The notes under the pieces are model-generated. The model was given only the letters and a program-made list of their open reading frames with translations. It was not told the origin of the DNA and searched no databases. From assembly GCA_964482325.1 (NCBI GenBank), contig CAYZXD010000001.1:3461-67460 (forward strand): a stretch of DNA of 64,000 nucleotides. The letters run 5' to 3'. Each line of letters starts with the position of its first letter. Within the stretch, counting starts at the first letter, position 1. Of the stretch, positions 1-64,000 are shown in pieces. Made by a program: the position numbers and the translations under genes. This stretch comes from an uncultured Spirochaetaceae bacterium (GTDB taxonomy: Bacteria > Spirochaetota > Spirochaetia > Sphaerochaetales > Sphaerochaetaceae).

Positions 1-1747
1 CTGTATTATCGCGGAATACCACAATGACTCCGTTAACGGTGCCAATCGGTCCCAGGATGGGGGACGCCGTCGCTTCCACCGCTATCAACCTCTCATCACG
101 GGTGTGAAGCGTTGCTTGTGCAGAGGCTTCTATCGTTTTCCGTTGAGAGATCGCTTCTGATACAATCGGTTCGCCTATAATATTCAGCACTTGAGAAATC
201 GGTAGGTGCATTGCTTGATCCTCTCGCCATCCGGTCAGCTGTTCTGCTGAGGAATTGAATAGGATGATTTTCCCTGATTCATCGGTTGATATTACTGCAT
301 CCCCGACTGATAACAGCGTGGTTTCCAATCGTCCCTTTTCTACCCAGAGTTGGTTCTGCAGTGCTTTTGCCTGGGTAATATCTTCGACTATGGCTGCTAG
401 TTTTCCCTTTTCAGGTACATAGGCAGAGAGTTTCAGCGATTTGCCATATTGATCCAGTGATAGCTCGAATACCTGCGGGGTTCCCCGGAGTGAGACCTCT
501 TTAAATTTACGTATCCACAAATCTGCACCAAGTGGTACGACTTCACGAATTCTTGCTCCCGTAAGTGCAAGAGTCGTTCTTCTCACGATGTGTGCAAACT
601 GAGCATTGACACTTTCAATGATAAAATCGGCCAAATTCCCCTGTTGATCTACCACTGATGTGAGTACCAACAACCCTTGATTCATCTGTTCTACCAGGGA
701 TCGATAGCTTGCTTCACTACGTCGCAATTCGGTTTCTGCTTTTTTTGTAGCCGTGATATCGGTATGGGTACCGTTCATACGAATGGGTCTTCCCTCAGGA
801 GACCATGCTATCACCTTGCCTCGATCCATAATCCAAACCCAATGGCCGTCACGGTGTTTCATTCTGAATTCCGCTTCATAGAATTCCTGTTTGCCTTGAA
901 GGGTCTCTTCAACTTTCTGATTCATCTGCTCAATGTCATCAGGATGAATAAATGATCTCCACGTGTCGTGTGGGAGGTTTCCTAATTCGTCTCGGGAATA
1001 GCCAATCATCTGTGCCCAGCGGTCATTGCATATTGAAGTTCCCGTAGTAAGGTCCCACTCCCAGGTCCCTGCACGAGTTGCCTCAATGACCCCTTTCATA
1101 CTTTCATTTGCAGCACGGATTGACTGTTCAGCAGTTTTTCGTCTCGCTTCAAAATCGTGAACCCAACGATTTCCACCGTAGGTCATCGCACCGAAGATGG
1201 TTAAAAGTAAACCATTCCCAATTATTAGGATGGTGTGGATCAAACGCGTCTTTTGATGAAAATCCTGTTGTAGCTGCATAAGGATTTCTTGTTCTGTTAC
1301 GATGGTCTGTTTCAACTGCTGTATAAGTTCTCCACTTCCGATTACCTCAGCATCTGAGAGACGGATCAGTTCAAACCAACGGGTAAAACCGTTTTGTATC
1401 TCTCGTAACTGCTCAAATCGTACATCCTGATCGTTAAGAGAGCGCATCAAGTCTGCAATCGTTGTCTGAAAGGCTAGAGCTGCATCATCTGCAGCGATGA
1501 CGTACTGGTCATGCTTAGTCATGGTATAGCGTAACTGGTTCAGTTCTACGGTGATAAGCTGTTTCTGAAGTTTTTCAAGTTGTCCGATTACCTCCTGTGC
1601 ACGACTATTTTCCTGAGCTGCTGCCTGAGTCTGCTTTGAGCTATACAGACCTAACCCCATGATGGAAAATACCATGATGGTTAGGACAACAAACGAGAGC
1701 AACAACTTTTTCGTGTCAGAAGAGCTTCGAGTTTTGATCTTTTTCAC
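1..1747 (-). CDS. Membrane-anchored CHASE3-like + multi-PAS sensor protein, 3'-truncated by the window edge (output domain not visible)
   Basis: Missing from the ORF track because it has no stop in the window. Manual translation from GTG at 1747 gives MKRSKLEALLDTKKLLLSFVVLTIMVFSIMGLGLY (TM), a helical periplasmic region, a second TM, PAS_3 (WEWDLTTG...RWAQMIGY...IHPDD...EFRMKHRDGHWVWIMDRG...GTHTDIT) and further PAS repeats ending ...SPILGPIGTVNGVIVVFRDNT at the edge. Confidence 0.85.
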   Translation of the reverse strand, partial: MKKIKTRSSSDTKKLLLSFVVLTIMVFSIMGLGLYSSKQTQAAAQENSRAQEVIGQLEKLQKQLITVELNQLRYTMTKHDQYVIAADDAALAFQTTIADLMRSLNDQDVRFEQLREIQNGFTRWFELIRLSDAEVIGSGELIQQLKQTIVTEQEILMQLQQDFHQKTRLIHTILIIGNGLLLTIFGAMTYGGNRWVHDFEARRKTAEQSIRAANESMKGVIEATRAGTWEWDLTTGTSICNDRWAQMIGYSRDELGNLPHDTWRSFIHPDDIEQMNQKVEETLQGKQEFYEAEFRMKHRDGHWVWIMDRGKVIAWSPEGRPIRMNGTHTDITATKKAETELRRSEASYRSLVEQMNQGLLVLTSVVDQQGNLADFIIESVNAQFAHIVRRTTLALTGARIREVVPLGADLWIRKFKEVSLRGTPQVFELSLDQYGKSLKLSAYVPEKGKLAAIVEDITQAKALQNQLWVEKGRLETTLLSVGDAVISTDESGKIILFNSSAEQLTGWREDQAMHLPISQVLNIIGEPIVSEAISQRKTIEASAQATLHTRDERLIAVEATASPILGPIGTVNGVIVVFRDNT

Positions 1748-1895
1748 TGGAGCCTCAACAGTTTTGCGTACTATCGTCGTTATAGTATATGAGTTGAGAA
1801 AATGCAAGGAAAAATGTAGGAAGTTGTTGTATAAGTACTCGATAAGAGTTGAAATAAATCAGATAATGACATGTACTTATCTGCAGGAGCACTTG

Positions 1896-2273
1896 ATGAG
1901 AAAACGTCATAAGTTACTGTGGCGGCCTCGGTACATTCTCCTTGCAGTATCTCTGATCTATGCAGGGTTTCTCATACTGTTGGGAATTGATGTCTTCTCG
2001 ACTGAACCCATCACACTGGCTCAGATATCAGCCTTTGTGATACATAGCATCCCTGGCTTATTGGTTGCACTCAGTGCCATGATCGGATTGCATCGACCGC
2101 TGTGGGGAGCTTTCGGATATGCAGGGATCACCATAGCCTTCTGGTTGTTTTTTCATACGGGCAGGGATATCATAGCCATATTGGTGGTTCATGGGTTCCC
2201 CATCACTCTTACATTTCTTTATGGTTTACGATGGGTACGTTCACGGAAAAGCCGGGAGGATACTGATGCTTAA
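1896..2273 (+). CDS. Small multi-pass membrane protein of unknown function
   Basis: Start moved to ATG 1896 (AGGAG RBS upstream); the 1659 extension overlaps the real minus-strand gene. About 4 hydrophobic segments; overlaps the next gene by 8 nt. Confidence 0.75.
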   Translation: MRKRHKLLWRPRYILLAVSLIYAGFLILLGIDVFSTEPITLAQISAFVIHSIPGLLVALSAMIGLHRPLWGAFGYAGITIAFWLFFHTGRDIIAILVVHGFPITLTFLYGLRWVRSRKSREDTDA

Positions 2274-2664
2274 AAAGCGCTATATAGTTTTACTGGTGCT
2301 TGTTCTGCTCATTGTTGCAGGTAGTATCATGATGTGGGTGTTTACCCAACGTGTACAGCAGGGATTAGAGCAGCTTTCTGCAATGACGATCACTGATCCT
2401 GATCTTACCCAATTGTCTGATGGAGTATATCGAGGCGAGTACGCAGCTTTTCCGGTGAAAGTAGTTGTTGACGTGACGGTTCGAGATCATAGTATTACCG
2501 ACATCACCCTGATCGAGCACCGGCAAGGACAAGGTAAAGATGCCGAGGCTTTGGTTCCCCGGATAGTACAGGAACAGCGAGTAACGCTCGATGTGGTCAG
2601 TGGTGCTACCTACAGCAGTCTGGTGATATTAAAAGCTGTAGAAAATGCACTTCATGAGTTATAG
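2266..2664 (+). CDS. Membrane-anchored FMN-binding (flavinylation target) protein
   Basis: GGGAGG RBS, ATG 2266, N-terminal TM anchor, FMN_bind motif DVVSGATYSS. Confidence 0.85.
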   Translation: MLKKRYIVLLVLVLLIVAGSIMMWVFTQRVQQGLEQLSAMTITDPDLTQLSDGVYRGEYAAFPVKVVVDVTVRDHSITDITLIEHRQGQGKDAEALVPRIVQEQRVTLDVVSGATYSSLVILKAVENALHEL

Positions 2665-3069
2665 TAACTTTTTTGCAAACTCGATAGCCGCAGTATAATC
2701 CTGTTGGTTCGGATGTCCCCATCCATAGATGAGAAAACTTCCCCAGCAGACCACTTCCTCCGTTGCTACCTCTATCCCTTTTGCTACTAAAGCTGCACGG
2801 ACCTCTTTCTGAAAGAATTTCCGACTTGCACAGGAGGTGATCAGAGCAGCCTGCTTAACGTGCTGGGCATCAAGTGATTCGGCAAAAGCAATTAGATCAG
2901 GATTACTCTTCCCTCCATAGATGCCGCCGACAATAAACAATAGATCAACAGGAGGAATATTCGGCTCTTCTTTGAGGTCTACTGCCTTGATATCGAGTGT
3001 CTGAGCCATTGCGTTGGCAATTTTCCGGCTGTGACCGGTTTTTGTCCGATAGACTATGATACTATTCAT
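2659..3069 (-). CDS. Flavodoxin-family protein
   Basis: IVYRTKTGHSRKIA phosphate-binding loop; start moved to ATG 3069. Confidence 0.8.
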   Translation of the reverse strand: MNSIIVYRTKTGHSRKIANAMAQTLDIKAVDLKEEPNIPPVDLLFIVGGIYGGKSNPDLIAFAESLDAQHVKQAALITSCASRKFFQKEVRAALVAKGIEVATEEVVCWGSFLIYGWGHPNQQDYTAAIEFAKKLL

Positions 3070-3179
3070 GATCGAAAGTATAGTGGGAGAGTAGGGAATC
3101 TGCAACTATTTCCTGATATCAGCTACTTGTTCAGTACTGCTCCTTGGGTGCATACTGGGTTTAGTGTTCAGGGGGAGTC

Positions 3180-3974
3180 ATGATGCATGATCAAAAATTA
3201 ACCGAGCGACTCGAGGCCGCAAAACTAATTGCACAGAAGGCAGGAGCCTTCCTGTTGGAAAGTCGGAAAGGAAATCTGGAAATTACGGCAAAGGGAGTTA
3301 ATGATTTCGTCACGGTGGTGGATGTACAGTCAGAACGGATGATTAAAGAGTATCTACATGACTGTTTTCCCGAAGATAATTTCCTCGGTGAAGAGATGGG
3401 CTATGAATCATACGGTGACGGGGGCACGTGGATCATTGATCCGATCGACGGTACCACCAACTACATTCACGGGCTTCCCGGTTTTTCAATCAGTATCGCT
3501 TATGAAATGTCTCAGTGGGATCCGATAGTCGGAGTTGTGTATGATCCTATCACTGATGAGCTCTATAGTGCGCAGCGGGGGAAAGGTGCCCACTGCAACG
3601 GTGTTCCCATTGCTGTTTCCCATATCGAAGAGCCTCATGATACGGCAATTATGATCAGTCCACCTTTGCGATTCCGTTATCGGCTTCCGGCATTCATGAC
3701 GGTGTATCAGGCTGTATGTGCCGATTCAGGAGAGACGCGCGATTATGGTTCAGCTGCTCTGCATCTCTGCTACATAGCGCATGGGCGTGGTGAAGCATTC
3801 ATTGAATTTGGTCTTGGATATCATGATATTGCTGCAGGTACGGTAATACTGAAAGAATCGGGAGGTCAGATCTCACAACTGAATCTTCTGGACGTGCAGC
3901 CGTTTACCAGCAGCCTCATAGCAACCAATGCCGTGATGCATGCCTATTTTGTCAGTAAGGTGCAGATTAGCTGA
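3180..3974 (+). CDS. suhB: Inositol monophosphatase family protein
   Basis: DFVTVVD, FLGEE, WIIDPIDGTTNY, GSAALHLCYIA and DIAAG motifs. Confidence 0.9.
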   Translation: MMHDQKLTERLEAAKLIAQKAGAFLLESRKGNLEITAKGVNDFVTVVDVQSERMIKEYLHDCFPEDNFLGEEMGYESYGDGGTWIIDPIDGTTNYIHGLPGFSISIAYEMSQWDPIVGVVYDPITDELYSAQRGKGAHCNGVPIAVSHIEEPHDTAIMISPPLRFRYRLPAFMTVYQAVCADSGETRDYGSAALHLCYIAHGRGEAFIEFGLGYHDIAAGTVILKESGGQISQLNLLDVQPFTSSLIATNAVMHAYFVSKVQIS

Positions 3975-3975
3975 A

Positions 3976-4803
3976 TCAACACTTATACCAGATATGCATA
4001 CTCTCAATGGTTCCTGCAATCTGTGTGTTATTTCTCAGTCTTCCTCCGAAGGTGTATCCACTTTTTGCAAATGTACAGTTCATTCCCGGTGAAACTGCAC
4101 GGGCAATGGTGTACAACGTGTTGATCCCTCTGCTGCGGACTTCCTGTTCGAGGAAGGAAAGAAGCTGCGATGCGTAACCGTTTCCCCGGTAGGGTGGCAA
4201 GGTGGCGAAGTCGGTCATTTCCGCATACTGTGCATGCGGTGCGAAATTGCATTCTGCTGAAGCTAGGGCAACAAGGGTCTCTTCTTCCCAGAGACCTGCA
4301 TACACCGTTCCCTCCTGCATTGAGGTGATAATAAATGAGGGATCATCGATAGGAAACGGGTAGGAATCAAAAACCGTACGATACAACTCTGCCATAGCCT
4401 CAGCATCGCCAGGGGTGCAGAGGCGCATAGGGTGGGATTTAAAAGAACCTGGTGCAATGACTTTTGATTGTGCGAGAGCCGCCACTTCATCATATTGCTG
4501 AGCAAGTTCCTCTACGCGCCTTCTCTTATCGAGAAAGAGGCCGAGAAAATGTCCATCGGTGGTCCCCCGATACAACTGGGGGACTATCGCTTCTATCTCA
4601 AAACCCGCCGCAACAAACTCCGCACTTTCAGTACACGGTACCTTAGCGAATATTTTTGTGTATCCGTTTTGCTCGGCTAGCTGCAGCAGCCCGGGAACCA
4701 GTTCTGCTGCTACAGCATGCTCCATATCCATCAGGTAGATACGATTACTAGCAGGTCCATGTTGGATCAATGCACCGTACATTCTTTCACTTACATCAGG
4801 CAT
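3976..4803 (-). CDS. ablB: Beta-lysine N-epsilon-acetyltransferase (GNAT)
   Basis: [13 protein letters not shown]-terminus, [40 protein letters not shown]; ATG 4803 overlaps the ablA stop. Confidence 0.88.
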
Positions 4804-6121
4804 CGTCCTGACTCTCCATATATGCTTCTGTTGCACTGACATACCCTTCTGGCGTCAGAGAGAAACTGTCATCATAGTCGCACAGGAGTTTTTCGATACC
4901 ATGTGCCTTATATTCATCAGAGTCTGCCATTTTCAGTTCCAGTGAACAGTTGTCACAGTCGCGATCACAGGCAATGGAGCGGTAATTATCAGGTTCGCGA
5001 TACGTCGTGATCACTCCCTCGAAGTTTCTGAGAATCACTTTATTGGTTGACCAGGAGAGCAGATAATTCGGTCCTACCGGAATTTTCCCTCCACCTCCTG
5101 GAGCATCGATCACATACGTGGGAACAGCGAATCCGCTGGTATGACCCCGGAGGCTTTCCATAATCTCGATTCCCTTTCCCACCGAAGTTCTGAAATGGGT
5201 AAGCCCCTCAGATAAATCACATTGATAGAGGTAATACGGACGTACACGACTATAGGTGAGCTTTTGCACCAGCTTTTTCATAATCCGTGGACAGTCGTTG
5301 ACATCATTGAGCAACACTGACTGATTTCCTAATGGAATACCAGCATCAGCGAGCATGTTGATAGCTTTCCGTGATGACTGGGTGAGTTCCCGTGGATGAT
5401 TGAATTGTGTATTCAGCCACAACGGATGATATTTTTTCAACATGGAAACCAGTTTCTCGGTGACCCGATAGGGGAGGACAACCGGAATTCTCGATCCGAT
5501 TCTGATAATCTCGACATGTTCGATTTTCCGTAATTCAGACAGGATCCACTCAAGGTAATCATCGGAGAGCATCAGCGGATCACCACCGCTGAGCAGTACA
5601 TCGCGTACCTGTGGAGTGTTACGAATATACTCAAGCCCCTTTTCTATCTGTTCACGGTTGGGGATACTGTCGACATCTCCCACTTTTCGTTTACGTGTAC
5701 AATGACGGCAGTACATCGCACAGGTATTACTGATCAAAAAGAGGACACGATCAGGATAACGATGAGTGATTCCATCTACGGGGCTATCACCATCTTCATG
5801 TAATGGATCTTCCATATCATGTTCAGCAATATCGAGTTCACGTATATCGGGAAATGATTGCTTGAAAATGGGGTCATCTTCGATACACGTCGTATCGATA
5901 AGGGAAAGATAATAGGGAGTGATCGACATGGGGAACTTATTGATGGTTGCAGTAATATCCTTCCGCTTTTCTTCTGGGAATGTGTAGCCCAGCAGCTTTT
6001 CAAAGGTATCAACATCCTTGACACAATGCTTTAACTGCCATTTCCAATCACGCCAGCGATCCACACTGACATCGTTTTCGAAGCGATCGATTATTTGCTG
6101 TTCTGATTCCGTGAATGACAT
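4796..6121 (-). CDS. ablA: Lysine 2,3-aminomutase (radical SAM, PLP)
   Basis: [25 protein letters not shown] (CxxxCxxC), [18 protein letters not shown]; adjacent to ablB. Confidence 0.95.
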
Positions 6122-6269
6122 ACATTATCCTTAGATATACTCCCTCAAAGGGACAGAAAACTGTACCGTGGTGAACTGATTCTGCACTCGCACAAAAATG
6201 CCCACAGAGGGTCTGTGTTCGAATGATTGCTCACATCATTTAGCAATTATTCTTTCATTGAATAATGTA

Positions 6270-6298
6270 ATTATAACATGTATATGGAATAACTGCAA
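6270..6298 (-). promoter_or_regulatory. Sigma70-type promoter of ablAB
   Basis: Minus strand TTGCAG-N17-TATAAT with an extended -10 TG. Confidence 0.65.
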
Positions 6299-6431
6299 TG
6301 ACCACTAAAAGGCACAGGTATATCGTTGCGATCAGACACAACCGAAATGCCACTATATTGTTGCGCTTTCTTGAGATGAATACCCTTATAAAGACAAGGG
6401 AACAGCTGAGAAGTTGAGCAGACGGTAACCG

Positions 6432-6462
6432 GAAAAATTCGGCAGGAGATAACCTCCTGCCG
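6432..6462 (-). terminator. Intrinsic terminator after catalase
   Basis: 9-bp stem CGGCAGGAG/CTCCTGCCG (6440-6462) followed by AATTTTTCC on the minus strand. Confidence 0.8.
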
Positions 6463-6469
6463 TGAATAA

Positions 6470-7990
6470 TTAAGCTCTTGCTCCGTACGTATTTTCCATA
6501 TCTACAGTAGCGATATCGATACCAAGTACCTCTGCCACGCCTTTCCCATAGGCCGGATCAGCAAGATAGCAGTGTCTGATGTGCCGTTTCTGCACCAACT
6601 CCGTGGTGCCCTGCATATTCCGGGCAGTATTGGCAAACAATCGCTGCTGCTCATCTGATTTCATGATATTAAACAGTGCACCCGCCTGTTCGTAGTAGTG
6701 ATCGTCATCCTCTCTGAAATCATAGGTGTCAATGGGACCCTGGCCATCATAGGCTGGTTCAGCCAGCTCCGGCTGGTCTTTCCACATGCCATAGGAGTTG
6801 GGATTGTAATGGACGGAACCACCGAAATTCCCGTCTACACGCATCATGCCATCTCGATGGAAGTGGTGAGTCTCCACTTTACTCTTATTTACCGGTATCT
6901 GATAATGGTTGACCCCAAGACGATACCGTTGTGCATCGCCATAGGCGAACAGCCGGCCTTGCAGCATTCGATCAGGCGAATAGCCAATTCCCGGAACACT
7001 GTTTGCCGGATTGAAAGCCGCCTGTTCAACATCCATAAAGTAATTATCGGGATTACGGTTCAATTCAACAAATCCCACTTCATGCAAAGGGTAATCATCG
7101 TGGTACCATACTTTAGTCAGATCAAAGGGATTGTCAGGATGGGTAAGTGCCTGTTCTTCAGTCATAATCTGGACATACATCGTCCACTTGGGGAAATTGC
7201 CCTGCTCAATTGCCTGAAAGAGATCCTTCTGGTGTGATTCCCGATCTCTTCCTACAAGCTCTTCAGCCTCGGCATCCGTCAGATAGTCTATTCCCTGCTG
7301 CGTTTTTAAAGTAAATTTTACCCAGAATCGCTGATTATCGGCATTGATCAGTGAATAGGTATGTGACCCATAGCCATTCATATGGCGATAGCTTTTTGGA
7401 ATTCCTCGATCGCCCATGGTTATGGTTATCTGATGCAGTGCCTCCGGAAGTGCAGACCAGAAATCCCAATTGTTCTGAGCTGATCGCATATTGGTTCTCG
7501 GATCGCGTTTTACTGCATGATTGAGATCGGGAAACAGCATGGGGTCTCTAAAGAAGAACACAGGAGTATTATTTCCCACCAGATCCCAGTTTCCCTCATC
7601 AGTATAGAACTTCATGGCAAACCCGCGGATATCGCGTTCCGCATCGGCTGCCCCCCGTTCTCCGGCAACGGTGGAGAAACGGATAAACATATCGGTTTTC
7701 TTTCCTACCTCAGCAAACAGACTGGCTTTTGTCCATCTGGTGATATCATGGGTTACGGTAAAGGTTCCGAAAGCCCCGGATCCTTTTGCATGCATACGCC
7801 GTTCGGGAATGACTTCCCGATCGAAGTGGCTCATTTTTTCCAGATACCATGCATCCTGCATCATCACGCCGCCACGGCGACCAGCAGTCTGAATATTTTC
7901 ATTATGTGCGATAGGGCGTCCGCTAATGGACGTCAACGGTTTCTTTTCAGTGGAATCTCTTCCGTCTCTATCTACCTTGTCATGTGCCAT
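6470..7990 (-). CDS. katA: Monofunctional heme catalase, small-subunit type
   Basis: [15 protein letters not shown] (distal His), [25 protein letters not shown] (proximal Tyr); GGAGG RBS supports ATG 7990. Confidence 0.96.
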
Positions 7991-8084
7991 AATCACCTCC
8001 CGATGGTTTGTGCAGTATGACATATTCTGAACAGATTTCAAGTCTGAAATATATTTAAGAGGAATAGGAGGTTATGACGGTTGT

Positions 8085-9233
8085 TCACGTAGATACGGTT
8101 TCTGTCGTAGAGACCTGGAAGGGGCTCTCCTGTGCCGCGTACAGTTTTTGTGTGGGATAGGCAAACTCGATCCCCTTTTCATTGAAAGTGCGGAATATAT
8201 TCCGGTAGATTTCCTGCTGAACATCCATATACACCACATAATCGGGTGACGGGACATAGTAAACCGTCTCGAAATTCAGTGCATATGCACCGAATGATTG
8301 GAAGTGAGAGCGATCACAGACCACGCCCTCAATGGTTGTTACCGAGTTGATGATTGATCTGATCAGAGAAGGGATTTCCTCCACATGTTCCTGCGTTGTT
8401 TCATAGGTGACTCCAACGGAGAATACTACGCGCCGACGGGTCATCTGTTTATAGTTATGGATACGTGAGGCAATCAGATCAGAGTTCGAAATAATCAGTA
8501 CCTCACCACTGAGGACACGAATTCTACTCGATTTAATGCCGATTTTTTCCACCACTCCGGCTTTATCGCCAAAGACTACAAAATCTCCGAGTTCAAATGG
8601 TTTGTCCATGAATATGACAAAATAACTGAAGAGGTCTCCCAGTATGCCCTGAGCTGCTATAGCTACAGCAATACCACCAACGCCAAGTCCAGCAAGAGCC
8701 GTTGAAACATCCAGTCCAAGATTAGCCAGAAGGAATATTGCCCCAACGATCCACAGTAAAAATTTTATCAGCGACAACAATGGTTTGAGGTTCTTTTCCT
8801 GATCATGATTACTGTCTTCCCGTTCAAAGTGTCGGGAAAAAGCCAGTTCTATTCCCTTATTCACCGATCGCACGATGATGAAAGTCATGATAATGGCAAA
8901 GATTGCCTGTACGGTTTTCTCTATGCGCGTATCAAATGCAACGATTTGCACAGCAATGGATAGTATCCCCAAAAAAGCAAGTGGCACGGCAATGCGCTGA
9001 AAAAACCTGAGTAATCCAAGCGATTTTCCTTTGCTTTCCGGTGCCCCCTCCTCCCGTTTGCTCTCACGAATGCGAATGCGTTTTTTCAGGATATGGTTGA
9101 TAGGTGTCAAAACCAGTAGCCCAATAATTACCAGCAGAATTGCCTGCATGTACAGGTGGGTGTTGGGTCCGAGGAAATGATTGAATGCGAGTATAGATTC
9201 CATATGCTCATGATACTGAGTTTTATCAGACAA
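8085..9233 (-). CDS. mscS: Small-conductance mechanosensitive channel (MscS family)
   Basis: AGLGVGGIAVAIAAQGILGDLFS, KPFELGDFV, GVVEKIGIKSSRIR; start uncertain (TTG 9233 or ATG 9203). Confidence 0.92.
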   Translation of the reverse strand: MSDKTQYHEHMESILAFNHFLGPNTHLYMQAILLVIIGLLVLTPINHILKKRIRIRESKREEGAPESKGKSLGLLRFFQRIAVPLAFLGILSIAVQIVAFDTRIEKTVQAIFAIIMTFIIVRSVNKGIELAFSRHFEREDSNHDQEKNLKPLLSLIKFLLWIVGAIFLLANLGLDVSTALAGLGVGGIAVAIAAQGILGDLFSYFVIFMDKPFELGDFVVFGDKAGVVEKIGIKSSRIRVLSGEVLIISNSDLIASRIHNYKQMTRRRVVFSVGVTYETTQEHVEEIPSLIRSIINSVTTIEGVVCDRSHFQSFGAYALNFETVYYVPSPDYVVYMDVQQEIYRNIFRTFNEKGIEFAYPTQKLYAAQESPFQVSTTETVST

Positions 9234-9279
9234 GGCAAATCAAACCATGTCCTTTCGCCTGGGATTTTCCTATTTAACG

Positions 9280-9309
9280 TTGCCAAAGTGTTACTACTCC
9301 CCCTATAAT
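9280..9309 (+). promoter_or_regulatory. Sigma70 promoter placing +1 at the ATG (probable leaderless mRNA)
   Basis: TTGCCA(9280-85)-N18-TATAAT(9304-09)-N6-ATG(9316); no Shine-Dalgarno. Confidence 0.65.
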
Positions 9310-9315
9310 CCGCTC

Positions 9316-10356
9316 ATGAAGAGTTATCTTGAAGTTATTGAACAGAGGCTGCAGCAGTTGCTCCCACAGCAGGTCGATCCGCAGTGGGTGTCAATGCTTC
9401 TCTCCAGTCAGGAAAATGTGACGGATGTCAGTGTCTTTGATGCAATCTGCGCCCCCGCGCGGGACCTTGTCTATAGCGGGGGGAAACGATGGCGACCGCT
9501 ATTCATGCTTCTTACCGCCAGGATGCTTGGTGGTCAGGAGGCAGGTGAGCGGGCTCTGCATCTTGTGGCTCTCGTAGAACTCCCGCATAACGGCAGTTTG
9601 ATCATCGATGATATCGAAGATGGAGCTGATATGCGCCGAGGCAACCCTTCCGTGCATATCACTCATGGTATCGATAGTGCTATTAATGCGGGGAACTTTC
9701 TCTACTATCTGCCGACCATTGCATTGGACCGGCTGGATGTTTCTCCGGAGGTGCGGCTTCGTCTCTATCAGATTTATGCAAACTATATGCGCAAGATTCA
9801 TCTAGGGCAGGGGATGGATATCACGTGGCACAATCAACAGAATGTGCTGCCTGATGTTGCTTCTTATGAATTGATGTGTCGGTTGAAAACCGGATGTCTT
9901 GCAGCTATGGGATGTGAACTCGGAGCTGCCGTTGCCACCGATGATGAACAGGTCATCGCACAATCCGGAGCAATTGCAGAGACTGCCGGGTTGGGATTTC
10001 AGATCATTGATGATGTGTTGAATTTAGAAAAAGGTAATCCGGGAAAATTGCGTGGAGATGATATTGTTGAGAATAAAAAAAGTCTTCCCATCATCCTTTA
10101 TGCTGAAGCTTGCCCCGATAAGCGCGAAGAGCTGTTCACTACGTTTCATCTGGCGCAACGGGACGGTTATGCTGCCAGTGAAAAAGCTATTCTGCATCTC
10201 ATTGATGATATAGAACGCTCAGGAGTACTTGCACAAGCCCGTAGCTATGCAAGCGGACTCTTCGATCAGGTGACATCCATGACCGAGCAATTGTACCCAC
10301 CCTCAGCTGATCGTGATCAGTTTCTCGCCATGATTGAGGGATTCAGACAAGCATAG
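9316..10356 (+). CDS. Polyprenyl diphosphate synthase (GGPP synthase-like)
   Basis: GGKRWRP, FARM HNGSLIIDDIEDGADMRRG, GQGMDI, KTG, SARM FQIIDDVL. Confidence 0.9.
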   Translation: MKSYLEVIEQRLQQLLPQQVDPQWVSMLLSSQENVTDVSVFDAICAPARDLVYSGGKRWRPLFMLLTARMLGGQEAGERALHLVALVELPHNGSLIIDDIEDGADMRRGNPSVHITHGIDSAINAGNFLYYLPTIALDRLDVSPEVRLRLYQIYANYMRKIHLGQGMDITWHNQQNVLPDVASYELMCRLKTGCLAAMGCELGAAVATDDEQVIAQSGAIAETAGLGFQIIDDVLNLEKGNPGKLRGDDIVENKKSLPIILYAEACPDKREELFTTFHLAQRDGYAASEKAILHLIDDIERSGVLAQARSYASGLFDQVTSMTEQLYPPSADRDQFLAMIEGFRQA

Positions 10357-10367
10357 GGGAGTCTAAG

Positions 10368-11600
10368 ATGCCGATTCGCGTTACGAGTGAAATTGGAAAA
10401 CTTCGATCGGTGCTGCTGCACCGGCCAGGGAAGGAACTTGAGTCTCTGACACCGCAGTATCTTGATTCCATGCTCTTTGAAGATATTCCGTATCTTGAAC
10501 AGATGCAGCGTGAACACGACCAATTTGCTTCTCTGCTGGAATCGCAGGGATGCACGGTCTGGTACATTGAGCAGATGCTGGAGTACGTGCTTACTGATCA
10601 GCAGGTCAGAAAAGATGTGATTTTGCATCTTATTGCATCGGCACAGATTCATGAACCTGCAATACGGGAGAGTATGTATGATTACCTTTCCCAACTTGAA
10701 TGCGAAGCATTAGCCGCTTGTTGTATTAAAGGAGTACTGAAAGCTGAAATCGATAATACGGTTCGCCATAAGACCTTGAGTTACTATATTCGAAATACCT
10801 ATCCCTTTTACATTCCGCCGGTACCTAATCTTTACTTCACCCGGGATCCCGCAACGGTAATTGGTTCCGGCATCGCTGTACATACCATGAAAAATGATGC
10901 GCGGAGGCGGGAGAACTGGCTCCTCTCTTTGATTGCTCTGCATCATCCGCTCTTTTCAGAAACCGGTAACTATATTGATTACAGTGATGGAAGCAGTATC
11001 GAAGGTGGCGATATTCTGCTGCTCAATGAGCATTGTGCCGTAGTGGGCAGCAGTGCGAGAACCGGTACCTGGGCGATCGAGTCATTTGCCCGGCGCATGA
11101 TGCAGCCTGCAGAGTTGGGTGGGCAGAATCTTACTGAGATACTGGTAGTTCAAATTCCCTATACCCGTGCTTATATGCACCTTGATACCGTTTTTACTAT
11201 GGTGGATCGGGATGCTTTCTCCATCTATGGCGGGATCGAGATGTCCCTTCGTGTCTTCAGTCTACGCATGTATCGTGATGGACAGCTGCAAATTCACGAA
11301 GAGAAAAATCTGCATCAGGCTCTAGCCCGAGTGCTTCATGTCCCTGCAGTACGATTGATTCCCAGCGGAGGGCCGGATCATACGGTTGCTGCCCGTGAGC
11401 AATGGAACGACAGTACCAATACCCTTGCCGTTGCTCCGGGGACGGTGATTACGTATCAACGTAATACGGTATCCAATGATACGCTGGATCGGGAAGGAAT
11501 CACCGTTTTACCTATCCGGGGATCGGAGTTGGTCCGTGGCCGCGGGGGACCACGGTGTATGAGTATGCCGTTATACCGGGAAGCAGTAATTTCTGAGTAG
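10368..11600 (+). CDS. arcA: Arginine deiminase
   Basis: SEIGKLRSVLLHRPG, FTRD, EGGD, MHLDT, GRGGPRCMS catalytic set intact. Confidence 0.95.
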   Translation: MPIRVTSEIGKLRSVLLHRPGKELESLTPQYLDSMLFEDIPYLEQMQREHDQFASLLESQGCTVWYIEQMLEYVLTDQQVRKDVILHLIASAQIHEPAIRESMYDYLSQLECEALAACCIKGVLKAEIDNTVRHKTLSYYIRNTYPFYIPPVPNLYFTRDPATVIGSGIAVHTMKNDARRRENWLLSLIALHHPLFSETGNYIDYSDGSSIEGGDILLLNEHCAVVGSSARTGTWAIESFARRMMQPAELGGQNLTEILVVQIPYTRAYMHLDTVFTMVDRDAFSIYGGIEMSLRVFSLRMYRDGQLQIHEEKNLHQALARVLHVPAVRLIPSGGPDHTVAAREQWNDSTNTLAVAPGTVITYQRNTVSNDTLDREGITVLPIRGSELVRGRGGPRCMSMPLYREAVISE

Positions 11601-11822
11601 CTAAATAATCCACGAAAGAGCGAGTTAGACATTGATCCAGTTCGTGACAGCGTGTTGTTTTGTGGAGATATGTAAACGATTTCATTGTGCTATATATAGA
11701 TACAGTAATAATTTTAGTAGTTTTAGTATGTTAAATTTGGTAAATATTGGGCATATGATCATTATGAAACTAATAACTTACGGTATGCATAAAAAAATAT
11801 TTAAAAATTTTATGATATACCC

Positions 11823-11851
11823 TTGATTAAAGTTTTTAATTTTACTATTAT
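11823..11851 (+). promoter_or_regulatory. Sigma70 promoter of the small-peptide gene
   Basis: TTGATT-N17-TATTAT inside an approximately 20% GC stretch. Confidence 0.65.
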
Positions 11852-11891
11852 CCAAGTAGATAAAAAATTTAGTCAAGGAGGAGTAAACATC

Positions 11892-11981
11892 ATGGAAAAA
11901 ATTACGTGGTTTGCAACTTATTTCGGTGTCGTAGCAGGTGTCGTCTCCCTCGCTCTGGTTCTGGTCAGACATATAGCATAG
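11892..11981 (+). CDS. 29-aa single-TM hydrophobic peptide MEKITWFATYFGVVAGVVSLALVLVRHIA (candidate type I toxin or small membrane protein)
   Basis: Below the ORF-track length cutoff. Strong SD AAGGAGG (11875-81), own promoter, one hydrophobic helix, followed by a structured 3' region and terminator. Confidence 0.7.
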   Translation: MEKITWFATYFGVVAGVVSLALVLVRHIA

Positions 11982-11996
11982 ATAGTTGGATTAAAA

Positions 11997-12120
11997 CTGA
12001 GCGGCGAGGACCTTAGGGAGTTCGATTCGTCGTCAGCGGTACTGCTGTACCGCGCAAGCAGGTGCTAAGCCTGCAGTGAAGGGCCTTTCCTCGATACATG
12101 AGGAGAGGCCTTTGTTATCT
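11997..12120 (+). other. Four consecutive hairpins forming a structured 3' UTR and terminator
   Basis: Stems 11997-12036, 12036-12053 (GCGGTAC/GTACCGC), 12058-12074 (GCAGG/CCTGC) and a 14-bp stem 12079-12113 followed by U-rich TTGTT. Confidence 0.65.
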
Positions 12121-12174
12121 TTGCTACCCGATGAGAACTATTCCTGGTATATTCTCATTTCAGGAGTATCGCGT

Positions 12175-12762
12175 ATGAGACAACAGAGTGCCTATAAAAG
12201 GACTTTCACCCCAGGGGAAACGTATCGGATTGTCACTGCCATGCCAGCTGCTGTACGTGAGCTTCGTCTGGCTAAACGGCAGCAGCTGTTAAGCAGTTCG
12301 TTTATCGAACGGATTATGCTTGCGGTGACTGAGGTGAATGGATGTGCACTGTGTTCCTATGCGCATACCAAAATGGCGTTACAGGAGGGCCTTACAAAAG
12401 AAGAGATTGCTGGGCTGTTAACCGGCGATGCTGCATCAATTCCTTCCGAAGAAGCTCCTGCGCTACTCTTTGCTCAACACTTTGCGGAGATGAAAGGAAC
12501 CTACGATCCTGAAATGTATGCCCTGTTGGCACAACAATACACTCCAGAGATAGCCCGCGGTATTCTCGGGTCAGCTCAGGTGATACTTGCCGGTAATGCC
12601 TATGGTATCCCCTACAGTGCTTTATTCTCCCGGATGCGCGGTAAACCGTATCGAAACAGCAGCGTGTGGTATGAGCTCGGCATGATAGTGTTTGGGATAC
12701 TCATCATGCCGGTAGCATTAGTGCACGGGCTGTTTCGTACTACATCTGCACCCCGACGGTGA
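12175..12762 (+). CDS. Carboxymuconolactone decarboxylase / AhpD-like protein with C-terminal TM
   Basis: ERIMLAVTEVNGCALCSYAH (AhpD-core CxxC); AGGAG RBS supports ATG 12175. Confidence 0.85.
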   Translation: MRQQSAYKRTFTPGETYRIVTAMPAAVRELRLAKRQQLLSSSFIERIMLAVTEVNGCALCSYAHTKMALQEGLTKEEIAGLLTGDAASIPSEEAPALLFAQHFAEMKGTYDPEMYALLAQQYTPEIARGILGSAQVILAGNAYGIPYSALFSRMRGKPYRNSSVWYELGMIVFGILIMPVALVHGLFRTTSAPRR

Positions 12763-13972
12763 TGCTGAACGACCAGAAAGCGTCATGAAGATTATATGCA
12801 ACATCAACGCCCATAGCAGGAATGGCGATCTTTCTCAGATACACGCGAGATCCGATACCCGGACCATAGAATGGCCGTAATGCAATCAGTTCATTACCAT
12901 ATCGGCCAATTTCAAAGTAGGGGGAGATGGTAATCACCGACCAGGAAGTTTTCAGCACCGGGATATCACAGGCGGCCGCCGCAGATAGCCATTGATCAGC
13001 ACTGGACGCCTTGAAAGGCAGTGTACGATATCCATCTTGGGCATCAATTGCCGTCTCGGCAAACAGGGGCATATCCCCGATACCTCCCGATGTGAGTAAC
13101 CTGAGACGAACCTGCTCTCCGAGCAGGGTGCTCCAACTGAAGCTACCTGAAATTTCCCATCCGTTTTCCATGATAAGCGTGCGGGCATTCGCATCAGATT
13201 CGATGCCGATAGGCAACACGTCGTGTAAATAGGTGTTCTCATATGAAAGGGTGAGTTCAGGCTCAAGATAACTGCTCAGATCAGGAAAAAGCGCAGGTGA
13301 TACCGAATCGAATTCCCACGTTTGGTACCCGATGGTACCTTCGGCAGTGAAATTTTTGTAGGTATACCCGATACCCACTCCAATATTCCGGTAATCGGCA
13401 GTGTACGATCGGACCGTGTTGGCAGGGTCGGTCTGCATCACATAGGATGCCCGTCCAAACCCTCCGGTTACGGTGTACGACCATGGTCTATTCAGGGTGG
13501 CAGGATCGGAAAACACCAAGAGACCGCGAAGTCCATCGGTACTGCCGTAGAGTGCAGTCAGAAGAAATTTCTGGTAGCCGAGCAGGTTTGATTCAATCAG
13601 GAATAGTCCACCCCGAAATTTTTCCCCGTCTGATGCGAAATACGGTACGGGAATGAGTGTCCATTTCTCCTCAAGGTATACCGAAAGCTCTGCATCCTGT
13701 CCGGAAGGCTGAGGGATCAGATTGACCGCTACCTGAGCGAACAGATCGGTACGCTCAAGCTGTTCTGTTATGATTTCGCTATCCTGTGGGGAAATCATAT
13801 CACCAATCTCAAACGGAATGTTGGATCGTATGACCGATTCTTTTGTTCGTTTGAGGCCTTCAATGGTAATTGCTCGTAACCGGTAGGACTCATTTGCTTC
13901 TGCAAGAGCAATAGCGGGTACCATAATCAAGCATACGATACAGATGAGTAAAATTCGATTTTTCAGATGCAC
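12740..13972 (-). CDS. Compact Omp85/BamA-TamA family outer-membrane protein (single POTRA + barrel)
   Basis: Signal peptide, POTRA (ITIEGLKRTKESVIRS...LERTDLF...V.L.EKWTLIP), ESNLLG junction motif, beta-strand-rich C-terminus. Confidence 0.8.
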   Translation of the reverse strand: MHLKNRILLICIVCLIMVPAIALAEANESYRLRAITIEGLKRTKESVIRSNIPFEIGDMISPQDSEIITEQLERTDLFAQVAVNLIPQPSGQDAELSVYLEEKWTLIPVPYFASDGEKFRGGLFLIESNLLGYQKFLLTALYGSTDGLRGLLVFSDPATLNRPWSYTVTGGFGRASYVMQTDPANTVRSYTADYRNIGVGIGYTYKNFTAEGTIGYQTWEFDSVSPALFPDLSSYLEPELTLSYENTYLHDVLPIGIESDANARTLIMENGWEISGSFSWSTLLGEQVRLRLLTSGGIGDMPLFAETAIDAQDGYRTLPFKASSADQWLSAAAACDIPVLKTSWSVITISPYFEIGRYGNELIALRPFYGPGIGSRVYLRKIAIPAMGVDVAYNLHDAFWSFSITVGVQM

Positions 13973-14088
13973 AACCCCACCTTATATGTGAAATGAGTCC
14001 ACTATACCAGAAGAGCCAATCCGGTGCGACCGCTTTCTTTCCCTTTCTCTAATATATTAGTACTTTGTGAGTCTCAAGGAGGACAGGT

Positions 14089-14721
14089 ATGCGACGATAT
14101 ACCATAACGATCTTAGTAATGTTGCTGCTGACATTGTCTGTCTTTGCAGCTGGAAATAGGGAAGAGAGTATACCGATACGGATGACCGGTGACCCGATCA
14201 CCACGGTCCCGGGATCCATCAGCGATTATGAGGGACATCCCGTAGCAATCTTTGCCGGTGGCTGTTTTTGGGGCGTGGAGAGTATGTTTGAACAGCTCCC
14301 CGGTGTACTTGATGCCGTATCCGGCTATACCGGAGGAACTTTGGAATTTCCCACTTACCGATATGTGAGTATGGGGAGAACCGGTCATGTCGAGGCGGTG
14401 GCAGTCTTTTATGATCCGCAGGTGACTGATTACGAAACACTCGCCCGCTATTTCTTTGAAATACATGATCCCACGCAGGCGGGCGGACAAGGACCGGATA
14501 TCGGGCCGATGTATGAATCGGTGATCTTTCCAGGCACAGAAGAGGAGTGGGCTATTGCTGAGCACCTGATTCAGACTCTGAAGCAAATAGGATATGACGT
14601 GGTTACCAGTATCGAACAACGATCGATATTCTATCGTGCTGAAGGATTCCAGCAGGATTACTATGAGCAAAACGGGTCTGTGCCATACTGTCATGCCTAT
14701 ACAAAACGGTTCCCGGATTAA
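14089..14721 (+). CDS. msrA: Exported peptide-methionine (S)-S-oxide reductase
   Basis: AGGCFWGVE catalytic motif, TGHVEAV, YCH resolving Cys; N-terminal signal peptide. Confidence 0.92.
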   Translation: MRRYTITILVMLLLTLSVFAAGNREESIPIRMTGDPITTVPGSISDYEGHPVAIFAGGCFWGVESMFEQLPGVLDAVSGYTGGTLEFPTYRYVSMGRTGHVEAVAVFYDPQVTDYETLARYFFEIHDPTQAGGQGPDIGPMYESVIFPGTEEEWAIAEHLIQTLKQIGYDVVTSIEQRSIFYRAEGFQQDYYEQNGSVPYCHAYTKRFPD

Positions 14722-15449
14722 TCTGAGATCAGCAGCTGTGTTTCGATCCAGTGGGCTACTCCATCTTCATCATGTGCTCTGGTATGATGCGATGCTGCCT
14801 GAAGCACTTCGGGAAGGGCATTTGCAACGGCCACACCAGTATAATGTGCGAGCATGGGAATATCCATCAGGTCATCGCCGAAAGTAACCACCTGATGGGG
14901 TGGAATCTGATCCAGCAGCGTCTGCAGTGCAGCCAGCTTTGTTGCCTGTTGATGGGCAATGCGATACATTTGCGGTTCCCACAATGCGGTAACGGTACAG
15001 CTGTGAGACCATCGATGAGCCATCGAATCAGCAAGACGTGAAGATGACCAGAAAAAGATGGCATATACATCGAGATCTTGCGGCACTGGTACCCAGTGTT
15101 TCCCCACAATTCTCCCTGCACTGGTATCAAGAACGAGAGCGGTGCACTCAGTATCTCTCTCGAGCTGTGCGATAATCTGATGAAACTGGTCTGTCTGTAA
15201 CGGCATGTGATGTTTCAATTCACCGTGCAGATATCCGAGTGCCCCGCCACTGAGTACCATGGCATCGGGCTGCAGTTGCTCGATATATGAGCGGGCGAAG
15301 ATCTTGCTTCTGGTAGTGGCGATAGCAAAGGAGCATCCTTTACGGCGTAGCGCAGCAATAGCTGCTAGAGAGCGTGCCGATATCTTTCGTTCGGCATTCA
15401 GCAGTGTTTCATCAAGATCGGTTACCATCCACAATGGTACAGGCATCAC
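14718..15449 (-). CDS. Cof-type HAD-IIB hydrolase
   Basis: TDLDETLL, ATTRS, FGDDLMDIPML, GVAVANA. Confidence 0.88.
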   Translation of the reverse strand: MMPVPLWMVTDLDETLLNAERKISARSLAAIAALRRKGCSFAIATTRSKIFARSYIEQLQPDAMVLSGGALGYLHGELKHHMPLQTDQFHQIIAQLERDTECTALVLDTSAGRIVGKHWVPVPQDLDVYAIFFWSSSRLADSMAHRWSHSCTVTALWEPQMYRIAHQQATKLAALQTLLDQIPPHQVVTFGDDLMDIPMLAHYTGVAVANALPEVLQAASHHTRAHDEDGVAHWIETQLLISD

Positions 15450-15567
15450 ACATCTCCTATTCGGTGGGTTTGTATCTCAGAGGGTACAGCAACTGAGCAA
15501 AACTTGATAGACTCCGGTAAGTTGCTTCCGGCAGCCTACATCAGAACAAGGGATGGACTGATTACAT

Positions 15568-16482
15568 ATGCACATGATGGACCTCTGGAATCTACAGGGA
15601 CAGCTACTTCTTTTATTAGCTTCAGGAGTGCTTCTCAGACGATTGGGAATTGTATCTGAACATGCTAAGCGCGTGCTCACAGATTTGGTCATTTATGTGA
15701 CACTTCCCTGCAGTATTGTGCTCTCTTTCCGTATGGATATTGACCAGACAATTATGGTTTCTCTCGGGACGGTACTGTTGATCTCTTTCGCTATCCAGAT
15801 GTTCTGTATTTTACTTGGGAATTTACTCTACCGTAAACAGGATGCAAGAAAGCGTGCCGTCCTGCGCTACGGGATTCTTGTTTCGAATTCAGGATTCATG
15901 GGCTTGCCTATTGCCGGAGAGTTATATGGCATTATGGGGGCGATGTATGCTTCGATCTACCTGATTCCGCAACGGGTGGTTATGTGGACAGCAGGACTCT
16001 CTTGTTTTACCGCAAATGAGCAGTCCCGAAGGGAAAAAATTAAGGAAATTGCACGTCATCCGGGCATTGTGTCTGTGTACATCGGGTTGGTGCTCATGGT
16101 ATTTGACCTTTCGATTCCAGGATTCTTTCTTCAGTCGATGGAATCCGTTGCCGTCTGTACTACGCCGCTGTCGATGCTCCTGATTGGAGCCATTATTGGA
16201 GAAATGAACCGCTCGGAAGTTCGAGTGAGCTGGTTTGCACTCGGATATACCGCCGTACGGCTTATCCTGATTCCTGGAGTTTCATATCTGGTACTCCTTC
16301 TGGTAAACACTGATCCTGTCATTATGGCTGTTTCGGTACTCCTCGCCGGTATGCCGGTGGGAAGTACTACTGCTATCCTGGCGGCTAAGTATGGTGGCGA
16401 TGCCTCATTCGGCTCACAATTAGTCGCAATTTCTACGATACTTTCTCTCATCTCCATACCGCTTTGGGCACTGATTCTTTAG
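15568..16482 (+). CDS. AEC (auxin efflux carrier / malate permease-like) transporter
   Basis: LVIYVTLPC, NSGFMGLP, TPLSMLLIG, MPVG motifs; about 10 TM. Confidence 0.9.
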   Translation: MHMMDLWNLQGQLLLLLASGVLLRRLGIVSEHAKRVLTDLVIYVTLPCSIVLSFRMDIDQTIMVSLGTVLLISFAIQMFCILLGNLLYRKQDARKRAVLRYGILVSNSGFMGLPIAGELYGIMGAMYASIYLIPQRVVMWTAGLSCFTANEQSRREKIKEIARHPGIVSVYIGLVLMVFDLSIPGFFLQSMESVAVCTTPLSMLLIGAIIGEMNRSEVRVSWFALGYTAVRLILIPGVSYLVLLLVNTDPVIMAVSVLLAGMPVGSTTAILAAKYGGDASFGSQLVAISTILSLISIPLWALIL

Positions 16483-16544
16483 GAAAATCAGCTACCGAAT
16501 GACGCCACTATTGTGCTATGATGCTCGATATAGAGAGGTAGTAC

Positions 16545-16922
16545 ATGAAAAAAATCATTGAAACGAAGCATGCTCCTGCTGCAGTAGGTCCGTACGCTCA
16601 GGCGTATCAGGCAGGAGATATCTTATTTGTATCCGGGCAGATTCCGTTTGTCCCTGAAACCATGCAACTGGTCAGCGATGATGTTGCACAGCAGACTAAG
16701 CAGTCACTGAAGAACATTGCTGCGATTGTTGAAAAGGCAGGTTTTTCCCTTACTGATATCGTAAAATGTCAGGTATTTCTTAAAGATATGAATGATTTTG
16801 CAACTGTTAACGCGGTCTATGCTGAATTTTTCGGATCTCATACTCCCGCCCGAGTTGCCGTGGAAGTTTCACGTCTCCCCAAAGATGTTTCTGTGGAAAT
16901 CGATGCCATTTGTGTGAAGTAG
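16545..16922 (+). CDS. ridA: RidA family enamine/imine deaminase
   Basis: APAAVGPYAQA, FVSGQIP, PARVAVEVSRLPKDVSVEIDAI. Confidence 0.93.
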   Translation: MKKIIETKHAPAAVGPYAQAYQAGDILFVSGQIPFVPETMQLVSDDVAQQTKQSLKNIAAIVEKAGFSLTDIVKCQVFLKDMNDFATVNAVYAEFFGSHTPARVAVEVSRLPKDVSVEIDAICVK

Positions 16923-16957
16923 GGACTTTCAGATGTTTGTTATAACGGAATGAACCT

Positions 16958-17515
16958 ATGAGTAGAGAATTTTCATCTACACAGGCAAATCAATTGCTCC
17001 AGATAGTGAAAAAGCGATTCACTGAACATCCCGAACGGCATCCTGATTTACGATGGGAAGTGGTTCGGGAACATTTGGAAGCAGATCGTTTGCGATTCAG
17101 AGCGTTATGGGAGATGGAGCGTACGGGAGGAGAACCCGATGTCATCTCCCAAGAAGCCAACCCTGATAGGATACTTTTCGTTGACTGTGCCCCAGAGACG
17201 CCTTCAGGGCGTCGAGGGGTCTGCTATGATCTGAAGGCCCGAAAACAGAGGAAGTCACACCGACCGGAAACAAGTGCCCGTGAAATGGCAGATCAGATGG
17301 GAGTTGAGATGCTTGATGAAGCGCAATATCTGATGCTGCAGGAGTTTGGAGCGTTTGATATGAAAACCTCAAGCTGGTTATACACTCCTGAGTCTTTGCG
17401 GACACTTGGCGGTGCACTGTTCGGTGACCGACGATACGGCAGGGTGTTTATCTACCACAATGGTGCGCAGTCGTACTATCAGGCACGAGGATTTCGCTGT
17501 CGTCTGGTGATCTGA
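16958..17515 (+). CDS. DUF4256 domain protein
   Basis: MERTGGEPD, DMKTSSW, LGGALFGDRRY...YHNGAQSYY..RGFR family motifs. Confidence 0.8.
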   Translation: MSREFSSTQANQLLQIVKKRFTEHPERHPDLRWEVVREHLEADRLRFRALWEMERTGGEPDVISQEANPDRILFVDCAPETPSGRRGVCYDLKARKQRKSHRPETSAREMADQMGVEMLDEAQYLMLQEFGAFDMKTSSWLYTPESLRTLGGALFGDRRYGRVFIYHNGAQSYYQARGFRCRLVI

Positions 17516-17827
17516 ATAGGTGGGGGAATGGGGACGCGATAGAAACCTTAAGTGGTCTTAAGTTATATTTTTACATGCAGCCCATCATCATGGAATCACG
17601 GTATACGGATATGGCCGTAGTTCATGGGTAGGTCTTGAGAATTGAGAACGGCGTCGTATGGCATCCCTGGTATGGGTAGTACATTTTCTCCACATCTTGA
17701 CGGCTGCCGTTTATCACGATCGGTAGTTTTGCGTATGCCATAACATGCAATTCATAACTTTTACTATATTGGGATGATTTATCAACTTTTATACTGGCTC
17801 TTGAGCTATTGCAGCACAGGAGCCGAT

Positions 17828-18370
17828 ATGGAACCGTTACTGATTACAAGTACATTGTTAATACTGCTAACAGGTTATCCAACTAACCCTGCAGTACAGT
17901 ATCAAGTGTGAGGTGAAGGTTCTTCAGTTGGAACCAGCATCTATGACGATGAAGCAGATGGTATTGATGATATTCCCGGTTACCGCTATCTGGAAGCTGC
18001 CCCAGAAGATCTCTCGACCACCTTCCAATAGAATACTGCCATAATTGTACAAGCTATGGGAAATAATGCGTGTTCTGCAGTAAACTGGGGACCTCCTGCA
18101 ACAGTTACTGGAGATCTTATCGGTTCTTACGCAGCAAGCCTGTGTGCGGATTACGAACTGAATGAGTTTAACGATTGGGTCCTCCCTTCGAGTGAAGAAT
18201 TACATGAGCTGTATGAACAATTAAATCGAATTAGTAGGGGTTCAAAATTGTACTGGAGTTCCTCAGAATATAATCAAGAAAATGCTTATGCAGTAGATTT
18301 TTCTACAGGAGATAACAGTACCACCGTCCGAAGTGCACTCCGACATGTTCGCCCTGTGAGAATGTTCTAG
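17828..18370 (+). pseudogene. DUF1566/Lcl C-type-lectin-fold lipoprotein with two in-frame nonsense codons
   Basis: AGGAG RBS and ATG 17828; single frame with TGA at 17909 (Gly expected in YQVG) and TAG at 18029 (Trp expected). Motifs YDDEADGIDDIPGYRYLEAAP, DWVLPSSEEL, YWSSSE...VRPVRMF. Confidence 0.8.
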
Positions 18371-18451
18371 TATTCATAGGATTACTATTTAAAAATCTAG
18401 CTGTACGTCATTGCGTGATCAGGGTATGCTAAAGATCGCAGGAATACCGAT

Positions 18452-18823
18452 ATGCATATACGAACTATTTCAGAAAACTCTCTGATAATTGCTCGGGTAG
18501 AATCACATGAAGTACTAGTAACTGATGTAGATTCAGCACTGGATCTTATGGCCTCAGCTCGTTATGAGACAGGATGTAATGCATTGATCATTGATGATAC
18601 CGTGCTTACACCTAATTTTTTTAAGTTACGTACTCAGTTAGCTGGAGAAATACTCCAGAAATTTGTTACGTATTCCATGCATTTGGCAATAGTCGGTGAT
18701 TTCTCAATATATTCCAGTCGCAGCCTCCAGGATTTTATTCGAGAGAGTAATAGGGCCGGTACGATCATCTTCGTTCAGAACGAACAGGAAGCAGTAAAAC
18801 AGCTCTCTCATCGATTCCAATAA
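18452..18823 (+). CDS. DUF4180 domain protein
   Basis: FFKLRTQLAGEILQKF, AIVGDFS.YSS.SL.DFIRESN. Confidence 0.85.
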   Translation: MHIRTISENSLIIARVESHEVLVTDVDSALDLMASARYETGCNALIIDDTVLTPNFFKLRTQLAGEILQKFVTYSMHLAIVGDFSIYSSRSLQDFIRESNRAGTIIFVQNEQEAVKQLSHRFQ

Positions 18824-18876
18824 CGAGGGATATGGACAAAATAATAAAATTCCCGTAGTATGGGCTTCAGACATTA

Positions 18877-18948
18877 GGGCGCGTAACTCAGCGGGAGAGT
18901 GCTACCTTCACACGGTAGAAGTCGTTGGTTCAAACCCAATCGCGCCCA
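18877..18948 (+). tRNA. tRNA-Val (anticodon CAC), CCA not encoded
   Basis: Acceptor GGGCGCG/CGCGCCC, anticodon stem CTACC/GGTAG with loop TT-CAC-AC, T-loop GGTTCAAAC. Confidence 0.95.
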
Positions 18949-19358
18949 TAAGGCAACTGATTCTAAAATATAGAGTTGGTTGTCTTTGTTTTTTCCGGCT
19001 CTAGCACAAAAGCTGTGTGATGAGGACTCAGGAGGAATCTGAAAAGATAGAAAATGGGCAAAACCTCTGTTACTGTGTGAATAACGACAAACACACTAAA
19101 ACAGAGAGAGATGCCCATGCCCCAGTATACCAACACCTTCCCTGCATTGCCAGAGTTTGAGAGCACATGAAAGCCAACAATAAGAGAATACCGGGGAATC
19201 CAGGAGACCACTATCCACGGTAAGATGATCGGTAAGTGGCCTGTGTCTTTCTTAACCTTGCTCATTTTTTGGCATCATCTTCGAGATCCATCATCACATG
19301 ATAAGCATAATTGATCAGAGAAATCATATCGATAACTTCTGCTAAAAAGCAGACTCTA

Positions 19359-21506
19359 TCATGCAAAGGAATCGACAAAAAGACGAGCGATTTTCGGATC
19401 GAATTGCGTACCGGCACAGCGTGATATCTCTTCAAGTGCCCTGTTCACTTGCATCGGTTGCTTATAGGATCGTTCACTGGTCATCGCATCGAAAGAGTCG
19501 GCAACCATAATAATTCGCGCATACAGTGAGATGTCCTCGCCCGATTTTCCCTGGGGATACCCGTTGCCATCCCATCGTTCGTGATGCTCTAGGACTGCTG
19601 TAGAAATATCAGAAAAGTCTTTTGATGCTGATAAAATCCGATACCCGGTTTCCGAATGACGCTTCATAAGTTCCCATTCTTGCAGCGTAAGCTTGTCGGG
19701 TTTGTTGAGGATTTCTTCAGGAACGCCTATTTTCCCGATATCGTGCATCAGGGCCGTGACGCGCAGCCGATTGATTTCCCGAGTCGATAATTCCAGATGT
19801 GCCGCAATAGACTCGCTGAGTTCACTGACTCGTTTCGAATGCAGAGATTCACGTCTGCTCTTTGCAAACAGGGAGTTGATGACCAATCCGATAGTATTGT
19901 TTTTTGCACTGGAACTTTCATACACCTTATTGCGGTAGAGCATGTCCTCTGCTTTCTTTACTGCAGATGCAAATGATTCAGAAGATGTATATTGTGTATG
20001 GTATCCAAATGAGAGGGAAAGGTGAAAAGAGACCAACTTTACCTCTTTTGCTTCACGTTCAATGATATCGATTATTTTCTTTGCTGCAGACCCATCCGTG
20101 TTCGGCATAATAATCACAAACTCATCTCCCCCGTATCGGGCAACCAGATCGGTGGAGCGACAACGGCTCGTTAAGAGTTGAGCGGTTTTTATCAAAAGCT
20201 GATCTCCCGCTTCATGACCGAATGAATCATTCACTAGTTTGAGTCCGTTCGTATCAGCCATAACCACAGTTACCGGGAGAAATGCATCATTCATCAGTCG
20301 TTTCAGTTCATTTTCAAGAAACCCTCTATTGTGCAGGCCCGTCAGGTAATCATGGTTCCGCTGGTACCGCAGTCGCTCTGAAACCTGCTTGATGGCAGTG
20401 ATATCCTGCCCCTGAGCAATGGTCGATATTCTGTTAGTTTCCTGATCATCGTAGATCGGTGCGGCGTTCCACAATAGGGTGCGGATATCACCGTCTGCAC
20501 GGGCAATTTTTACTTCAATGGCATCTGAATTATGCATGGATTGCTGCTGTTGGATATGATACATAGTGGATTGTTGCTGATCTTTTGGAAACAAGGTTCG
20601 TATCGACTGATCTATAACCTCTGCAGCATCCAAACCGGTCAATGTTTCAAATGCATGATTGAATTTGGTGATCCGGTCATGCTCATCCCATACCACAATG
20701 GGAGCATTTGCATACCGAATGAGTTTTTCCAGATGCTCGGTGGTACGCCGCAATGCCAGCTCAATCTGTTTCTGTTTCGTGATCAATTCCGTATAGATGA
20801 TGATGCCACCGATTTCATGTTCTGCCGTATACCAGGGTCGGCATTCCCATCGTGTCCAATCAGTAGTCCCATCGGGTTGCACATATGGGTCATCCTCACA
20901 ACGTAATACTTCTCCTGCAAGACATCGCTTATGTACATCGCGCCATTTCTGAGGGAGATCAGGCAGTACTTCATAATGATGCTTACCGATAATATCTGGA
21001 TCAGTGATGCGATACTCATCGCAATATTTCTGACTGACATACATATAGCGCAACTGTCGATCATGGATAGCAACAGCACTTCGGGTATGTTCGATGACGT
21101 ACCGCATAAGATCCGAAAAATGTGTCAGTGAGGTTTCAATCTGTTTTCGATGGCTGATATCCCGAACAAAACAAAGCACCTCCATTCCTTCGTGACAAAA
21201 GCAAGAGAGAGAAACCTCAATAGAGCAGGAATTCCCTTGTTTTGTACAGAGAGCAGATTCAAATATTTTGGATGTTCCAGCCGATAAGCGGGACAGATAG
21301 TCACTAATTTTGTACGGTGAATCCGGGTACTCAAGATCACGGATATCCATACCGATAAGAGTATCCCGGTCATATCCCGAAAAGGTGCAGTAAGCTTGGT
21401 TTACCTCAAGGATTTTTCCGTCTGTGGCAATCTGAAGAAAACCCTCAGGCATCGCCTCAATAAGTTGTTGTGGAAACTTTTTCGCGTGGCTTTGGTTACT
21501 TTGCAT
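19359..21506 (-). CDS. PAS-PAS-PAS-GGDEF-HD-GYP bifunctional c-di-GMP enzyme
   Basis: Three PAS repeats, DYLTGLHNR, RSTD I-site + RYGGDEF, HDIGK, HHERWDGNGYP. Confidence 0.92.
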   Translation of the reverse strand: MQSNQSHAKKFPQQLIEAMPEGFLQIATDGKILEVNQAYCTFSGYDRDTLIGMDIRDLEYPDSPYKISDYLSRLSAGTSKIFESALCTKQGNSCSIEVSLSCFCHEGMEVLCFVRDISHRKQIETSLTHFSDLMRYVIEHTRSAVAIHDRQLRYMYVSQKYCDEYRITDPDIIGKHHYEVLPDLPQKWRDVHKRCLAGEVLRCEDDPYVQPDGTTDWTRWECRPWYTAEHEIGGIIIYTELITKQKQIELALRRTTEHLEKLIRYANAPIVVWDEHDRITKFNHAFETLTGLDAAEVIDQSIRTLFPKDQQQSTMYHIQQQQSMHNSDAIEVKIARADGDIRTLLWNAAPIYDDQETNRISTIAQGQDITAIKQVSERLRYQRNHDYLTGLHNRGFLENELKRLMNDAFLPVTVVMADTNGLKLVNDSFGHEAGDQLLIKTAQLLTSRCRSTDLVARYGGDEFVIIMPNTDGSAAKKIIDIIEREAKEVKLVSFHLSLSFGYHTQYTSSESFASAVKKAEDMLYRNKVYESSSAKNNTIGLVINSLFAKSRRESLHSKRVSELSESIAAHLELSTREINRLRVTALMHDIGKIGVPEEILNKPDKLTLQEWELMKRHSETGYRILSASKDFSDISTAVLEHHERWDGNGYPQGKSGEDISLYARIIMVADSFDAMTSERSYKQPMQVNRALEEISRCAGTQFDPKIARLFVDSFA

Positions 21507-21875
21507 CGCAGTTCAGTTTCTCATCTCCATTAAAAATCTGGTACGATTATACCATGTGCAGGGAGAGTCTGTTTTACCCTCAACCCAATTATGTGAAACT
21601 GCGCCAAAGAGTTCAAAATCTCACGCTCTATGATATACCTTCCTAAAAAGAAAACATACACGGTTTTTGTTGTACATGAATGAGTACTGCTTTCATAAAT
21701 GATACCATAAAAATTGTGGATGTACACCAATAAAGTGGGTGCTTGTACGAGTAAAAATTCCTTGACTTGTAAAACCTATTGATTCACCATGTAATGGAAT
21801 TGTTATTTTCTCTCAATTTTTCACTGAGAAGTGATGTACATATCTCTATATATTATCTCAGAGAGGAGGGGATTT

Positions 21876-22844
21876 ATGAAGGCATTGAAGATTATCGTAC
21901 TTGCGCTACTCACCTGTGTGTTTATCGCATATGGTATAGGATTCATGGTCTATCAGGGAATCGGCAATACCATGATGAATCAGCAATACTACCGATCGGT
22001 GGTACAGGAGAATAACATTTCAGGTCTCGTTCACAACGAACTGGGTGAGATGATACCGGAGATAGTGCGTGATGGGTTAACCGGTGGAAACCCTGTCACC
22101 GCTCCTGCACAGAAAGCAGCTGTCGATGCTCAGGTTTCTCTTATCTCAACTGCGATAACCGATGCGCTGGACGAAGCATGGATTGAACAACAAGTTCTTC
22201 TTGTCACCGAAGATGTAGTAAATCTACTGAAGGGAGAGAAAAGATCATTGAGTGCTGTCATCGATATTTCGAGCAAACTGACAGTGATTGAGCAGAATAT
22301 TGCAGAAGGTCTCGATGCCTTCTCCGATGCCGAACTCATGGCAATGTTCGGGGCTCCCCGTGCCTATATCCCGACGATTTCCGAACAGATTGTTGGACAG
22401 TTGGGACTTCCTAAATCACTCGTGATTAATGATTTAGTTGAAGATAATGCCCCTGGGACGATTGAGATGATCCTGGATTATATGGGGGCGGTGAATACCG
22501 CCTTCGGTATCGTTTTCTGGATTGTGGTCGTAGTATTTCTCCTGCTGTGCATCCTTTTCTGGAAAGTTGGTTCTGGGTTGCAGTGGTTTGGAATCAGCAC
22601 CGCGCTCACCGGTGGTATTTTTCTTATTTCCACCATGTACTTCTCGAAGCTGAGCGCAATTGAAAGTGTTTCAGGTACGGACCTCGATTCTCTACCAGTT
22701 TCTTCTTCGGTTATAGAGAACATTGTGAGTCTCACTATGTCGAAGATGAATCAGATGCCAATCTTCTTCATTATCGGTGGATTTATACTATTCGTCCTAG
22801 GATTGCTGATCTATAGGAAGCAAAGACTCGCCAACTTAGCGTAA
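21876..22844 (+). CDS. Membrane protein of unknown function
   Basis: GGAGGGG RBS supports ATG 21876; one N-terminal TM, a soluble helical domain, three C-terminal TMs. Confidence 0.8.
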   Translation: MKALKIIVLALLTCVFIAYGIGFMVYQGIGNTMMNQQYYRSVVQENNISGLVHNELGEMIPEIVRDGLTGGNPVTAPAQKAAVDAQVSLISTAITDALDEAWIEQQVLLVTEDVVNLLKGEKRSLSAVIDISSKLTVIEQNIAEGLDAFSDAELMAMFGAPRAYIPTISEQIVGQLGLPKSLVINDLVEDNAPGTIEMILDYMGAVNTAFGIVFWIVVVVFLLLCILFWKVGSGLQWFGISTALTGGIFLISTMYFSKLSAIESVSGTDLDSLPVSSSVIENIVSLTMSKMNQMPIFFIIGGFILFVLGLLIYRKQRLANLA

Positions 22845-23179
22845 ACGGTATCAGAAGTCACAGGTACATGATTCCCTTTGCCACCTAAACGTCACTCAAT
22901 TGAAGTATCGACTATGACAGTCGACTGCAAAGTGGTAGAAGGGAATTAACATCTCTGGGGATGGTCATTTTTGATCAGCAAAACATCTACACAAATGCTG
23001 AAAAAAATGCAAGGATAGCTGTCAAGAATGGTAAAGACCATGGTGTATTCAGCGTGTGCACGAGTAACCTGTCGTCCTTACGAGGTTATAGTGCTAGACA
23101 TTGCGCGAGTTTTACGGTTTTATGTACTGAATATGTATGGTCATACATTGATTACACCTAATTTCTAAGAGGGAGTCAT

Positions 23180-25330
23180 ATGGTAGGATTTATTGTCATT
23201 GCAGCTGTTGCTGCTTTAGCCTTTGCCGTGATCAACTATTATGGAGTAAAGAGAAAAGATGCGGGAACGCCGGAAATGCAGCAAATTGCCGCTGCAATTC
23301 AGGAAGGGGCGAAAGCATTTCTTGTTCTTGAGTACTCCGTAATTCTCAAAGTAGTGGTTCTTATTGCAATTCTTCTTGGTGTGGTTGTCTCACCCACCAG
23401 TGCCATAGCATTTGTTTTTGGTGCAGTGATGAGTGCCAGCGCCGGATGGATTGGGATGAATATTGCCACAATCAGTAACGTGAGAGTCTCCAATGAAGCT
23501 CGCAATACCAAAAGTTTAGGAAAAACATTACGTGTTGCCTTCAGAGGCGGATCGGTAATGGGACTCTCAGTCGGTGGGTTTGCTCTCCTGGGTCTGGCTC
23601 TTGTGTATCTTGTTTTTGGCATACTCATGAAACAGGTTTCTCCGGAAAATCTGAAATTCCACACCAACTGGCTTGGTATCAGTGATATTCCCTTCACTAT
23701 GACCATAAGTGCTTATGCGTTAGGTTGTTCTATCATTGCTATGTTTAACCGTGTCGGTGGTGGTATTTATACCAAAGCTGCCGATATGGGTGCTGACCTC
23801 GTAGGAAAAACTGAAGCAGGGATTCCTGAAGATGATCCCAGAAACCCCGCCACCATTGCAGATAACGTTGGAGATAACGTAGGAGATGTTGCCGGTCTCG
23901 GTTCTGACTTACTTGAAAGTTATGTCGGAGCATTAGTATCAGCTATGATTCTGGCCGCTTATATCTATTTCTCTCGGGGAGGAATAGAGGCAAGCCTTGT
24001 CGCTAAACTGATCTATGTTCCGCTCCTTGTTGCTGCTGCCGGTATTCTCTCTTCAATGGTGGGAATTATCTACCTGCTGGTGAAGAAAGTATCCTCAAAT
24101 CCGCATAAGGAATTGAATGCTGCGACCTTTGTGGGAGCGGGATTAACCATTATTTCTTCTGGATTCATCTCCTATTTCATATTTCGGGGTGAAGCACTCC
24201 AGACGATAGGATTTTCCCTTGGTGCATTTTCTCCCTGGGTATGTGCTGTACTGGGTATCATAAGCGGTATTTTTATCGGGCAACTGGCAGAGTACTATAC
24301 CAGTTATGATTTCAAACCGACGCAGAGAATTTCAGCGAGTAGTGTGGAGGGACCTGCTCTTACGATTACCGAAGGGATGAGTGTTGGAATGATTTCTGTT
24401 ATTGGACCTGTGTTGATATTAGGGATTGCAATCATTGCAGCAAATATCACTGCAGGTCTGTATGGTGTAGCTATGGCGGCAATTGGTATGCTGAGTTTTG
24501 TTACAGTTACCGTATCGGTTGATACCTATGGACCGATCGCCGACAACGCCGGTGGTATCAGTGAAATGGCAAAACTGCATCCTGATGTTCGCGGTATTAC
24601 TGATGAACTCGATGCTGTGGGAAATACTACAGCAGCCATCGGAAAGGGATTTGCCATCGGTTCTGCAACGCTTGCAGCTCTTTCCCTCTTCTCCTCGTAT
24701 CTGTATGCACAAGCGGGTGAAAATGCAGTGCATGGTGCAGACATGATTTTGAACATGGTAAATCCGCTTACCCTCGTCGGTGCTTTGGTAGGTGGAGCAC
24801 TTCCGTATCTCTTCAGTGGCATCTTAATAAAAGCTGTTGCCAATGCTGCCCGAAAGATGGTTCAGGAAGTACGAAGACAGTTTAAAGCAGACCCCGGTAT
24901 CATCCTGGGGACCAGCCTTCCTGATTATAAGACATGTATCAGTATCAGTAGTGCAGGAGCATTGGCTGAAATGAAGGTTCCCGCTATTATCGCTGTGTTA
25001 ACCCCGCTTCTCACCGGTTTTCTCTTCGGTGCCGAATTTGTTGGCGGTTTATTAATTGGAACAACCCTTTCTTCTGTAATGCTTGCCCTGTATACTGCAA
25101 ATGCAGGAGGTGCCTGGGATAATGGTAAAAAGTATGTGGAGAATGGACATTTCGGTGGAAAAGGCTCCGATGCCCATAAAGCTGCAGTTGTTGGAGATAC
25201 GGTAGGAGATCCATTAAAAGATACCGTCGGCCCATCTCTCGATATTCTGATTAAGATTATGGCAATTGTTTCTTTGATAGCTGTATCGATTTTTAGTAAG
25301 TATAACTTGTTTTCACTTCTCATGAATTAA
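23180..25330 (+). CDS. hppA: K+-dependent, Na+-translocating membrane pyrophosphatase (Thermotoga-type)
   Basis: GGIYTKAADMGAD, EDDPRNPA.IADNVGDNVGD, DLLES gate Glu, GNTTAAIGKGFAIGS (Ala, so K+-dependent), GDPLKDTVGPSLDILIK. Confidence 0.93.
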   Translation: MVGFIVIAAVAALAFAVINYYGVKRKDAGTPEMQQIAAAIQEGAKAFLVLEYSVILKVVVLIAILLGVVVSPTSAIAFVFGAVMSASAGWIGMNIATISNVRVSNEARNTKSLGKTLRVAFRGGSVMGLSVGGFALLGLALVYLVFGILMKQVSPENLKFHTNWLGISDIPFTMTISAYALGCSIIAMFNRVGGGIYTKAADMGADLVGKTEAGIPEDDPRNPATIADNVGDNVGDVAGLGSDLLESYVGALVSAMILAAYIYFSRGGIEASLVAKLIYVPLLVAAAGILSSMVGIIYLLVKKVSSNPHKELNAATFVGAGLTIISSGFISYFIFRGEALQTIGFSLGAFSPWVCAVLGIISGIFIGQLAEYYTSYDFKPTQRISASSVEGPALTITEGMSVGMISVIGPVLILGIAIIAANITAGLYGVAMAAIGMLSFVTVTVSVDTYGPIADNAGGISEMAKLHPDVRGITDELDAVGNTTAAIGKGFAIGSATLAALSLFSSYLYAQAGENAVHGADMILNMVNPLTLVGALVGGALPYLFSGILIKAVANAARKMVQEVRRQFKADPGIILGTSLPDYKTCISISSAGALAEMKVPAIIAVLTPLLTGFLFGAEFVGGLLIGTTLSSVMLALYTANAGGAWDNGKKYVENGHFGGKGSDAHKAAVVGDTVGDPLKDTVGPSLDILIKIMAIVSLIAVSIFSKYNLFSLLMN

Positions 25331-25347
25331 ACAAAAGGGGTGTATGT

Positions 25348-26118
25348 ATGAATTATTACTATGTAATTTTTTCGCCGATTGAAGCGCTCATTGCGAGTCA
25401 GTTGGAACCAAAAGCATTTGGAGCCTACATGGCTCGAGGATCAAAAAAGGGTTCCGCAGAACGCCTCATGTTCGCCGAGGTAGCGGGTGAATTCGGTGAT
25501 GACTTCGATTGGGAGTATGCGAAAGCAAAATGTGTGACGCATGCAAGTGGTGAGGTGAAACATTCGGTCTACTTATCGATTTATCGCGTGATTGAACATA
25601 TTCCGCTCAAACAGTATCGGAACGTATATCTGGTAAATAAAGATGGTTCTACGCTCTGTCTGGAAGCCGCCCCATATACAACACCCGGTAACTGGAGAGG
25701 ATACGGCCTTTATAAAGAACATTGTCCTGTTCACCCGTTTATTGTGAGTTCTCTAGAACCGAAGGCGTTATCTGATTACATTATCAATGATGCAACAAAG
25801 AAGATTACCGTTCCTGCAATCATATTCAATGATGTACGTGTCATCGATTTTAATGAAAAAGAAGATACGGGCAATATTGGAAGCATGTTTGAACGGGATC
25901 TTGATCACTTGAAAGATTGTATTGCCACGGTACAGAACAAAAAAGATAAGATTACGAAGACGGTCGATCGTTCTTTCGATACACGATTTTCCTACCAGAT
26001 TATTGATAACGGGATCTATATCGCCAGGGGGAAAGAGATTATTTTCTATCCCATGCTCTCTGCCGACCAGATAAAAGAGGTGGATTATGATTGGGGAAGA
26101 AGTGCAAACTTCTTCTAG
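25348..26118 (+). CDS. Soluble protein of unknown function, probably co-transcribed with hppA
   Basis: 256-aa ORF 17 nt after the hppA stop, GGGG RBS, shared terminator. Confidence 0.8.
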   Translation: MNYYYVIFSPIEALIASQLEPKAFGAYMARGSKKGSAERLMFAEVAGEFGDDFDWEYAKAKCVTHASGEVKHSVYLSIYRVIEHIPLKQYRNVYLVNKDGSTLCLEAAPYTTPGNWRGYGLYKEHCPVHPFIVSSLEPKALSDYIINDATKKITVPAIIFNDVRVIDFNEKEDTGNIGSMFERDLDHLKDCIATVQNKKDKITKTVDRSFDTRFSYQIIDNGIYIARGKEIIFYPMLSADQIKEVDYDWGRSANFF

Positions 26119-26162
26119 ATCCGGCCATCTCGTTTGATTTTCTCTGTTTGTGATGCACACGT

Positions 26163-26209
26163 AATAGCACCGGAGCTGGCTCAAGAGCCCCTCGGTGCTA
26201 TTCCTTTTT
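26163..26209 (+). terminator. Terminator of the hppA operon
   Basis: AATAGCACC/GGTGCTATT stem followed by CCTTTTT. Confidence 0.65.
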
Positions 26210-26343
26210 AGCGACTTTGAGACCTTACTGCGCAGTGATGAAATGGCTAAAATTCATGCAATGTGCAGTTGGCAGCATGTCTCAGTGGTGTATAATAGAT
26301 ATGTTCACCTGAGATCATGTGAACATATGGGGTCTGAATCAAT

Positions 26344-27672
26344 ATGGAAGAGCATTATCTGCAGCAGGAATTATACGATCTGGTAAAAAGTGATACCGGC
26401 ATTTTCGAGTTCATTCAATCGGGGGCTCTGGACGGTCTGTGGTATTGGGATCTGGAGCAAATCGAGCATGAATGGCTGAGTCCCAAGTTTTGGACAACAC
26501 TTGGATACGATCCTGAAGACAAAAAGCATCTTGCAAGTGAATGGCAGAATATTATCAACGAGGAAGATCTTGCTCTGTCAAAAGAAAATCTTGAGAAGCA
26601 CTGTGCCGATCCCGATTATCCCTATGATCAGATTGTACGATACAAACATAAGAACGGTTCAACTGTTTGGATACGCTGCAGAGGGATGGCCATCCGCGAC
26701 TCAATGGGAAAGCCGGTACGAATGTTGGGAGCCCATACTGACATTACCGACTTAAAAATTGCTGAAAGGGAACTCTCCCGAATATCGAGCGAATATGAAA
26801 AAGTGTTTAATGGTACACAGGATGCGGTGTTTCTGTTGCGGGTTGTCGGTCCCGGTCAATTTCGTTTTATTCGTAACAATCTTGCCCATCAACACAAAAC
26901 AGGTATTCTTGCTGATCAGATCAGGGACAAATCACCTCAAGACCTTCTTGGGGAAGAATTGGGAAATATTGTTGCAAAGAATTATCAGAAATGTGTGGAA
27001 AGTAAAAGGGTGGTGACCTACGAGGAAGAGTTAGCGCTTCCCGAAGGGACTCGGTTCTGGCAGACCACACTGACGCCCATACTTGAGCAAGGCAACGTGG
27101 CATATATCGTCGGTTCGGCGACTGATCTGACCGAACGCAAAAACCTTGAGTTTAAGCTGGAAAAATATGCCCATTATGACACGTTGACCGGAATTTCCAA
27201 TCGACGGCTGTTTTTTGAATATCTTGAGCGAATCATCTGCGAGAGGGGAGAGGAATCGCAGAAATTTTCACTACTCTATATCGATCTCGATGGATTTAAA
27301 TATGTTAATGATACGCATGGACATGAAGCGGGAGATGCGGTCCTCATTGCCATTGCGAATCGGTTGCTTCAGAGTATTCGAAATACCGACTTTGTGGCTC
27401 GTTTAGGTGGAGATGAATTTGCCGTCATTCTTAATGGTAATCAATCATTTTCTGCTGTACAACAATTCGCTATCACGTTGCATGACAAAATCGAGGAACC
27501 TATTACCATGGGTCCACTTCACCTTACCGTGAGCGCTTCCATCGGTATCGCCATATTCCCTGATTCCGGAGAGGATACGGAAACACTGATGAGAAATGCC
27601 GATGTCGCAATGTATGACATCAAGAAAAATGGAAAAGGTGGCATAAAAATCTACTCAAAGCAGGTACAGTGA
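26344..27672 (+). CDS. PAS-PAS-GGDEF diguanylate cyclase
   Basis: PAS_3 (DGLWYWD...RYKHKNGSTVWIRCRG), second PAS, DTLTGISNRR, RNTD I-site + RLGGDEF. Confidence 0.92.
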   Translation: MEEHYLQQELYDLVKSDTGIFEFIQSGALDGLWYWDLEQIEHEWLSPKFWTTLGYDPEDKKHLASEWQNIINEEDLALSKENLEKHCADPDYPYDQIVRYKHKNGSTVWIRCRGMAIRDSMGKPVRMLGAHTDITDLKIAERELSRISSEYEKVFNGTQDAVFLLRVVGPGQFRFIRNNLAHQHKTGILADQIRDKSPQDLLGEELGNIVAKNYQKCVESKRVVTYEEELALPEGTRFWQTTLTPILEQGNVAYIVGSATDLTERKNLEFKLEKYAHYDTLTGISNRRLFFEYLERIICERGEESQKFSLLYIDLDGFKYVNDTHGHEAGDAVLIAIANRLLQSIRNTDFVARLGGDEFAVILNGNQSFSAVQQFAITLHDKIEEPITMGPLHLTVSASIGIAIFPDSGEDTETLMRNADVAMYDIKKNGKGGIKIYSKQVQ

Positions 27673-27714
27673 CTTACTGCTGTCGGTTCTTCACGTTCCC
27701 GTGGTGCTTATGTC

Positions 27715-27892
27715 CGCCAGTAAATAGCTACAAATCCACGTGGTATACCTGTCGAATATCGATCAGATGTTTCATATCGTGAACTCATCATTTGATCTTG
27801 ATAAAAGGCTTATGACCCATCACGATCTATGCAGACAAGAGCATCAAAAAACTAGTGCTGATCAGGTATTTCCCATCAAACCGCTCTTCTTC
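27715..27892 (-). mobile_element. Degenerate IS1634-family transposase fragment
   Basis: Minus frame 27889-27740 reads EERFDGKYLISTS....LSA*IVMGHK......**VHDMKHLIDIRQVYH, matching the IS1634 pattern EExLDGKY...LSAExIxxGYK...E..F..LK..LDLRPVYH; three in-frame stops. Confidence 0.7.
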
Positions 27893-28077
27893 ATGAGATT
27901 ATTTAAACTCTCACACATGCCGTTGTAATTCTACCAGAGCTACAGGTATGCAGCAGGATTCTCAACCGCTGTGTTTGCGATGGACACATGGTGCACAAAT
28001 AGAGGTAGTCATCAGCCTGTTGCTCAAGTATACTTATAGCAATTGATAGGAGGATCTGTATCGCAACTGGGAATAGA

Positions 28078-28908
28078 ATGGGTAACATCTTCATCTTGCT
28101 CATTCTCATGCTATTTATGACTGTGAATATATTTGCGGGTATGCCACCAGTCAGATATTGGACGCCGGATGGCACTGATGCGATTGTTCAAAGCATACCA
28201 AAACGAGCAGAGCCCAAAATCATTCCCATCCTCTATCATAATATTGTCTATGGCAGAACGGGTAACGTGTATAACCGGGATATCTACAATTTTGAGCAGG
28301 ATCTCAAGTTTTTTAAGAAGAATTTTACTATCATCACCTTTGACGATCTCATCAGTATCACCGAAGGGACCGTAGAGCTCAATACTGATGCAGTTATCAT
28401 CACCTTTGATGATGGGGACCTCTCCATGTACGCAATTGTCTACCCCCTGCTTGTTGAATATGATATTCCTGCCACATTCTTCATTGTTCCGAGCTTTGTC
28501 GGAAAAGTGGGTTATATGAGCTGGGAACAGATCAGAGCGATGGAAGGGTATCGTAATAAAAACGGAAAGAAGCTGTTTACTTTTGAGTCGCATTCTTTAA
28601 CGCATGCACCGCTAGGCGAGCTCTCTTATACGCAGATTCTGTATGAATTAGTTGAATCAAAACGTATAATAGAACAGGAAACGTTGCAGCCTGTTTCCGT
28701 TATTGCGTTGCCTTATGGAAGTGGAGCTCAGTCCGACCAGGTGCGCAAAGCTGTGCAACACAGTGGGTATCGCATGATTCGTACATCATTCCCTTCGGCT
28801 ATCTCTCCTGACTCGATAGATCTATACAACTTATCTGCTTTCAATGTTGAAAGTTACAGTACCGATACACTGATCAAAAATATTCAGCAGATCCTGAAGA
28901 GGAGATAA
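28078..28908 (+). CDS. Exported polysaccharide deacetylase (CE4, IcaB/PgaB-like)
   Basis: Signal peptide, IPILYH, ITFDDG, ATFFIV, FESHSLTH (D-H-H triad), ALPYG. Confidence 0.9.
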   Translation: MGNIFILLILMLFMTVNIFAGMPPVRYWTPDGTDAIVQSIPKRAEPKIIPILYHNIVYGRTGNVYNRDIYNFEQDLKFFKKNFTIITFDDLISITEGTVELNTDAVIITFDDGDLSMYAIVYPLLVEYDIPATFFIVPSFVGKVGYMSWEQIRAMEGYRNKNGKKLFTFESHSLTHAPLGELSYTQILYELVESKRIIEQETLQPVSVIALPYGSGAQSDQVRKAVQHSGYRMIRTSFPSAISPDSIDLYNLSAFNVESYSTDTLIKNIQQILKRR

Positions 28909-28912
28909 TCAT

Positions 28913-29671
28913 TTGAGCCAAGGACTTCGTGCAGCTATTGTATTTTTGTTGTTCTGCATGTGTGCCCCACTGTATAGTTCTCCTGTTATTCAGCGACCGG
29001 AGAATCAAAGTTCCCGCGAAATTGACTTTTGTGGGTTTACCTGGAGAGTAAAGTCGTCCATTGTACCTGTGGCACCAGGTCCAAATATCTATCGCGGAAC
29101 TGAAGATGCAGTTTTTGTAAGTGAAAGAGGTCTCCATCTCACTATCGGAAGAGACCAGGATCACTGGTATGCTACCGAAATATTCACAAGAAAACGAGTT
29201 GGTTATGGTACTTATACTTTCACGGTTGAAACCGATGCGCTCAACTACGATCCTTCCGTGGTAGCCGGGTTTTTCACCTGGGACAGCGAACCGGTAGAGT
29301 TCAATCGGGAGATCGATATCGAGTTTGCTTCATGGGGGAGTCACGACGGAATCAGGTTCCAGTACGTTGTGCAACCGTACAGTATACCGGAAAGAATCAC
29401 CGTTTTTGATCCAAAGCTTCAGGGAAGTGTATCCACCCATCGCATTATATGGCTCGCCGACTCCGTTGAATTTTTAAGTTATCATGGGGTAGTCGATCCC
29501 GATGATCCCGAAGCTGACACCATGCTGATGAATCAATGGAAATTTATCGGGGATGTCCCATCAGAAGGAAGAACCCGATTCAGAATCAACCTATGGTTGT
29601 TCCAAGGGAAAGAACCGGCAAAACAGACTGAAATGATCTTGCGATCTTTCAAGTTCGACCCTTTGCGTTAG
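28913..29671 (+). CDS. Exported glycoside hydrolase family 16
   Basis: Signal peptide, GYGTY, GFFTW, catalytic EIDIEF motif. Confidence 0.85.
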   Translation: MSQGLRAAIVFLLFCMCAPLYSSPVIQRPENQSSREIDFCGFTWRVKSSIVPVAPGPNIYRGTEDAVFVSERGLHLTIGRDQDHWYATEIFTRKRVGYGTYTFTVETDALNYDPSVVAGFFTWDSEPVEFNREIDIEFASWGSHDGIRFQYVVQPYSIPERITVFDPKLQGSVSTHRIIWLADSVEFLSYHGVVDPDDPEADTMLMNQWKFIGDVPSEGRTRFRINLWLFQGKEPAKQTEMILRSFKFDPLR

Positions 29672-32489
29672 AGACGAAACCCTTCCGGACTTGTGCTCCC
29701 CAACCCCGGTTGCTTCTCATGGCATTGAAGTAGGAACCTACACGCCATAGACTGATGTACTGACGGATGCCAAAATTTTCCGCTATAGCCATCCCAAGGA
29801 GTCTGAAGATATCACCGGTTCCATAAAGCTCATGATCTATTTCGTTCACCCAAATGGAAAAAACACTTACAAAGATTCCGAGAAGGACCGTCGAGCTAAA
29901 GAGTAATAATGCGATCGGCAGATTGAGTAAACCGAGCATTGCAGATAGTGCGACAAAGAAAAGGCCTTGAGCCTCAATGATTGGTCCCATGAACTCAAAA
30001 ATAAAATAATATGGCATACCGATCAGACCAAGCAGTCCATAACGGGGATTAGCAATCATTGAACTGTGAAACAGCATAATATCTATCAGACCGCGATGCC
30101 ACCTGTCCCGTTGTCGATGGAGGATCTTCCAAGATTCGGGAACCTCCGTCCAGCAATTTGCGTTATAGGCGTAATTGACGCGGTAGGGAATACGCAGATC
30201 TCTCATATGCCGCGTCAACCTGACTACCAGCTCCATGTCTTCACCCACCGTATCTTTTTGAAATTTCTCACTCTTGGTTAGGTATCCTCCAGTTTGTATA
30301 GTTCTTTTCCTGTTGAAGATTCCGAACGCACCACTGATGATCAGCAGAAGATTCATATGAGCCCATCCGACCCGTCCTGACATGAATGCTCGAATATATT
30401 CCAGCGATTGAAGCCGAGGAAGGAATTTTTTTGGAATAGAAATCGTGTCTAACGATCCCATCTCAACTTCACAACCATTCACCGGACAGATATTTCCTCC
30501 AGCGGCAATTACCTCACGCTCTGAATCAATCATGGTCGACACAGCTCTGAGTAACGCGTCCGATTCTAGGAGGGAGTCAGCGTCGATGCCGCAGAAATAA
30601 CTTTTTGAGGCTACATTCAATCCCAGATTGAGTGAATCAGCTTTTCCCCCATTCACTTTATCGACAACGATCAGATTCGGTATGTGTTTCGTGGTATACA
30701 CACCACGCATCGGACGGGTCTTCAGTGTGGAGTATACGATACTATCTCGTTTTTCCAGGTGGTAATAATCAATCAAATGCTTCAGTGTGTCATCTTTTGA
30801 TCCATCATTAACGACTATCAATTCAAAATTGGGATAACGCTGATTCAATAGGGAGTTGACGCTCTCTATGATGGTAGCAGCCTCATTGTACGCTGGGGCG
30901 ATGATAGAAATCGATGGAAGGAGATGCGGAGTGAACAACATGTGATCATCCTTGCTCTGCCACAATAGTGATTGTATGTGAGCTCCTCTAATCGAAATTC
31001 CTAGGATAATCAGATACACGACATTGATGAACACTGAGTAGAACGCGAACAAATAATTAAAACGGACCACAAACAGTCTTCCGATTTCAGGCCATGGCAA
31101 GTGAACAATCTCGGTGATTTCCCAGACAATCGTGATTATAGGTGGAATAAGAAGTATCAGAAGTAGGATGATAATCAGTCGTACCCGTTGAGGCTTTTCC
31201 GCATGAGGAGGAGGCAAGTCAGTCGTCCGGTCTCCATCGGTCACAAGCAGGATTTTTTGCAATCGTGTATCAAGATACTGCCTCATCTGTGATCTGAGTT
31301 GGGAATCTGTCTTGGCAAGAGGAGTAAACGTCATGATGATTGTGTTTTCGAGAGCAGAATTTTTGTTGCGATTGAGAAAAAAGAGTATTCCACTGGTTTG
31401 CTTAACATCGACAAGCCGTTTGATAAGATCAACAATTTCATCATGTAACGGCCCATTGATCTGCAGAAGAAAATAATCGATACGTTGGTTCAGTACGCGG
31501 GCGAGCAGCAGTTGTTCTTGTTTCACTTTGGTACGACGAAAATAGTCGAGTATATCAATCATGAGGGATGGTTTATGCATGGTCATCCTGATAAGAACTC
31601 TGACAATTTCTTCATGCAGTGCTTCATGCGAGGTATATGAGAGGATCGTGGCGATATTTGTGCGTGTTTGGCTCTTTCCATAGGCACGGAGAACAGCCCC
31701 CATCACATCACGATCCCGGCTTGTCGTAAAACGTCGATGCAACAGTTGTTCAGGAAAGTGTTTGAGAAGAGCTGTCAACGCAAGCTTTTGTACAGATTTA
31801 TTCTGGGAAAGTGCTTTTTCACGGATATAGTGAAGAAATTCTTTATGTGGATAGTCAGATACATAACTGCAGATAATTCGATGCATATACGTATGGGGAT
31901 TCTTTAATTGCTTCAGCAGGTAGGGCGCCAGCATGCTACCATACGTATTTAGAACAGCCTGTAACCGAATTGCCATGTGAGGTTTTGATCGTCTGATCTG
32001 TCTTACCAATAAAGGAATTGCTGGCCTTACGTGTTGGATAGACAAGGCTTGGCCAAGATACAAGGCCACTGTTGAATTGTGTTCATTCTTGAGTGCCTCC
32101 AGCAATGAAGCTTGGATATCATCTCGTTTGAGGTATCTCAGGCCAGCAGCAGATTCGATTCTTCGAAACCGTGAACGGGAGTGAAGTCCTCTCATCAAAT
32201 GCTCCGGGATGGAGCTGGACAAAATCCGATCCTGTAGTGGCTGTAACAGGTCTTTTGGAAGCGTGATAGTATTCTGGAGATGCTTATAAGAAGCAAATAG
32301 CGATTCAGGAGGTACATCTACTCCAATTGGACTGTTGGATAGCAGATGTTTTTCAATCAACGTATCAATTTCCTTCTGGCGCACATCGCGCATTCTTCTC
32401 AGGTATTTGGTTGCTATTGTAAGGCTTATCATCACGAGATCAAATATAAATATCGATAGGGTCAGTATAATCGCAAACTGCACTTGCAT
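29649..32489 (-). CDS. HEAT-repeat domain fused to a processive GT2 polysaccharide synthase
   Basis: N-terminal TM + HEAT-like helical repeats; APAYNE, VNDGS, GGKADSLN, IDADS (DxD), GEDMEL, QRDRW (QxxRW); C-terminal TMs. Confidence 0.92.
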   Translation of the reverse strand: MQVQFAIILTLSIFIFDLVMISLTIATKYLRRMRDVRQKEIDTLIEKHLLSNSPIGVDVPPESLFASYKHLQNTITLPKDLLQPLQDRILSSSIPEHLMRGLHSRSRFRRIESAAGLRYLKRDDIQASLLEALKNEHNSTVALYLGQALSIQHVRPAIPLLVRQIRRSKPHMAIRLQAVLNTYGSMLAPYLLKQLKNPHTYMHRIICSYVSDYPHKEFLHYIREKALSQNKSVQKLALTALLKHFPEQLLHRRFTTSRDRDVMGAVLRAYGKSQTRTNIATILSYTSHEALHEEIVRVLIRMTMHKPSLMIDILDYFRRTKVKQEQLLLARVLNQRIDYFLLQINGPLHDEIVDLIKRLVDVKQTSGILFFLNRNKNSALENTIIMTFTPLAKTDSQLRSQMRQYLDTRLQKILLVTDGDRTTDLPPPHAEKPQRVRLIIILLLILLIPPIITIVWEITEIVHLPWPEIGRLFVVRFNYLFAFYSVFINVVYLIILGISIRGAHIQSLLWQSKDDHMLFTPHLLPSISIIAPAYNEAATIIESVNSLLNQRYPNFELIVVNDGSKDDTLKHLIDYYHLEKRDSIVYSTLKTRPMRGVYTTKHIPNLIVVDKVNGGKADSLNLGLNVASKSYFCGIDADSLLESDALLRAVSTMIDSEREVIAAGGNICPVNGCEVEMGSLDTISIPKKFLPRLQSLEYIRAFMSGRVGWAHMNLLLIISGAFGIFNRKRTIQTGGYLTKSEKFQKDTVGEDMELVVRLTRHMRDLRIPYRVNYAYNANCWTEVPESWKILHRQRDRWHRGLIDIMLFHSSMIANPRYGLLGLIGMPYYFIFEFMGPIIEAQGLFFVALSAMLGLLNLPIALLLFSSTVLLGIFVSVFSIWVNEIDHELYGTGDIFRLLGMAIAENFGIRQYISLWRVGSYFNAMRSNRGWGAQVRKGFVSNAKGRT

Positions 32490-32490
32490 T

Positions 32491-34524
32491 TCAGTTCTCC
32501 TCTATCTGTATGCGTTTGGCAATCATCTTTACCACTCCGATCAGCTCAACAAGGAGTACAGGGCGAAGGAAGAAATGACTGATATTCATTTCAAGTGCTC
32601 TATTTACTGTATTTTCATTCTTCACTGCGCTCATGAGGAGAAATGGGATATTCCTTGTCTCAGGATTATTCAGCAACTCCTTACGAAGCGTGATAGCGTT
32701 GATCTTTTCCACCATAAGCTCACTTATGATGATGTCCGGGAGCTCCGTCTGAATCTGAAGTTTAGCTAACAGACCGTTATCCGCAATGAAGACCTGAAAC
32801 CCTTCACGTATCAATTCTTTCTTGATCAGTTCACGTCCCAGACCTGGCGGATCAATCAGCAGCACGGTATGGAGAGATTTTTCACCCAGGGGGACTATTG
32901 AGGAGGAAACTAGGATTCTTCCACCTCGTTTCTGAGCAAGTCGTAGTCTGAATTGAGTTGTCTGAACCATCACGGCTTTCAGTTGTTCTTCATCATTTTG
33001 CAGGGAATCAGGAAACTCATGGGAACAGAAAATACCTCCGGAAATGGTTATCGGGACTATGAATGCCTCAGAATCGGAAACTGTATGTATCAATTTCTCA
33101 ACTTCCTCAATCACGTCTGATCCTGCAAGATTCACCGTATAGAGACCAAAAACACTTCCAGCTAAACGAAATACTTTGCAGTCAAACGAAAGATGCCGTT
33201 CGATTATGAAGGTGAGATTCCTTAAGGTTGCATCCCCCTCAGAACTTCCGAAATCGATATTGATCTGAGCAAGATTGTCTACACTCAACATAACACAGCA
33301 GATACTTTGTTTTTCTGAAATCATCTGATGTATGATCTCAGTAATGAAGAGATTATGGACATTCTGATTGTAAAGGCCGGTAACTGCATCTCGAGAGAGG
33401 CTTTCCTGCAGTTCGTTCAACCGTAACTCCAAGCTTGATCGCTCCTTTTCCAAGTTATCAATTTGTATCGACTGCGAAGATATAATACTGCTTGCCTCAA
33501 ACGCCTGAGTTCTGAATACTTTCGGAAGAGGAATTGCATATGATTTACTGAGCATTTCAGCTGTCGGGGCAATGATCGTTATCCATTCGAGACCCTTTTT
33601 CTCTAATACCAAGTTGAAAAAGGTCTCCCAAATATCCTCATCTTGTGTCTTACATGAGGTCACTTCCCGTGTTGCATCATCGAACTGAAATGCAGAATCG
33701 TTGAACAATTGCTGGACATCGGTCAACGTGTAAGTTGCCAGATATCGTTTTACAATCTGGTTGCAAAGGGCAAGATACCCTCCCGCTTCCATGAGGTCTT
33801 TTTTTACGAGATCGAGGAATAGTCCACAAGAGAGATCCCTGAGAATCTCAATATGACGACGAGGATTCTTAGTGATAATTGAGCCATGTTGTGGACAAAT
33901 CATTGAAATATCATATTGAAGCAATGTATCCATAGTTGATTTAAGGATGGCATGAGAAGGCATGTAGGTCTCATGAAATGTCTTCATGGCTTCCTCATAA
34001 TCAGGACCGGCATAGAGATTCCACTGTTTGGTGACTGCACCGAAAACATCACCGGAGAGAAGGACCTTCTGTTGAGGAAGATAGGTCATGATTGCTCCGG
34101 GGAAATGGAGATAAGGAGTAAAAATAAACTCGATGGAGGACCCGTCGACCAACGGAAATCGATAATTTTGCAAATTCACGTGGTAGAATGATCTGTGTAC
34201 GCCATAATAGGAAATAATCAAGGATGCCCGAGTGTGACAGCAATACACCCCTTTGAACCCATGCTTTTCAAATAGCGGGAGAGAGGAACAGAGATCGGGA
34301 TCTTGATGGCTACAGACAATCGCATCAAGTTTTTGTATGGGAACAAGTTGTTGTACTTTGTGAGAAACAATTTCAAAATCAAGCACTGATCCGGCATCGA
34401 ACAGGATTGCACTCTTTCCCTGTAATAGAAGAAAGGGGTTGCATTGGAGATTCCTCTTTGTATCATTCACCCCAACCCACCAGAGCCCATCAGTTATCGG
34501 AATTGGATTGGTACTTTCTGTCAT
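32491..34524 (-). CDS. ODP-type di-iron (MBL-fold) sensor + degenerate GGDEF + atypical receiver
   Basis: SHQDPD, HFPG, SGDVFG, PQHG; coiled coil; DAVTGLYN...SVDNLAQINIDFGSSEGD with RLAGSVF in place of RxGGDEF; REC with ISELM (phospho-Asp replaced by Glu). Confidence 0.85.
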   Translation of the reverse strand: MTESTNPIPITDGLWWVGVNDTKRNLQCNPFLLLQGKSAILFDAGSVLDFEIVSHKVQQLVPIQKLDAIVCSHQDPDLCSSLPLFEKHGFKGVYCCHTRASLIISYYGVHRSFYHVNLQNYRFPLVDGSSIEFIFTPYLHFPGAIMTYLPQQKVLLSGDVFGAVTKQWNLYAGPDYEEAMKTFHETYMPSHAILKSTMDTLLQYDISMICPQHGSIITKNPRRHIEILRDLSCGLFLDLVKKDLMEAGGYLALCNQIVKRYLATYTLTDVQQLFNDSAFQFDDATREVTSCKTQDEDIWETFFNLVLEKKGLEWITIIAPTAEMLSKSYAIPLPKVFRTQAFEASSIISSQSIQIDNLEKERSSLELRLNELQESLSRDAVTGLYNQNVHNLFITEIIHQMISEKQSICCVMLSVDNLAQINIDFGSSEGDATLRNLTFIIERHLSFDCKVFRLAGSVFGLYTVNLAGSDVIEEVEKLIHTVSDSEAFIVPITISGGIFCSHEFPDSLQNDEEQLKAVMVQTTQFRLRLAQKRGGRILVSSSIVPLGEKSLHTVLLIDPPGLGRELIKKELIREGFQVFIADNGLLAKLQIQTELPDIIISELMVEKINAITLRKELLNNPETRNIPFLLMSAVKNENTVNRALEMNISHFFLRPVLLVELIGVVKMIAKRIQIEEN

Positions 34525-37500
34525 CTTTTCTCCTTGAAATATCTTTGTAATATGGAATAACTTTCCTTGATTCGTTCACGGTATCGTGGGTAGTTCCATG
34601 GTTGCCACGGTAGAAATCCAACTGATTCATCAGCCGCAGTACCAAAGTTCCCGACAACCTGCCGACTCTCTTTTTCTACCACGACTGCTGATACTCTGAT
34701 CCCTTCTGAGAGCTTCGTGTGCAACACATCACGAGGGGGATCGGTATTAAAAGTCCTGTCATCATCCAGAACTCGACCTGATGATGGATCTGAAACATTG
34801 ATCCTTCCCCAAGGTATCCTGAGAGTGATTGCAGATCCCGTATGCAACCAATGATTGGTTGCTCCCTCCTGATGCCCATAACGCAGTGAAGACGATTCTT
34901 CATACCGTGCAGGGATTGGAGTAAGATCCGGTAAAGCTCTGGCCCGATTGATGAGTTTATGCATGGAAACGAACAGGCCTCTTGATTCAAGTCCTTCATA
35001 GGAGGAAAAGCGATATTGAGTACTGTTAGCGGGGGGAATAGCGAGCAGTCTTGCCGTCGTTGTTCCATCAAGAACCACCATAAATTCCATACCAGAGAGA
35101 GATTGGAGGGCAATATCAGGCCCATAGCTTAACTCACCTCTGTCTCGAGCGTAGGTATCGATACCGATCATAACTGCATGCTTATCAAAATCGATAGAAT
35201 CAGCAAAATCCATATCAATGTGGAGGTATGATGCATCCAGAGAGAGTCCAACCGCACTGATCATGTTATTATTGAGTGTAATCAATGTACTTCGTCGTTC
35301 TGGTTTAACTGCTTCTAAAGCAAGGATGCCGTAGTTCTGTTCAGGGTCGATGGTATTGTGCCAGAGAATCTGTCGGTCATAGGGAATCATATACGGTTCT
35401 GTTGTCCAAGTCTTCTTTGCCCATTCATCCATCCATTCGAAGATGATGCCTCCGGCATATCCTTCCCTCCGCATTGCTTCAAACATTCTGATGATCCCAT
35501 ATCCCTGTTCCTGTTCGGTCATGGAGCCATGATGATATCCATCAGGATTTTCATGAGCATTGCCCATACCAGTTGCCAACCCGAATTCAGCTACAACTGC
35601 AGGATAAGCCTTATGGTCTTCCATGAATTCTCTCAGGTAACCCCCATACCGAAACCGTCCCCGGTCATCCTGATACTCATCGTACAAAGGATCATTGTTC
35701 ATAAAATCGGGGTAGTTCGGATAAATATGGTAGGCTCCGAAGATGCCGGTTTTCAATTTTTCACCTGGCAATATATTGTTGATGTTCACCGTGGTGTAAT
35801 CATTCATTTCGAATACTTTTTTCCCCTCTTCATTGCGTTCAGATGGATGATCGATGGGATCAAGTGTCGGCCAGTTTACTATCGCGACTGGATGTTGCCA
35901 TCCATAACGATTTTCTTCATAGGCAAGCGTGTAATCCATACTGGAGGCAAGCCATACCTCCGTAGGAGAGGCTTCAGGACGGGTAGTGATATAAGCTCCG
36001 CTGAAACGGACATTTGGGTTTTTTCGATCCGTCTCAAAAACTTCATGTGGTTCCAGTTCTCTTCCAACGAGATATCCCAAGACATAAGCGGATACGTCAC
36101 TCGTATAATTCCCCCAGGCTCTCCCTCGACGTTCCGGAATAACTGCATTACCATGAACAGCATCAATGACATGACGAATTTCCTGTTCAAATGCAACTTG
36201 ATAGCTCTCTTTTAAGTAATTCTCTTCTTCAGGATATTCCTCCGGCCAGATTTCCTGCATAAGATATAACTGGGTCGCTGGATTGAGCTGATTGTACAGC
36301 AGTAGAGCATCGTAGAACATGGGGTCGAGCAACGTATAGATTCGAATGGTATTCACGCCCAACTCCCCAATCTGTTCGAGCCACCGATAGTACAAGGACT
36401 TGTCTTGCGGGAAATCAGTGAACCACTTGCCCGGCATTGCTATACCGATATTTATTCCATGGATAAATAGATCTTCCCATTGATTATTACGCCAGGTCTG
36501 CAACCTCTTCCCTTCTGTTCGTGAAACCATCATAGTACCGTCAACTTGCGTAGAGGTACGAGTACTCTTTCTGATCGGGGTCTCTTTTCGTTCCCTTGTT
36601 TCTTTGGCAATCGACTGCATCAACGGAAGATACAGATGCCAAAAAAAGCTCTTTTCATTTTCGATGGAATTGGGTATCGCTGTACGCATCACCGATGAAA
36701 GCCCGGCGAGGTAGGGGAAGTTTATTGGGCGTGAGCTGAAGGCCCAGTTGCCGGCAAGATAATAGGTGCTGTGGTAGGCTGTTTCCCCTCGAATAATTGC
36801 AGGAAATGTAGGACTCAGTCCGACCTCTTTAAGCATCTGTTCGCCTTTTTCATGTACGTCCAAGGTGTATGTGGCTAGTACTTCAGCCCCTGAAAGCGGT
36901 TCTACAATATCGAACTGTATGGGTACTTGATATATACCGGAAAGACCGAGAGCAGTCTCTCCTTCTGGAGTAAAAGCGAACTGATTTGCCAGAGGACCAA
37001 TTTCCTTGCCCATGGTTAAAACTAAAAAATCATCATCCGTATTGAAGAGGACAAATCCGCTTCCTGTATAGTTCCAGATTGCTCCCGATTTTTTTTCATA
37101 CTCATCAGGTATCCAGGAGGGCACATCACCCGATCTTGAAAGATCAATAACATAGGTTCCTGTCCAGCCAGTCCACCGGGAACGGAACATCTCATAGAGC
37201 TGGGTCTGAATATAGGGTGGCGTAGGAGTGGCGAATGTATTGTATTCAGCGATGATGGTATTCGGCATGTCCCGGTTCAAAAAAGCTCTCAGGGTATCAA
37301 CATCTTCCTGCTTCATCCCTCCATATAGCAGATTGCTGCCAACCTGGTCGGATTGCCCACGAATGAACCCCTCTCCTTCACGATAGACCCCGTATGTATC
37401 GGAGATATAGACGATATCCAGATCATCAGGAAGTGGTCCCAGTGGTACTATATCGCTGTCCCCGGAAGGTAGGAGATGCCGCCCCCTGTAGGAAATCGGC

Positions 37501-37790
37501 ATCTGGTGTCGTACTCCCGATTCGTTAAACATCTTCGAGTGATGTAAAAACCATGCAAGACCTGCATGATGTTGAACCGGCAATGCAGGGACTGTCTTGG
37601 TGTAAACCAATAGGGAAACAGGAACAGTGGGTGTAATCACCCAGATCACAAATGGTGATATCAATAGCAGGAACACTAGTACTGCTATAATAATGAGAGG
37701 ATTCTTTTGATATTCACCGGGAGTGGTTAATTTATCCCCTTTTTTCTTTCGCATATACAAACAGTATAAATTAGTCTTATCTCCTTTCAT
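34521..37790 (-). CDS. 1089-aa membrane-anchored protein: N-terminal extracytoplasmic domain + clan GH-A-like TIM-barrel glycoside hydrolase
   Basis: Single N-terminal TM; GINIG, GVNTIRIYT, GRELEP, VVAEFG, GGIIFEWMDEWAK; ATGA overlap with the next gene; start uncertain (37790 or 37754). Confidence 0.75.
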   Translation of the reverse strand: MKGDKTNLYCLYMRKKKGDKLTTPGEYQKNPLIIIAVLVFLLLISPFVIWVITPTVPVSLLVYTKTVPALPVQHHAGLAWFLHHSKMFNESGVRHQMPISYRGRHLLPSGDSDIVPLGPLPDDLDIVYISDTYGVYREGEGFIRGQSDQVGSNLLYGGMKQEDVDTLRAFLNRDMPNTIIAEYNTFATPTPPYIQTQLYEMFRSRWTGWTGTYVIDLSRSGDVPSWIPDEYEKKSGAIWNYTGSGFVLFNTDDDFLVLTMGKEIGPLANQFAFTPEGETALGLSGIYQVPIQFDIVEPLSGAEVLATYTLDVHEKGEQMLKEVGLSPTFPAIIRGETAYHSTYYLAGNWAFSSRPINFPYLAGLSSVMRTAIPNSIENEKSFFWHLYLPLMQSIAKETRERKETPIRKSTRTSTQVDGTMMVSRTEGKRLQTWRNNQWEDLFIHGINIGIAMPGKWFTDFPQDKSLYYRWLEQIGELGVNTIRIYTLLDPMFYDALLLYNQLNPATQLYLMQEIWPEEYPEEENYLKESYQVAFEQEIRHVIDAVHGNAVIPERRGRAWGNYTSDVSAYVLGYLVGRELEPHEVFETDRKNPNVRFSGAYITTRPEASPTEVWLASSMDYTLAYEENRYGWQHPVAIVNWPTLDPIDHPSERNEEGKKVFEMNDYTTVNINNILPGEKLKTGIFGAYHIYPNYPDFMNNDPLYDEYQDDRGRFRYGGYLREFMEDHKAYPAVVAEFGLATGMGNAHENPDGYHHGSMTEQEQGYGIIRMFEAMRREGYAGGIIFEWMDEWAKKTWTTEPYMIPYDRQILWHNTIDPEQNYGILALEAVKPERRSTLITLNNNMISAVGLSLDASYLHIDMDFADSIDFDKHAVMIGIDTYARDRGELSYGPDIALQSLSGMEFMVVLDGTTTARLLAIPPANSTQYRFSSYEGLESRGLFVSMHKLINRARALPDLTPIPARYEESSSLRYGHQEGATNHWLHTGSAITLRIPWGRINVSDPSSGRVLDDDRTFNTDPPRDVLHTKLSEGIRVSAVVVEKESRQVVGNFGTAADESVGFLPWQPWNYPRYRERIKESYSILQRYFKEKR

Positions 37791-38114
37791 ACCGAAAAAA
37801 ACAATTTGTGGGATAAGTCCTGTAATAATGAAAGATTACCAGAAAATGACCAATCCAGAAGAACCTTTTTACACTACTCTGAATTACTTCTGGAGCAACT
37901 CACTGTATCAAAAGATAAATATTTGCTAATTAGTAAAATATTAGTGATTATATATAGTAATAAATATGCTATAATATGCACTATCATATGGGAACATATA
38001 GAGAGTCCCATTACTTCGGAACCGACACAAACACCTGAGCCAATACTAAGCAGAATTGATGGGACACATACAGAGAAGAGTAAATAAGCTCCGAAGAGAC
38101 GGAGAAAGAATGAG

Positions 38115-39143
38115 CTACAACAAATAAATTTCTTTATCGATGAACAGATCGACAAGTTGTGGATCAAATTGTTTTCCGGAACAGAGTTTGAGTTCCTCTA
38201 TGGCCAGTTCTGTGGGCAATGCTGAACGATAAGCCCGATTACTCGTCATCGCATCATAAGCATCAGCAAGTGCCACAATTCTTACATCAAGAGGAATCTC
38301 AGAGCCTTTCAGTCCGTCGGGGTATCCTTTTCCATCCATTCGCTCATGGTGGCTTCGTATGATCGGACGATATTCCTGGAACAGATCAATATGTCCGATG
38401 ATTCTCTCTCCGGAAATCGGATGCATATGGATAATTTCCATCTCTTCATCGGTGAGTTTTCCCTTCTTGTTCAGAATTTCCTCTGAAATACCGACCTTCC
38501 CGATGTCGTGAAGCAATGCACCCCCTTCAAGGATAGACAGGTGCTCTTCCGAGAAGTTCAGAGCCTTTCCTAAAGCGATAGCGATGTTGCGTACCCGATG
38601 ACAATGTCCTTTTGTGTAAGAATCTTTTTGCTCGATGGTTTCAGAAAAAGCTTCCAATGTGGCACGAGTGGTATTCTTCAGAGCGGATAAGGCCTGTCTG
38701 AGATTACTCTCCAATGTTTTTTGGTAATCGCGGTTTTGTGCCAGTGAAGCCAACTGTTCCCGATGAACCACCGATTTGGAGAGTGTCCGATCGACGCAAT
38801 CGAGTAGCGTCTCACGTTTTACCGGTTTCGTCAGATAATCTGAAGCTCCCGCTCTGATTGCTTTCATCCCGGTATCCAGGTCATTAAATGCGGTCAGCAT
38901 TACTACCGGAAGAGCGGGGTGATGTTGCTGTATCATCTCAAGCACATCAAATCCTGAGGGACCAGGCATCTTAATATCAAGGAGTACCAGATCTACATGA
39001 TTTCCCTCTGTAGCAAGGACTTCTTTCAACTCATATCCATTTTGACAGGGAGTGACATCATAGCCCTGCTTAGTCAGAAAGAGCTGCAGGACCTTTCGTA
39101 TTGCCGGGTCGTCATCTGTCGTCACGATATGTCTGTTCATCAT
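38115..39143 (-). CDS. REC-HD-GYP response regulator (RpfG-like c-di-GMP phosphodiesterase)
   Basis: Intact receiver (DDD, LLDIKMPG, MLTA, LTKP); GHCHRV, HDVGK, HHERMDGKGYP, ADAYDAMTS. Confidence 0.93.
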   Translation of the reverse strand: MMNRHIVTTDDDPAIRKVLQLFLTKQGYDVTPCQNGYELKEVLATEGNHVDLVLLDIKMPGPSGFDVLEMIQQHHPALPVVMLTAFNDLDTGMKAIRAGASDYLTKPVKRETLLDCVDRTLSKSVVHREQLASLAQNRDYQKTLESNLRQALSALKNTTRATLEAFSETIEQKDSYTKGHCHRVRNIAIALGKALNFSEEHLSILEGGALLHDIGKVGISEEILNKKGKLTDEEMEIIHMHPISGERIIGHIDLFQEYRPIIRSHHERMDGKGYPDGLKGSEIPLDVRIVALADAYDAMTSNRAYRSALPTELAIEELKLCSGKQFDPQLVDLFIDKEIYLL

Positions 39144-39676
39144 TCATTTCTCCATAGACGCCTACTGAACGACAGCACTAATGGTGTGTGTTGTTTATAT
39201 TTGTCGTATCCGGCAAAAATTTTTGGAAAGATAATGATGTCTTCAAGCATGACCAGTACAAAATTACACAGAATCAGACCCAAACACAGCAAAGTAATTC
39301 CCACATCCCAAAAGAATACTGCTACCAGCAGGTTAACGATAGTATACCAGAGAAAGCCCGGATGTCGAGAAAAACTATAGGTCCCTTGTGTATACAATTG
39401 ACCGGAACGCGATGAAAAAAGGGCTGTCTCGATAAAAACTGAATAGATAAGGAGGATGACGAAACATCCGATTATCACCAATAATCCCAAAGAAAAGAGA
39501 GTTTTATGGGGAGAACGATAGGAATAAAAGAGGAAGATATAAGGAACTGCAGTAAGGAAAAAGCCTAGAGAAAAAAGCTTTTTCATGAATGATTTGTCGT
39601 ACAATATCGCAATATCATACATCCCTACTAATAAATATCCTGCTAATCCAAGCATAAATAGTTTGAAATTTTCCAT
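39140..39676 (-). CDS. ICMT/PEMT-family membrane methyltransferase
   Basis: About 5 TM; LYTQGTYSFSRHPG and ED...F...Y..Y...TP family motifs; overlaps the HD-GYP start. Confidence 0.78.
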   Translation of the reverse strand: MENFKLFMLGLAGYLLVGMYDIAILYDKSFMKKLFSLGFFLTAVPYIFLFYSYRSPHKTLFSLGLLVIIGCFVILLIYSVFIETALFSSRSGQLYTQGTYSFSRHPGFLWYTIVNLLVAVFFWDVGITLLCLGLILCNFVLVMLEDIIIFPKIFAGYDKYKQHTPLVLSFSRRLWRNE

Positions 39677-39733
39677 TGCCTGCATAATAATAATACAAGT
39701 TATATACATTTGAAAAGTGTAAAAGGATAGCTC

Positions 39734-42700
39734 ATGATCATCGACATTTCGACCATTATTCCTGCTGTGGCCTTCATACTTTATGTATCGTTTGCAGTAT
39801 TCGGTTTTTCGCAGTACAAGAAGGACCGGTTCTATTGGTCATTCCAGCTTTATATGGTGCTTTTCTCCATTTGGAGTTTTGGTTCCATGATGATGCACCT
39901 CAACAGTGGAATCCTTACTCCCTTGTTCTGGAACAAAGTGATGCTGGTAGGGTTGTTATCTGCCTCGTTTGCATTGAGCAACTTTATCCTCGACATTCTG
40001 AATCTTCACACTAAACCGATAAGACGATTTATCTATGCGAGTTATCTCCTGATTATTCCCCTGACTTATCTTAATGTGACCGGCTACATCGTCCATGACG
40101 CAGGGTTTCGTCCCGATGGATCATTCTTCTATGAGTTGGGTCCCGGAGCAATCTTTGCCTATTCAATAACGTACGTCTATTTGATTTTTACTCTGATCAT
40201 GCTGCTGTTTCGTACGAAATATCGTCCCCTGAAAGAGGAGCATAAGAATCTGATTCTTCCGCTGGTTGGTGTGTTGATTATGCTGATCGGAATATTCATC
40301 AATGTATATCCTCCTCTGGGTAAATATCCGGTTGATATCTTTACTGCTACGATCAATGCGGTCCTGTTGTTCTACACCATCTACAAATTCAAGCTGATAA
40401 ACTATTCACTATTGGCCTTGAAAATCATTTATTCTACCTTTCTCGCGATCGCTGCGTCCATTTCATATTATGTGATCATTGTTTTCTTACGCATATTCAA
40501 TCCGGCCTTTGTTCCCGGTGATGCATTCCAATTCTCTTTTGTGCTCGGAATTGCCACCGTCATCGTGATACAACCCCTGAGGAACCTGTTTTCCTATCTT
40601 GTAGACAACGTAATCATTCCAAGAAGGCACCCCTACCAGACAACCATCAAGAAACTGAGCAAACGATTGACGACTATCGTAAATCTCAGAGAACTCGGCG
40701 AAGAGGTTGTGAGTAATCTGAGTACCGGTCTGAAAACAGAATGGGTGCTTTTTGTTGCCAAGAGAAGCAATACAGCCGATGCTTTTACCTTGATTGCCAA
40801 TAGTAACTGTCCTACAGAATTACGTATTGGGCAAGAGGTTGTATTTGCCTTTTCCAATCAGGTCAACGATAGGTTGCAGCGTTTGCAACGGGAAAATATT
40901 TCTTCAATTCTGAGTGTAAAACCTGATGAACCCCGATTTGAAGTGAGTGACCAGTTGCCTGAAGTCGATGTATTGATTCCCCTTGTTTTTCGGGAACAGA
41001 TAGCAGGGTATATCGTCATTGGATTTGATCGTACCAAGAGCCTCATAACATCAGTCGAAATGGAAGCGCTGGAAATATTAGCTTCCCAGAGTTCTCTCTC
41101 ATTGGAGAACGCGCTCTCCTTCGAAAAGTTGCGGATACAGGGTGACGAATTGACTATGAGTAAGAACAAATTAGAAGCAATCTTCAATGGTATCGCTTCT
41201 CCCGTGTGTCTGATCGATATCGATTATTCTATCCAGGAAGCCAATACCGCTGCAGTAAATCTTTTTGGAAACAATAGAAAAGAGCTTATTGGAAAAAAAT
41301 GTTATCGTGAATTTTTTCATCGTGCCAAGCCATGTCGCTACTGTCAGGCAATGGAATGTCTCCATTCCGGTATTGTGCAGGAGACAGAAGTGGAAGTTTC
41401 TGACAGCATCTACTCGTTCCAGTTCCATAATGTACGGGTCCCGGAAAATTCCAAAAGTGTGTTTATTGAGATTATTCACGATATCACCGAACAAAAGAAT
41501 TTCCAGGAAGAATTGGTAAGAACCGAGAAAATGGCAAGTGTCGGTACCCTTGTAGCGGGAATTGCACATGAATTGAACAATCCTCTTGCTGGGATTTATG
41601 GTACCGCTGAAGTCATGCTCACCGAAGTTGAGGAAGCACATCCGCACCATGAATATCTCACAGATATTCTCAGTTATGCAAAAACTGCCGCAGATGTAAT
41701 ACAGGAATTGACCACATACTCCCGCAAGAAAGAGTTGACTGAAGTGCAACAGGTCGACCTGATTAAGGTGCTGGAGTTCTCCCTGAGGCTTGCAATGCGT
41801 GGCGTTGACTCCTCCGGCATTGAAGTAAAACGGAATTATCATGCACTTCCGGTGTTGGAGGCGAATGAAGGAAGTCTGCAACAGTTATTTCTCAATTTGA
41901 TTGTGAATGCCATACAGGCGATGGAAGGGGAGGGAACCTTGACCCTTACCTGCTTTGAAAAGGATGAGTTCGTCCATATTAAAATCGGAGATACCGGCTG
42001 TGGTATTTCAGAGAAAAATCTCAACCAGATATTTACTCCATTTTTTACCACAAAAGCTCCTGGAAAAGGCACCGGATTAGGCTTATCCAATTGCTATGGC
42101 ATCGTAGAAAAAATGGGCGGCCGTATCAGAGTGCGCAGTGAAGTTGATGTCGGTTCTGAGTTCTCCACGATATTCCCTCTGAGCGATGAAGGACGGGATG
42201 TGATCCGGTTCGTTCTGGTAAATGATCAGGTTGGTATGAACGATGTCTTTTTTCTCCAGCGTAAAGTACTCGTAGGAGAGAAGGGGTATATGGAGGAGAC
42301 CATTCATCGGGCCGAAGATGAAAAGGCTACGCATATTCTGGCATTTAAAGGGCTGCACCCAGTGGGGACCGTTTCTCTGATGACCTCTGATACCTGTTGG
42401 CCGCTTCCCATTTCACGTTACTTTAACATTGATTCGGTTCTGCATTCGAAAAAGTGTTCCGAATTTATTCGTTTGGCCGTCCTGCCCGAGATGCGCAATA
42501 CCTCGGTATCTCTTGGTCTGATCGTACTCGTATTCCTTCTTGCACGAAGCAGAGGAGTGGAGGACATGATCATCGATGTGTTTGCCGATGACAAAAAGAC
42601 CATCAAACTATATAAAAAATTCGGTTTCAGAGAAGTCGGCACCTATTATTCTCCTTCGGCGGTTACCGTATTGGCTTTGCAGGAAAAAACTACCATGGAA

Positions 42701-42880
42701 GGTGATAAGAGTCAGTTGCGTCACTTTGTGCGTCCATTATTCAAACGGCTCAAGCCCCTGTTCGATTTTGGCAAGGATACCCAGGGAGTCTTAGATGAAA
42801 TGGATAAGATTTTAAGTATCGATACCGATTATGTTGCAAAAGATCAAACTGATTCCGATGAAGAATTTGAAGTTAGTTGA
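39734..42880 (+). CDS. 7TM-GAF-PAS histidine kinase fused to a C-terminal GNAT (N-acyl amino acid synthase/LuxI-fold) domain
   Basis: HisKA_7TM-like N-terminus, GAF, PAS, AHELNNPL H-box, NLIVNA, DTGCG, FFTTK.PGKGTGLG; then FFLQRKV..GEKGY...VGTVSL...SEFIRLAV...LYKKFGF. Confidence 0.88.
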   Translation: MIIDISTIIPAVAFILYVSFAVFGFSQYKKDRFYWSFQLYMVLFSIWSFGSMMMHLNSGILTPLFWNKVMLVGLLSASFALSNFILDILNLHTKPIRRFIYASYLLIIPLTYLNVTGYIVHDAGFRPDGSFFYELGPGAIFAYSITYVYLIFTLIMLLFRTKYRPLKEEHKNLILPLVGVLIMLIGIFINVYPPLGKYPVDIFTATINAVLLFYTIYKFKLINYSLLALKIIYSTFLAIAASISYYVIIVFLRIFNPAFVPGDAFQFSFVLGIATVIVIQPLRNLFSYLVDNVIIPRRHPYQTTIKKLSKRLTTIVNLRELGEEVVSNLSTGLKTEWVLFVAKRSNTADAFTLIANSNCPTELRIGQEVVFAFSNQVNDRLQRLQRENISSILSVKPDEPRFEVSDQLPEVDVLIPLVFREQIAGYIVIGFDRTKSLITSVEMEALEILASQSSLSLENALSFEKLRIQGDELTMSKNKLEAIFNGIASPVCLIDIDYSIQEANTAAVNLFGNNRKELIGKKCYREFFHRAKPCRYCQAMECLHSGIVQETEVEVSDSIYSFQFHNVRVPENSKSVFIEIIHDITEQKNFQEELVRTEKMASVGTLVAGIAHELNNPLAGIYGTAEVMLTEVEEAHPHHEYLTDILSYAKTAADVIQELTTYSRKKELTEVQQVDLIKVLEFSLRLAMRGVDSSGIEVKRNYHALPVLEANEGSLQQLFLNLIVNAIQAMEGEGTLTLTCFEKDEFVHIKIGDTGCGISEKNLNQIFTPFFTTKAPGKGTGLGLSNCYGIVEKMGGRIRVRSEVDVGSEFSTIFPLSDEGRDVIRFVLVNDQVGMNDVFFLQRKVLVGEKGYMEETIHRAEDEKATHILAFKGLHPVGTVSLMTSDTCWPLPISRYFNIDSVLHSKKCSEFIRLAVLPEMRNTSVSLGLIVLVFLLARSRGVEDMIIDVFADDKKTIKLYKKFGFREVGTYYSPSAVTVLALQEKTTMEGDKSQLRHFVRPLFKRLKPLFDFGKDTQGVLDEMDKILSIDTDYVAKDQTDSDEEFEVS

Positions 42881-42907
42881 GTTTCTCGTGCGGTAAACAA
42901 GGATAGC

Positions 42908-43693
42908 CTATTGCGTTTCCGCAGCAGAATCGTTGCTGCGCATAAGAAATTGTTGAACGATCTCCTCGAGGAAAATGAAAAAGAGGGTTCTCGACTTCTC
43001 GTATGCCTTCAGATATCCTGGCTGAGGCAGTGTCGATAACCAGAATATACGATCACATTGATCCATGAGTTCCGCATGATACTCTTCGACGATCATAGCC
43101 ACTTCGCATCCACGTGACTTAGCACTTGTGTAGACCTGTGCAAACGAGTGAAATTTTCCTGTCTCCGTGATAATAATCAGTAGTGTGGTGTTATCGACCA
43201 TTTTAGCGATGGCAACCTCATCCGATACTGCCATGGTGACTTTATCGGAGCAGTTACGAAATCGATATGCAAAATATTGAGCACACAAGAGTGATGGACC
43301 ATACCCGAATAAAATGATCTTGCTGTGGTTTTCAATAAGGGAATACAATTGAGCAACAAGCGATGCATCGAATGTTGATACAAAGTGTCCTATTCTCTGC
43401 AATTCACTGGTTGCTTCTCTTTCATCCATCATGTTTCCATTGAGAAAGTTGCGGTACTGTTTAAAATTCTGAAATCCTAATTTTTTCACAAACTTGGAAA
43501 TTTTGGAGACCGAACAATCACAAAGTTCAGCTGCCTTCTCAATACGCAAAACCTCTTGAGATGACTGCTGTGTAAGGAGCGTCTCATAAATTTCCTTTTC
43601 TCGTGTGTTCAATGCTTTTAGATCAACAGAAATCACGCGTACAACCTCCGGAATGCTGTCGTATATGGTAAGTATATATGGAAAATTTTCCAA
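42908..43693 (-). CDS. MurR/RpiR family transcriptional regulator
   Basis: HTH AAELCDCSVSKISKFVKKLGFQNF; SIS domain FGYGPS, ITETG. Confidence 0.9.
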   Translation of the reverse strand: MENFPYILTIYDSIPEVVRVISVDLKALNTREKEIYETLLTQQSSQEVLRIEKAAELCDCSVSKISKFVKKLGFQNFKQYRNFLNGNMMDEREATSELQRIGHFVSTFDASLVAQLYSLIENHSKIILFGYGPSLLCAQYFAYRFRNCSDKVTMAVSDEVAIAKMVDNTTLLIIITETGKFHSFAQVYTSAKSRGCEVAMIVEEYHAELMDQCDRIFWLSTLPQPGYLKAYEKSRTLFFIFLEEIVQQFLMRSNDSAAETQ

Positions 43694-43732
43694 TTAATAG
43701 TATTTAGAGTAATAAATTTAGAAAATTTTCCA
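43679..43732. promoter_or_regulatory. Pair of palindromic operators, probable RpiR sites
   Basis: Perfect TGGAAAATTTTCCA at 43679-92 and 1-mismatch TAGAAAATTTTCCA at 43719-32, between divergent genes. Confidence 0.7.
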
Positions 43733-43739
43733 TAAAATG

Positions 43740-43768
43740 TTGACATGATCTCCTTCAGTATCTACCAT
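43740..43768 (+). promoter_or_regulatory. Sigma70 promoter of the ygc-like operon
   Basis: TTGACA-N17-TACCAT. Confidence 0.7.
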
Positions 43769-43819
43769 GATATTGAGTTTACCAAAACCGTGTCTGCGGT
43801 GGAAAACTGGGAGGAATGT

Positions 43820-45292
43820 GTGAAAAACCAAGAAATTATCGCTTTATTGCAGGAAGTCTTAACCCCCGATCAGATAAACACCAAAGAAGAAGATCTGTAT
43901 GACGCTTCTGCCGATAGATATAAAAAATATGCCAAAGCCCGGCATGTACTCGATGTCCCGATGCCGACAGCGATTGTGTATCCAAAGAATACTGAAGAGA
44001 TCAGCAGACTGTTACGCTTGTGCAATACCCATCAGATCAATGTAATCCCACGGGCCGGAAAAACTGCCACAGAAGGTGGTCTGGAAAACTGGAAAGACGA
44101 AACCATCATCCTTGATGCCCTACACCTGAGCCATATTATCAACATCGATACCTACAATATGCAGGCTACCGTACAGGCAGGAGTTCCCCTGCAGATGCTT
44201 GAAGATGAACTGCGCCCATTAGGTTTTACTACCGGGCATTCCCCGCAGTCCAAACCGGTAGCGAAATACGGTGGATTAGTGGCTACCCGGAGTATCGGAC
44301 AATTCTCAACCTATTATGGGGCTATTGAGGATATGGTAGTCGGTCTTGAATGTGTATTTCCCGATGGGCAGATCTGTCGCATCAAGAACGTCCCACGTCG
44401 TTCCGGAGGCCCCGATATCCGCCATATCGCCATTGGTAATGAAGGAACCCTCTGCTACATCACGGAAGTTACCGTGAAGATATTCACGTTCTATCCTGAA
44501 AACAATAGATTCTACGGTTATCTGATCAAAGATGTCGATACGGGAATTAAGGTATTACGTGAGGTTGTCGTAAACGGATTCTTCCCTTCTGTTGCCCGTA
44601 CCTATTCAGAAGAGGATGCCGCTCAGCATTTTTATCATTTTCACCGGGGTAAGTGTGTTCTGTTGTTCATGGCTGAAGGCCCCAAAGGAATTGTGGATGC
44701 CACCTGTGAGGCTATTGAACGTGCGGTCGAACTGCATAAAGATGGCATTATAGAGCAGGTTGACAGTGCTCTGATCGAAAATTGGTTCAATAATCTTAAC
44801 TGGTCCCAGCAGGATATCGATGATGAATTCGAGGGGATGAAAGAACACGATGCACACTCAGGGTTCACCACAGAAATTTCTGCCGATTGGGAAACCATAC
44901 CGAAAATTTACCACAATGTGATGAAACGGATCAAAGAAGAATACCCTCGTGCTCATGATCTGACCATGCTTGGAGGACACTCCTCGCACAGCTACATCAA
45001 CGGAACAAATATGTATTTTGTCTATAACTATGATATTCACTGTGCCCCCCAGGATGAAATGCGCGTGTATCATCATCCACTGCAGAAAATCATTGTCGAG
45101 GAGACTCTCAAGCTCGGTGGATCTATGTGCCATCACCACGGGATCGGTAAGTACCGAAATGAATGGACTCGATCTGAACACGGCTCTGCATACTACATGC
45201 TTGAAAAACTGAAGCAGGCTTTTGATCCCAATGGAATCATGAACTTTGGAACGATTTATTATCAGGAAGAGGGGCATAAGTTCCAGCAGTAA
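43820..45292 (+). CDS. ygcU: FAD-linked oxidoreductase, YgcU-like (alkyl-DHAP synthase family)
   Basis: TTGHSPQSKP, GGLVATRSIGQFS, GPDIRH..IGNEG, MLGGHSSHSY.NGTNMYFVY, HHHGIGK recalled as matching E. coli YgcU; GGAGG RBS supports GTG 43820. Confidence 0.88.
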   Translation: MKNQEIIALLQEVLTPDQINTKEEDLYDASADRYKKYAKARHVLDVPMPTAIVYPKNTEEISRLLRLCNTHQINVIPRAGKTATEGGLENWKDETIILDALHLSHIINIDTYNMQATVQAGVPLQMLEDELRPLGFTTGHSPQSKPVAKYGGLVATRSIGQFSTYYGAIEDMVVGLECVFPDGQICRIKNVPRRSGGPDIRHIAIGNEGTLCYITEVTVKIFTFYPENNRFYGYLIKDVDTGIKVLREVVVNGFFPSVARTYSEEDAAQHFYHFHRGKCVLLFMAEGPKGIVDATCEAIERAVELHKDGIIEQVDSALIENWFNNLNWSQQDIDDEFEGMKEHDAHSGFTTEISADWETIPKIYHNVMKRIKEEYPRAHDLTMLGGHSSHSYINGTNMYFVYNYDIHCAPQDEMRVYHHPLQKIIVEETLKLGGSMCHHHGIGKYRNEWTRSEHGSAYYMLEKLKQAFDPNGIMNFGTIYYQEEGHKFQQ

Positions 45293-45315
45293 TGCAACGT
45301 ATCAGGAGAAACTCG

Positions 45316-46122
45316 ATGAAAGAGGAGCTACGTCTAGTCTGTTTGGTGAAATTTGTCCCTGATGTGGATGCATTTTCCTATGACTTTGCCCACAACCAGC
45401 TCAATCGTAATTACGTTCGTATGATACTGAATCCCGATGATGCCTGTGCGCTCGCTTTTGCCTTGCAGGTGAAAAAGACCTACCCATCTACCCGGCTTGA
45501 AGTAGTGACAATGGCCCCTCGTTCTGTTGAGCATCATATGCTGGACTTGTTACGGCTTCACGTTGATGGTGGGTATATGCTCACTGATCCACTGTTTGCC
45601 GGCAGTGATACCTACGCGACCACTACGATCCTTTCCTCATTTCTTTCCCAGCTATCGTATGACTGCATCCTCACGGGAACCCGTTCACTTGATGGTGCTA
45701 CATCACATGTCCCATCCCAATTAGCAGAGGCTCTCGGTTTGGATCATATGCAGGATATCAGCAGGATTGACCTTGAGAGCATCAAGAGACAACGACCGGA
45801 GTGTACCGTAGAGTATGAGGAAGAGACGGTTACCTATGCAATGGACATGCCTGCTATACTCAGTCTTACTCGCACAAGCGGTTATAAACTCCCTTATATT
45901 GCCTATGAAGACTTCGAGAAGGATGTCTCGGATAGACTCACATTCATCACTCATGAGCAACTCGAGTGCTCGCCTGCAGCTATCGGCTTTTCTGGATCCC
46001 TTACTCATGTTGTTGATACGTTTGCTCAGGAGCATGAGAGACGAAACCGAACTATTGTGCAATCTGATGAAGCCGGTATCGAATATGTGTATGCATTTTT
46101 GAAAAAACGGGGATATATGTGA
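45316..46122 (+). CDS. etfB: Electron transfer flavoprotein beta subunit (FixA/YgcR-like)
   Basis: VCLVKFVPD, LNPDD, FAGSDTYAT, GTRSLDG; AGGAG RBS supports ATG 45316. Confidence 0.88.
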   Translation: MKEELRLVCLVKFVPDVDAFSYDFAHNQLNRNYVRMILNPDDACALAFALQVKKTYPSTRLEVVTMAPRSVEHHMLDLLRLHVDGGYMLTDPLFAGSDTYATTTILSSFLSQLSYDCILTGTRSLDGATSHVPSQLAEALGLDHMQDISRIDLESIKRQRPECTVEYEEETVTYAMDMPAILSLTRTSGYKLPYIAYEDFEKDVSDRLTFITHEQLECSPAAIGFSGSLTHVVDTFAQEHERRNRTIVQSDEAGIEYVYAFLKKRGYM

Positions 46123-46123
46123 T

Positions 46124-47086
46124 ATGAAGCACGTACTCGTTGTTCAGGATACTGATTGTTTTGCTAACAGTAAGAACCTTCTCGCTCTTACCCAGCTGAT
46201 GTATGATGCAGGGACCTATCACGTATCGTTGCTCGCCCTCCAAAAGGATGTAGAGGACGCAGAGGGGTACTTTCATCAGATCATTACGGCACCTGAATCG
46301 TTGTATGAGATGATGCATCTTGCAGGAATCTGCGATGTAATCGAACACCTGCAGAAAGCACATCAATTCACTAGTATTCTGATTCCTGCCACTCACACAG
46401 GAAGAATGCTGGCACCTCGTTTGGCAAGAAGACTCCACACCGGATTGGTAGCCGATGTGCATGAAGTGCAACAGCGTGAGAGTACCCTTATGATGATTCG
46501 AACCGCCTATGCCGGTAACCTTATGGCAGGAATCACTGCAGTGGGAGATGGACCGATGATGATGAGTGTTCACCCCGATAGTTTCTCCTATAATCAGAGT
46601 CCAGATGTGTATACAAGCATACAAGACTATGACGGTCCCATTCCCTCTACAAGTACCCTGCGTATCGTACGCAGAGAGAAAAAACGGGTCTCGTATGATA
46701 TCCGTAAAAGTGACATCCTCATCTCCGGAGGAGGTGGGGTAACCCGGTATTTTCCCATCTTGCATCAATTGGCAGATGCGCTTGGCGGTGTTGTCTCAGC
46801 AAGTCGAAAGCTCGTTGATCAGGGACTTGCTCCCAGAAGCATCCAAGTGGGCCAATCGGGCAAATTTGTCAGTCCACGATTATATATCGCTTTGGGAATC
46901 AATGGGGCGATTCAGCACGTGGAAGGACTGCAGGATATTGAGACCATTATCGCCGTGAACACGAACGTACAGGCACCTATCTGTAGCCTCTCCGATATAG
47001 TGGTTGAAGGAGATGCGAAAGATTTTATTGAAAAACTGCTTGCCAGGATTCACAATACCCCCCACACACATGAAGGAGATACCTGA
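46124..47086 (+). CDS. etfA: Electron transfer flavoprotein alpha subunit (FixB/YgcQ-like)
   Basis: ILISGGGG, SRKLVD, QVGQSGK.VSP.LYIALGINGAIQH. Confidence 0.9.
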   Translation: MKHVLVVQDTDCFANSKNLLALTQLMYDAGTYHVSLLALQKDVEDAEGYFHQIITAPESLYEMMHLAGICDVIEHLQKAHQFTSILIPATHTGRMLAPRLARRLHTGLVADVHEVQQRESTLMMIRTAYAGNLMAGITAVGDGPMMMSVHPDSFSYNQSPDVYTSIQDYDGPIPSTSTLRIVRREKKRVSYDIRKSDILISGGGGVTRYFPILHQLADALGGVVSASRKLVDQGLAPRSIQVGQSGKFVSPRLYIALGINGAIQHVEGLQDIETIIAVNTNVQAPICSLSDIVVEGDAKDFIEKLLARIHNTPHTHEGDT

Positions 47087-47865
47087 TGCATATCACCGAA
47101 TTCACGATGGACCTATTTTCCCTTGCAGGAAAGAATGCGATAGTCACCGGCGGAAATAGCGGTCTTGGACAGGCGTTTTCCGTTGCCCTTGCAAAGGGCG
47201 GTGCAAATGTCATGACTGTGAGTATCAATGACGACGGAGGAGAAACGCAGCATTGGGTGGAATCCTGCGGGGTGCAATACCGAAATATTCATGGTGATAT
47301 TACGTGTGATGGAGTGTGTGCCTCTGTAGTCAAGCAATGTGTCGACACGTGGGGAAGTATCGATATTCTCATCAATTCTGCCGGGATCTGTATCAATGTG
47401 GAGGATGTGAATCAGTTTGAGCGGAAAGATTGGGACAAAATGGCAGCAGTGAATCTGACTGCGGTATTTGAGATGACCCACGAAGCATGCAAATACATGA
47501 CCAGTCAGCGTCAGGGTAAGATCATCAATATTGCGTCTATCTACTCATTTTTAGGTGGCAAGTGGTCTCCTGCCTATGCTGCAACCAAGCATGGGATTGT
47601 CGGACTGACCAAAACCATGTGTGATGAACTTGCCGAGTTCAATATTCAAGTCAATGCCATCGCACCGGGATACTTTGCCACAAAACTCACCGAAAAGACA
47701 CGAAATGACCAGAAACGCAATGCGGAAATCTTATCCCATATCCCGGCTAACCGCTGGGGGATCACCAGTGATCTCATGGGAGCATGCATTTATCTGTCGA
47801 GTGCAGCATCCGATTATGTCAATGGAACGGTACTCACGGTAGATGGCGGCTATCTGATGCGCTAA
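47086..47865 (+). CDS. ygcW: SDR oxidoreductase, YgcW/KduD-like
   Basis: VTGGNSGLG, YAATK, NAIAPGY, IPANRWG, DGGYL. Confidence 0.85.
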   Translation: MHITEFTMDLFSLAGKNAIVTGGNSGLGQAFSVALAKGGANVMTVSINDDGGETQHWVESCGVQYRNIHGDITCDGVCASVVKQCVDTWGSIDILINSAGICINVEDVNQFERKDWDKMAAVNLTAVFEMTHEACKYMTSQRQGKIINIASIYSFLGGKWSPAYAATKHGIVGLTKTMCDELAEFNIQVNAIAPGYFATKLTEKTRNDQKRNAEILSHIPANRWGITSDLMGACIYLSSAASDYVNGTVLTVDGGYLMR

Positions 47866-47885
47866 GAAACAGGAGAAGTAACACC

Positions 47886-49322
47886 ATGAATCATCAGCTG
47901 CTCGTAGCAATAGATGGAGGAACACAGAGTACCAAGGTGGCGATCTTTGACGTGCTTGGGAATGAAATCTGCTCGGAAACTGTCCCATTACAGCCGCTAC
48001 ACCTCTATGGGAATAGTCGCGCAGAACATCCGGATGATGATCTCTGGGAAAGCCTGCAGAGAGCCTGCAGGGGGATGTTTGCCAAATTCACGGGAAATAT
48101 TGAAAATATCATCGGTGTAGGCCTCGGTTCGATCCGATGTTGTCGGGCACTGATCACAGAAGAGGGAAATCTGGTATCACCGGTACAGAACTGGATGGAC
48201 CTACGTCTTTCGGTCCCTTATGTACATAGCGACGATGCAGTACGCTATGTCACCACGGCAACCGGGTATCTTACGTTTCGTTTAACCGGAGAGACAAGAG
48301 ATACACGGGCAAACTATGTCGGTCCCTGGCCGATAGACCCCGAAACCTTGGATTGGTATGAGGATGAGGAACGTTTTGCATCCTATACTACCCCGCGCGA
48401 TATGTTATTTGAACTGGTGGATCCGGCAACAGTTCTCGGTACGATTACCGAAGCTGCAAGCAGCGCTACCGGTCTCCCGGAAGGCATTCCGGTAATTGCA
48501 ACAGCTAATGATAAAGCTGTTGAAGGCCTGGGAGCGGGTCTCGCTGAGGAAGGGACTGTTCTCGTTTCTCTCGGTACATTCATTACCGCTATGATGGTGG
48601 GATCATCACGTGATGCTGGTGCAGAACATTATTGGAGCAATCCAGGTGCCATTCCCGGAGAATATTTGTACGAAAGCAGAGGCATCCGGCGAGGTATGTC
48701 CACGGTCACCTGGATCAAAGAGCTCATGGGATCAGATGTGATCAACGAAGCCGAATCGAGAAATATGAGTCCGGAAGCCTATCTCAATGTATTAGGATCG
48801 GCAGTTCCTGCCGGCTCGGAGGGGTTGTACACCGTACTTCACTGGCTGGCTCGTCCGACTCATCTGCATGAACGCGGGATGATGGTAGGATTCCATGGAA
48901 ATCATCGCGGTGAGCACATGTTCCGGTCGGTGCTGGAAGGGATTGCCTTCACCATGAAAAACCATGCACAGGCTATGTGCGATGAACGGGGCATTGATAT
49001 CACGCAACTGATTATCAGCGGAGGTGGATCAAACGGTGACCTCTTTATGCAGATTTTTGCTGATGTGTTCGGCGTTCCCGCTACGCGAAATGTCGTGAAT
49101 GGATCTGCAAGCATCGGAGCAGCTATCTGTACAGCCTTAGCACTTGGTATTTATAAAAACAAACAAGAAGCGATAGAGCATATGGTCAGACACCGGGATA
49201 CTTTCATTCCCATCGATGCACACGTTGGTCTCTATGATCGAATGAATCGGGAAGTGTACTGCAAATTGGCTGCAGCGCTCGATCCGCTGCTATCGATTTC
49301 CCACAATATTTTTCATCCATGA
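47886..49322 (+). CDS. ygcE: FGGY carbohydrate kinase, YgcE-like
   Basis: IDGGTQSTK, EHPDDDLW, GLGSIRCCRAL, GGGSNGDLFMQIFADVF; AGGAG RBS supports ATG 47886. Confidence 0.87.
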   Translation: MNHQLLVAIDGGTQSTKVAIFDVLGNEICSETVPLQPLHLYGNSRAEHPDDDLWESLQRACRGMFAKFTGNIENIIGVGLGSIRCCRALITEEGNLVSPVQNWMDLRLSVPYVHSDDAVRYVTTATGYLTFRLTGETRDTRANYVGPWPIDPETLDWYEDEERFASYTTPRDMLFELVDPATVLGTITEAASSATGLPEGIPVIATANDKAVEGLGAGLAEEGTVLVSLGTFITAMMVGSSRDAGAEHYWSNPGAIPGEYLYESRGIRRGMSTVTWIKELMGSDVINEAESRNMSPEAYLNVLGSAVPAGSEGLYTVLHWLARPTHLHERGMMVGFHGNHRGEHMFRSVLEGIAFTMKNHAQAMCDERGIDITQLIISGGGSNGDLFMQIFADVFGVPATRNVVNGSASIGAAICTALALGIYKNKQEAIEHMVRHRDTFIPIDAHVGLYDRMNREVYCKLAAALDPLLSISHNIFHP

Positions 49323-49369
49323 AAGCGAAAAGGTCATACCCTTCGCATGAACTGATTATGGGGTGAGGA

Positions 49370-49855
49370 TCATGTTTTTGTGATCGCCGATGGATTGCGT
49401 TGAAATTTTGGTGATGTTGCCACAAGATGTTGAAGATAGGGTGGCAATGATTCCAGTTCTTTCAATTGCCACTGGTATTCCTGTTCGAGCGAACCAGCCA
49501 CTAATCTGATGAGTTTTCTTCCATACCAAGCTGGGCCAAGACAGTGATCGGCCATGTGTGCCGTTGCTACTGCATGACCGATGCACCGAATCACCAGTTG
49601 TTTCTCAATATTTTGTTCCATTTTCGCTTCAGCATGCACGGCACGGGAGGCTTGCATTGCTTCGTACACCGATGCTTGTTCCTCGATCCAGGCATATGCG
49701 ATACGTAATGCTTCAGTCTGTACAGCAGAACATACATGAGATACAAGCGAGATACTGTGCTCTGTGCAGGCAAGTGCCCATCTCATCAGGGCTTTGTGAT
49801 CAGATGGCGATAACAGGCCACCTCGCTGTATGATGATAAATCGTCGATCACGCAC
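49370..49855 (-). CDS. Imm5-like (putative immunity family) helical protein
   Basis: HKALMRWAL.C.EH, AVHAEA, GHAVATAHMADH, EYQWQ pattern; AAGGAGG RBS before GTG. Confidence 0.7.
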   Translation of the reverse strand: MRDRRFIIIQRGGLLSPSDHKALMRWALACTEHSISLVSHVCSAVQTEALRIAYAWIEEQASVYEAMQASRAVHAEAKMEQNIEKQLVIRCIGHAVATAHMADHCLGPAWYGRKLIRLVAGSLEQEYQWQLKELESLPPYLQHLVATSPKFQRNPSAITKT

Positions 49856-49983
49856 ATGAACCTCCTTATATGCATGGTATACTACCGGAGATTATGTTTT
49901 GTACATCACTGTTCGTATATTGATGTTCGTTGCACAGGTGTATTAGAATGCACACCATCTTATATATTACCGGGGAGGTAGGT

Positions 49984-51747
49984 ATGAACGATATCGGAAC
50001 ACAACAGGAAACGTTGCTTACCGGAGCAGAGATACTGGTGAAGAGTCTTGAGGATCTTCATGTCGATACCGTTTTTGGTTATACCGGAGCAGCCATCCTT
50101 CCCGTGATGGACGAACTGGGAAAAAGTGGTATTGAAATCGTGGTAAGTGCGAATGAGCAATGTGCTGCATTCAGTGCTGCAGGGTATTCCCGTTCCAGTG
50201 ATCGGGTAGGGGTAGCTATCGTGACCAGTGGTCCGGCAATCACTAACTCACTGACTGCGGTTGCTGACTCTTTTTCTGACAGTGTCCCCCTCATCGTCAT
50301 TGCCGGACAGGTTCCGGAACATAAACTGGGAACCGATTCATTTCAGCATATTGATGTCGCTTCAGTGTTCGGTCCTACTGCCAAAAAGGTGTATTCCATC
50401 AATGCGATTTCAAATATCGAGTCAGTGATCAAAACAGCCTACTATATTGCCAAATCGGGAAAACCCGGACCGGTCGTCATAGATCTTCCTATCAATCTCC
50501 AGCAGAAAGCTGCACGTTACGAACAGATCAGTGCTGATGCATTCAGTACCGTTTACGAACAGGAAAACCATCTCAGTGGTACACAGTGCCGCCAATTTTT
50601 CGATCTCCTTCAGCATTCACATCATCCGCTGCTGTATCTTGGCGGAGGCTTGAATAATGATCGGGGAAGCAAAGCCCTGAGACGCTTTAATGCGCTCTTT
50701 CGTATTCCATCAGTAAACACCCTCATGGCGAAAGGGGTCGTCGATGAGCGTGGAGATACTGATCTTGGTATGCTGGGGATGTTTGGAACTCCCTATGCCA
50801 ATAAAATTATTCAGAAGAATGACTTTTTCTTTGCTATCGGGGTCAGATGGGATGACCGTGTTGCAGAGAAGGTAGGATTTGCCATCAATGCATCCATTGC
50901 CTTTGTAGATATCCATACCGATAAAGTGCATCAGATCCGACACGAACGTCGGCCGAAATTTTCATTCATCGGAGATGCTGCAACGGTTCTTGATGATCTG
51001 AGTGATTATGCAGAGACCGAAGGAATAGCACTCTCTATCGATCAATGGAGAAGTTATGCGCAACGATTGAAACATTCCTGGCCATTGAACTTCAATCGAA
51101 ATGCATCGGTCATACAGCAGGCGGAAGTACTGGAATTGCTCGATACCATGCTTCCAGAAGATGTGATTATCACGACCGGGGTGGGAAATCACCAACTCCT
51201 TGCTGCACAATATATCCGATCAAGAAAACCTCGATCATTTCTTACTCCGGGGAGTTTCGGTACGATGGGATTTGGGATGCCTGCCGCGGTGGGAGCACAC
51301 AAAGCGCATCCGAAAACTCCTGTATATGTGATTGATGGAGATGGAAGCTTTCGTATGAATATGGGGGAGCTCCACACCATTGGAACTCATGGCTTACCGA
51401 TCAAAATTCTGTTGTTGAACAATCATTGTGATGGAATGGTACATAATCTTGAAGATGTCGCGTACGCTGGTCGCCACTCAGCTACTGAGCGTTTTCGGGA
51501 TGTTGATTTTGCGAAGATGGCACAGGTCGCGCTTTTTGCGTTTGCCCAACGAGTCTCTGCACGTTCAGACCTCAATAACGCTTTGCAGGCTTTTGTACAT
51601 GCAGAAGGTCCTGCGCTGTTGGAGATCATTACGGATTCTGCTGAAGCCCTCTATCCTGTAGTTCGCCCGGGAACATCCTATGCGGATATGGATCTTGGCC
51701 CCTTCATCGGTGAAGTGGTCGACAAGGGTTCTGATAGTACGATTTAA
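49984..51747 (+). CDS. ThDP-dependent enzyme, acetolactate-synthase-like but divergent
   Basis: TGAEIL, TSGP..TN, GPVVIDLP, TGVGNHQ, GTMGFG, GDGSF...NN; GGGGAGG RBS supports ATG 49984. Confidence 0.85.
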   Translation: MNDIGTQQETLLTGAEILVKSLEDLHVDTVFGYTGAAILPVMDELGKSGIEIVVSANEQCAAFSAAGYSRSSDRVGVAIVTSGPAITNSLTAVADSFSDSVPLIVIAGQVPEHKLGTDSFQHIDVASVFGPTAKKVYSINAISNIESVIKTAYYIAKSGKPGPVVIDLPINLQQKAARYEQISADAFSTVYEQENHLSGTQCRQFFDLLQHSHHPLLYLGGGLNNDRGSKALRRFNALFRIPSVNTLMAKGVVDERGDTDLGMLGMFGTPYANKIIQKNDFFFAIGVRWDDRVAEKVGFAINASIAFVDIHTDKVHQIRHERRPKFSFIGDAATVLDDLSDYAETEGIALSIDQWRSYAQRLKHSWPLNFNRNASVIQQAEVLELLDTMLPEDVIITTGVGNHQLLAAQYIRSRKPRSFLTPGSFGTMGFGMPAAVGAHKAHPKTPVYVIDGDGSFRMNMGELHTIGTHGLPIKILLLNNHCDGMVHNLEDVAYAGRHSATERFRDVDFAKMAQVALFAFAQRVSARSDLNNALQAFVHAEGPALLEIITDSAEALYPVVRPGTSYADMDLGPFIGEVVDKGSDSTI

Positions 51748-51752
51748 GCGGG

Positions 51753-52241
51753 TCACGGCTCCCGCACAAAAAGTTCCATGGCAGAACGCAGGGTATCAAG
51801 CCGTTTGTTCAGCTGAGCGATATTGGCATTGACCTTGATGATATCGCTACCGATACGCAACAGATCATCAGGGTCATTGTAACCGGCAACAGTAACGAAA
51901 TCATCGATTGCTTTTCGCAGTACATGATAATCGCTTGACAGCGCTTGCAGCTCCTGTTTCAAGTGCTCAGTTTCGCTGACAGTTGCCACCCGATTCTGCA
52001 GCTGATTCAGCTGGTTCTGCAATTGATCAACTTGACTCTGCATTGCCTGAACAGTTTCCTGTTCTGCTCGCAAGGTCACATCAGTCTGTATTGCTGAGAC
52101 TGTGGTCTGAAGTTGTACCAATTCCTGCTGAGTGGCCGTCCGGTACGTCTCAAACTCTTCAACGGAAACACTTGAAGCACAGGAAGTCAAGAAGAGTAGG
52201 TACGCTGCAGCAGCCGTTAAAAGTATCACGTTGGCTCGCAT
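51753..52241 (-). CDS. Coiled-coil lipoprotein of unknown function
   Basis: Lipobox LTSC, heptad-rich Gln/Leu helix; GGAGG RBS supports ATG 52241. Confidence 0.8.
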   Translation of the reverse strand: MRANVILLTAAAAYLLFLTSCASSVSVEEFETYRTATQQELVQLQTTVSAIQTDVTLRAEQETVQAMQSQVDQLQNQLNQLQNRVATVSETEHLKQELQALSSDYHVLRKAIDDFVTVAGYNDPDDLLRIGSDIIKVNANIAQLNKRLDTLRSAMELFVREP

Positions 52242-52297
52242 ACACTCACCTCCCTTGGGGATACTATCGGTGTACAACAGATTTGCAGTGGATGCAA

Positions 52298-52323
52298 TAA
52301 AAAAGAGGCTGCCGAAGCAGCCT
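52298..52323 (-). terminator. Intrinsic terminator of the TRAP operon
   Basis: AGGCTGC-TTCG-GCAGCCT followed by CTTTTTT on the minus strand. Confidence 0.85.
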
Positions 52324-52342
52324 ACTGATGGAGAAAAACCGT

Positions 52343-53638
52343 TTACCCACGCATGAAATTAGGTAAGAACGTTACGATATCAGGGAAGAACATAAAAAGG
52401 ACAGTTGATGCAATCAGTGCAAACCAGAACGGAATCGTTCCACGGAAAACCGTCTCTAGTTTTATTTTGGTAATTCCTGATGTTACCACACTTACCACAC
52501 CAACGGGTGGCGTAAGGAAACCGATGAGAATCATCAGAATCGTAATAATCCCGTACCAAATTCCGTTATACCCGGCATTGATGATCAACGGATAGAATAA
52601 ACTGGTGAAGATGACCAACGTTGCCATAGCATCCATAAAGAATCCTGATACGAAATAGGCAGCAAAAATTGTTGCTAAAAGTAGGGCAGGAGGCATGGTA
52701 GACATATGCACCGCAAGGTAGGCAGGAATACGGGAAACGGAAATAAAGTTCCCAAAAATAACGCCACCGATAACGATGATCATTAACATACCGCCAACTT
52801 TCACCGTATCGTACAAAGCACTGAGAAATGCCTTCATATTCATCTTCTGGCTTAGCAAGGCAAAGACTAGTGATAAGAAGGCTCCCATAGCACCACCTTC
52901 GGTAGGTGTAAATACTCCAAGATAAATACCTCCCATGGTAAATAGGAAAATAACCGGTACAGGCCAAATGGGGATGAGCGACCGCCAACGTTCCCGCATT
53001 GGAGTTCTTTCAGATCCCGGAGCTAATTCAGGTTTCGCCCGAACGACTAAATAGGCGGTGAGGGCGAGAAAGCCTGCAGTGATCAACCCAGGAACAATAC
53101 CTGCGATTAACAGTTGTCCGATCGACTCTTCGGTTAGCACGCCATAAATAATCAATACAGAACTTGGGGGGATGAGAATTCCTAATGTACTTCCCGAAGC
53201 TACACTTCCCGCTGCAAGACTATCTGCATATTTCATACGTTTCATCTCTGGAACTGCGATCACTGCAATGGTTGCTGTAGTAGCAATAACCGAACCACTT
53301 ACTGCTGCAAATGCTGCGCAAGTAATGATTGATGCAATAGCGAGACCTCCGCGAATATGACCGAACCACGCATGAAAGGAGGTGAACATATCCTTCCCTA
53401 TTCCTGCCGACCCGATAAACATTCCCATCAACGTGAACATGGGTATGACACTCATACTATAGTTATGAGCATTGTTAAAAATATCTGTACCCATTTTAGC
53501 CAAAGCGGCATGAGGGCCGATGATGACACCGTATCCGATGGTTCCTACCAGTAACATAGAAAAACCGATGGGAATTTTAAACAGTATCAGAACGAGTAGT
53601 ATAATGACTCCAAGTAGACCAATAAATTCAGGACTCAT
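52343..53638 (-). CDS. dctM: TRAP transporter large permease
   Basis: IPMFTLMG, GGLAIA, AVSGS..AT, LGILIPPS, FTPTEG, TPPVG. Confidence 0.93.
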   Translation of the reverse strand: MSPEFIGLLGVIILLVLILFKIPIGFSMLLVGTIGYGVIIGPHAALAKMGTDIFNNAHNYSMSVIPMFTLMGMFIGSAGIGKDMFTSFHAWFGHIRGGLAIASIITCAAFAAVSGSVIATTATIAVIAVPEMKRMKYADSLAAGSVASGSTLGILIPPSSVLIIYGVLTEESIGQLLIAGIVPGLITAGFLALTAYLVVRAKPELAPGSERTPMRERWRSLIPIWPVPVIFLFTMGGIYLGVFTPTEGGAMGAFLSLVFALLSQKMNMKAFLSALYDTVKVGGMLMIIVIGGVIFGNFISVSRIPAYLAVHMSTMPPALLLATIFAAYFVSGFFMDAMATLVIFTSLFYPLIINAGYNGIWYGIITILMILIGFLTPPVGVVSVVTSGITKIKLETVFRGTIPFWFALIASTVLFMFFPDIVTFLPNFMRG

Positions 53639-54131
53639 CTGATTTCTCTCCTTTCAATAAATTTACTGCTTTGGCAAGATCCCACACTAATACTAAGATC
53701 AGCAGAATCAGTCCAGCAGATGCCAGATAGATCCACGGATACATCGGCCAGCGTAACACACTCGTGGTGGTGTTTGATGAGCGCATGCGAGCTGCGTATT
53801 TAAGAGTCTGGCTAAAAGCTACCGAGAAGGTAGCAATGCTGATTACTGAACTAATCAGATCCAGTACACCCTGAAATCGTGTAGGCACTCGATCATAAAT
53901 GATGGTAATACCAAGATTTTCACCATTGTACTGAGAAACCGACAGCGAAAAAAACACCGATAGAGCAAACAGGATCTTCGTCAGTTCAAATGTACCCGGA
54001 ATGGGATGATTGAACACAAACCGGCCGATCACATCACCAACGGTCATGAACAGGAGAACTGCAATTGCTAGCATTCCCACACGGGCAGCAAAATTGCTGA
54101 TACTCTCTGCTATCTTTTTGATTATCACCAT
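53628..54131 (-). CDS. dctQ: TRAP transporter small permease
   Basis: 4 TM, DVIGRFVFNHPIPGTFEL. Confidence 0.92.
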   Translation of the reverse strand: MVIIKKIAESISNFAARVGMLAIAVLLFMTVGDVIGRFVFNHPIPGTFELTKILFALSVFFSLSVSQYNGENLGITIIYDRVPTRFQGVLDLISSVISIATFSVAFSQTLKYAARMRSSNTTTSVLRWPMYPWIYLASAGLILLILVLVWDLAKAVNLLKGEKSDES

Positions 54132-54152
54132 AAGATACCACCTTTACCACAT

Positions 54153-54189
54153 AGATGGTTCTGACACCTTCTACGGATCAGAACCATCT
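54153..54189 (-). terminator. Intercistronic hairpin between dctP and dctQ
   Basis: 12-bp perfect stem AGATGGTTCTGA/TCAGAACCATCT. Confidence 0.6.
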
Positions 54190-54210
54190 GAATTATAATC
54201 TCCGTTTATA

Positions 54211-55287
54211 TTACTGCTTGTGTCGTTTTGCAGCTTCCACAGCAAGATCGTACAGTTCTTGACCAGGTTTACCGGCAGCTTCTATTTCAGCAATCCACCC
54301 CTTAACCAAAGGATCTACGGTTTGGTGGAACTGCTTAAGCTCGGCATCTGAAAGCTCGGTGATTACCTTGTTCTCTGCGTGAGCTGCTTCCATTGCCTCA
54401 ATAGCTTCTCGATCATACTGACGTCCGATCTTCTCTGCAAGACCTTCGGCAATTGCATTGATCGTTGCCTGATCTTCTGCAGAAATCTTGTTCCACAGGT
54501 CCTGGTTTGCAAACCAGATCAGAGGGGTCATATAGAGATTCAGATCAACTATCTGATTTGTTACTTCCATGAGTCTAAAGGAAATAAGAGCGCTTGGGGT
54601 CATGAATGATCCATCAACAATACCGCGGTCCATAGCATCATAGAGGTCACTTACCGGAAGACTTACTTCTACACCACCGAGTTCCTTTATCACATCATTA
54701 TAGATGGGACCAGGGGAACGAAGCTTGAGACCTGTCAAATCATCAAGAGAATCGATTTCTGGTTTTAACAGAATATGTCCAAGATCAGTACCACCTGCCC
54801 AGATCAGATGGGTATCGGTATACTCGTGTTCTCTCAACATTGGAATCATCTCTTTTGCGGTGAGATTTCCCTGTAGTGAAGATGTGAACATAAAGGGGTA
54901 CTCTAATATCTGGGTCATGGGGAATCGTCCTGGAGTATAGGCAGGGAGGACAAATCCCATACCAGCAACACCACTGACAACAGCATCATAGGTATCACCA
55001 GGAGCTGCAAGTGCATTTCCTGCATGAATTACGATTTCTACCCGACCATCAGTTTTTTCAAATACTTCTTTGGCAAATGGTTCAAAGATGTTAACCTGTA
55101 ATGGGTGTACAGCAGGCATGTAGTGGTTCATATGGAACACTACTTTCTCTGCCTTCTTAGCTGCAGGAGCTGCAGCTGTAGTTGCAGTACTTTCCTCAGA
55201 CTTGGCACAACCGATGGTTAATCCTACGAGCGCAAGTATTGCAACTAGCGCAATGATCATCCGAAATCCCTTCCTAACTCCAGACAT
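54211..55287 (-). CDS. dctP: TRAP substrate-binding lipoprotein
   Basis: Lipobox LTIGC, DGRVEI, YTPGRFP, GLKLR.PG, DRGIVDG; AAGGAG RBS supports ATG 55287. Confidence 0.92.
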   Translation of the reverse strand: MSGVRKGFRMIIALVAILALVGLTIGCAKSEESTATTAAAPAAKKAEKVVFHMNHYMPAVHPLQVNIFEPFAKEVFEKTDGRVEIVIHAGNALAAPGDTYDAVVSGVAGMGFVLPAYTPGRFPMTQILEYPFMFTSSLQGNLTAKEMIPMLREHEYTDTHLIWAGGTDLGHILLKPEIDSLDDLTGLKLRSPGPIYNDVIKELGGVEVSLPVSDLYDAMDRGIVDGSFMTPSALISFRLMEVTNQIVDLNLYMTPLIWFANQDLWNKISAEDQATINAIAEGLAEKIGRQYDREAIEAMEAAHAENKVITELSDAELKQFHQTVDPLVKGWIAEIEAAGKPGQELYDLAVEAAKRHKQ

Positions 55288-55324
55288 AGCATACTCTCCT
55301 TTTGTACTTTCACCGAATATGTTT

Positions 55325-55381
55325 ACCGAATCTATTCGATGAGTATGTGGCAATCGTACCATCGCTAAAATGGGTTGTCAA
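55325..55381 (-). promoter_or_regulatory. dctP promoter with downstream operator
   Basis: Minus strand TTGACA(55381-76)-N17-TACGAT(55358-53); operator ACCGAATCTATTCGAT at 55325-40. Confidence 0.7.
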
Positions 55382-55491
55382 TCTTTTTCTGAGGTTCTCA
55401 AAGAGCAATATATCAGTTGTCTGGTGAGTTTACATTGGGGGAAAAGCGTAGTAGAATAGTTTCGATGAAATTGTACTAAGCAGGAGTTCCC

Positions 55492-56088
55492 ATGGCAGAG
55501 AAACGAAAAACAAAGCGTGCACTTCAAGCCGAAGAAACAAAAAATCGGATCGTCCAGGCAACCATGCATCTCATGGAAAAGAAGGGATTCAATAATATAA
55601 CCATTGGCGAAATCAACGAACTTTCCGGTATTTCTGTGGGAACTTTTTACCATTATTTCACTAACAAAGAGGATGTATTTTTTGAGTTGTATCGAAAAGC
55701 AGATGAATTTTTTGAGCAAATTGTTGAAAAACACCTCTATTCAGAGATCATACCTGCCCAGGAAATGGTTGTAAGATTTTTTAGCTGGTATGCTCGATTT
55801 AACAACCAGAATGGACTTGATTATGTACGGCAGCTGTATAACCCAAATAACAAGTTTTTTATCTCGAAAGGGCGATATATGGTTAAGTTGTTAACCCGAA
55901 TCATTGAAGAAGGAGTGCAAGCTGGAGAGTTTGCTGATGATCCTTCACCCTTTGAGATCTCTCGCCATTTGATAATTCTTGCTCGAGGCATTGTCTTTGA
56001 CTGGTGCCTGCATGAAGGGGAGTTCGATCTAGAGGAGTTTATGACATCATACCTCAGAAAAGTAGTTCCCATCTTTCTTGCAAAGTAG
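55492..56088 (+). CDS. TetR/AcrR family regulator
   Basis: KGFNNITIGEI...GISVGTFYHYF.NKED. Confidence 0.93.
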   Translation: MAEKRKTKRALQAEETKNRIVQATMHLMEKKGFNNITIGEINELSGISVGTFYHYFTNKEDVFFELYRKADEFFEQIVEKHLYSEIIPAQEMVVRFFSWYARFNNQNGLDYVRQLYNPNNKFFISKGRYMVKLLTRIIEEGVQAGEFADDPSPFEISRHLIILARGIVFDWCLHEGEFDLEEFMTSYLRKVVPIFLAK

Positions 56089-56097
56089 AAACAATTC

Positions 56098-56147
56098 ACC
56101 GAAATCATTCGATAAAACTTGACAACTGCAAAACCCCATTTTATCAT
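56098..56147 (+). promoter_or_regulatory. Oxidoreductase-operon promoter with upstream operator
   Basis: ACCGAAATCATTCGAT (56098-113) next to TTGACA(56119)-N17-TATCAT. Confidence 0.72.
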
Positions 56148-56196
56148 GACTCCTGTCAAACTGCCGGTAGAGGCAGATGGTATCAAGGAGAGAATC

Positions 56197-57639
56197 ATGA
56201 GTAACATCCGAGAACGATTGAAACACATGGTGGGTGCAGAGCATGTAGTCGAAAATCCCGACTATACGAGTTCTGCAGTCGGTTGCAGAAAACATGAGGA
56301 CCGTCTGGATTCCCAGTACCTCGTTCGACCGGCAGACGTGGATCAGGTACAGCAGTTGGTCAAACTGGCAAATGAAATGGGATTCCCACTTGTCCCGGTG
56401 AGTTCACAGGCACCACATCAGAAAGGAGGAACCCTTCCAAGTGTTCCTGGTGCAGTCATACTTGATCTGAGCCGAATGAATCGTATCCTGAAGATTGATC
56501 GGCGGCATCGGCTTGCACTGATTGAGCCCGGGGTGACTTGGGAACAGTTGCATGCAGCACTCGAGCCGGAAGGATTGAGAATTATCTCGCCATTGCTTCC
56601 AAAACAGGGCAAATCAGTCATTGCTACACTACTCGATCGTGAGCCATTACTTACTCCTAAATATCAATGGAATATGAATGAGCCACTACGATCGATGGAA
56701 ATTGTTTTCGGTACAGGTGATAAAATTTACAGCGGTATGGGAGGCCATCGGGGTACCGATCAAACAAAGTGGGATGGGGGTGAAGTTCCTCTTACCAATG
56801 CGGGTCCTCACCAATTTGACTTTATGAAAATGCTCACTGCATCTCAAGGAACTTTTGGTATTGTTACGTGGGCATCAGTGAAGCTTGAAATAGCGCAAGA
56901 AGAAGCGAAACCTCTGTTTGTTCAGGGTAATGACCCATCAGAACTCTCAGATTTCTTATATCAAATACTCAAATTCCGCTTCGGCGATGAGGTGCTGTTA
57001 TGTAATCGCAGTGCACTTCTCGCCATTCTTGGCAATGAAGCTCAACCAGCTTCACTCCAACGATGGACAGCAGTGGTCAATGTTGCATGGGGTGGACTGC
57101 GATCTAAAGAACGGGTGGAGAGCCAGTACCTTGATGTTTGCGATATTGCTCAAGAACATGCACTGGTTCCGGCATCTACGATCGCATCAATTCCTGCACG
57201 TCAGGTTATGAGAAAATTGCTCGCTGCTACTGATGATGAAAATTGGAAATCACGCGCTCGTGGTGATTATCGGGAAGTGTTTTTTCTCACTACGCTTGAT
57301 CGACTGCCTGCGCAACTTGAACGTGCAGCACAGGTAATGGACTCCTATGGATATGCACTTCCTTCTTGTCCTATCTATGTACAGCCATTGCATCAGGGAG
57401 CTGCAGCACATTGCCAGATTGTTATTCCTACCGACAAGGATAACCCAGAAAATCTTGAAGTCATGTATGATCAATTAAGCAAAGTACTTGCGAACTCTGG
57501 CGCATTCTACTCACGTCCGTATGGCCTTTGGGCAGATATCGTCTACGGTGGCAATGCAGAACATACCGAAATGACAAAGAAAATGAAAGCTATTTTTGAC
57601 CCGGCGAATATTCTGAACCCAGGGAAACTCTGTTTCTAG
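56197..57639 (+). CDS. FAD-binding oxidoreductase (VAO/PCMH-type flavoprotein family)
   Basis: VRPAD..QV, VILDLSRMNRILKID, IEPGV, GTFGIVT, FDPANILNPGK; AAGGAG RBS supports ATG 56197. Confidence 0.85.
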   Translation: MSNIRERLKHMVGAEHVVENPDYTSSAVGCRKHEDRLDSQYLVRPADVDQVQQLVKLANEMGFPLVPVSSQAPHQKGGTLPSVPGAVILDLSRMNRILKIDRRHRLALIEPGVTWEQLHAALEPEGLRIISPLLPKQGKSVIATLLDREPLLTPKYQWNMNEPLRSMEIVFGTGDKIYSGMGGHRGTDQTKWDGGEVPLTNAGPHQFDFMKMLTASQGTFGIVTWASVKLEIAQEEAKPLFVQGNDPSELSDFLYQILKFRFGDEVLLCNRSALLAILGNEAQPASLQRWTAVVNVAWGGLRSKERVESQYLDVCDIAQEHALVPASTIASIPARQVMRKLLAATDDENWKSRARGDYREVFFLTTLDRLPAQLERAAQVMDSYGYALPSCPIYVQPLHQGAAAHCQIVIPTDKDNPENLEVMYDQLSKVLANSGAFYSRPYGLWADIVYGGNAEHTEMTKKMKAIFDPANILNPGKLCF

Positions 57640-57660
57640 AGCACCGAAAAGGAGATTATC

Positions 57661-58929
57661 ATGGATCTAAAAGATTTTAGTAAAGAGATAGAACGGTGCA
57701 GTGCCTGCTCGTACTGCAAGTGGATTCCCTTTGATCAGGTACAAAGTATCCGGTATGCGAAGAACTGTCCGAGCATCGATTATTTTAACTTCAATAATTA
57801 TTCTGCCCGGGGTAGGTATCTTACCAGCCGTTCGGTTTTGCGGGACCAAGTAGAACTTACCGAAGAGGTGATGGATATTGCTCATACCTGTCTTACCTGT
57901 GGAGCATGCGATGTTGCGTGTAAAATTAGTCGCTATAACCTTGAACCACTTGAGATGACTAAAGCGCTGAAAGCGGAACTCGTACAGAAAGGAGTTTTTC
58001 CCGAACCTCAAAAAGCCCTGTTGGAGAATCTGAAAAAAGAGCTCAACATCTTTGGAGAAGATCGGAAAACCCGAGGAGCCTGGGCAGAAGGTCTTGGCTT
58101 AAAGGATCTTTCTACAGAAAAAGCTGATGTAGTGTTCCATGCTGGATGCAGTTATAGTTATCAAAATGAACTTTCCGGTACCGTACGTACTGCAGTACAG
58201 ATTTTGAAACAATCAGGTGTCGATTTTGGCATCATGGGGAATGCAGAGATGTGTTGTGGAGCCCGAATTAACTCCATGGGACATACGGAAGCCTATGAAA
58301 AGCTAGCGAAAGCAAATATTAAAGCCTGGAAAAAGGCTGGAGTGACCACGATCGTAACCGCGTGTTCTGATGGATACCATGCCTTTAAACGACTCTATCC
58401 CGAGTTAGGTGGCGATTTTATCGTGTATCATATTGTCGAATACATTGATCAATTAATTGCAGATGGGAAACTGAAATTCACCAAAGAAGTTCCGCTTACC
58501 GTCACCTATCATGATCCATGTCATCTCGGGCGACAGGGAGAGGAATATGAAAAGTGGGATGGCAAGGAAGTAAAATTCCTCAATCAGATCGTCATGCATG
58601 AACCGAAAAAGCCTCGTTATAATGGTAGTAACGGTATATATGATGAACCAAGGCGAATTCTTGCAAGTATTCCCGGAGTAAAGTTGCAGGAAATGGAGCG
58701 AATTCGAGAGTACAGTTACTGTTGTGGCGCAGGAGGAGGAGCCCGAGAAAGTTATCCCGAATACTCTGGCTGGGTAGCTAACGAGAGACTTCATGAAGCT
58801 GCCGATACGGGAGCTGAAGCTTTGGTAACGGCGTGCCCATGGTGTAAATCTAACTTCTCAGATGCACAGAAGGGACAAGGTTCCATGGAAATTGTGGATA
58901 TTCTCGATCTCGTGCAACGAGCACTTTAA
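57661..58929 (+). CDS. 4Fe-4S + CCG-domain protein (GlcF/GlpC/HdrD-like)
   Basis: CSACSYC, CLTCGACDVAC, CCGA twice, YHDPCHLGR, TACPWC. Confidence 0.9.
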   Translation: MDLKDFSKEIERCSACSYCKWIPFDQVQSIRYAKNCPSIDYFNFNNYSARGRYLTSRSVLRDQVELTEEVMDIAHTCLTCGACDVACKISRYNLEPLEMTKALKAELVQKGVFPEPQKALLENLKKELNIFGEDRKTRGAWAEGLGLKDLSTEKADVVFHAGCSYSYQNELSGTVRTAVQILKQSGVDFGIMGNAEMCCGARINSMGHTEAYEKLAKANIKAWKKAGVTTIVTACSDGYHAFKRLYPELGGDFIVYHIVEYIDQLIADGKLKFTKEVPLTVTYHDPCHLGRQGEEYEKWDGKEVKFLNQIVMHEPKKPRYNGSNGIYDEPRRILASIPGVKLQEMERIREYSYCCGAGGGARESYPEYSGWVANERLHEAADTGAEALVTACPWCKSNFSDAQKGQGSMEIVDILDLVQRAL

Positions 58930-58942
58930 GAGGGAGATGATT

Positions 58943-60607
58943 ATGAGTTTGACAGATACACATTATCAAGAACTAGAAGCAATTGTAGGAAAAAGGAACA
59001 TTTCACGAGACCCTGCGGTGCTCGATGGGTACCGATACAATCTCTCTCATACCGCCATACACCTAGGTCCTCATTTCGATGTGCTTACCCCAAGAGGTGC
59101 AGCGGTATTACTTCCCGGTAACACGGAAGAAGTGCAGGCGATTGTGAAATTCTGTAATCGGCATAAGATCAAATTTAAACCGTCATCAACCTTCTGGTCT
59201 GCACAAGGGTATCCGAATGATAATGAAACCATTGTGCTCGATATGCGGCGAATGGATCGGATTCTAGAAATAGATGAAAAAAACATGGTAGCGGTAGTGG
59301 AACCTGGGGTAATCGGAGCTACATTGCAGGCTGAGACCATGAAACGGGGTTTGAACTGCCATATCCAAGGTTCAGGTTGTTCGTGTTCCATCCTCGCAGG
59401 GGCTACCGCTTGGCTCGGTTCCGGTCCTGGTAATTTGTACGGTGGATGGCAGTATGAGAACCTGCTGGGTACTGAGTGGGTTCTCCCTACTGGAGAAATT
59501 CTCAGAACGGGATCTCTGGTGAACGATGCATCTGCGTGGTATTGCGGAGAAGGTCCTGGGCCAAGTATGCGCGGAGTTCTTCGTGGAATGTTTGGCACAA
59601 AAGGATCCCTCGGCGTATTTACCAAGTGTGCCGTAAAGTTGCATGCATGGCCGGGTCCTCAGAAACTTCCGGTCTATGGAAAAGCTCCTGCATATACTAC
59701 CAAGCTTCCCGCTAACTTTAGAGCCTACACATTGGGATTCCCTGATTGGAAATCTTGGGCTGATACTGCTCACATGCTCTGGGACAATGGGATTGGGTAC
59801 ACTGGTCACCGACAGTTTAACTTCCTCGGAAGGGATCTTAAATGGGCAATGATTCAAATTCTTACCGATCCTAGTAAAACTATTTCTGATTTGGAAGAAT
59901 TGATGAAAGAACCAGGTTATGCTGAAGCAAATCAGTCGATGAAGATTGATTTCCAACTCATCGTAACAGGCATGACACAGCGTGATTTTGACTGGCAGGA
60001 AGAGACGCTGAATGAAATTCTTTCTATTACCGGTGGGTATATAGTAGAGTGTATGGAGACAGAACACCTGCGCAATTACACCTTGTTGTACCTGCTTCGT
60101 CTCGGTCATAAGGCACTGAATCTAGTATACGGTGGAGGATATGACGGAAACTTTGGTATGATCAACTCCATTGATTTCGGTGCACAACGAGCCGAGGAGG
60201 CGGGAGCCTTCAAACGTGAGTGGGAAGAAAAAGGCCAGATTGTCCAAGCTGGTGGCGATTGCATGATGGGCCCCATTGGTGGCCAAGGTGGTGGAGGTAC
60301 CGGATTGTGGGAAAACTTTACCTGTTTCGATAGTTCAGATAAAGAATCCACTGATGGAGCTCTCGCATTCTTTGACGCATCTTTTGCCTATACCAAAGAA
60401 AAGGGCTGGAGTGGCTGCGGATTTGAAAAGCTTAATTCACTCGCACGTGGATATGATGGGTATGAAACTCCAAAAGAGATTCGTGATGCCGGACACGCAC
60501 ATGCACCTCAACCCGCAATATTCCGTTATCAGAATAAAGTCTATCAGGCTGTGAATCCACTAGATCTGGGAGATACCTACTACGAACGGCTTGACGACCA
60601 ACAGTAA
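58943..60607 (+). CDS. Second FAD-binding oxidoreductase (VAO/PCMH-type family)
   Basis: LLPGNTEEVQ, LDMRRMDRILEID, VEPGV, GSLGVFTK; AGGGAG RBS supports ATG 58943. Confidence 0.85.
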   Translation: MSLTDTHYQELEAIVGKRNISRDPAVLDGYRYNLSHTAIHLGPHFDVLTPRGAAVLLPGNTEEVQAIVKFCNRHKIKFKPSSTFWSAQGYPNDNETIVLDMRRMDRILEIDEKNMVAVVEPGVIGATLQAETMKRGLNCHIQGSGCSCSILAGATAWLGSGPGNLYGGWQYENLLGTEWVLPTGEILRTGSLVNDASAWYCGEGPGPSMRGVLRGMFGTKGSLGVFTKCAVKLHAWPGPQKLPVYGKAPAYTTKLPANFRAYTLGFPDWKSWADTAHMLWDNGIGYTGHRQFNFLGRDLKWAMIQILTDPSKTISDLEELMKEPGYAEANQSMKIDFQLIVTGMTQRDFDWQEETLNEILSITGGYIVECMETEHLRNYTLLYLLRLGHKALNLVYGGGYDGNFGMINSIDFGAQRAEEAGAFKREWEEKGQIVQAGGDCMMGPIGGQGGGGTGLWENFTCFDSSDKESTDGALAFFDASFAYTKEKGWSGCGFEKLNSLARGYDGYETPKEIRDAGHAHAPQPAIFRYQNKVYQAVNPLDLGDTYYERLDDQQ

Positions 60608-60617
60608 TAACAATGGG

Positions 60618-60643
60618 ACGCTCCCTGCATGTGCAGGGGGTGT
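60618..60643. terminator. Hairpin between convergent operons
   Basis: 11-bp stem ACGCTCCCTGC-ATGT-GCAGGGGGTGT. Confidence 0.6.
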
Positions 60644-61569
60644 TACCAACTTCCCCAGGCAATATCACTTCCGATGGTTACCGTAACATCCCAAAGGGCA
60701 TCTGCTGATACAGCAATGGATGATGATAGATATCCGAAGAGCCATGGGGTCATCTCGATATCCGTTCTGAGGGCTATTTCACCAGATATATTCCACTGAC
60801 TTAATTGAGTGAGATACTCCCAGTATCCCGCTGGTGAAACGTGAACTTGTAATCGCCGTGTCGGGGCATAGGTAAATTCAGAGCGCAACACGCCCGAAAT
60901 TCCTTCGCGGGTATTATCTTGCGAAGTGCGATAGGTGAACGAGCCATAGGTTATCCAATTCCCCTTCAGGCCGATGAGTTGACTCAGCTGTAGATCTAAA
61001 GAGGCAAGAACGTCAGTTTCTCCAGATGCGAAATAGGTATCGACATCACCGCTGATTCCCACCGTGTATGACAATTCAACTTTCGGCGCATGGATAAACC
61101 CGACTTTAATTCCGTTAACAATACTTTCCTGTGTCGATGATCCGCGATAAGACACGAAGGGATTTATCGCACGGTAGCCGAAAAATTTTCGGTAGGTGAT
61201 ATCCCAATCGGGAAAGAGGTATGATGAACTGTCCTCATTTCCACCGATTGAACCTTCGGCAGTAACAGCGGCATATAATTCATCGTCAGCAAGAAACCAA
61301 GTACTATCTACCTGCATCAGTAACCGGTCAGAGGTATTGGTGAAGTTGAGATCAATTTCACCCTCCCCTGAAAACGCCGCATGAAGATACATATCGGGAT
61401 CTATAAGTGTCCGATAATCCAGGTTTCCCCGCATACCGATGCTTCCAGTATCATCGGTGATATCATAGATACCCTGTATGCCGACGAATCCGGTAGTCTG
61501 AGCGGGAAGGGCAGAGACCATGCCGCTGAGGATGAAACAGATGATTACGATGATTGTTGATAAACGCAT
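60643..61569 (-). CDS. Secreted, probably outer-membrane beta-barrel protein of unknown function
   Basis: Signal peptide, alternating amphipathic beta-strand pattern, aromatic C-terminus. Confidence 0.65.
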   Translation of the reverse strand: MRLSTIIVIICFILSGMVSALPAQTTGFVGIQGIYDITDDTGSIGMRGNLDYRTLIDPDMYLHAAFSGEGEIDLNFTNTSDRLLMQVDSTWFLADDELYAAVTAEGSIGGNEDSSSYLFPDWDITYRKFFGYRAINPFVSYRGSSTQESIVNGIKVGFIHAPKVELSYTVGISGDVDTYFASGETDVLASLDLQLSQLIGLKGNWITYGSFTYRTSQDNTREGISGVLRSEFTYAPTRRLQVHVSPAGYWEYLTQLSQWNISGEIALRTDIEMTPWLFGYLSSSIAVSADALWDVTVTIGSDIAWGSW

Positions 61570-61581
61570 AGGGGAATTCCT

Positions 61582-62277
61582 TTATCGAGTAAGTCGTTGT
61601 AATTGAGCGAAAGAATGACTTTCAGCTGCAAATCTGATGATTCGCTCTGCCATTTCTGATACGGGTATATGCCGAGATAGTGCTTCTTGAAACAATGTGA
61701 TCACATTACGATATTCATCACTTGAGATCTCTGACTGCGTTAATGATTTAATAATATGCATACTTGTCCGGTCATCAATCTCCCATTGATGCAATGCGAG
61801 CAGAAGGCCCCCCGCATGACGTAACTGATCATACGATCCGTCTGCGAGTTGTAACAGCTCAAGCATATGCTGTTGACCGATCCCTTCCTTGATCAGCGTA
61901 GCGATACGATTCCAGTGCGCGGTATCTTTCAGGAACCCTTCACCTCGAACTGGTCCCAAAGCGGTGTATACCAAGGTGCGGGCAGATTCCAAAACCGCCA
62001 TATCCTGCTGCAAAGCTGCCTCTATTTTTTGTAGGGGTATCTTCTTGGCTACTCCCTCCTGAATCCTGAGAATAAGATAGTCGGTAGGAAGTTCCTGCTC
62101 TTCTGCCTGCTCTATCAGGGGTATTATTCGTTCCTGTTCGGTCTTCTGCAATTGCAGGCGATTCAGTGCCTCATATGCCTGCACATTTCTGATACCTCCC
62201 GAAAGCATAGCTGCGGGAAGTATCAGGAGGATGATACCGAGTGAAAGCTTTGCACAAACAAGAGTCCGTTTCGCCAT
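61582..62277 (-). CDS. Exported alpha-helical protein of unknown function
   Basis: N-terminal signal/TM, helical body; tightly packed in the ECF operon. Confidence 0.75.
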   Translation of the reverse strand: MAKRTLVCAKLSLGIILLILPAAMLSGGIRNVQAYEALNRLQLQKTEQERIIPLIEQAEEQELPTDYLILRIQEGVAKKIPLQKIEAALQQDMAVLESARTLVYTALGPVRGEGFLKDTAHWNRIATLIKEGIGQQHMLELLQLADGSYDQLRHAGGLLLALHQWEIDDRTSMHIIKSLTQSEISSDEYRNVITLFQEALSRHIPVSEMAERIIRFAAESHSFAQLQRLTR

Positions 62278-62286
62278 ATCGATCAG

Positions 62287-62856
62287 TTACCTTTGCTGTC
62301 CTCCAGCATGGAAGGGGCGGTTGCTTAATGACCTGCCACCAGGGGTTCCCAGCGATCCGAAAGCCCGTTGCAATGCGAAATTATTGCGTCCGGTCTGCTG
62401 CTGTCTTGAATTAATAGCCTGTTGCACGTTTTCTCTGATCTGCTTGCCGATATCGAGCGTTTGCCCCAGCTGTTGTTTCAGTGCTACTTCATGTACCCCT
62501 TGTGCAATTGTTTGTGCGATAAATTGATTCTGAAATCCAAGCTGGTGCATGTTCTGTACCTGATGAGCAGCCTCGTATGCCATTCTTACCCGAAATTCTG
62601 CCATTTCTGTTGATTCTTCAGGTGCATTGTGTGTTCCCTGATGTAACGCATAGGCCACCATCGCCGGATCAACACGGTCGAGATTTTCCCAGTTGATCAG
62701 CCGTGCCTGATTGCGAAACTGTGTCAGTTCCTCTTCAGTCCATGCCCGTTGTCGCAACTGATATGCAACTTGTTCCCAAAATGGTTCCTCTGTTGCCGCA
62801 AAGGCAGTGCTCAGCACTATGAGAAACAGCACTCCTACAATTACTAATTTTTTCAT
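62287..62856 (-). CDS. Secreted Gln-rich helical protein of unknown function
   Basis: Signal peptide MKKLVIVGVLFLIVLSTAFA, AGGAG RBS, low-complexity tail. Confidence 0.78.
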   Translation of the reverse strand: MKKLVIVGVLFLIVLSTAFAATEEPFWEQVAYQLRQRAWTEEELTQFRNQARLINWENLDRVDPAMVAYALHQGTHNAPEESTEMAEFRVRMAYEAAHQVQNMHQLGFQNQFIAQTIAQGVHEVALKQQLGQTLDIGKQIRENVQQAINSRQQQTGRNNFALQRAFGSLGTPGGRSLSNRPFHAGGQQR

Positions 62857-62871
62857 ACTATCTTCTCCTTG

Positions 62872-63483
62872 CTATAATTCCAATACTGAATTGACCCCGC
62901 CAAATCCATCGTCCACTGTGAGGTAGGCATTCGGATCGGCGATCCAATCTTTTCCATCTATAATAAACTGATACCGGTAGTCAGTTCCTTTTTCCAATTG
63001 TAATTCTATTTCCCAGACCCCCTGCTGAGTATGCTTTGCCAGATGATGGGTTTCGGTATCCCATCCATTCCAATCCCCCGCAACCACTACAGTTTCTGCT
63101 TCGGGTGCTTCAAGCGAAAGCGTGATTTGCTGAACATTTGCATCTGGTTCACTGAACGGGGTCCTCTCACGCGTAAAGGGGATGAGCATGAGCACTGCCA
63201 CAGCTGCAATAAGTGCAATCTTACCACCGGGAAATTGCCGGGATTTGCGAGTTTTATGCATTACTGCTCGTGTGATACGCTGCACAGCATCTGCAGGTGC
63301 AGTTGCAGCATATCCGGTAATTCCGAGTGTTTGATTTGCTGCAGCAAAATGCACCGAACAGGCGTGGCAATGAGCAATGTGAATCAATACTGCATCATCA
63401 AGAGTTTCTTCGGTATGCGGTTCTTGAAGCAGCTGTCCGGCAACCCACGTATTGATTGCTGTATGACATGTCTCACAATCCAT
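62872..63483 (-). CDS. Zinc-binding anti-sigma factor with TM and C-terminal CBM48/AMPK-type glycogen-binding domain
   Basis: HIAHCHAC (HxxxCxxC), TM IALIAAVAVLMLIPF, APEAETVVVAGDWNGW...GVW...YRYQFIIDG..W..DP......DGFGG.NS. Confidence 0.88.
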   Translation of the reverse strand: MDCETCHTAINTWVAGQLLQEPHTEETLDDAVLIHIAHCHACSVHFAAANQTLGITGYAATAPADAVQRITRAVMHKTRKSRQFPGGKIALIAAVAVLMLIPFTRERTPFSEPDANVQQITLSLEAPEAETVVVAGDWNGWDTETHHLAKHTQQGVWEIELQLEKGTDYRYQFIIDGKDWIADPNAYLTVDDGFGGVNSVLEL

Positions 63484-63539
63484 GATTCGTTCTCCTCTCA
63501 TCTCCTACTTCCCATATACGCTACAGTGCTTCTGAGGTT

Positions 63540-64000
63540 TCATCGTGGCGGATCAATTTGCCAATCATGGTTCTCCATCCATCGGGCAAGTTGTTCTCTG
63601 CACCGATGAAGTCGGTTTTTCACTGTACCTTCCGGAATATGGAGTACCTGAGATGTCTCCTGAACAGAAAGACCCTGCATGATGCGTAATACAAATACCT
63701 GCCGGTGTGATTCAGGAACTTCCTGTAAGGCTCGTATCAGGAGGGTCTCAGCTTCATTCGCTACAGCCATCTCTTCTGGATCTTCACTGTTTGTATCTGC
63801 AAGAGTAAGTAAAATCGTATCATCAAGTTCAAGCGGTTTTATCTGTTTCCCCCTCCGCTTTTTCCGTCGCCGGCTACGGATATAGTTGATGGCAATGGTA
63901 TAGGACCAGGAAAAGAAAGAGCGTCCTGTTGAGAATGTGGGGAGGGCACGGAAAATCCGGAGAAAAATTTCCTGCACATCATCTTCCCGATTCTCTGGGG
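63540..64000 (-). CDS. ECF RNA polymerase sigma factor, 5'-truncated by the window edge
   Basis: Frame open to the edge (...PENREDDVQEIFLRIFR), FFSWSYTIAIN, region 4 RQVFVLR...GLSVQETS..L.IPEGTVKNRLHR. Confidence 0.93.
   Translation of the reverse strand, partial: PENREDDVQEIFLRIFRALPTFSTGRSFFSWSYTIAINYIRSRRRKKRRGKQIKPLELDDTILLTLADTNSEDPEEMAVANEAETLLIRALQEVPESHRQVFVLRIMQGLSVQETSQVLHIPEGTVKNRLHRCREQLARWMENHDWQIDPPR

What the first reader, a model, noticed from the sequence alone, without database searches (positions are those of the whole stretch)
39734..42880. Histidine kinase carrying its own signal-synthase-like acyltransferase domain
Seen: a complete 7TM(+)-GAF-PAS-HisKA-HATPase followed in the same frame by about 200 aa of GNAT fold. 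Its pattern (F.L.R.V...E.GY; GT.SL; P+..YF; E..RLAV) fits FeeM-type N-acyl amino acid synthases and the LuxI fold better than small-molecule acetyltransferases. Known: such synthases use acyl-ACP, some occur with PEP-CTERM/EPS loci, and PrsK-type kinases share the TM-GAF-HK layout. Inference: sensor and signal or lipid synthase in one polypeptide, where a receiver domain would normally be. I know no characterised example.
Basis: partly seen in the sequence, partly recalled or inferred. Interest (0 to 1): 0.86.

Follow-up and report, generated by a model that had tools for sequence, protein, structure and literature searches.

The report
Sensor kinase fused to FeeM-like acyltransferase
A Sphaerochaeta-family spirochaete encodes a membrane sensor kinase that ends in a conserved lipid-type (FeeM-like) acyltransferase domain and always sits beside a membrane methyltransferase-like gene and a c-di-GMP-degrading regulator, so it is probably an undescribed circuit in which a sensor and the enzyme that makes a fatty small molecule are one protein, although no product has been shown.

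Summary
Window 39734-42880 (+) is one uninterrupted 1048-aa ORF: HisKA_7TM, a GAF-like domain, PAS, HisKA, HATPase_c, then a roughly 200-aa GNAT domain about 7 residues after the ATPase.

It is not a chimera. 86 protein clusters share the architecture. 37 of 151 sampled genomes of the family carry it as a single copy, and it occurs in at least four Spirochaetota families.

The GNAT domain's best Pfam match is FeeM (PF21926, 40-43 bits, cut-off 27). It shares FeeM's insertion and conserved Glu, and its CoA P-loop is degenerate. However, its closest solved structure and PDB sequence match is the uncharacterised small GNAT SACOL1063. It matches neither the LuxI Pfam family nor TIGR03694.

Context supports a coupled enzyme-sensor system:
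- A REC-HD-GYP regulator is divergently adjacent in 8 of 9 loci.
- An ICMT-like membrane methyltransferase co-occurs with the fusion in 35 of 35 assessable genomes of the family.
- The nearest unfused relatives lie in trios of FeeM-like gene, SAM methyltransferase and HisKA_7TM kinase, or are fused to REC, PilZ or cNMP-binding domains.

Best reading (about 0.5): a signal-controlled N-acyltransferase that makes a probably methylated acyl compound, coupled to c-di-GMP turnover. Substrates and product are unknown. I found no published characterisation.

The parts
39734..42880 (+). Whole 1048-aa ORF (P0001): membrane sensor histidine kinase with a C-terminal FeeM-like GNAT domain
   Evidence: 86 orthologous clusters with the same architecture
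39770..40627 (+). HisKA_7TM membrane sensor region (Pfam residues 13-223) plus 1-2 further membrane helices, to about residue 298
   Evidence: E 3e-11; hydropathy; helices in the model
40685..41143 (+). GAF-like alpha/beta domain (residues about 318-470)
   Evidence: weak Pfam GAF_3/GAF_2 hits; GAF hits in orthologues; model secondary structure and pLDDT
41165..41497 (+). PAS domain (residues 478-588). It contains a conserved Cys/His cluster (C523, C534, C537, C541, H544) at 41300-41365.
   Evidence: invariant columns
41543..41731 (+). HisKA dimerisation/phospho-acceptor domain. The phospho-acceptor H612 is at 41567-41569.
   Evidence: H612, N615, N616 and P617 invariant
41867..42184 (+). HATPase_c catalytic domain (residues 712-817) with intact N, G1, F and G2 boxes
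   Evidence: E 3e-24; invariant columns
42206..42823 (+). FeeM-like GNAT acyltransferase domain (residues 825-1030; Pfam FeeM core 850-970 = 42281-42643), followed by two C-terminal helices
   Evidence: (pLDDT 88.7)
42461..42463 (+). Invariant Glu910 in 'SEFIRLAV'. It aligns with the Glu of FeeM 'LAEVVQFAM' and is a candidate catalytic base.
   Evidence: The catalytic role in FeeM is from my own knowledge of Van Wagoner & Clardy 2006; that paper could not be read here.
42494..42511 (+). Degenerate CoA P-loop 'RNTSVS' in place of the canonical R/Q-x-x-G-x-G/A
   Evidence: significance from PMC11685415
39140..39709 (-). ICMT/PEMT-like polytopic membrane methyltransferase-like gene (189-aa ORF; the true start is probably M12 at 39676). 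Conserved motifs are GTYSxSRHPGFLW and IED..FP..F..Y..YK.
   Evidence: ICMT 22.7 bits, below the cut-off of 24; orthologue alignment; co-occurrence in 35 of 35 genomes
38115..39143 (-). REC-HD-GYP response regulator (342 aa; HHERMDGKGYP motif). It is the probable cognate partner and a c-di-GMP phosphodiesterase.
   Evidence: adjacent and divergent in 8 of 9 loci

Best explanation
P0001 is a bifunctional membrane protein.

Its 7TM/GAF/PAS sensor kinase part is an active histidine kinase. It phosphorylates the divergently encoded REC-HD-GYP regulator and so controls c-di-GMP breakdown. This step is inferred from adjacency and intact motifs.

Its C-terminal domain is a catalytically competent FeeM-type N-acyltransferase held at the membrane about 7 residues after the ATPase domain. 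It probably transfers a fatty or other acyl group, from acyl-ACP or from non-canonically bound acyl-CoA, onto an amine acceptor such as an amino acid. The neighbouring ICMT-like membrane methyltransferase probably then methylates the product. Both steps are inferred.

Because relatives of this acyltransferase are fused behind REC, PilZ or cNMP-binding domains, I read the enzyme as a signal-controlled output. Because unfused relatives are encoded next to a methyltransferase and a HisKA_7TM kinase, I read the product and the 7TM sensor as functionally linked. The most likely link is that the lipid-like product or its precursor is what the kinase senses or regulates, as in a maker-and-sensor loop.
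For: Shown here:
- Intact single ORF with all kinase boxes invariant.
- FeeM is the best Pfam family, above its cut-off.
- Confident GNAT model with FeeM and LuxI-type synthases among the top structural matches.
- FeeM-type insertion and Glu910 conserved; the P-loop has lost both glycines in all fused members; literature on the P-loop.
- The GNAT region is the most conserved stretch of the protein.
- Single copy and always fused in 37 of 151 sampled genomes of the family, and present in 4 families of the phylum.
- REC-HD-GYP adjacent in 8 of 9 loci, down to about 40% identity.
- ICMT-like gene present in 35 of 35 assessable fusion-bearing genomes and in none of the 114 sampled genomes that lack the fusion.
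- Of the 7 nearest non-kinase relatives examined, 5 lie directly next to an orthologous class I SAM methyltransferase. Four of those also lie next to a HisKA_7TM gene, and a fifth lies next to a kinase C-terminus plus a REC gene.
- REC-FeeM, PilZ-FeeM and FeeM-cNMP fusions exist.
Against: - No biochemical data exist for any member.
- The closest solved structure and PDB sequence match is SACOL1063/YjcF, small GNATs of unknown substrate.
- No acyl carrier protein, fatty-acid or amino-acid gene is linked to the cassette.
- The ICMT-like gene is missing from 4 of 9 cassette loci outside the family and from the most distant orthologue. Its Pfam score is just under the cut-off.
- The class I methyltransferase of the unfused trios has no orthologue in this genome.
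- The full-length model has pTM 0.40, so nothing can be said about contacts between the kinase and the GNAT domain.
Confidence: 0.5

Rival explanations
1. The GNAT domain makes a membrane aminolipid (OlsB/GlsB-like N-acylation of an amino acid). The sensor adjusts envelope lipid composition, and the product is a structural lipid rather than a signal.
For: More distant FeeM-like relatives in the same phylum are paired with a PlsC-type acyltransferase, the OlsA/OlsB-like arrangement (L027). The Leptospira-size-genome relative also hits Acetyltransf_5, the OlsB-type family. The enzyme is tethered at the membrane.
Against: No PlsC-type O-acyltransferase is linked to the cassette. The window's domain has no PF13444 hit. 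The recurrent pairing with methyltransferases, 7TM kinases and second-messenger domains looks regulatory.
Confidence: 0.2
2. The GNAT domain is a protein acetyl- or acyl-transferase. It modifies a lysine of the kinase itself, of the REC-HD-GYP partner or of another protein, as a second layer of control. Comparable cases are cAMP-regulated mycobacterial KATs and PixB of Myxococcus.
For: Signalling-domain-GNAT fusions with a presumed regulatory role exist (PixB, PMC8316039). The best structural match is a small GNAT of unknown substrate, and N-terminal acetyltransferases (RimI, Naa30/50) are also among the hits. The tight 7-residue tether puts the enzyme next to the kinase core.
Against: The best Pfam family is FeeM rather than a protein acetyltransferase family. 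The domain has the FeeM-type insertion and a degenerate CoA P-loop. The strict co-occurrence with a lipid-type membrane methyltransferase is not explained.
Confidence: 0.15
3. The GNAT domain is a non-catalytic ligand-binding module that senses acyl-CoA or acyl-ACP (metabolic state). It feeds that information into the kinase as a cytoplasmic input domain.
For: The degenerate P-loop could reflect loss of catalysis. Sensor kinases often carry cytoplasmic ligand-binding domains.
Against: The candidate catalytic Glu910 is invariant, the motif-B Tyr960 is at least 90% conserved, and the acceptor-side helix 'QRKVLVGEKGY' is almost invariant over orthologues down to 35% identity. Input domains normally lie N-terminal to the kinase core. 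In relatives the same domain follows REC or PilZ, the position of an output domain.
Confidence: 0.12
4. The fusion is an assembly or gene-calling artefact.
For: None found. The genome is a 137-contig draft.
Against: The same continuous ~1045-1060-aa frame occurs in 86 protein clusters from independent assemblies, including single-contig complete genomes.
Confidence: 0.01

Closest known systems
FeeM and type I N-acyl amino acid synthases (Pfam PF21926; PDB 2G0B)
   Same: Best Pfam family, above its cut-off. GNAT fold with the extra segment 'GLP.D..Y ... AE..QFA' between the central strands, and a conserved Glu. Non-canonical P-loop.
   Different: Only about 17-20% identity to FeeM. It is fused to a sensor kinase instead of standing alone next to an ACP (FeeL). 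The donor, acceptor and product are unknown.
SACOL1063 (PDB 5JPH/5JQ4) and B. subtilis YjcF (1Q2Y), ElaA-type small GNATs
   Same: Best PDB sequence-profile match (E 3e-15) and best Foldseek match (TM 0.88 on the target). They share the N-terminal 'F.IR.KVFV.EQG' helix.
   Different: They lack the roughly 17-residue FeeM-type insertion. They keep the canonical RGQGMG CoA loop, are 140-146 aa stand-alone proteins, and have no established substrate.
LuxI-type acyl-homoserine-lactone synthases (BjaI 5W8A, MesI 6WNS, EsaI 1KZF)
   Same: Similar fold over the longest stretch of the query (TMq 0.60-0.62). The concept is the same: an acyl-signal synthase paired with a receptor.
   Different: No match to the LuxI Pfam family at E <= 10. 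The SAM-binding residues were not examined. The receptor here would be a membrane kinase rather than a LuxR.
RpfC/RpfG/RpfF (DSF) and PhcB/PhcS (3-OH fatty acid methyl ester) systems
   Same: In both, a fatty-acid-derived signal is read by a membrane histidine kinase. RpfG has the same REC-HD-GYP architecture as the neighbour gene here. PhcB shows a methyltransferase making a lipid signal next to its sensor kinase.
   Different: The synthase is a GNAT, not a crotonase (RpfF). Here the synthase is covalently fused to the kinase. This is analogy only; no homology of the enzyme parts was tested.
PrsK / TIGR03694 acyltransferase of PEP-CTERM-exosortase systems
   Same: PrsK shares the HisKA_7TM-GAF-kinase layout. 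A FeeM-like N-acyl amino acid synthase family is associated with those loci (from my own knowledge of the TIGRFAMs description).
   Different: P0001 scores 96.7 bits against a PrsK cut-off of 300, and only over the kinase core. The GNAT domain has no TIGR03694 hit. The genome has no exosortase.
PixB of Myxococcus xanthus (PilZ-PilZ-GNAT; PMC8316039)
   Same: A GNAT enzyme fused to a signalling domain and linked to c-di-GMP. Its substrate is likewise unknown.
   Different: It carries a different signalling domain and is soluble. I did not test whether PixB's GNAT belongs to the FeeM-like clade.

Membership tests
FeeM-type N-acyl amino acid synthase (PF21926) | Matches the family model above the curated cut-off | tested here: met
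   40.2 bits for the whole protein and 42.8 bits for the domain alone, against a cut-off of 27
FeeM-type N-acyl amino acid synthase (PF21926) | GNAT fold resembling FeeM | tested here: met
   Foldseek against 2g0b chains: E 2-5e-7, probability 1.0, TMq 0.53-0.58. SACOL1063 matches at least as well.
FeeM-type N-acyl amino acid synthase (PF21926) | Insertion between the central strands with an 'LP' motif, and a conserved Glu before the 'xxR/Q(L/F)A' strand | tested here: met
   The FeeM segment 'GLPMDSIY...LAEVVQFAM' aligns to relative P0103, which aligns to the window's 'PLPISRYF...CSEFIRLAV'. E910 is invariant.
FeeM-type N-acyl amino acid synthase (PF21926) | Non-canonical P-loop, as in carrier-protein-dependent GNATs | tested here: met
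   RNTSVS or RGSIVP in all 18 fused members aligned. Criterion taken from PMC11685415.
FeeM-type N-acyl amino acid synthase (PF21926) | Uses acyl-ACP and produces an N-acyl amino acid | not testable with these tools
   Needs an enzyme assay or LC-MS
LuxI-type AHL synthase (PF00765) | Matches the family model | tested here: not met
   No Autoind_synth hit at E <= 10 for the isolated domain. There is fold similarity only.
TIGR03694 exosortase-associated N-acyl amino acid synthase | Matches the NCBIfam model and lies in a genome with PEP-CTERM/exosortase | tested here: not met
   No hit at E <= 10. No Exosortase_EpsH match in the genome.
PrsK (TIGR02916) | Scores above the equivalog cut-off over the full length | tested here: not met
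   96.7 bits against a cut-off of 300, covering only residues 588-815
Active class I histidine kinase (HisKA/HATPase_c) | Phospho-acceptor His and N, G1, F and G2 boxes | tested here: met
   H612, N721/N725, DxGxG 753-757, F770 and GxG 781-783 are invariant in 31 orthologues
Hybrid histidine kinase | C-terminal receiver domain | tested here: not met
   No Response_reg hit. The GNAT domain occupies that position.
RpfG-type REC-HD-GYP regulator (neighbour gene) | Receiver domain plus HD and HHExxDGxGYP motifs | tested here: met
   Response_reg E 2e-29 and HD_5 E 1e-35. 'LLHDIGK' and 'HHERMDGKGYP' are present.
ICMT/PEMT membrane methyltransferase (neighbour gene) | Matches the family model; RHPxY/F and C-terminal acidic motifs | tested here: inconclusive
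   ICMT 22.7 bits against a cut-off of 24; PEMT 17 bits. The motifs SRHPGFLW and IED..FP..F..Y..YK are conserved in 5 orthologues.

The most novel reading that the evidence does not exclude
The Sphaerochaeta cassette and the unfused trios (FeeM-like acyltransferase, methyltransferase, HisKA_7TM kinase) found in other uncultured lineages would be one undescribed class of lipid-signal systems. The acyltransferase and methyltransferase would make an N-acyl amino-acid methyl ester or a similar methylated acyl compound. The 7TM domain of the kinase would be its receptor. In spirochaetes the maker and the receptor would have become one polypeptide that drives c-di-GMP hydrolysis through an RpfG-like regulator, i.e. 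an autoinducer loop with synthase and sensor fused.
Probability: 0.25. Interest if true: 0.85.

Novelty: new variant of a known kind. Interest (0 to 1): 0.64.

Why it matters
No ligand is known for HisKA_7TM sensor kinases, and no sensor kinase carrying its own FeeM-like acyltransferase has been characterised. Here the fusion acts as a Rosetta stone. It ties a defined enzyme clade to a defined sensor class and to c-di-GMP turnover. That gives a directly testable route to a 7TM-kinase ligand and possibly to a new family of bacterial acyl signals. Cultured Sphaerochaeta species carry the gene, so the test is feasible. It also adds to a pattern of N-acyltransferases placed under the control of REC, PilZ, cNMP-binding and kinase domains.

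Tried and rejected
- Assembly chimera: rejected.
- LuxI membership, TIGR03694 membership and a PrsK/PEP-CTERM context: rejected.
- An orthologue in this genome of the class I methyltransferase seen in the unfused trios: only a generic SAM-motif hit at E 3e-6.
- Conservation of the adjacent EPS-type operon with the cassette: the 1089-aa neighbour has no counterpart in the 9 other loci, so that adjacency is local.
- The search for related loci with alignments A1 and A3 failed because no stretch was conserved enough. I therefore could not get organism names for the unfused relatives.
- The listing of cluster members gave no taxonomy.
- The search for homologous proteins with P0103 found only 3 clusters.
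- The FeeM structure paper could not be read, so the catalytic role of the Glu rests on my own knowledge.
- The full-length AlphaFold model has pTM 0.40, so I drew no inference on domain packing.
Full report
**1. The observation**

Window 39734-42880 (+) is one ORF of 1048 codons with no interruption.

Pfam places the following domains:
- HisKA_7TM at residues 13-223
- PAS at 478-588
- HisKA at 604-666
- HATPase_c at 712-817
- FeeM (PF21926) at 850-970, scoring 40.2 bits against a cut-off of 27
- The generic GNAT family Acetyltransf_1, second at 26.9 bits

GAF is only a weak partial hit in this protein (E 0.027). Distant orthologues carry recorded GAF hits. The full-length AlphaFold model shows a confident alpha/beta domain at residues 318-470. 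Hydropathy and the model give 8-9 membrane helices up to about residue 298.

The GNAT domain starts about 7 residues after the ATPase domain. There is no receiver domain.

**2. Is the fusion real?**

A search restricted to the C-terminal 224 residues, with candidate lengths judged on the whole protein, returned 86 clusters. All have the same domain list and nearly all are 1020-1060 aa. Where named, they come from Sphaerochaeta, Sphaerochaetaceae, 'Spirochaetales' and Alkalispirochaeta assemblies, including contigs of 2.8-4.4 Mb.

In an even sample of 151 genomes of the window's family, 37 carry the domain. Each has exactly one copy, in an open frame of about 1045-1060 aa unless cut by a contig end. 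The carriers fall in 7 of 30 genera, those with the larger genomes.

In a sample of 401 genomes of the phylum, the fused form (E about 1e-80 to 1e-91) occurs in four families.

The genome of the window has a single FeeM-type domain. An assembly chimera is excluded.

**3. Is the GNAT domain under constraint?**

Across 79 full-length orthologues, the most conserved 40-residue block of the whole protein is residues 841-880, the start of the GNAT domain (0.87). Across 31 orthologues down to 35% identity, the following are invariant:
- Q842, K844, G848-E849-K850, Y852
- E910, R913-L914-A915-V916, R921
- D948, G964-F965

The kinase boxes are invariant as well: H612, N721/N725, D753/G755/G757, F770, G781/G783. 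Both halves look functional.

**4. What kind of GNAT is it?**

*Sequence families.* FeeM is the best Pfam family for the isolated domain (42.8 bits). There is no hit to the LuxI family. NCBIfam gives only weak generic GNAT hits and nothing for TIGR03694.

*Solved structures by sequence.* With a 25-sequence profile, the best match is SACOL1063 (E 3e-15), then YjcF (1e-10). FeeM follows at 2.5e-4 and the CoA-dependent LuxI enzyme BjaI at 8e-3.

*Fold.* The domain model is confident (pLDDT 88.7, pTM 0.84). Foldseek ranks the matches as follows:
- SACOL1063 first (TM 0.88 on the 142-aa target)
- BjaI next (TMq 0.60-0.62, the longest coverage)
- FeeM (TMq 0.53-0.58)
- MesI and EsaI

*Discriminating details.* HMMER aligns SACOL1063 to relative P0103 with a 17-residue gap, and to the family profile with a similar one, exactly where this family has 'WPLPISRYFNIDSVLHSKKCSE'. 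FeeM has the same segment ('GLPMDSIYAVELAAWRGEGKKLAE'), and it aligns with the relatives of the window's domain, ending in the conserved Glu. That Glu is E910 here and is invariant.

The canonical CoA P-loop (R/Q-x-x-G-x-G/A; RGQGMG in SACOL1063) reads RNTSVS here. In the distant fused orthologues it reads RGSIVP. A recent structural paper reports that distinctive P-loop sequence and conformation are shared by SbzI and FeeM and suggests they typify carrier-protein-dependent GNATs (PMC11685415).

My conclusion is that the domain belongs to the FeeM-like branch of the ElaA/FeeM/LuxI-like GNATs. It is not a LuxI or TIGR03694 member. Its donor (acyl-ACP or acyl-CoA), acceptor and product cannot be read from sequence.

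**5. Gene context of the fusion**

Two genes are transcribed divergently from the kinase.

The first is a 189-aa polytopic protein with a near-threshold ICMT/PEMT match (22.7 bits against 24). It carries the motifs SRHPGFLW and IED..FP..F..Y..YK.

The second, overlapping it by 4 bases, is a 342-aa REC-HD-GYP regulator with LLHDIGK and HHERMDGKGYP.

The regulator is adjacent and divergent in 8 of 9 orthologous loci, including four families at about 40% identity. The exception is the most distant orthologue (35%), which instead has a DAGK_cat lipid-kinase-like gene starting 2 bases after its stop.

The ICMT-like gene is present in 5 of the 10 cassette loci examined, counting the window.

Within the window's own family the phylogenetic profile is strict:
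- 35 of the 151 sampled genomes have the ICMT-like gene.
- All 35 are fusion carriers. In every locus where I compared coordinates, the gene lies about 3 kb away on the same contig; in G032 and G093 it is on a different contig.
- The two carriers without it have the locus cut by a contig end.
- None of the 114 non-carriers has it.

The downstream genes (RpiR, FAD oxidase, ETF) and the upstream EPS-type operon are not conserved with the cassette.

**6. Relatives of the acyltransferase outside the fusion**

An exhaustive HMMER scan of 1.84 billion representatives found only 82 proteins at E <= 1e-3. This is a small clade. Apart from fragments of the kinase fusion, the nearest relatives are 180-200-aa stand-alone proteins and fusions: REC-FeeM (P0102, P0171, P0172), PilZ-FeeM (P0106), and proteins with unknown N-terminal extensions (P0111, P0116).

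I looked up the loci of seven of them:

| Relative | Locus content |
|---|---|
| P0103 | FeeM-like, then class I SAM methyltransferase (overlapping), then HisKA_7TM-GAF kinase |
| P0111 | Four tandem HisKA_7TM kinases, a FadL/Toluene_X porin, then FeeM-like, methyltransferase, HisKA_7TM |
| P0102 | REC-FeeM, then methyltransferase, then HisKA_7TM |
| P0101 | Methyltransferase, then FeeM-like, then a 7TM fragment |
| P0116 | Kinase C-terminus, then REC, then FeeM-like, then methyltransferase |
| P0096 | Next to a protein with an adenylate/guanylate cyclase domain |
| P0100 | Uninformative |

The five methyltransferases are orthologues of each other (28-56% identity). They have no orthologue in the window's genome.

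Further away in the same phylum there are two more arrangements:
- A PlsC-acyltransferase plus FeeM-like pair, resembling OlsA/OlsB.
- A FeeM-cNMP-binding fusion in a genus with 4-Mb genomes.

**7. Reading**

Three independent lines converge.
- The enzyme clade recurs next to, or fused to, HisKA_7TM kinases.
- It recurs with a methyltransferase: class I when unfused, ICMT-like in Sphaerochaetaceae. That looks like a non-orthologous replacement.
- It recurs behind REC, PilZ or cNMP-binding domains, the position of a regulated output.

I therefore favour a signal-controlled N-acyltransferase whose product is probably methylated and is functionally tied to the 7TM sensor. The two-component output is c-di-GMP hydrolysis by the RpfG-like neighbour.

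The chemistry is inferred, not shown. ICMT enzymes methylate the free carboxylate of a lipidated amino acid. An N-acyl amino acid is such a molecule. PhcB/PhcS and RpfF/RpfC/RpfG show that fatty-acid-derived signals read by membrane kinases exist.

The rivals remain open because no assay exists: a structural aminolipid, a protein acyltransferase, or a non-catalytic acyl-thioester sensor.

**8. Novelty**

Full-text searches returned nothing on this architecture. The term sets were: histidine kinase + FeeM + GNAT; histidine kinase + acetyltransferase domain + Sphaerochaeta; HisKA_7TM; N-acyl amino acid synthase + PEP-CTERM + histidine kinase; response regulator + output domain + GNAT + acyltransferase.

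Public annotation calls the protein 'GNAT family N-acetyltransferase' or 'PAS domain S-box protein'.

Earlier notes of this scan on other Sphaerochaeta genomes and on unfused trios reached similar readings. I treated them as leads and re-derived the context evidence here.

I class this as a new variant of known kinds (sensor kinase; FeeM-like acyltransferase). There is a 0.25 chance that it represents a new class of lipid-signal circuit.

Noticed in passing
window 41300-41365 (P0001 residues 523-544): The PAS domain carries a Cys/His cluster, 'KCYREFFHRAKPCRYCQAMECLH'. K522, C523, Y524, C534 and C537 are invariant and H544 is at least 90% conserved in 31 orthologues. This may be a metal or Fe-S (redox/O2) site and so a second sensory input.
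   Followed up: no
window 39676-39709: The ICMT-like ORF as listed starts at 39709, only 24 bp from the kinase start codon. Orthologues begin at the equivalent of M12 (MENFKLF), so the real start is probably 39676. That leaves a 57-bp AT-rich divergent promoter region.
   Followed up: partly
window 28078-37790 (-): The REC-HD-GYP gene is followed on the same strand, after a 325-bp AT-rich gap, by a large operon headed by a 1089-aa protein with no Pfam or NCBIfam hit. Other first-reader notes call this an EPS system with a degenerate GGDEF receptor. The adjacency is not conserved in the 9 other cassette loci examined.
   Followed up: partly
L019 1-8522: An uncultured genome has four tandem paralogous HisKA_7TM kinases (460-485 aa). 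They are followed by a FadL/Toluene_X outer-membrane channel, a FeeM-like gene, a methyltransferase and a fifth HisKA_7TM gene. This looks like an expanded sensor array around one enzyme pair.
   Followed up: partly
L028 7728-8903 (-): [quoted passage not shown] A class I methyltransferase and SpoIIE/anti-sigma-type genes lie nearby.
   Followed up: partly
L027 7204-8681: A PlsC-type acyltransferase is immediately followed by a stand-alone FeeM-like gene in another spirochaete family. This is an OlsA/OlsB-like pair that may make an aminolipid.
   Followed up: no
L001 9179-10240: The most distant kinase-GNAT orthologue (35% identity) lacks the HD-GYP and ICMT-like neighbours. Instead a DAGK_cat lipid-kinase-like gene starts 2 bases after its stop codon, and ExbB/ExbD genes lie upstream.
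   Followed up: no
G087:C1:2600350-2600985 and protein P0033: In the complete 3.6-Mb genome that matches Sphaerochaeta pleomorpha in size, the open frame is only 822 aa, and the public protein is 776 aa without the 7TM hit. In that species the membrane sensor part may be truncated or interrupted.
   Followed up: no
G000 contigs C59, C8, C1: The genome has three further HisKA_7TM proteins (415-540 aa open frames). Two of them match the Pfam model much more strongly (149-172 bits) than the fusion protein does (48.6 bits).
   Followed up: no

Follow-up and report, generated by a model that had tools for sequence, protein, structure and literature searches.

Pairs of ECF sigma factors and anti-sigma factors are among the commonest signalling devices in bacteria, and the signal that they sense is mostly not known. 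In Bacillus subtilis, the ECF sigma factor SigW is partnered by RsiW, a single-pass HxxxCxxC anti-sigma factor that is removed by PrsW and then RasP. In Escherichia coli, a second sigma-dependent promoter, within or after rpoE, drives rseABC. The FecIRA type combines a FecR-domain anti-sigma factor with a TonB-dependent transducer, namely a 22-strand barrel with a plug and a signalling domain. The RsgI proteins of Clostridium thermocellum are anti-sigma factors able to use carbohydrate-binding modules (CBMs) as polysaccharide sensors (cited in PMC12663171) and, to our knowledge, it is only for this unrelated clostridial system that CBMs have so far been shown to act as direct glycan sensors.

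The five-gene cassette of a Sphaerochaeta-type spirochaete described here is a conserved variant of this familiar signalling scheme. Its presumed sensor is a recognizable glycogen-binding-type fold, CBM48, which retains conserved sugar-contact residues and is paired with a protein family, P4, that lacks a Pfam model. A literature search returned no paper describing the cassette, in line with the earlier note on this DNA, which knew of no characterized example. The main text of the ECF grouping by Casas-Pastor 2021 makes no mention of a CBM48-linked group.

Layout and conservation of the cassette

The genes all lie on the minus strand in the order ECF sigma factor, anti-sigma factor, P3, P4, and P5. 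Positions are those of the window, which is the entire 64,000-nucleotide stretch of DNA that was analyzed.

63540..64000, minus strand: ECF sigma gene, 3' 152 codons, running beyond the window end (Pfam and TIGR02937)
63515..63542, minus strand: putative promoter P2 (sequence reading; motif kept across loci)
62872..63483, minus strand: anti-sigma factor, 203 aa (directly after sigma; Shine-Dalgarno; homologue alignment)
63466-63477, minus strand: anti-sigma C3 (invariant) and C6 (near-invariant) (homologue alignment)
63358..63381, minus strand: H35-x3-C39-x2-C42 zinc-binding-type motif of the anti-sigma factor (invariant alignment columns)
63166..63237, minus strand: single transmembrane helix of the anti-sigma factor, residues 83-106 of the 203-aa protein (Kyte-Doolittle)
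62875..63138, minus strand: periplasmic CBM48 / AMPK-beta-like domain (PF02922, PF16561, and PDB matches)
62287..62856, minus strand: P3, 189 aa, secreted, family unassigned (cassette conservation; no Pfam or NCBIfam match)
61582..62277, minus strand: P4, 231 aa, secreted or membrane-anchored helical-repeat protein, new family (AlphaFold2)
60643..61569, minus strand: P5, 308 aa, outer-membrane beta-barrel (AlphaFold2, Foldseek, and alignments)

Every gene and domain called in the earlier note is thus present where it had been placed, and the gaps after the anti-sigma gene, given there as 9-15 nt, measure 15, 9, and 12 nt.

The same five genes in the same order were observed in 10 of the 10 related genomes with a match, in 12 species loci together with further metagenome loci, in all Spirochaetota loci of sufficient length, and in deep variants of 36-60% GC. 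Such an arrangement is far more regular than chance would produce. The sigma/anti-sigma pair and the genes downstream of it have been kept together, an outcome on which the earlier note had made its reading depend, and no flanking gene is conserved across the loci. Few genomes carry the cassette, and those that do are scattered: it occurs in 11 of 201 genomes of the order and in 7 of 401 of the phylum, and is therefore accessory. The named carriers are Sphaerochaetaceae-type spirochaetes, and Pleomorphochaeta sp. DL1XJH-081 is a cultured one.

Two loci, L063 and L064, display a different gene order in which the gene for the CBM48 protein precedes that for sigma. Their core consists of an ECF sigma factor, a transmembrane protein ending in a CBM48 with the sequence VDDGFGGxNS, and a P4-like helical protein. 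The barrel of L064 carries a second CBM48-like end, and P5 is without one. P3 and the ZAS-type motif belong to the Sphaerochaeta-type form of the cassette.

The sigma factor, the putative promoters, and the anti-sigma factor

The full sigma gene encodes 198 aa and begins with an ATG at window-equivalent position 64136, outside the window. As the earlier note had proposed, the protein is an ECF sigma factor: it matches the Pfam models Sigma70_r2 (PF04542), Sigma70_r4_2 (PF08281), and Sigma70_ECF (PF07638), and scores 93.3 bits against TIGR02937 (cut-off 42.9). It contains regions 2 and 4 only, as in ECF (group 4) members of the sigma-70 family. The NCBIfam SigW models are among its top matches (E=5.7e-25, below the equivalog cut-off).

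All 15 distinct close loci have two ECF-type promoters of the form TGAAAC-N16/17-(C/A)GTA(T/C). The first of these, P1 (TGAAAC-N17-CGTAT), lies before the sigma gene at window-equivalent about 64204. In 15 of the 15 loci, the sigma gene is accordingly preceded by the AAC-containing -35 and CGT-containing -10 elements expected of an autoregulated ECF factor. The second, P2, is formed by TGAAAC at 63542-63537, which overlaps the TGA stop codon of sigma, a 16-nt spacer, and CGTATA at 63520-63515. Its motif occupies the sigma/anti-sigma gap in all 15 loci and in the distant loci L059 and L067, deep variants in which both promoters are kept. Strict matches number only nine in the 2.57-Mb genome, two of them in this operon, and in four relatives the motif, derived from these same loci, occurs 4-5 times per genome versus 0-2 times for a reversed control. 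The scan of this genome provided no convincing target beyond the cassette; the one recurrent extra target in the relatives is a lipoprotein of unassigned family.

Both promoters are probably used by the cassette's own sigma factor. Given the location of the putative P2 in the sigma/anti-sigma gap, the anti-sigma factor, P3, P4, and P5 would be direct targets. With a conserved promoter before their genes, these proteins are at least an output of the system, and thus the barrel and the helical proteins, regarded in the earlier note as receptor or relay, need not be only that.

The mechanical open reading frame of the anti-sigma factor spans 62872-63501. Its true start is most likely the ATG at 63483 because this codon follows a GAGGAG Shine-Dalgarno sequence and the homologues all begin M-x-C-x-E-C; the gene so called encodes 203 aa. 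In the alignment of close homologues, C3, H35, C39, and C42 of the CxxC…HxxxCxxC motif are invariant and C6 is nearly so. An upstream cysteine followed by H-x3-C-x2-C is the pattern of the ZAS, or class I, anti-sigma domain. The Pfam zf-HC2 model (PF13490), however, matches only 2 of 10 members with an E of about 0.2, the NCBIfam "antisigma" model NF052375 yields 19.9 bits (cut-off 100) with E=6e-4, and a PDB search matched no solved anti-sigma domain. In addition, the ZAS-type cysteines are absent from L059 and L067. The ZAS call of the earlier note therefore stands with respect to motif and gene position, but not with respect to zf-HC2 or the deep relatives. Since the N-terminal domain has no significant match to an anti-sigma model, we infer binding to sigma from the motif and from the location of the gene, which immediately follows that for sigma at all loci. 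The sole hydrophobic segment (ORF residues 89-112, maximum 2.0 on the Kyte-Doolittle scale with a 19-residue window) accounts for the transmembrane segment that had been assigned.

The CBM48 domain and its partners

The C-terminal region of the anti-sigma factor matches CBM_48 (PF02922) with E=4.3e-12 and 46.6 bits (gathering 22.4) and AMPK1_CBM (PF16561) with E=2.3e-9 and 37.8 bits (gathering 26.8). Both families are matched by 10 of 10 homologues, and the PDB matches include the CBM48 domains of an alpha-amylase and of GlgB and the CBM of AMPK beta-2. This domain, the only CBM48 in the genome, is the best-conserved stretch of the protein (GDWNxW, YRYQF, W, and DDGFGGxNS), well above the N-terminal domain. 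The sugar-contact residues of AMPK beta, which we take to be W100, K126, W133, L146, T148, and N150, were mapped by alignment to the beta-2 CBM chains 4y0g, 2f15, and 2lu3 and, separately, to a presumed AMPK beta-1 sequence. The corresponding residues are W, Q, W, F, G, and N, respectively, and all of these columns are invariant in the homologue alignment. The loop through which AMPK beta contacts sugar corresponds in position to the DDGFGGxNS motif, which is shared throughout the family. Hence the stacking tryptophans, whose loss the earlier note had held to be fatal to its reading, and the asparagine are kept at the sequence level, and an alpha-glucan is a candidate ligand.

P4 is predicted by AlphaFold2 to be all-helical, with 11 helices following an N-terminal hydrophobic helix (pLDDT 87.1). 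A search of the PDB with this fold gave nothing below E=0.02, and there is no match to Pfam. The family comprises 551 cluster representatives at 50% identity (E<=1e-3), and those named close members that were looked up are all Spirochaetota proteins. Homology links P4 with the helical protein encoded in the differently ordered cassettes L063 and L064 (33 bits with hmmsearch; probability 95.6% and E=1e-8 with hhalign). In every context examined, these two cassettes included, the P4 gene adjoins that for the CBM48 protein. The phylum sample includes five further genomes with P4, and in each of them the top CBM48 match is on the same contig as P4, separated from it by 0.07-1.1 kb. Across the variants, it is P4 and not the barrel P5 that is always found with the CBM48 protein. 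This co-occurrence suggests that CBM48 and P4 may be in physical contact.

P3 bears an N-terminal hydrophobic, signal-type segment followed by a conserved Ala/Glu/Leu/Gln-rich region (residues 23-135), in which Gly and Pro are scarce, and a Gln/Gly/Arg-rich low-complexity tail. Its composition is consistent with a helical protein; searches of Pfam and NCBIfam gave no match. Of the two secreted helical proteins anticipated in the earlier note, P4 is thus borne out by structure prediction, and P3 is so described on the basis of its composition. Although conserved within the cassette, P3 is missing from the variants L061, G227, and G252.

The earlier suggestion of an outer-membrane barrel agrees with the AlphaFold2 model of P5, a 16-strand beta-barrel (pLDDT 89.6, pTM 0.79) of 285 residues with short loops that begins directly past the signal peptide. 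The N-terminus is hydrophobic, P5 itself ends in an aromatic residue, and the C-terminal residue is F, L, or W in the homologues. A signal peptide, an even number of closed strands, and a C-terminal aromatic residue are the hallmarks of outer-membrane beta-barrels. Foldseek matched P5 to many such barrels with a probability of 1.0, an E of about 1e-7, and TM scores of 0.45-0.59; barrels of many functions were matched equally well. The model displays neither a constriction loop nor a sugar-channel signature.

Proposed function and comparison with known systems

In our judgment, the cassette is probably a self-contained, autoregulated envelope-sensing ECF module of the Spirochaetota with a CBM48–P4 sensor pair, operating by proteolytic release and self-induction. 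Judging from the CxxC…HxxxCxxC motif and the position of its gene, the single-pass anti-sigma factor would use its cytoplasmic N-terminal domain to keep sigma at the inner membrane. The periplasmic CBM48 would serve as the sensor, acting with P4, and in the Sphaerochaeta-type version the unit would reach as far as the outer membrane by way of P3 and the 16-strand barrel. Sigma would be released by a signal arriving at the surface of CBM48, possibly a glycan with alpha-glucan-like features or a change in which the P4/P3/P5 partners are lost or rearranged. By analogy, release most likely occurs by regulated proteolysis ending with the RseP-type M50 protease that is encoded in the genome. Freed sigma may then transcribe its own gene and anti-sigma-P3-P4-P5 from the two TGAAAC-N16/17-CGTAT promoters. 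The response would amplify itself and be reset by newly made anti-sigma factor, the main products being the cassette's own envelope proteins.

It is possible, though we hold it somewhat unlikely, that no glycan is involved and that the CBM48 fold only docks P4 (and P3/P5), in the manner in which RseB shields RseA. Disturbance of the outer membrane or periplasm would strip away the partners and expose the anti-sigma factor to proteolysis, and the induced proteins would repair or replace the complex. Such a protein-protein sensor of envelope stress fits the invariable pairing of the CBM48 protein with P4, even in variants without P3 or P5, an output that is essentially the cassette itself, the lack of a link to sugar metabolism, and a two-promoter layout resembling the internal-promoter design of E. 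coli rpoE/rseA. The selective retention of the sugar-contacting AMPK-beta residues would not be expected of a docking surface, but these could equally bind an aromatic or proline-rich segment of a partner. Homology to the RseA and RseB models is also lacking.

The earlier note had envisioned nutrient sensing, whereby CBM48 binds periplasmic fragments of maltodextrin, glycogen, or starch, sigma is released, P5 serves as an uptake channel, and P3 and P4 handle the sugars in the periplasm. We consider this doubtful. The sugar-binding half of the proposal is consistent with a CBM48 above the Pfam threshold that keeps both stacking tryptophans, the asparagine, and the contact-loop motif, and the RsgI precedent is in its favor. 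The putative promoter before P3-P5 suits substrate-induced expression of a channel, and the Sphaerochaetaceae-type carriers are sugar-fermenting organisms. The link to glucan use, on the other hand, is not borne out. Across the loci, the neighborhood of the cassette contains no conserved glycoside hydrolase, sugar transporter, or other gene for glucans, and the promoter scan added only the relatives' lipoprotein. Moreover, P5 resembles all barrel types equally, and the constant partner is P4 rather than the barrel. It is highly improbable that the CxxC…HxxxCxxC zinc site is an RsrA-type cytoplasmic thiol/redox sensor with the periplasmic domain a mere anchor, for in spite of its near-invariance among close homologues, L059 and L067 lack the cysteines yet retain CBM48, P3-P5, and both promoters, CBM48 is far better conserved than the N-terminal domain, and in many membrane ZAS proteins, RsiW for example, the zinc site is used only structurally.

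An extension of the preferred reading, that of the envelope-sensing module with a CBM48–P4 pair, is more speculative. CBM48, P4, P3, and the loop-less barrel may form one periplasm-spanning complex that senses glycan or envelope state and rebuilds itself, with P4 a new family of partners for CBM48 sensors common to ECF cassettes of other gene orders. If true, a "glycogen-binding" fold would here underlie a type of envelope sensor that has not been described. Identification of the ligand of the CBM48–P4 pair would give a function to a recurrent uncharacterized cassette, and would also show whether CBMs directly sense glycans in the periplasm of diderms. The two sharply conserved putative promoters offer an immediate reporter read-out.

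With FecI-FecR-FecA and the SusC-linked ECF systems of the Bacteroidota, the cassette shares an ECF sigma factor, a membrane anti-sigma factor, and a co-encoded outer-membrane barrel, which suggests trans-envelope signalling. Unlike FecA, P5 is a plain 16-strand barrel without a plug, TonB box, or N-terminal signalling domain. FecIRA-type signalling was rejected on that account, and there were no matches to FecR or TonB-dependent receptors. As in C. thermocellum SigI-RsgI, a membrane anti-sigma factor carries an extracytoplasmic CBM, which would be a direct glycan sensor if CBM48 binds sugar. The sigma factor here matches ECF models, however, and the module is a CBM48 rather than a CBM3, CBM42, PA14, or GH-like module. 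The envelope is that of a diderm, P3, P4, and P5 are added, and there are no linked glycoside hydrolases. A SigI/RsgI-type pair was rejected, given that the anti-sigma factor matched neither the RsgI N-terminal nor the RsgI-like domain of Pfam.

The operon of RpoE-RseA-RseB(-RseC) in E. coli likewise encodes a sigma factor, a membrane anti-sigma factor, and a periplasmic co-regulator, with a promoter upstream of sigma, and release there is by proteolysis ending with RseP, of which this genome has a homologue. None of the five proteins matched the RseA N- or C-terminal or RseB/MucB models at E<=1, and this type was also rejected; the presumed sensor is a CBM48, and it is accompanied by a protein of a new helical-repeat family and by an operon-encoded barrel. 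In SigW-RsiW, the anti-sigma factor has the same layout of an N-terminal Cys/His motif, one transmembrane helix, and an extracytoplasmic domain, and sigma is autoregulated; the cassette promoter, TGAAAC-N16/17-CGTAT, presumably equals the sigma-W consensus. The cassette differs from it in having CBM48 in place of the RsiW domain, a second, internal promoter, three co-encoded envelope proteins including an outer-membrane barrel, and a diderm spirochaete as its host.

The sigma/anti-sigma pair and its operon

The cassette consists of five minus-strand genes, the first of which, encoding the ECF sigma factor, was obtained in full by reading beyond the window on the same contig (locus L002). Positions past the window end are given as window equivalents, in which the same numbering is run on.

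Features of the cassette
63540 to beyond 64000, minus strand, ECF sigma gene, extending past the window end (full gene 198 aa, ATG at window-equivalent 64136)
63542-63515, minus strand, P2, the promoter in the sigma/anti-sigma gap, whose TGAAAC opens with the sigma stop codon
62872-63501, minus strand, anti-sigma ORF as called mechanically (203-aa protein from the ATG at 63483)
62287-62856, minus strand, P3 (189 aa)
61582-62277, minus strand, P4 (231 aa)
60643-61569, minus strand, P5 (308 aa)

The gaps that follow the anti-sigma gene measure 15, 9, and 12 nt, in keeping with the 9-15 nt first read from the sequence. Two plus-strand oxidoreductase genes, convergent with the cassette, end at 60607. 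Upstream in the source genome (2.57 Mb, 137 contigs, the window being C1:3461-67460) lie a cupin gene and an Lsr (autoinducer-2) cluster, neither of which is conserved with the cassette. The Lsr cluster appears complete and is located just past the window end (L002 6116-14470, or C1:68115-76469 of the genome). It encodes LsrK (743 bits against a cut-off of 528) and LsrF (398 bits against one of 297) together with LsrB-like, LsrR-like, and ABC transporter proteins. Between the cupin gene and P1, the promoter preceding the sigma gene, there is a GC-rich hairpin and, after it, a T-run (ACAGCCCGA…TCGGGCTGTTTTTGTTTG; L002 about 5680-5730, window-equivalent about 64220-64270), which suggests that transcription of the cassette is kept separate from that of the upstream gene.

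The sigma factor matches the Sigma70_r2, r4_2, and Sigma70_ECF models and scores 93 bits with TIGR02937 against a cut-off of 42.9. Scores with the SigW, RpoE, and PRK11922 equivalog models are good, and all are below cut-off. The anti-sigma factor has a single hydrophobic segment (ORF residues 89-112) and, at ORF residues 122-209, a domain recognized above gathering thresholds by both CBM_48 (E=4.3e-12) and AMPK1_CBM (E=2.3e-9). Its N-terminal domain carries a Cys/His motif formed by C3, C6, and H35-x3-C39-x2-C42 in the 203-aa numbering, with C3, H35, C39, and C42 invariant in the homologues. The zf-HC2 model matched this domain in two of ten members, with E about 0.2 and thus below significance, and a search of the PDB with the domain matched no solved anti-sigma factor. 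It is consequently the motif, together with topology and gene position, that underlies the designation ZAS.

The mechanical ORF opens 18 nt 5' of the ATG at 63483, and the -10 element of P2 ends just 13 nt before that upstream ATG. Given the succession of the P2 -10 element, a GAGGAG Shine-Dalgarno sequence, and the ATG at 63483, the start of the 203-aa protein is probably the real one. Spurious N-terminal extensions of a similar kind were seen in several relatives (L025, L027).

The anti-sigma factor was found in 11 of 201 genomes sampled from the order, representing 5 of 28 genera. In the ten genomes other than the source, the genes for sigma, anti-sigma, P3, P4, and P5 follow one another in the same order, as far as the contig reaches. 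The earlier note would have abandoned its reading had the downstream genes not been conserved with the pair; they are. A search with the anti-sigma alignment provided further loci, 12 from a species collection and about 14 from a metagenome collection; among the carriers with a name are Pleomorphochaeta sp. DL1XJH-081, Sphaerochaeta sp. UBA6084, HGW-Spirochaetae-2, and HGW-Spirochaetae-4. All-against-all clustering of the ORFs from 16 loci showed that the recurrent genes are the five only, the flanks not being conserved. The cassette is accessory and patchy within the Spirochaetota.

Putative promoters and candidate regulon

Every one of the 15 distinct close loci carries P1, with the motif TGAAAC-N16/17-(C/A)GTAT, upstream of the sigma gene. 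P2, TGAAAC-N16-CGTA(T/C), is present in every close sigma/anti-sigma gap, where it precedes the M-x-C-x-E-C start of the anti-sigma factor by about 30-60 nt, and also in two deep variants of the cassette (L059 and L067). The motif TGAAAC-N16/17-CGTAT equals the sigma-W consensus. From the position of P2, the anti-sigma factor, P3, P4, and P5 may all be direct targets of the sigma factor. Such a circuit would combine positive feedback via P1 with an extra negative arm via P2.

The strict promoter pattern has nine matches in the source genome, two of which lie inside the cassette operon, and in four relatives the motif occurs 4-5 times per genome versus 0-2 times for the reversed control. A search of the source genome with both a regular expression and a position weight matrix yielded no convincing further target. 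The strict match on contig C19 falls inside the gene for a GH57 branching enzyme and was taken as chance, the site on C44 has no gene downstream on its strand, and that on C8 was rejected as doubtful. In two relatives that belong to different genera, TGAAACC-N16-CGTAT precedes genes for homologous lipoproteins (L081, G048:C2, about 371932; L075, G105:C41, about 65167). These proteins, of 315-345 aa and 68% identical, match no NCBIfam model or known family and, judged by the promoter sequence, are probably extra regulon members. A homologue is absent from the source genome and, there being no other convincing site there, the main output would be the cassette itself. In one further relative (L070, G172:C1, about 35532) the motif precedes a gene for a 178-aa secreted protein whose Gln/Thr-rich tail is reminiscent of the low-complexity tail of P3.

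P3, P4, P5, and the core of the cassette

Searched against Pfam and NCBIfam, singly and for each alignment member, P3, P4, and P5 gave no significant family. Since word-indexed homologue searches gave 2-3 proteins each, the depth of the P4 and P5 alignments was drawn from the fetched loci. The AlphaFold2 model of P5 (15-sequence alignment; pLDDT 89.6, pTM 0.79) is a 16-strand barrel that begins directly after the signal peptide and displays short loops only, in accord with the outer-membrane barrel proposed earlier. The C-terminal residue of its homologues is F, L, or W. Foldseek matched the model to many outer-membrane barrels (E about 1e-7, TM 0.45-0.59), namely OmpG, MOMP, Occ/OprD, general porins, and the PelB/PgaA/BcsC exporters, with no single best match standing out.

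The two secreted proteins that precede P5 had both been described as helical. For P4 this is borne out by the AlphaFold2 model (pLDDT 87.1), which shows an N-terminal hydrophobic helix followed by 11 helices; P3 may likewise be helical, judging from its composition only. In the PDB nothing resembled P4 below E=0.02, and the weak likenesses, all helical-repeat (designed toroids, TALE, and mTERF repeats), assign it to no family. A kinship between P3 and P4 was rejected (hhalign probability 14% over 21 columns). Likewise, the notion that P4 and P5 form a split PgaA/BcsC-type exporter, with helical repeat and 16-strand barrel on separate chains, was discarded, as the barrel match is unspecific and the cassette has no linked synthase gene.

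Searched in full with HMMER against 1.84 billion cluster representatives, the P4 profile gave 551 matches at E<=1e-3, of which 136 pass E<=1e-10 and 66 pass E<=1e-30, and all of the named cluster members looked up belong to the Spirochaetota. Four more contigs with P4 homologues (36-60% GC) were read: in the two that are long enough, P3 and P4 are preceded by genes for a sigma factor and a CBM48 protein, and the two short ones show P3-like, P4, and barrel genes only. Of 401 genomes sampled across the phylum, 7 encode P4 (6 of 153 genera). Five of these genomes are outside the family, and in them the best CBM48 match lies 0.07-1.1 kb upstream of P4 on the same contig and strand. In two of the five, at G227:C48:3876-4948 and G252:C113:1269-2288, the P4 gene directly follows the CBM48 gene, with no space for P3.

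The deep variants differ in another manner. The proteins encoded in the anti-sigma position at L059 6001-6663 and L067 3531-4142 have no Cys/His motif, and the CBM48, P3-P5, and both promoters are kept (for L059, hmmsearch E=4e-15, 2.5e-18, and 8e-20 for P3, P4, and P5, respectively). Locus L061 contains only the sigma factor, the CBM48 anti-sigma factor, and a P4 homologue (E=3e-13); in its stretch 1621-3083 the P4 gene comes straight after the CBM48 gene, with P3 missing, and no barrel gene follows. The homologue search also provided proteins of about 200 aa with a different N-terminus, a transmembrane helix, and a CBM48 that closes with VDDGFGGVNS. In two contigs that encode such proteins, L063 and L064, the order is CBM48 protein, small or putative barrel protein, ECF sigma factor, and a helical protein about 205 aa long. 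This last protein shares homology with P4 over the N-terminal half of the latter (33 bits; hhalign probability 95.6%, E=1e-8, 90 columns). A 377-aa protein with a signal-peptide-like start (L064 1421-2554) has a second CBM48-like module (IAGDFNGW…DDGMGG) at its C-terminal end, whereas P5 of the source genome has no such module. From the gene content of these variants, the invariant core consists of the ECF sigma factor, a transmembrane protein bearing a CBM48, and a protein of the P4 type. Particular lineages are marked by P3, the plain barrel P5, and the Cys/His motif.

The CBM48 and the likely mode of action

Conservation within the anti-sigma factor is highest in the CBM48, where GDWNxW, YRYQF, a Trp, and DDGFGGxNS are invariant. 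When aligned to the solved AMPK beta-2 domain (4y0g, 2f15, 2lu3; E about 1e-3), its conserved residues fall on the sugar contacts, and they are placed in the same manner by alignment to what we take to be the AMPK beta-1 sequence. Of the AMPK-beta contacts, the two Trp residues that stack on the sugar are kept, as is the Asn, and the Lys, Leu, and Thr are replaced by Gln, Phe, and Gly, respectively. Loss of the sugar-binding Trp residues, which would have spoken against the earlier note, is therefore not seen at the level of these alignments.

The scheme that we favor, with somewhat more confidence than doubt, is that of an autoregulated ECF cassette that senses the envelope. The N-terminal domain of the anti-sigma factor would sequester the sigma factor, and the CBM48 and P4 would act as a sensing pair. 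Regulated proteolysis, with a final step by an RseP-type protease such as that encoded at C4:18379-19662, would free the sigma factor to transcribe from P1 and P2. That the cassette is purely a partner-docking stress sensor is a minority possibility, to be set beside both the constancy of P4 and the retained contact residues. Slightly less probable is a glycan nutrient as the signal. The proposal of alpha-glucan or maltodextrin sensing keeps its footing in the contact residues; against a nutrient role, however, the anti-sigma factor is the only CBM48 of the source genome, the glycogen branching enzyme there is of the GH57 type (C19:36989-38593), and no glucan-use gene recurs with the cassette among the 16 clustered loci. 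Cytoplasmic thiol sensing through the Cys/His motif is very improbable because the deep variants lose the cysteines and retain everything else.

A literature search yielded no paper that brings CBM48, AMPK1_CBM, or a glycogen-binding domain together with anti-sigma factors, in agreement with the earlier note, which knew of no characterized example, and the ECF re-classification paper names no CBM48-linked group in its main text. As an ECF sigma/anti-sigma module, the cassette combines a sensor domain and a constant partner family that are both undescribed with an extension to the outer membrane that is lineage-specific. The layout of P1 and P2 is similar to that of rpoE and the internal promoter for rseA.
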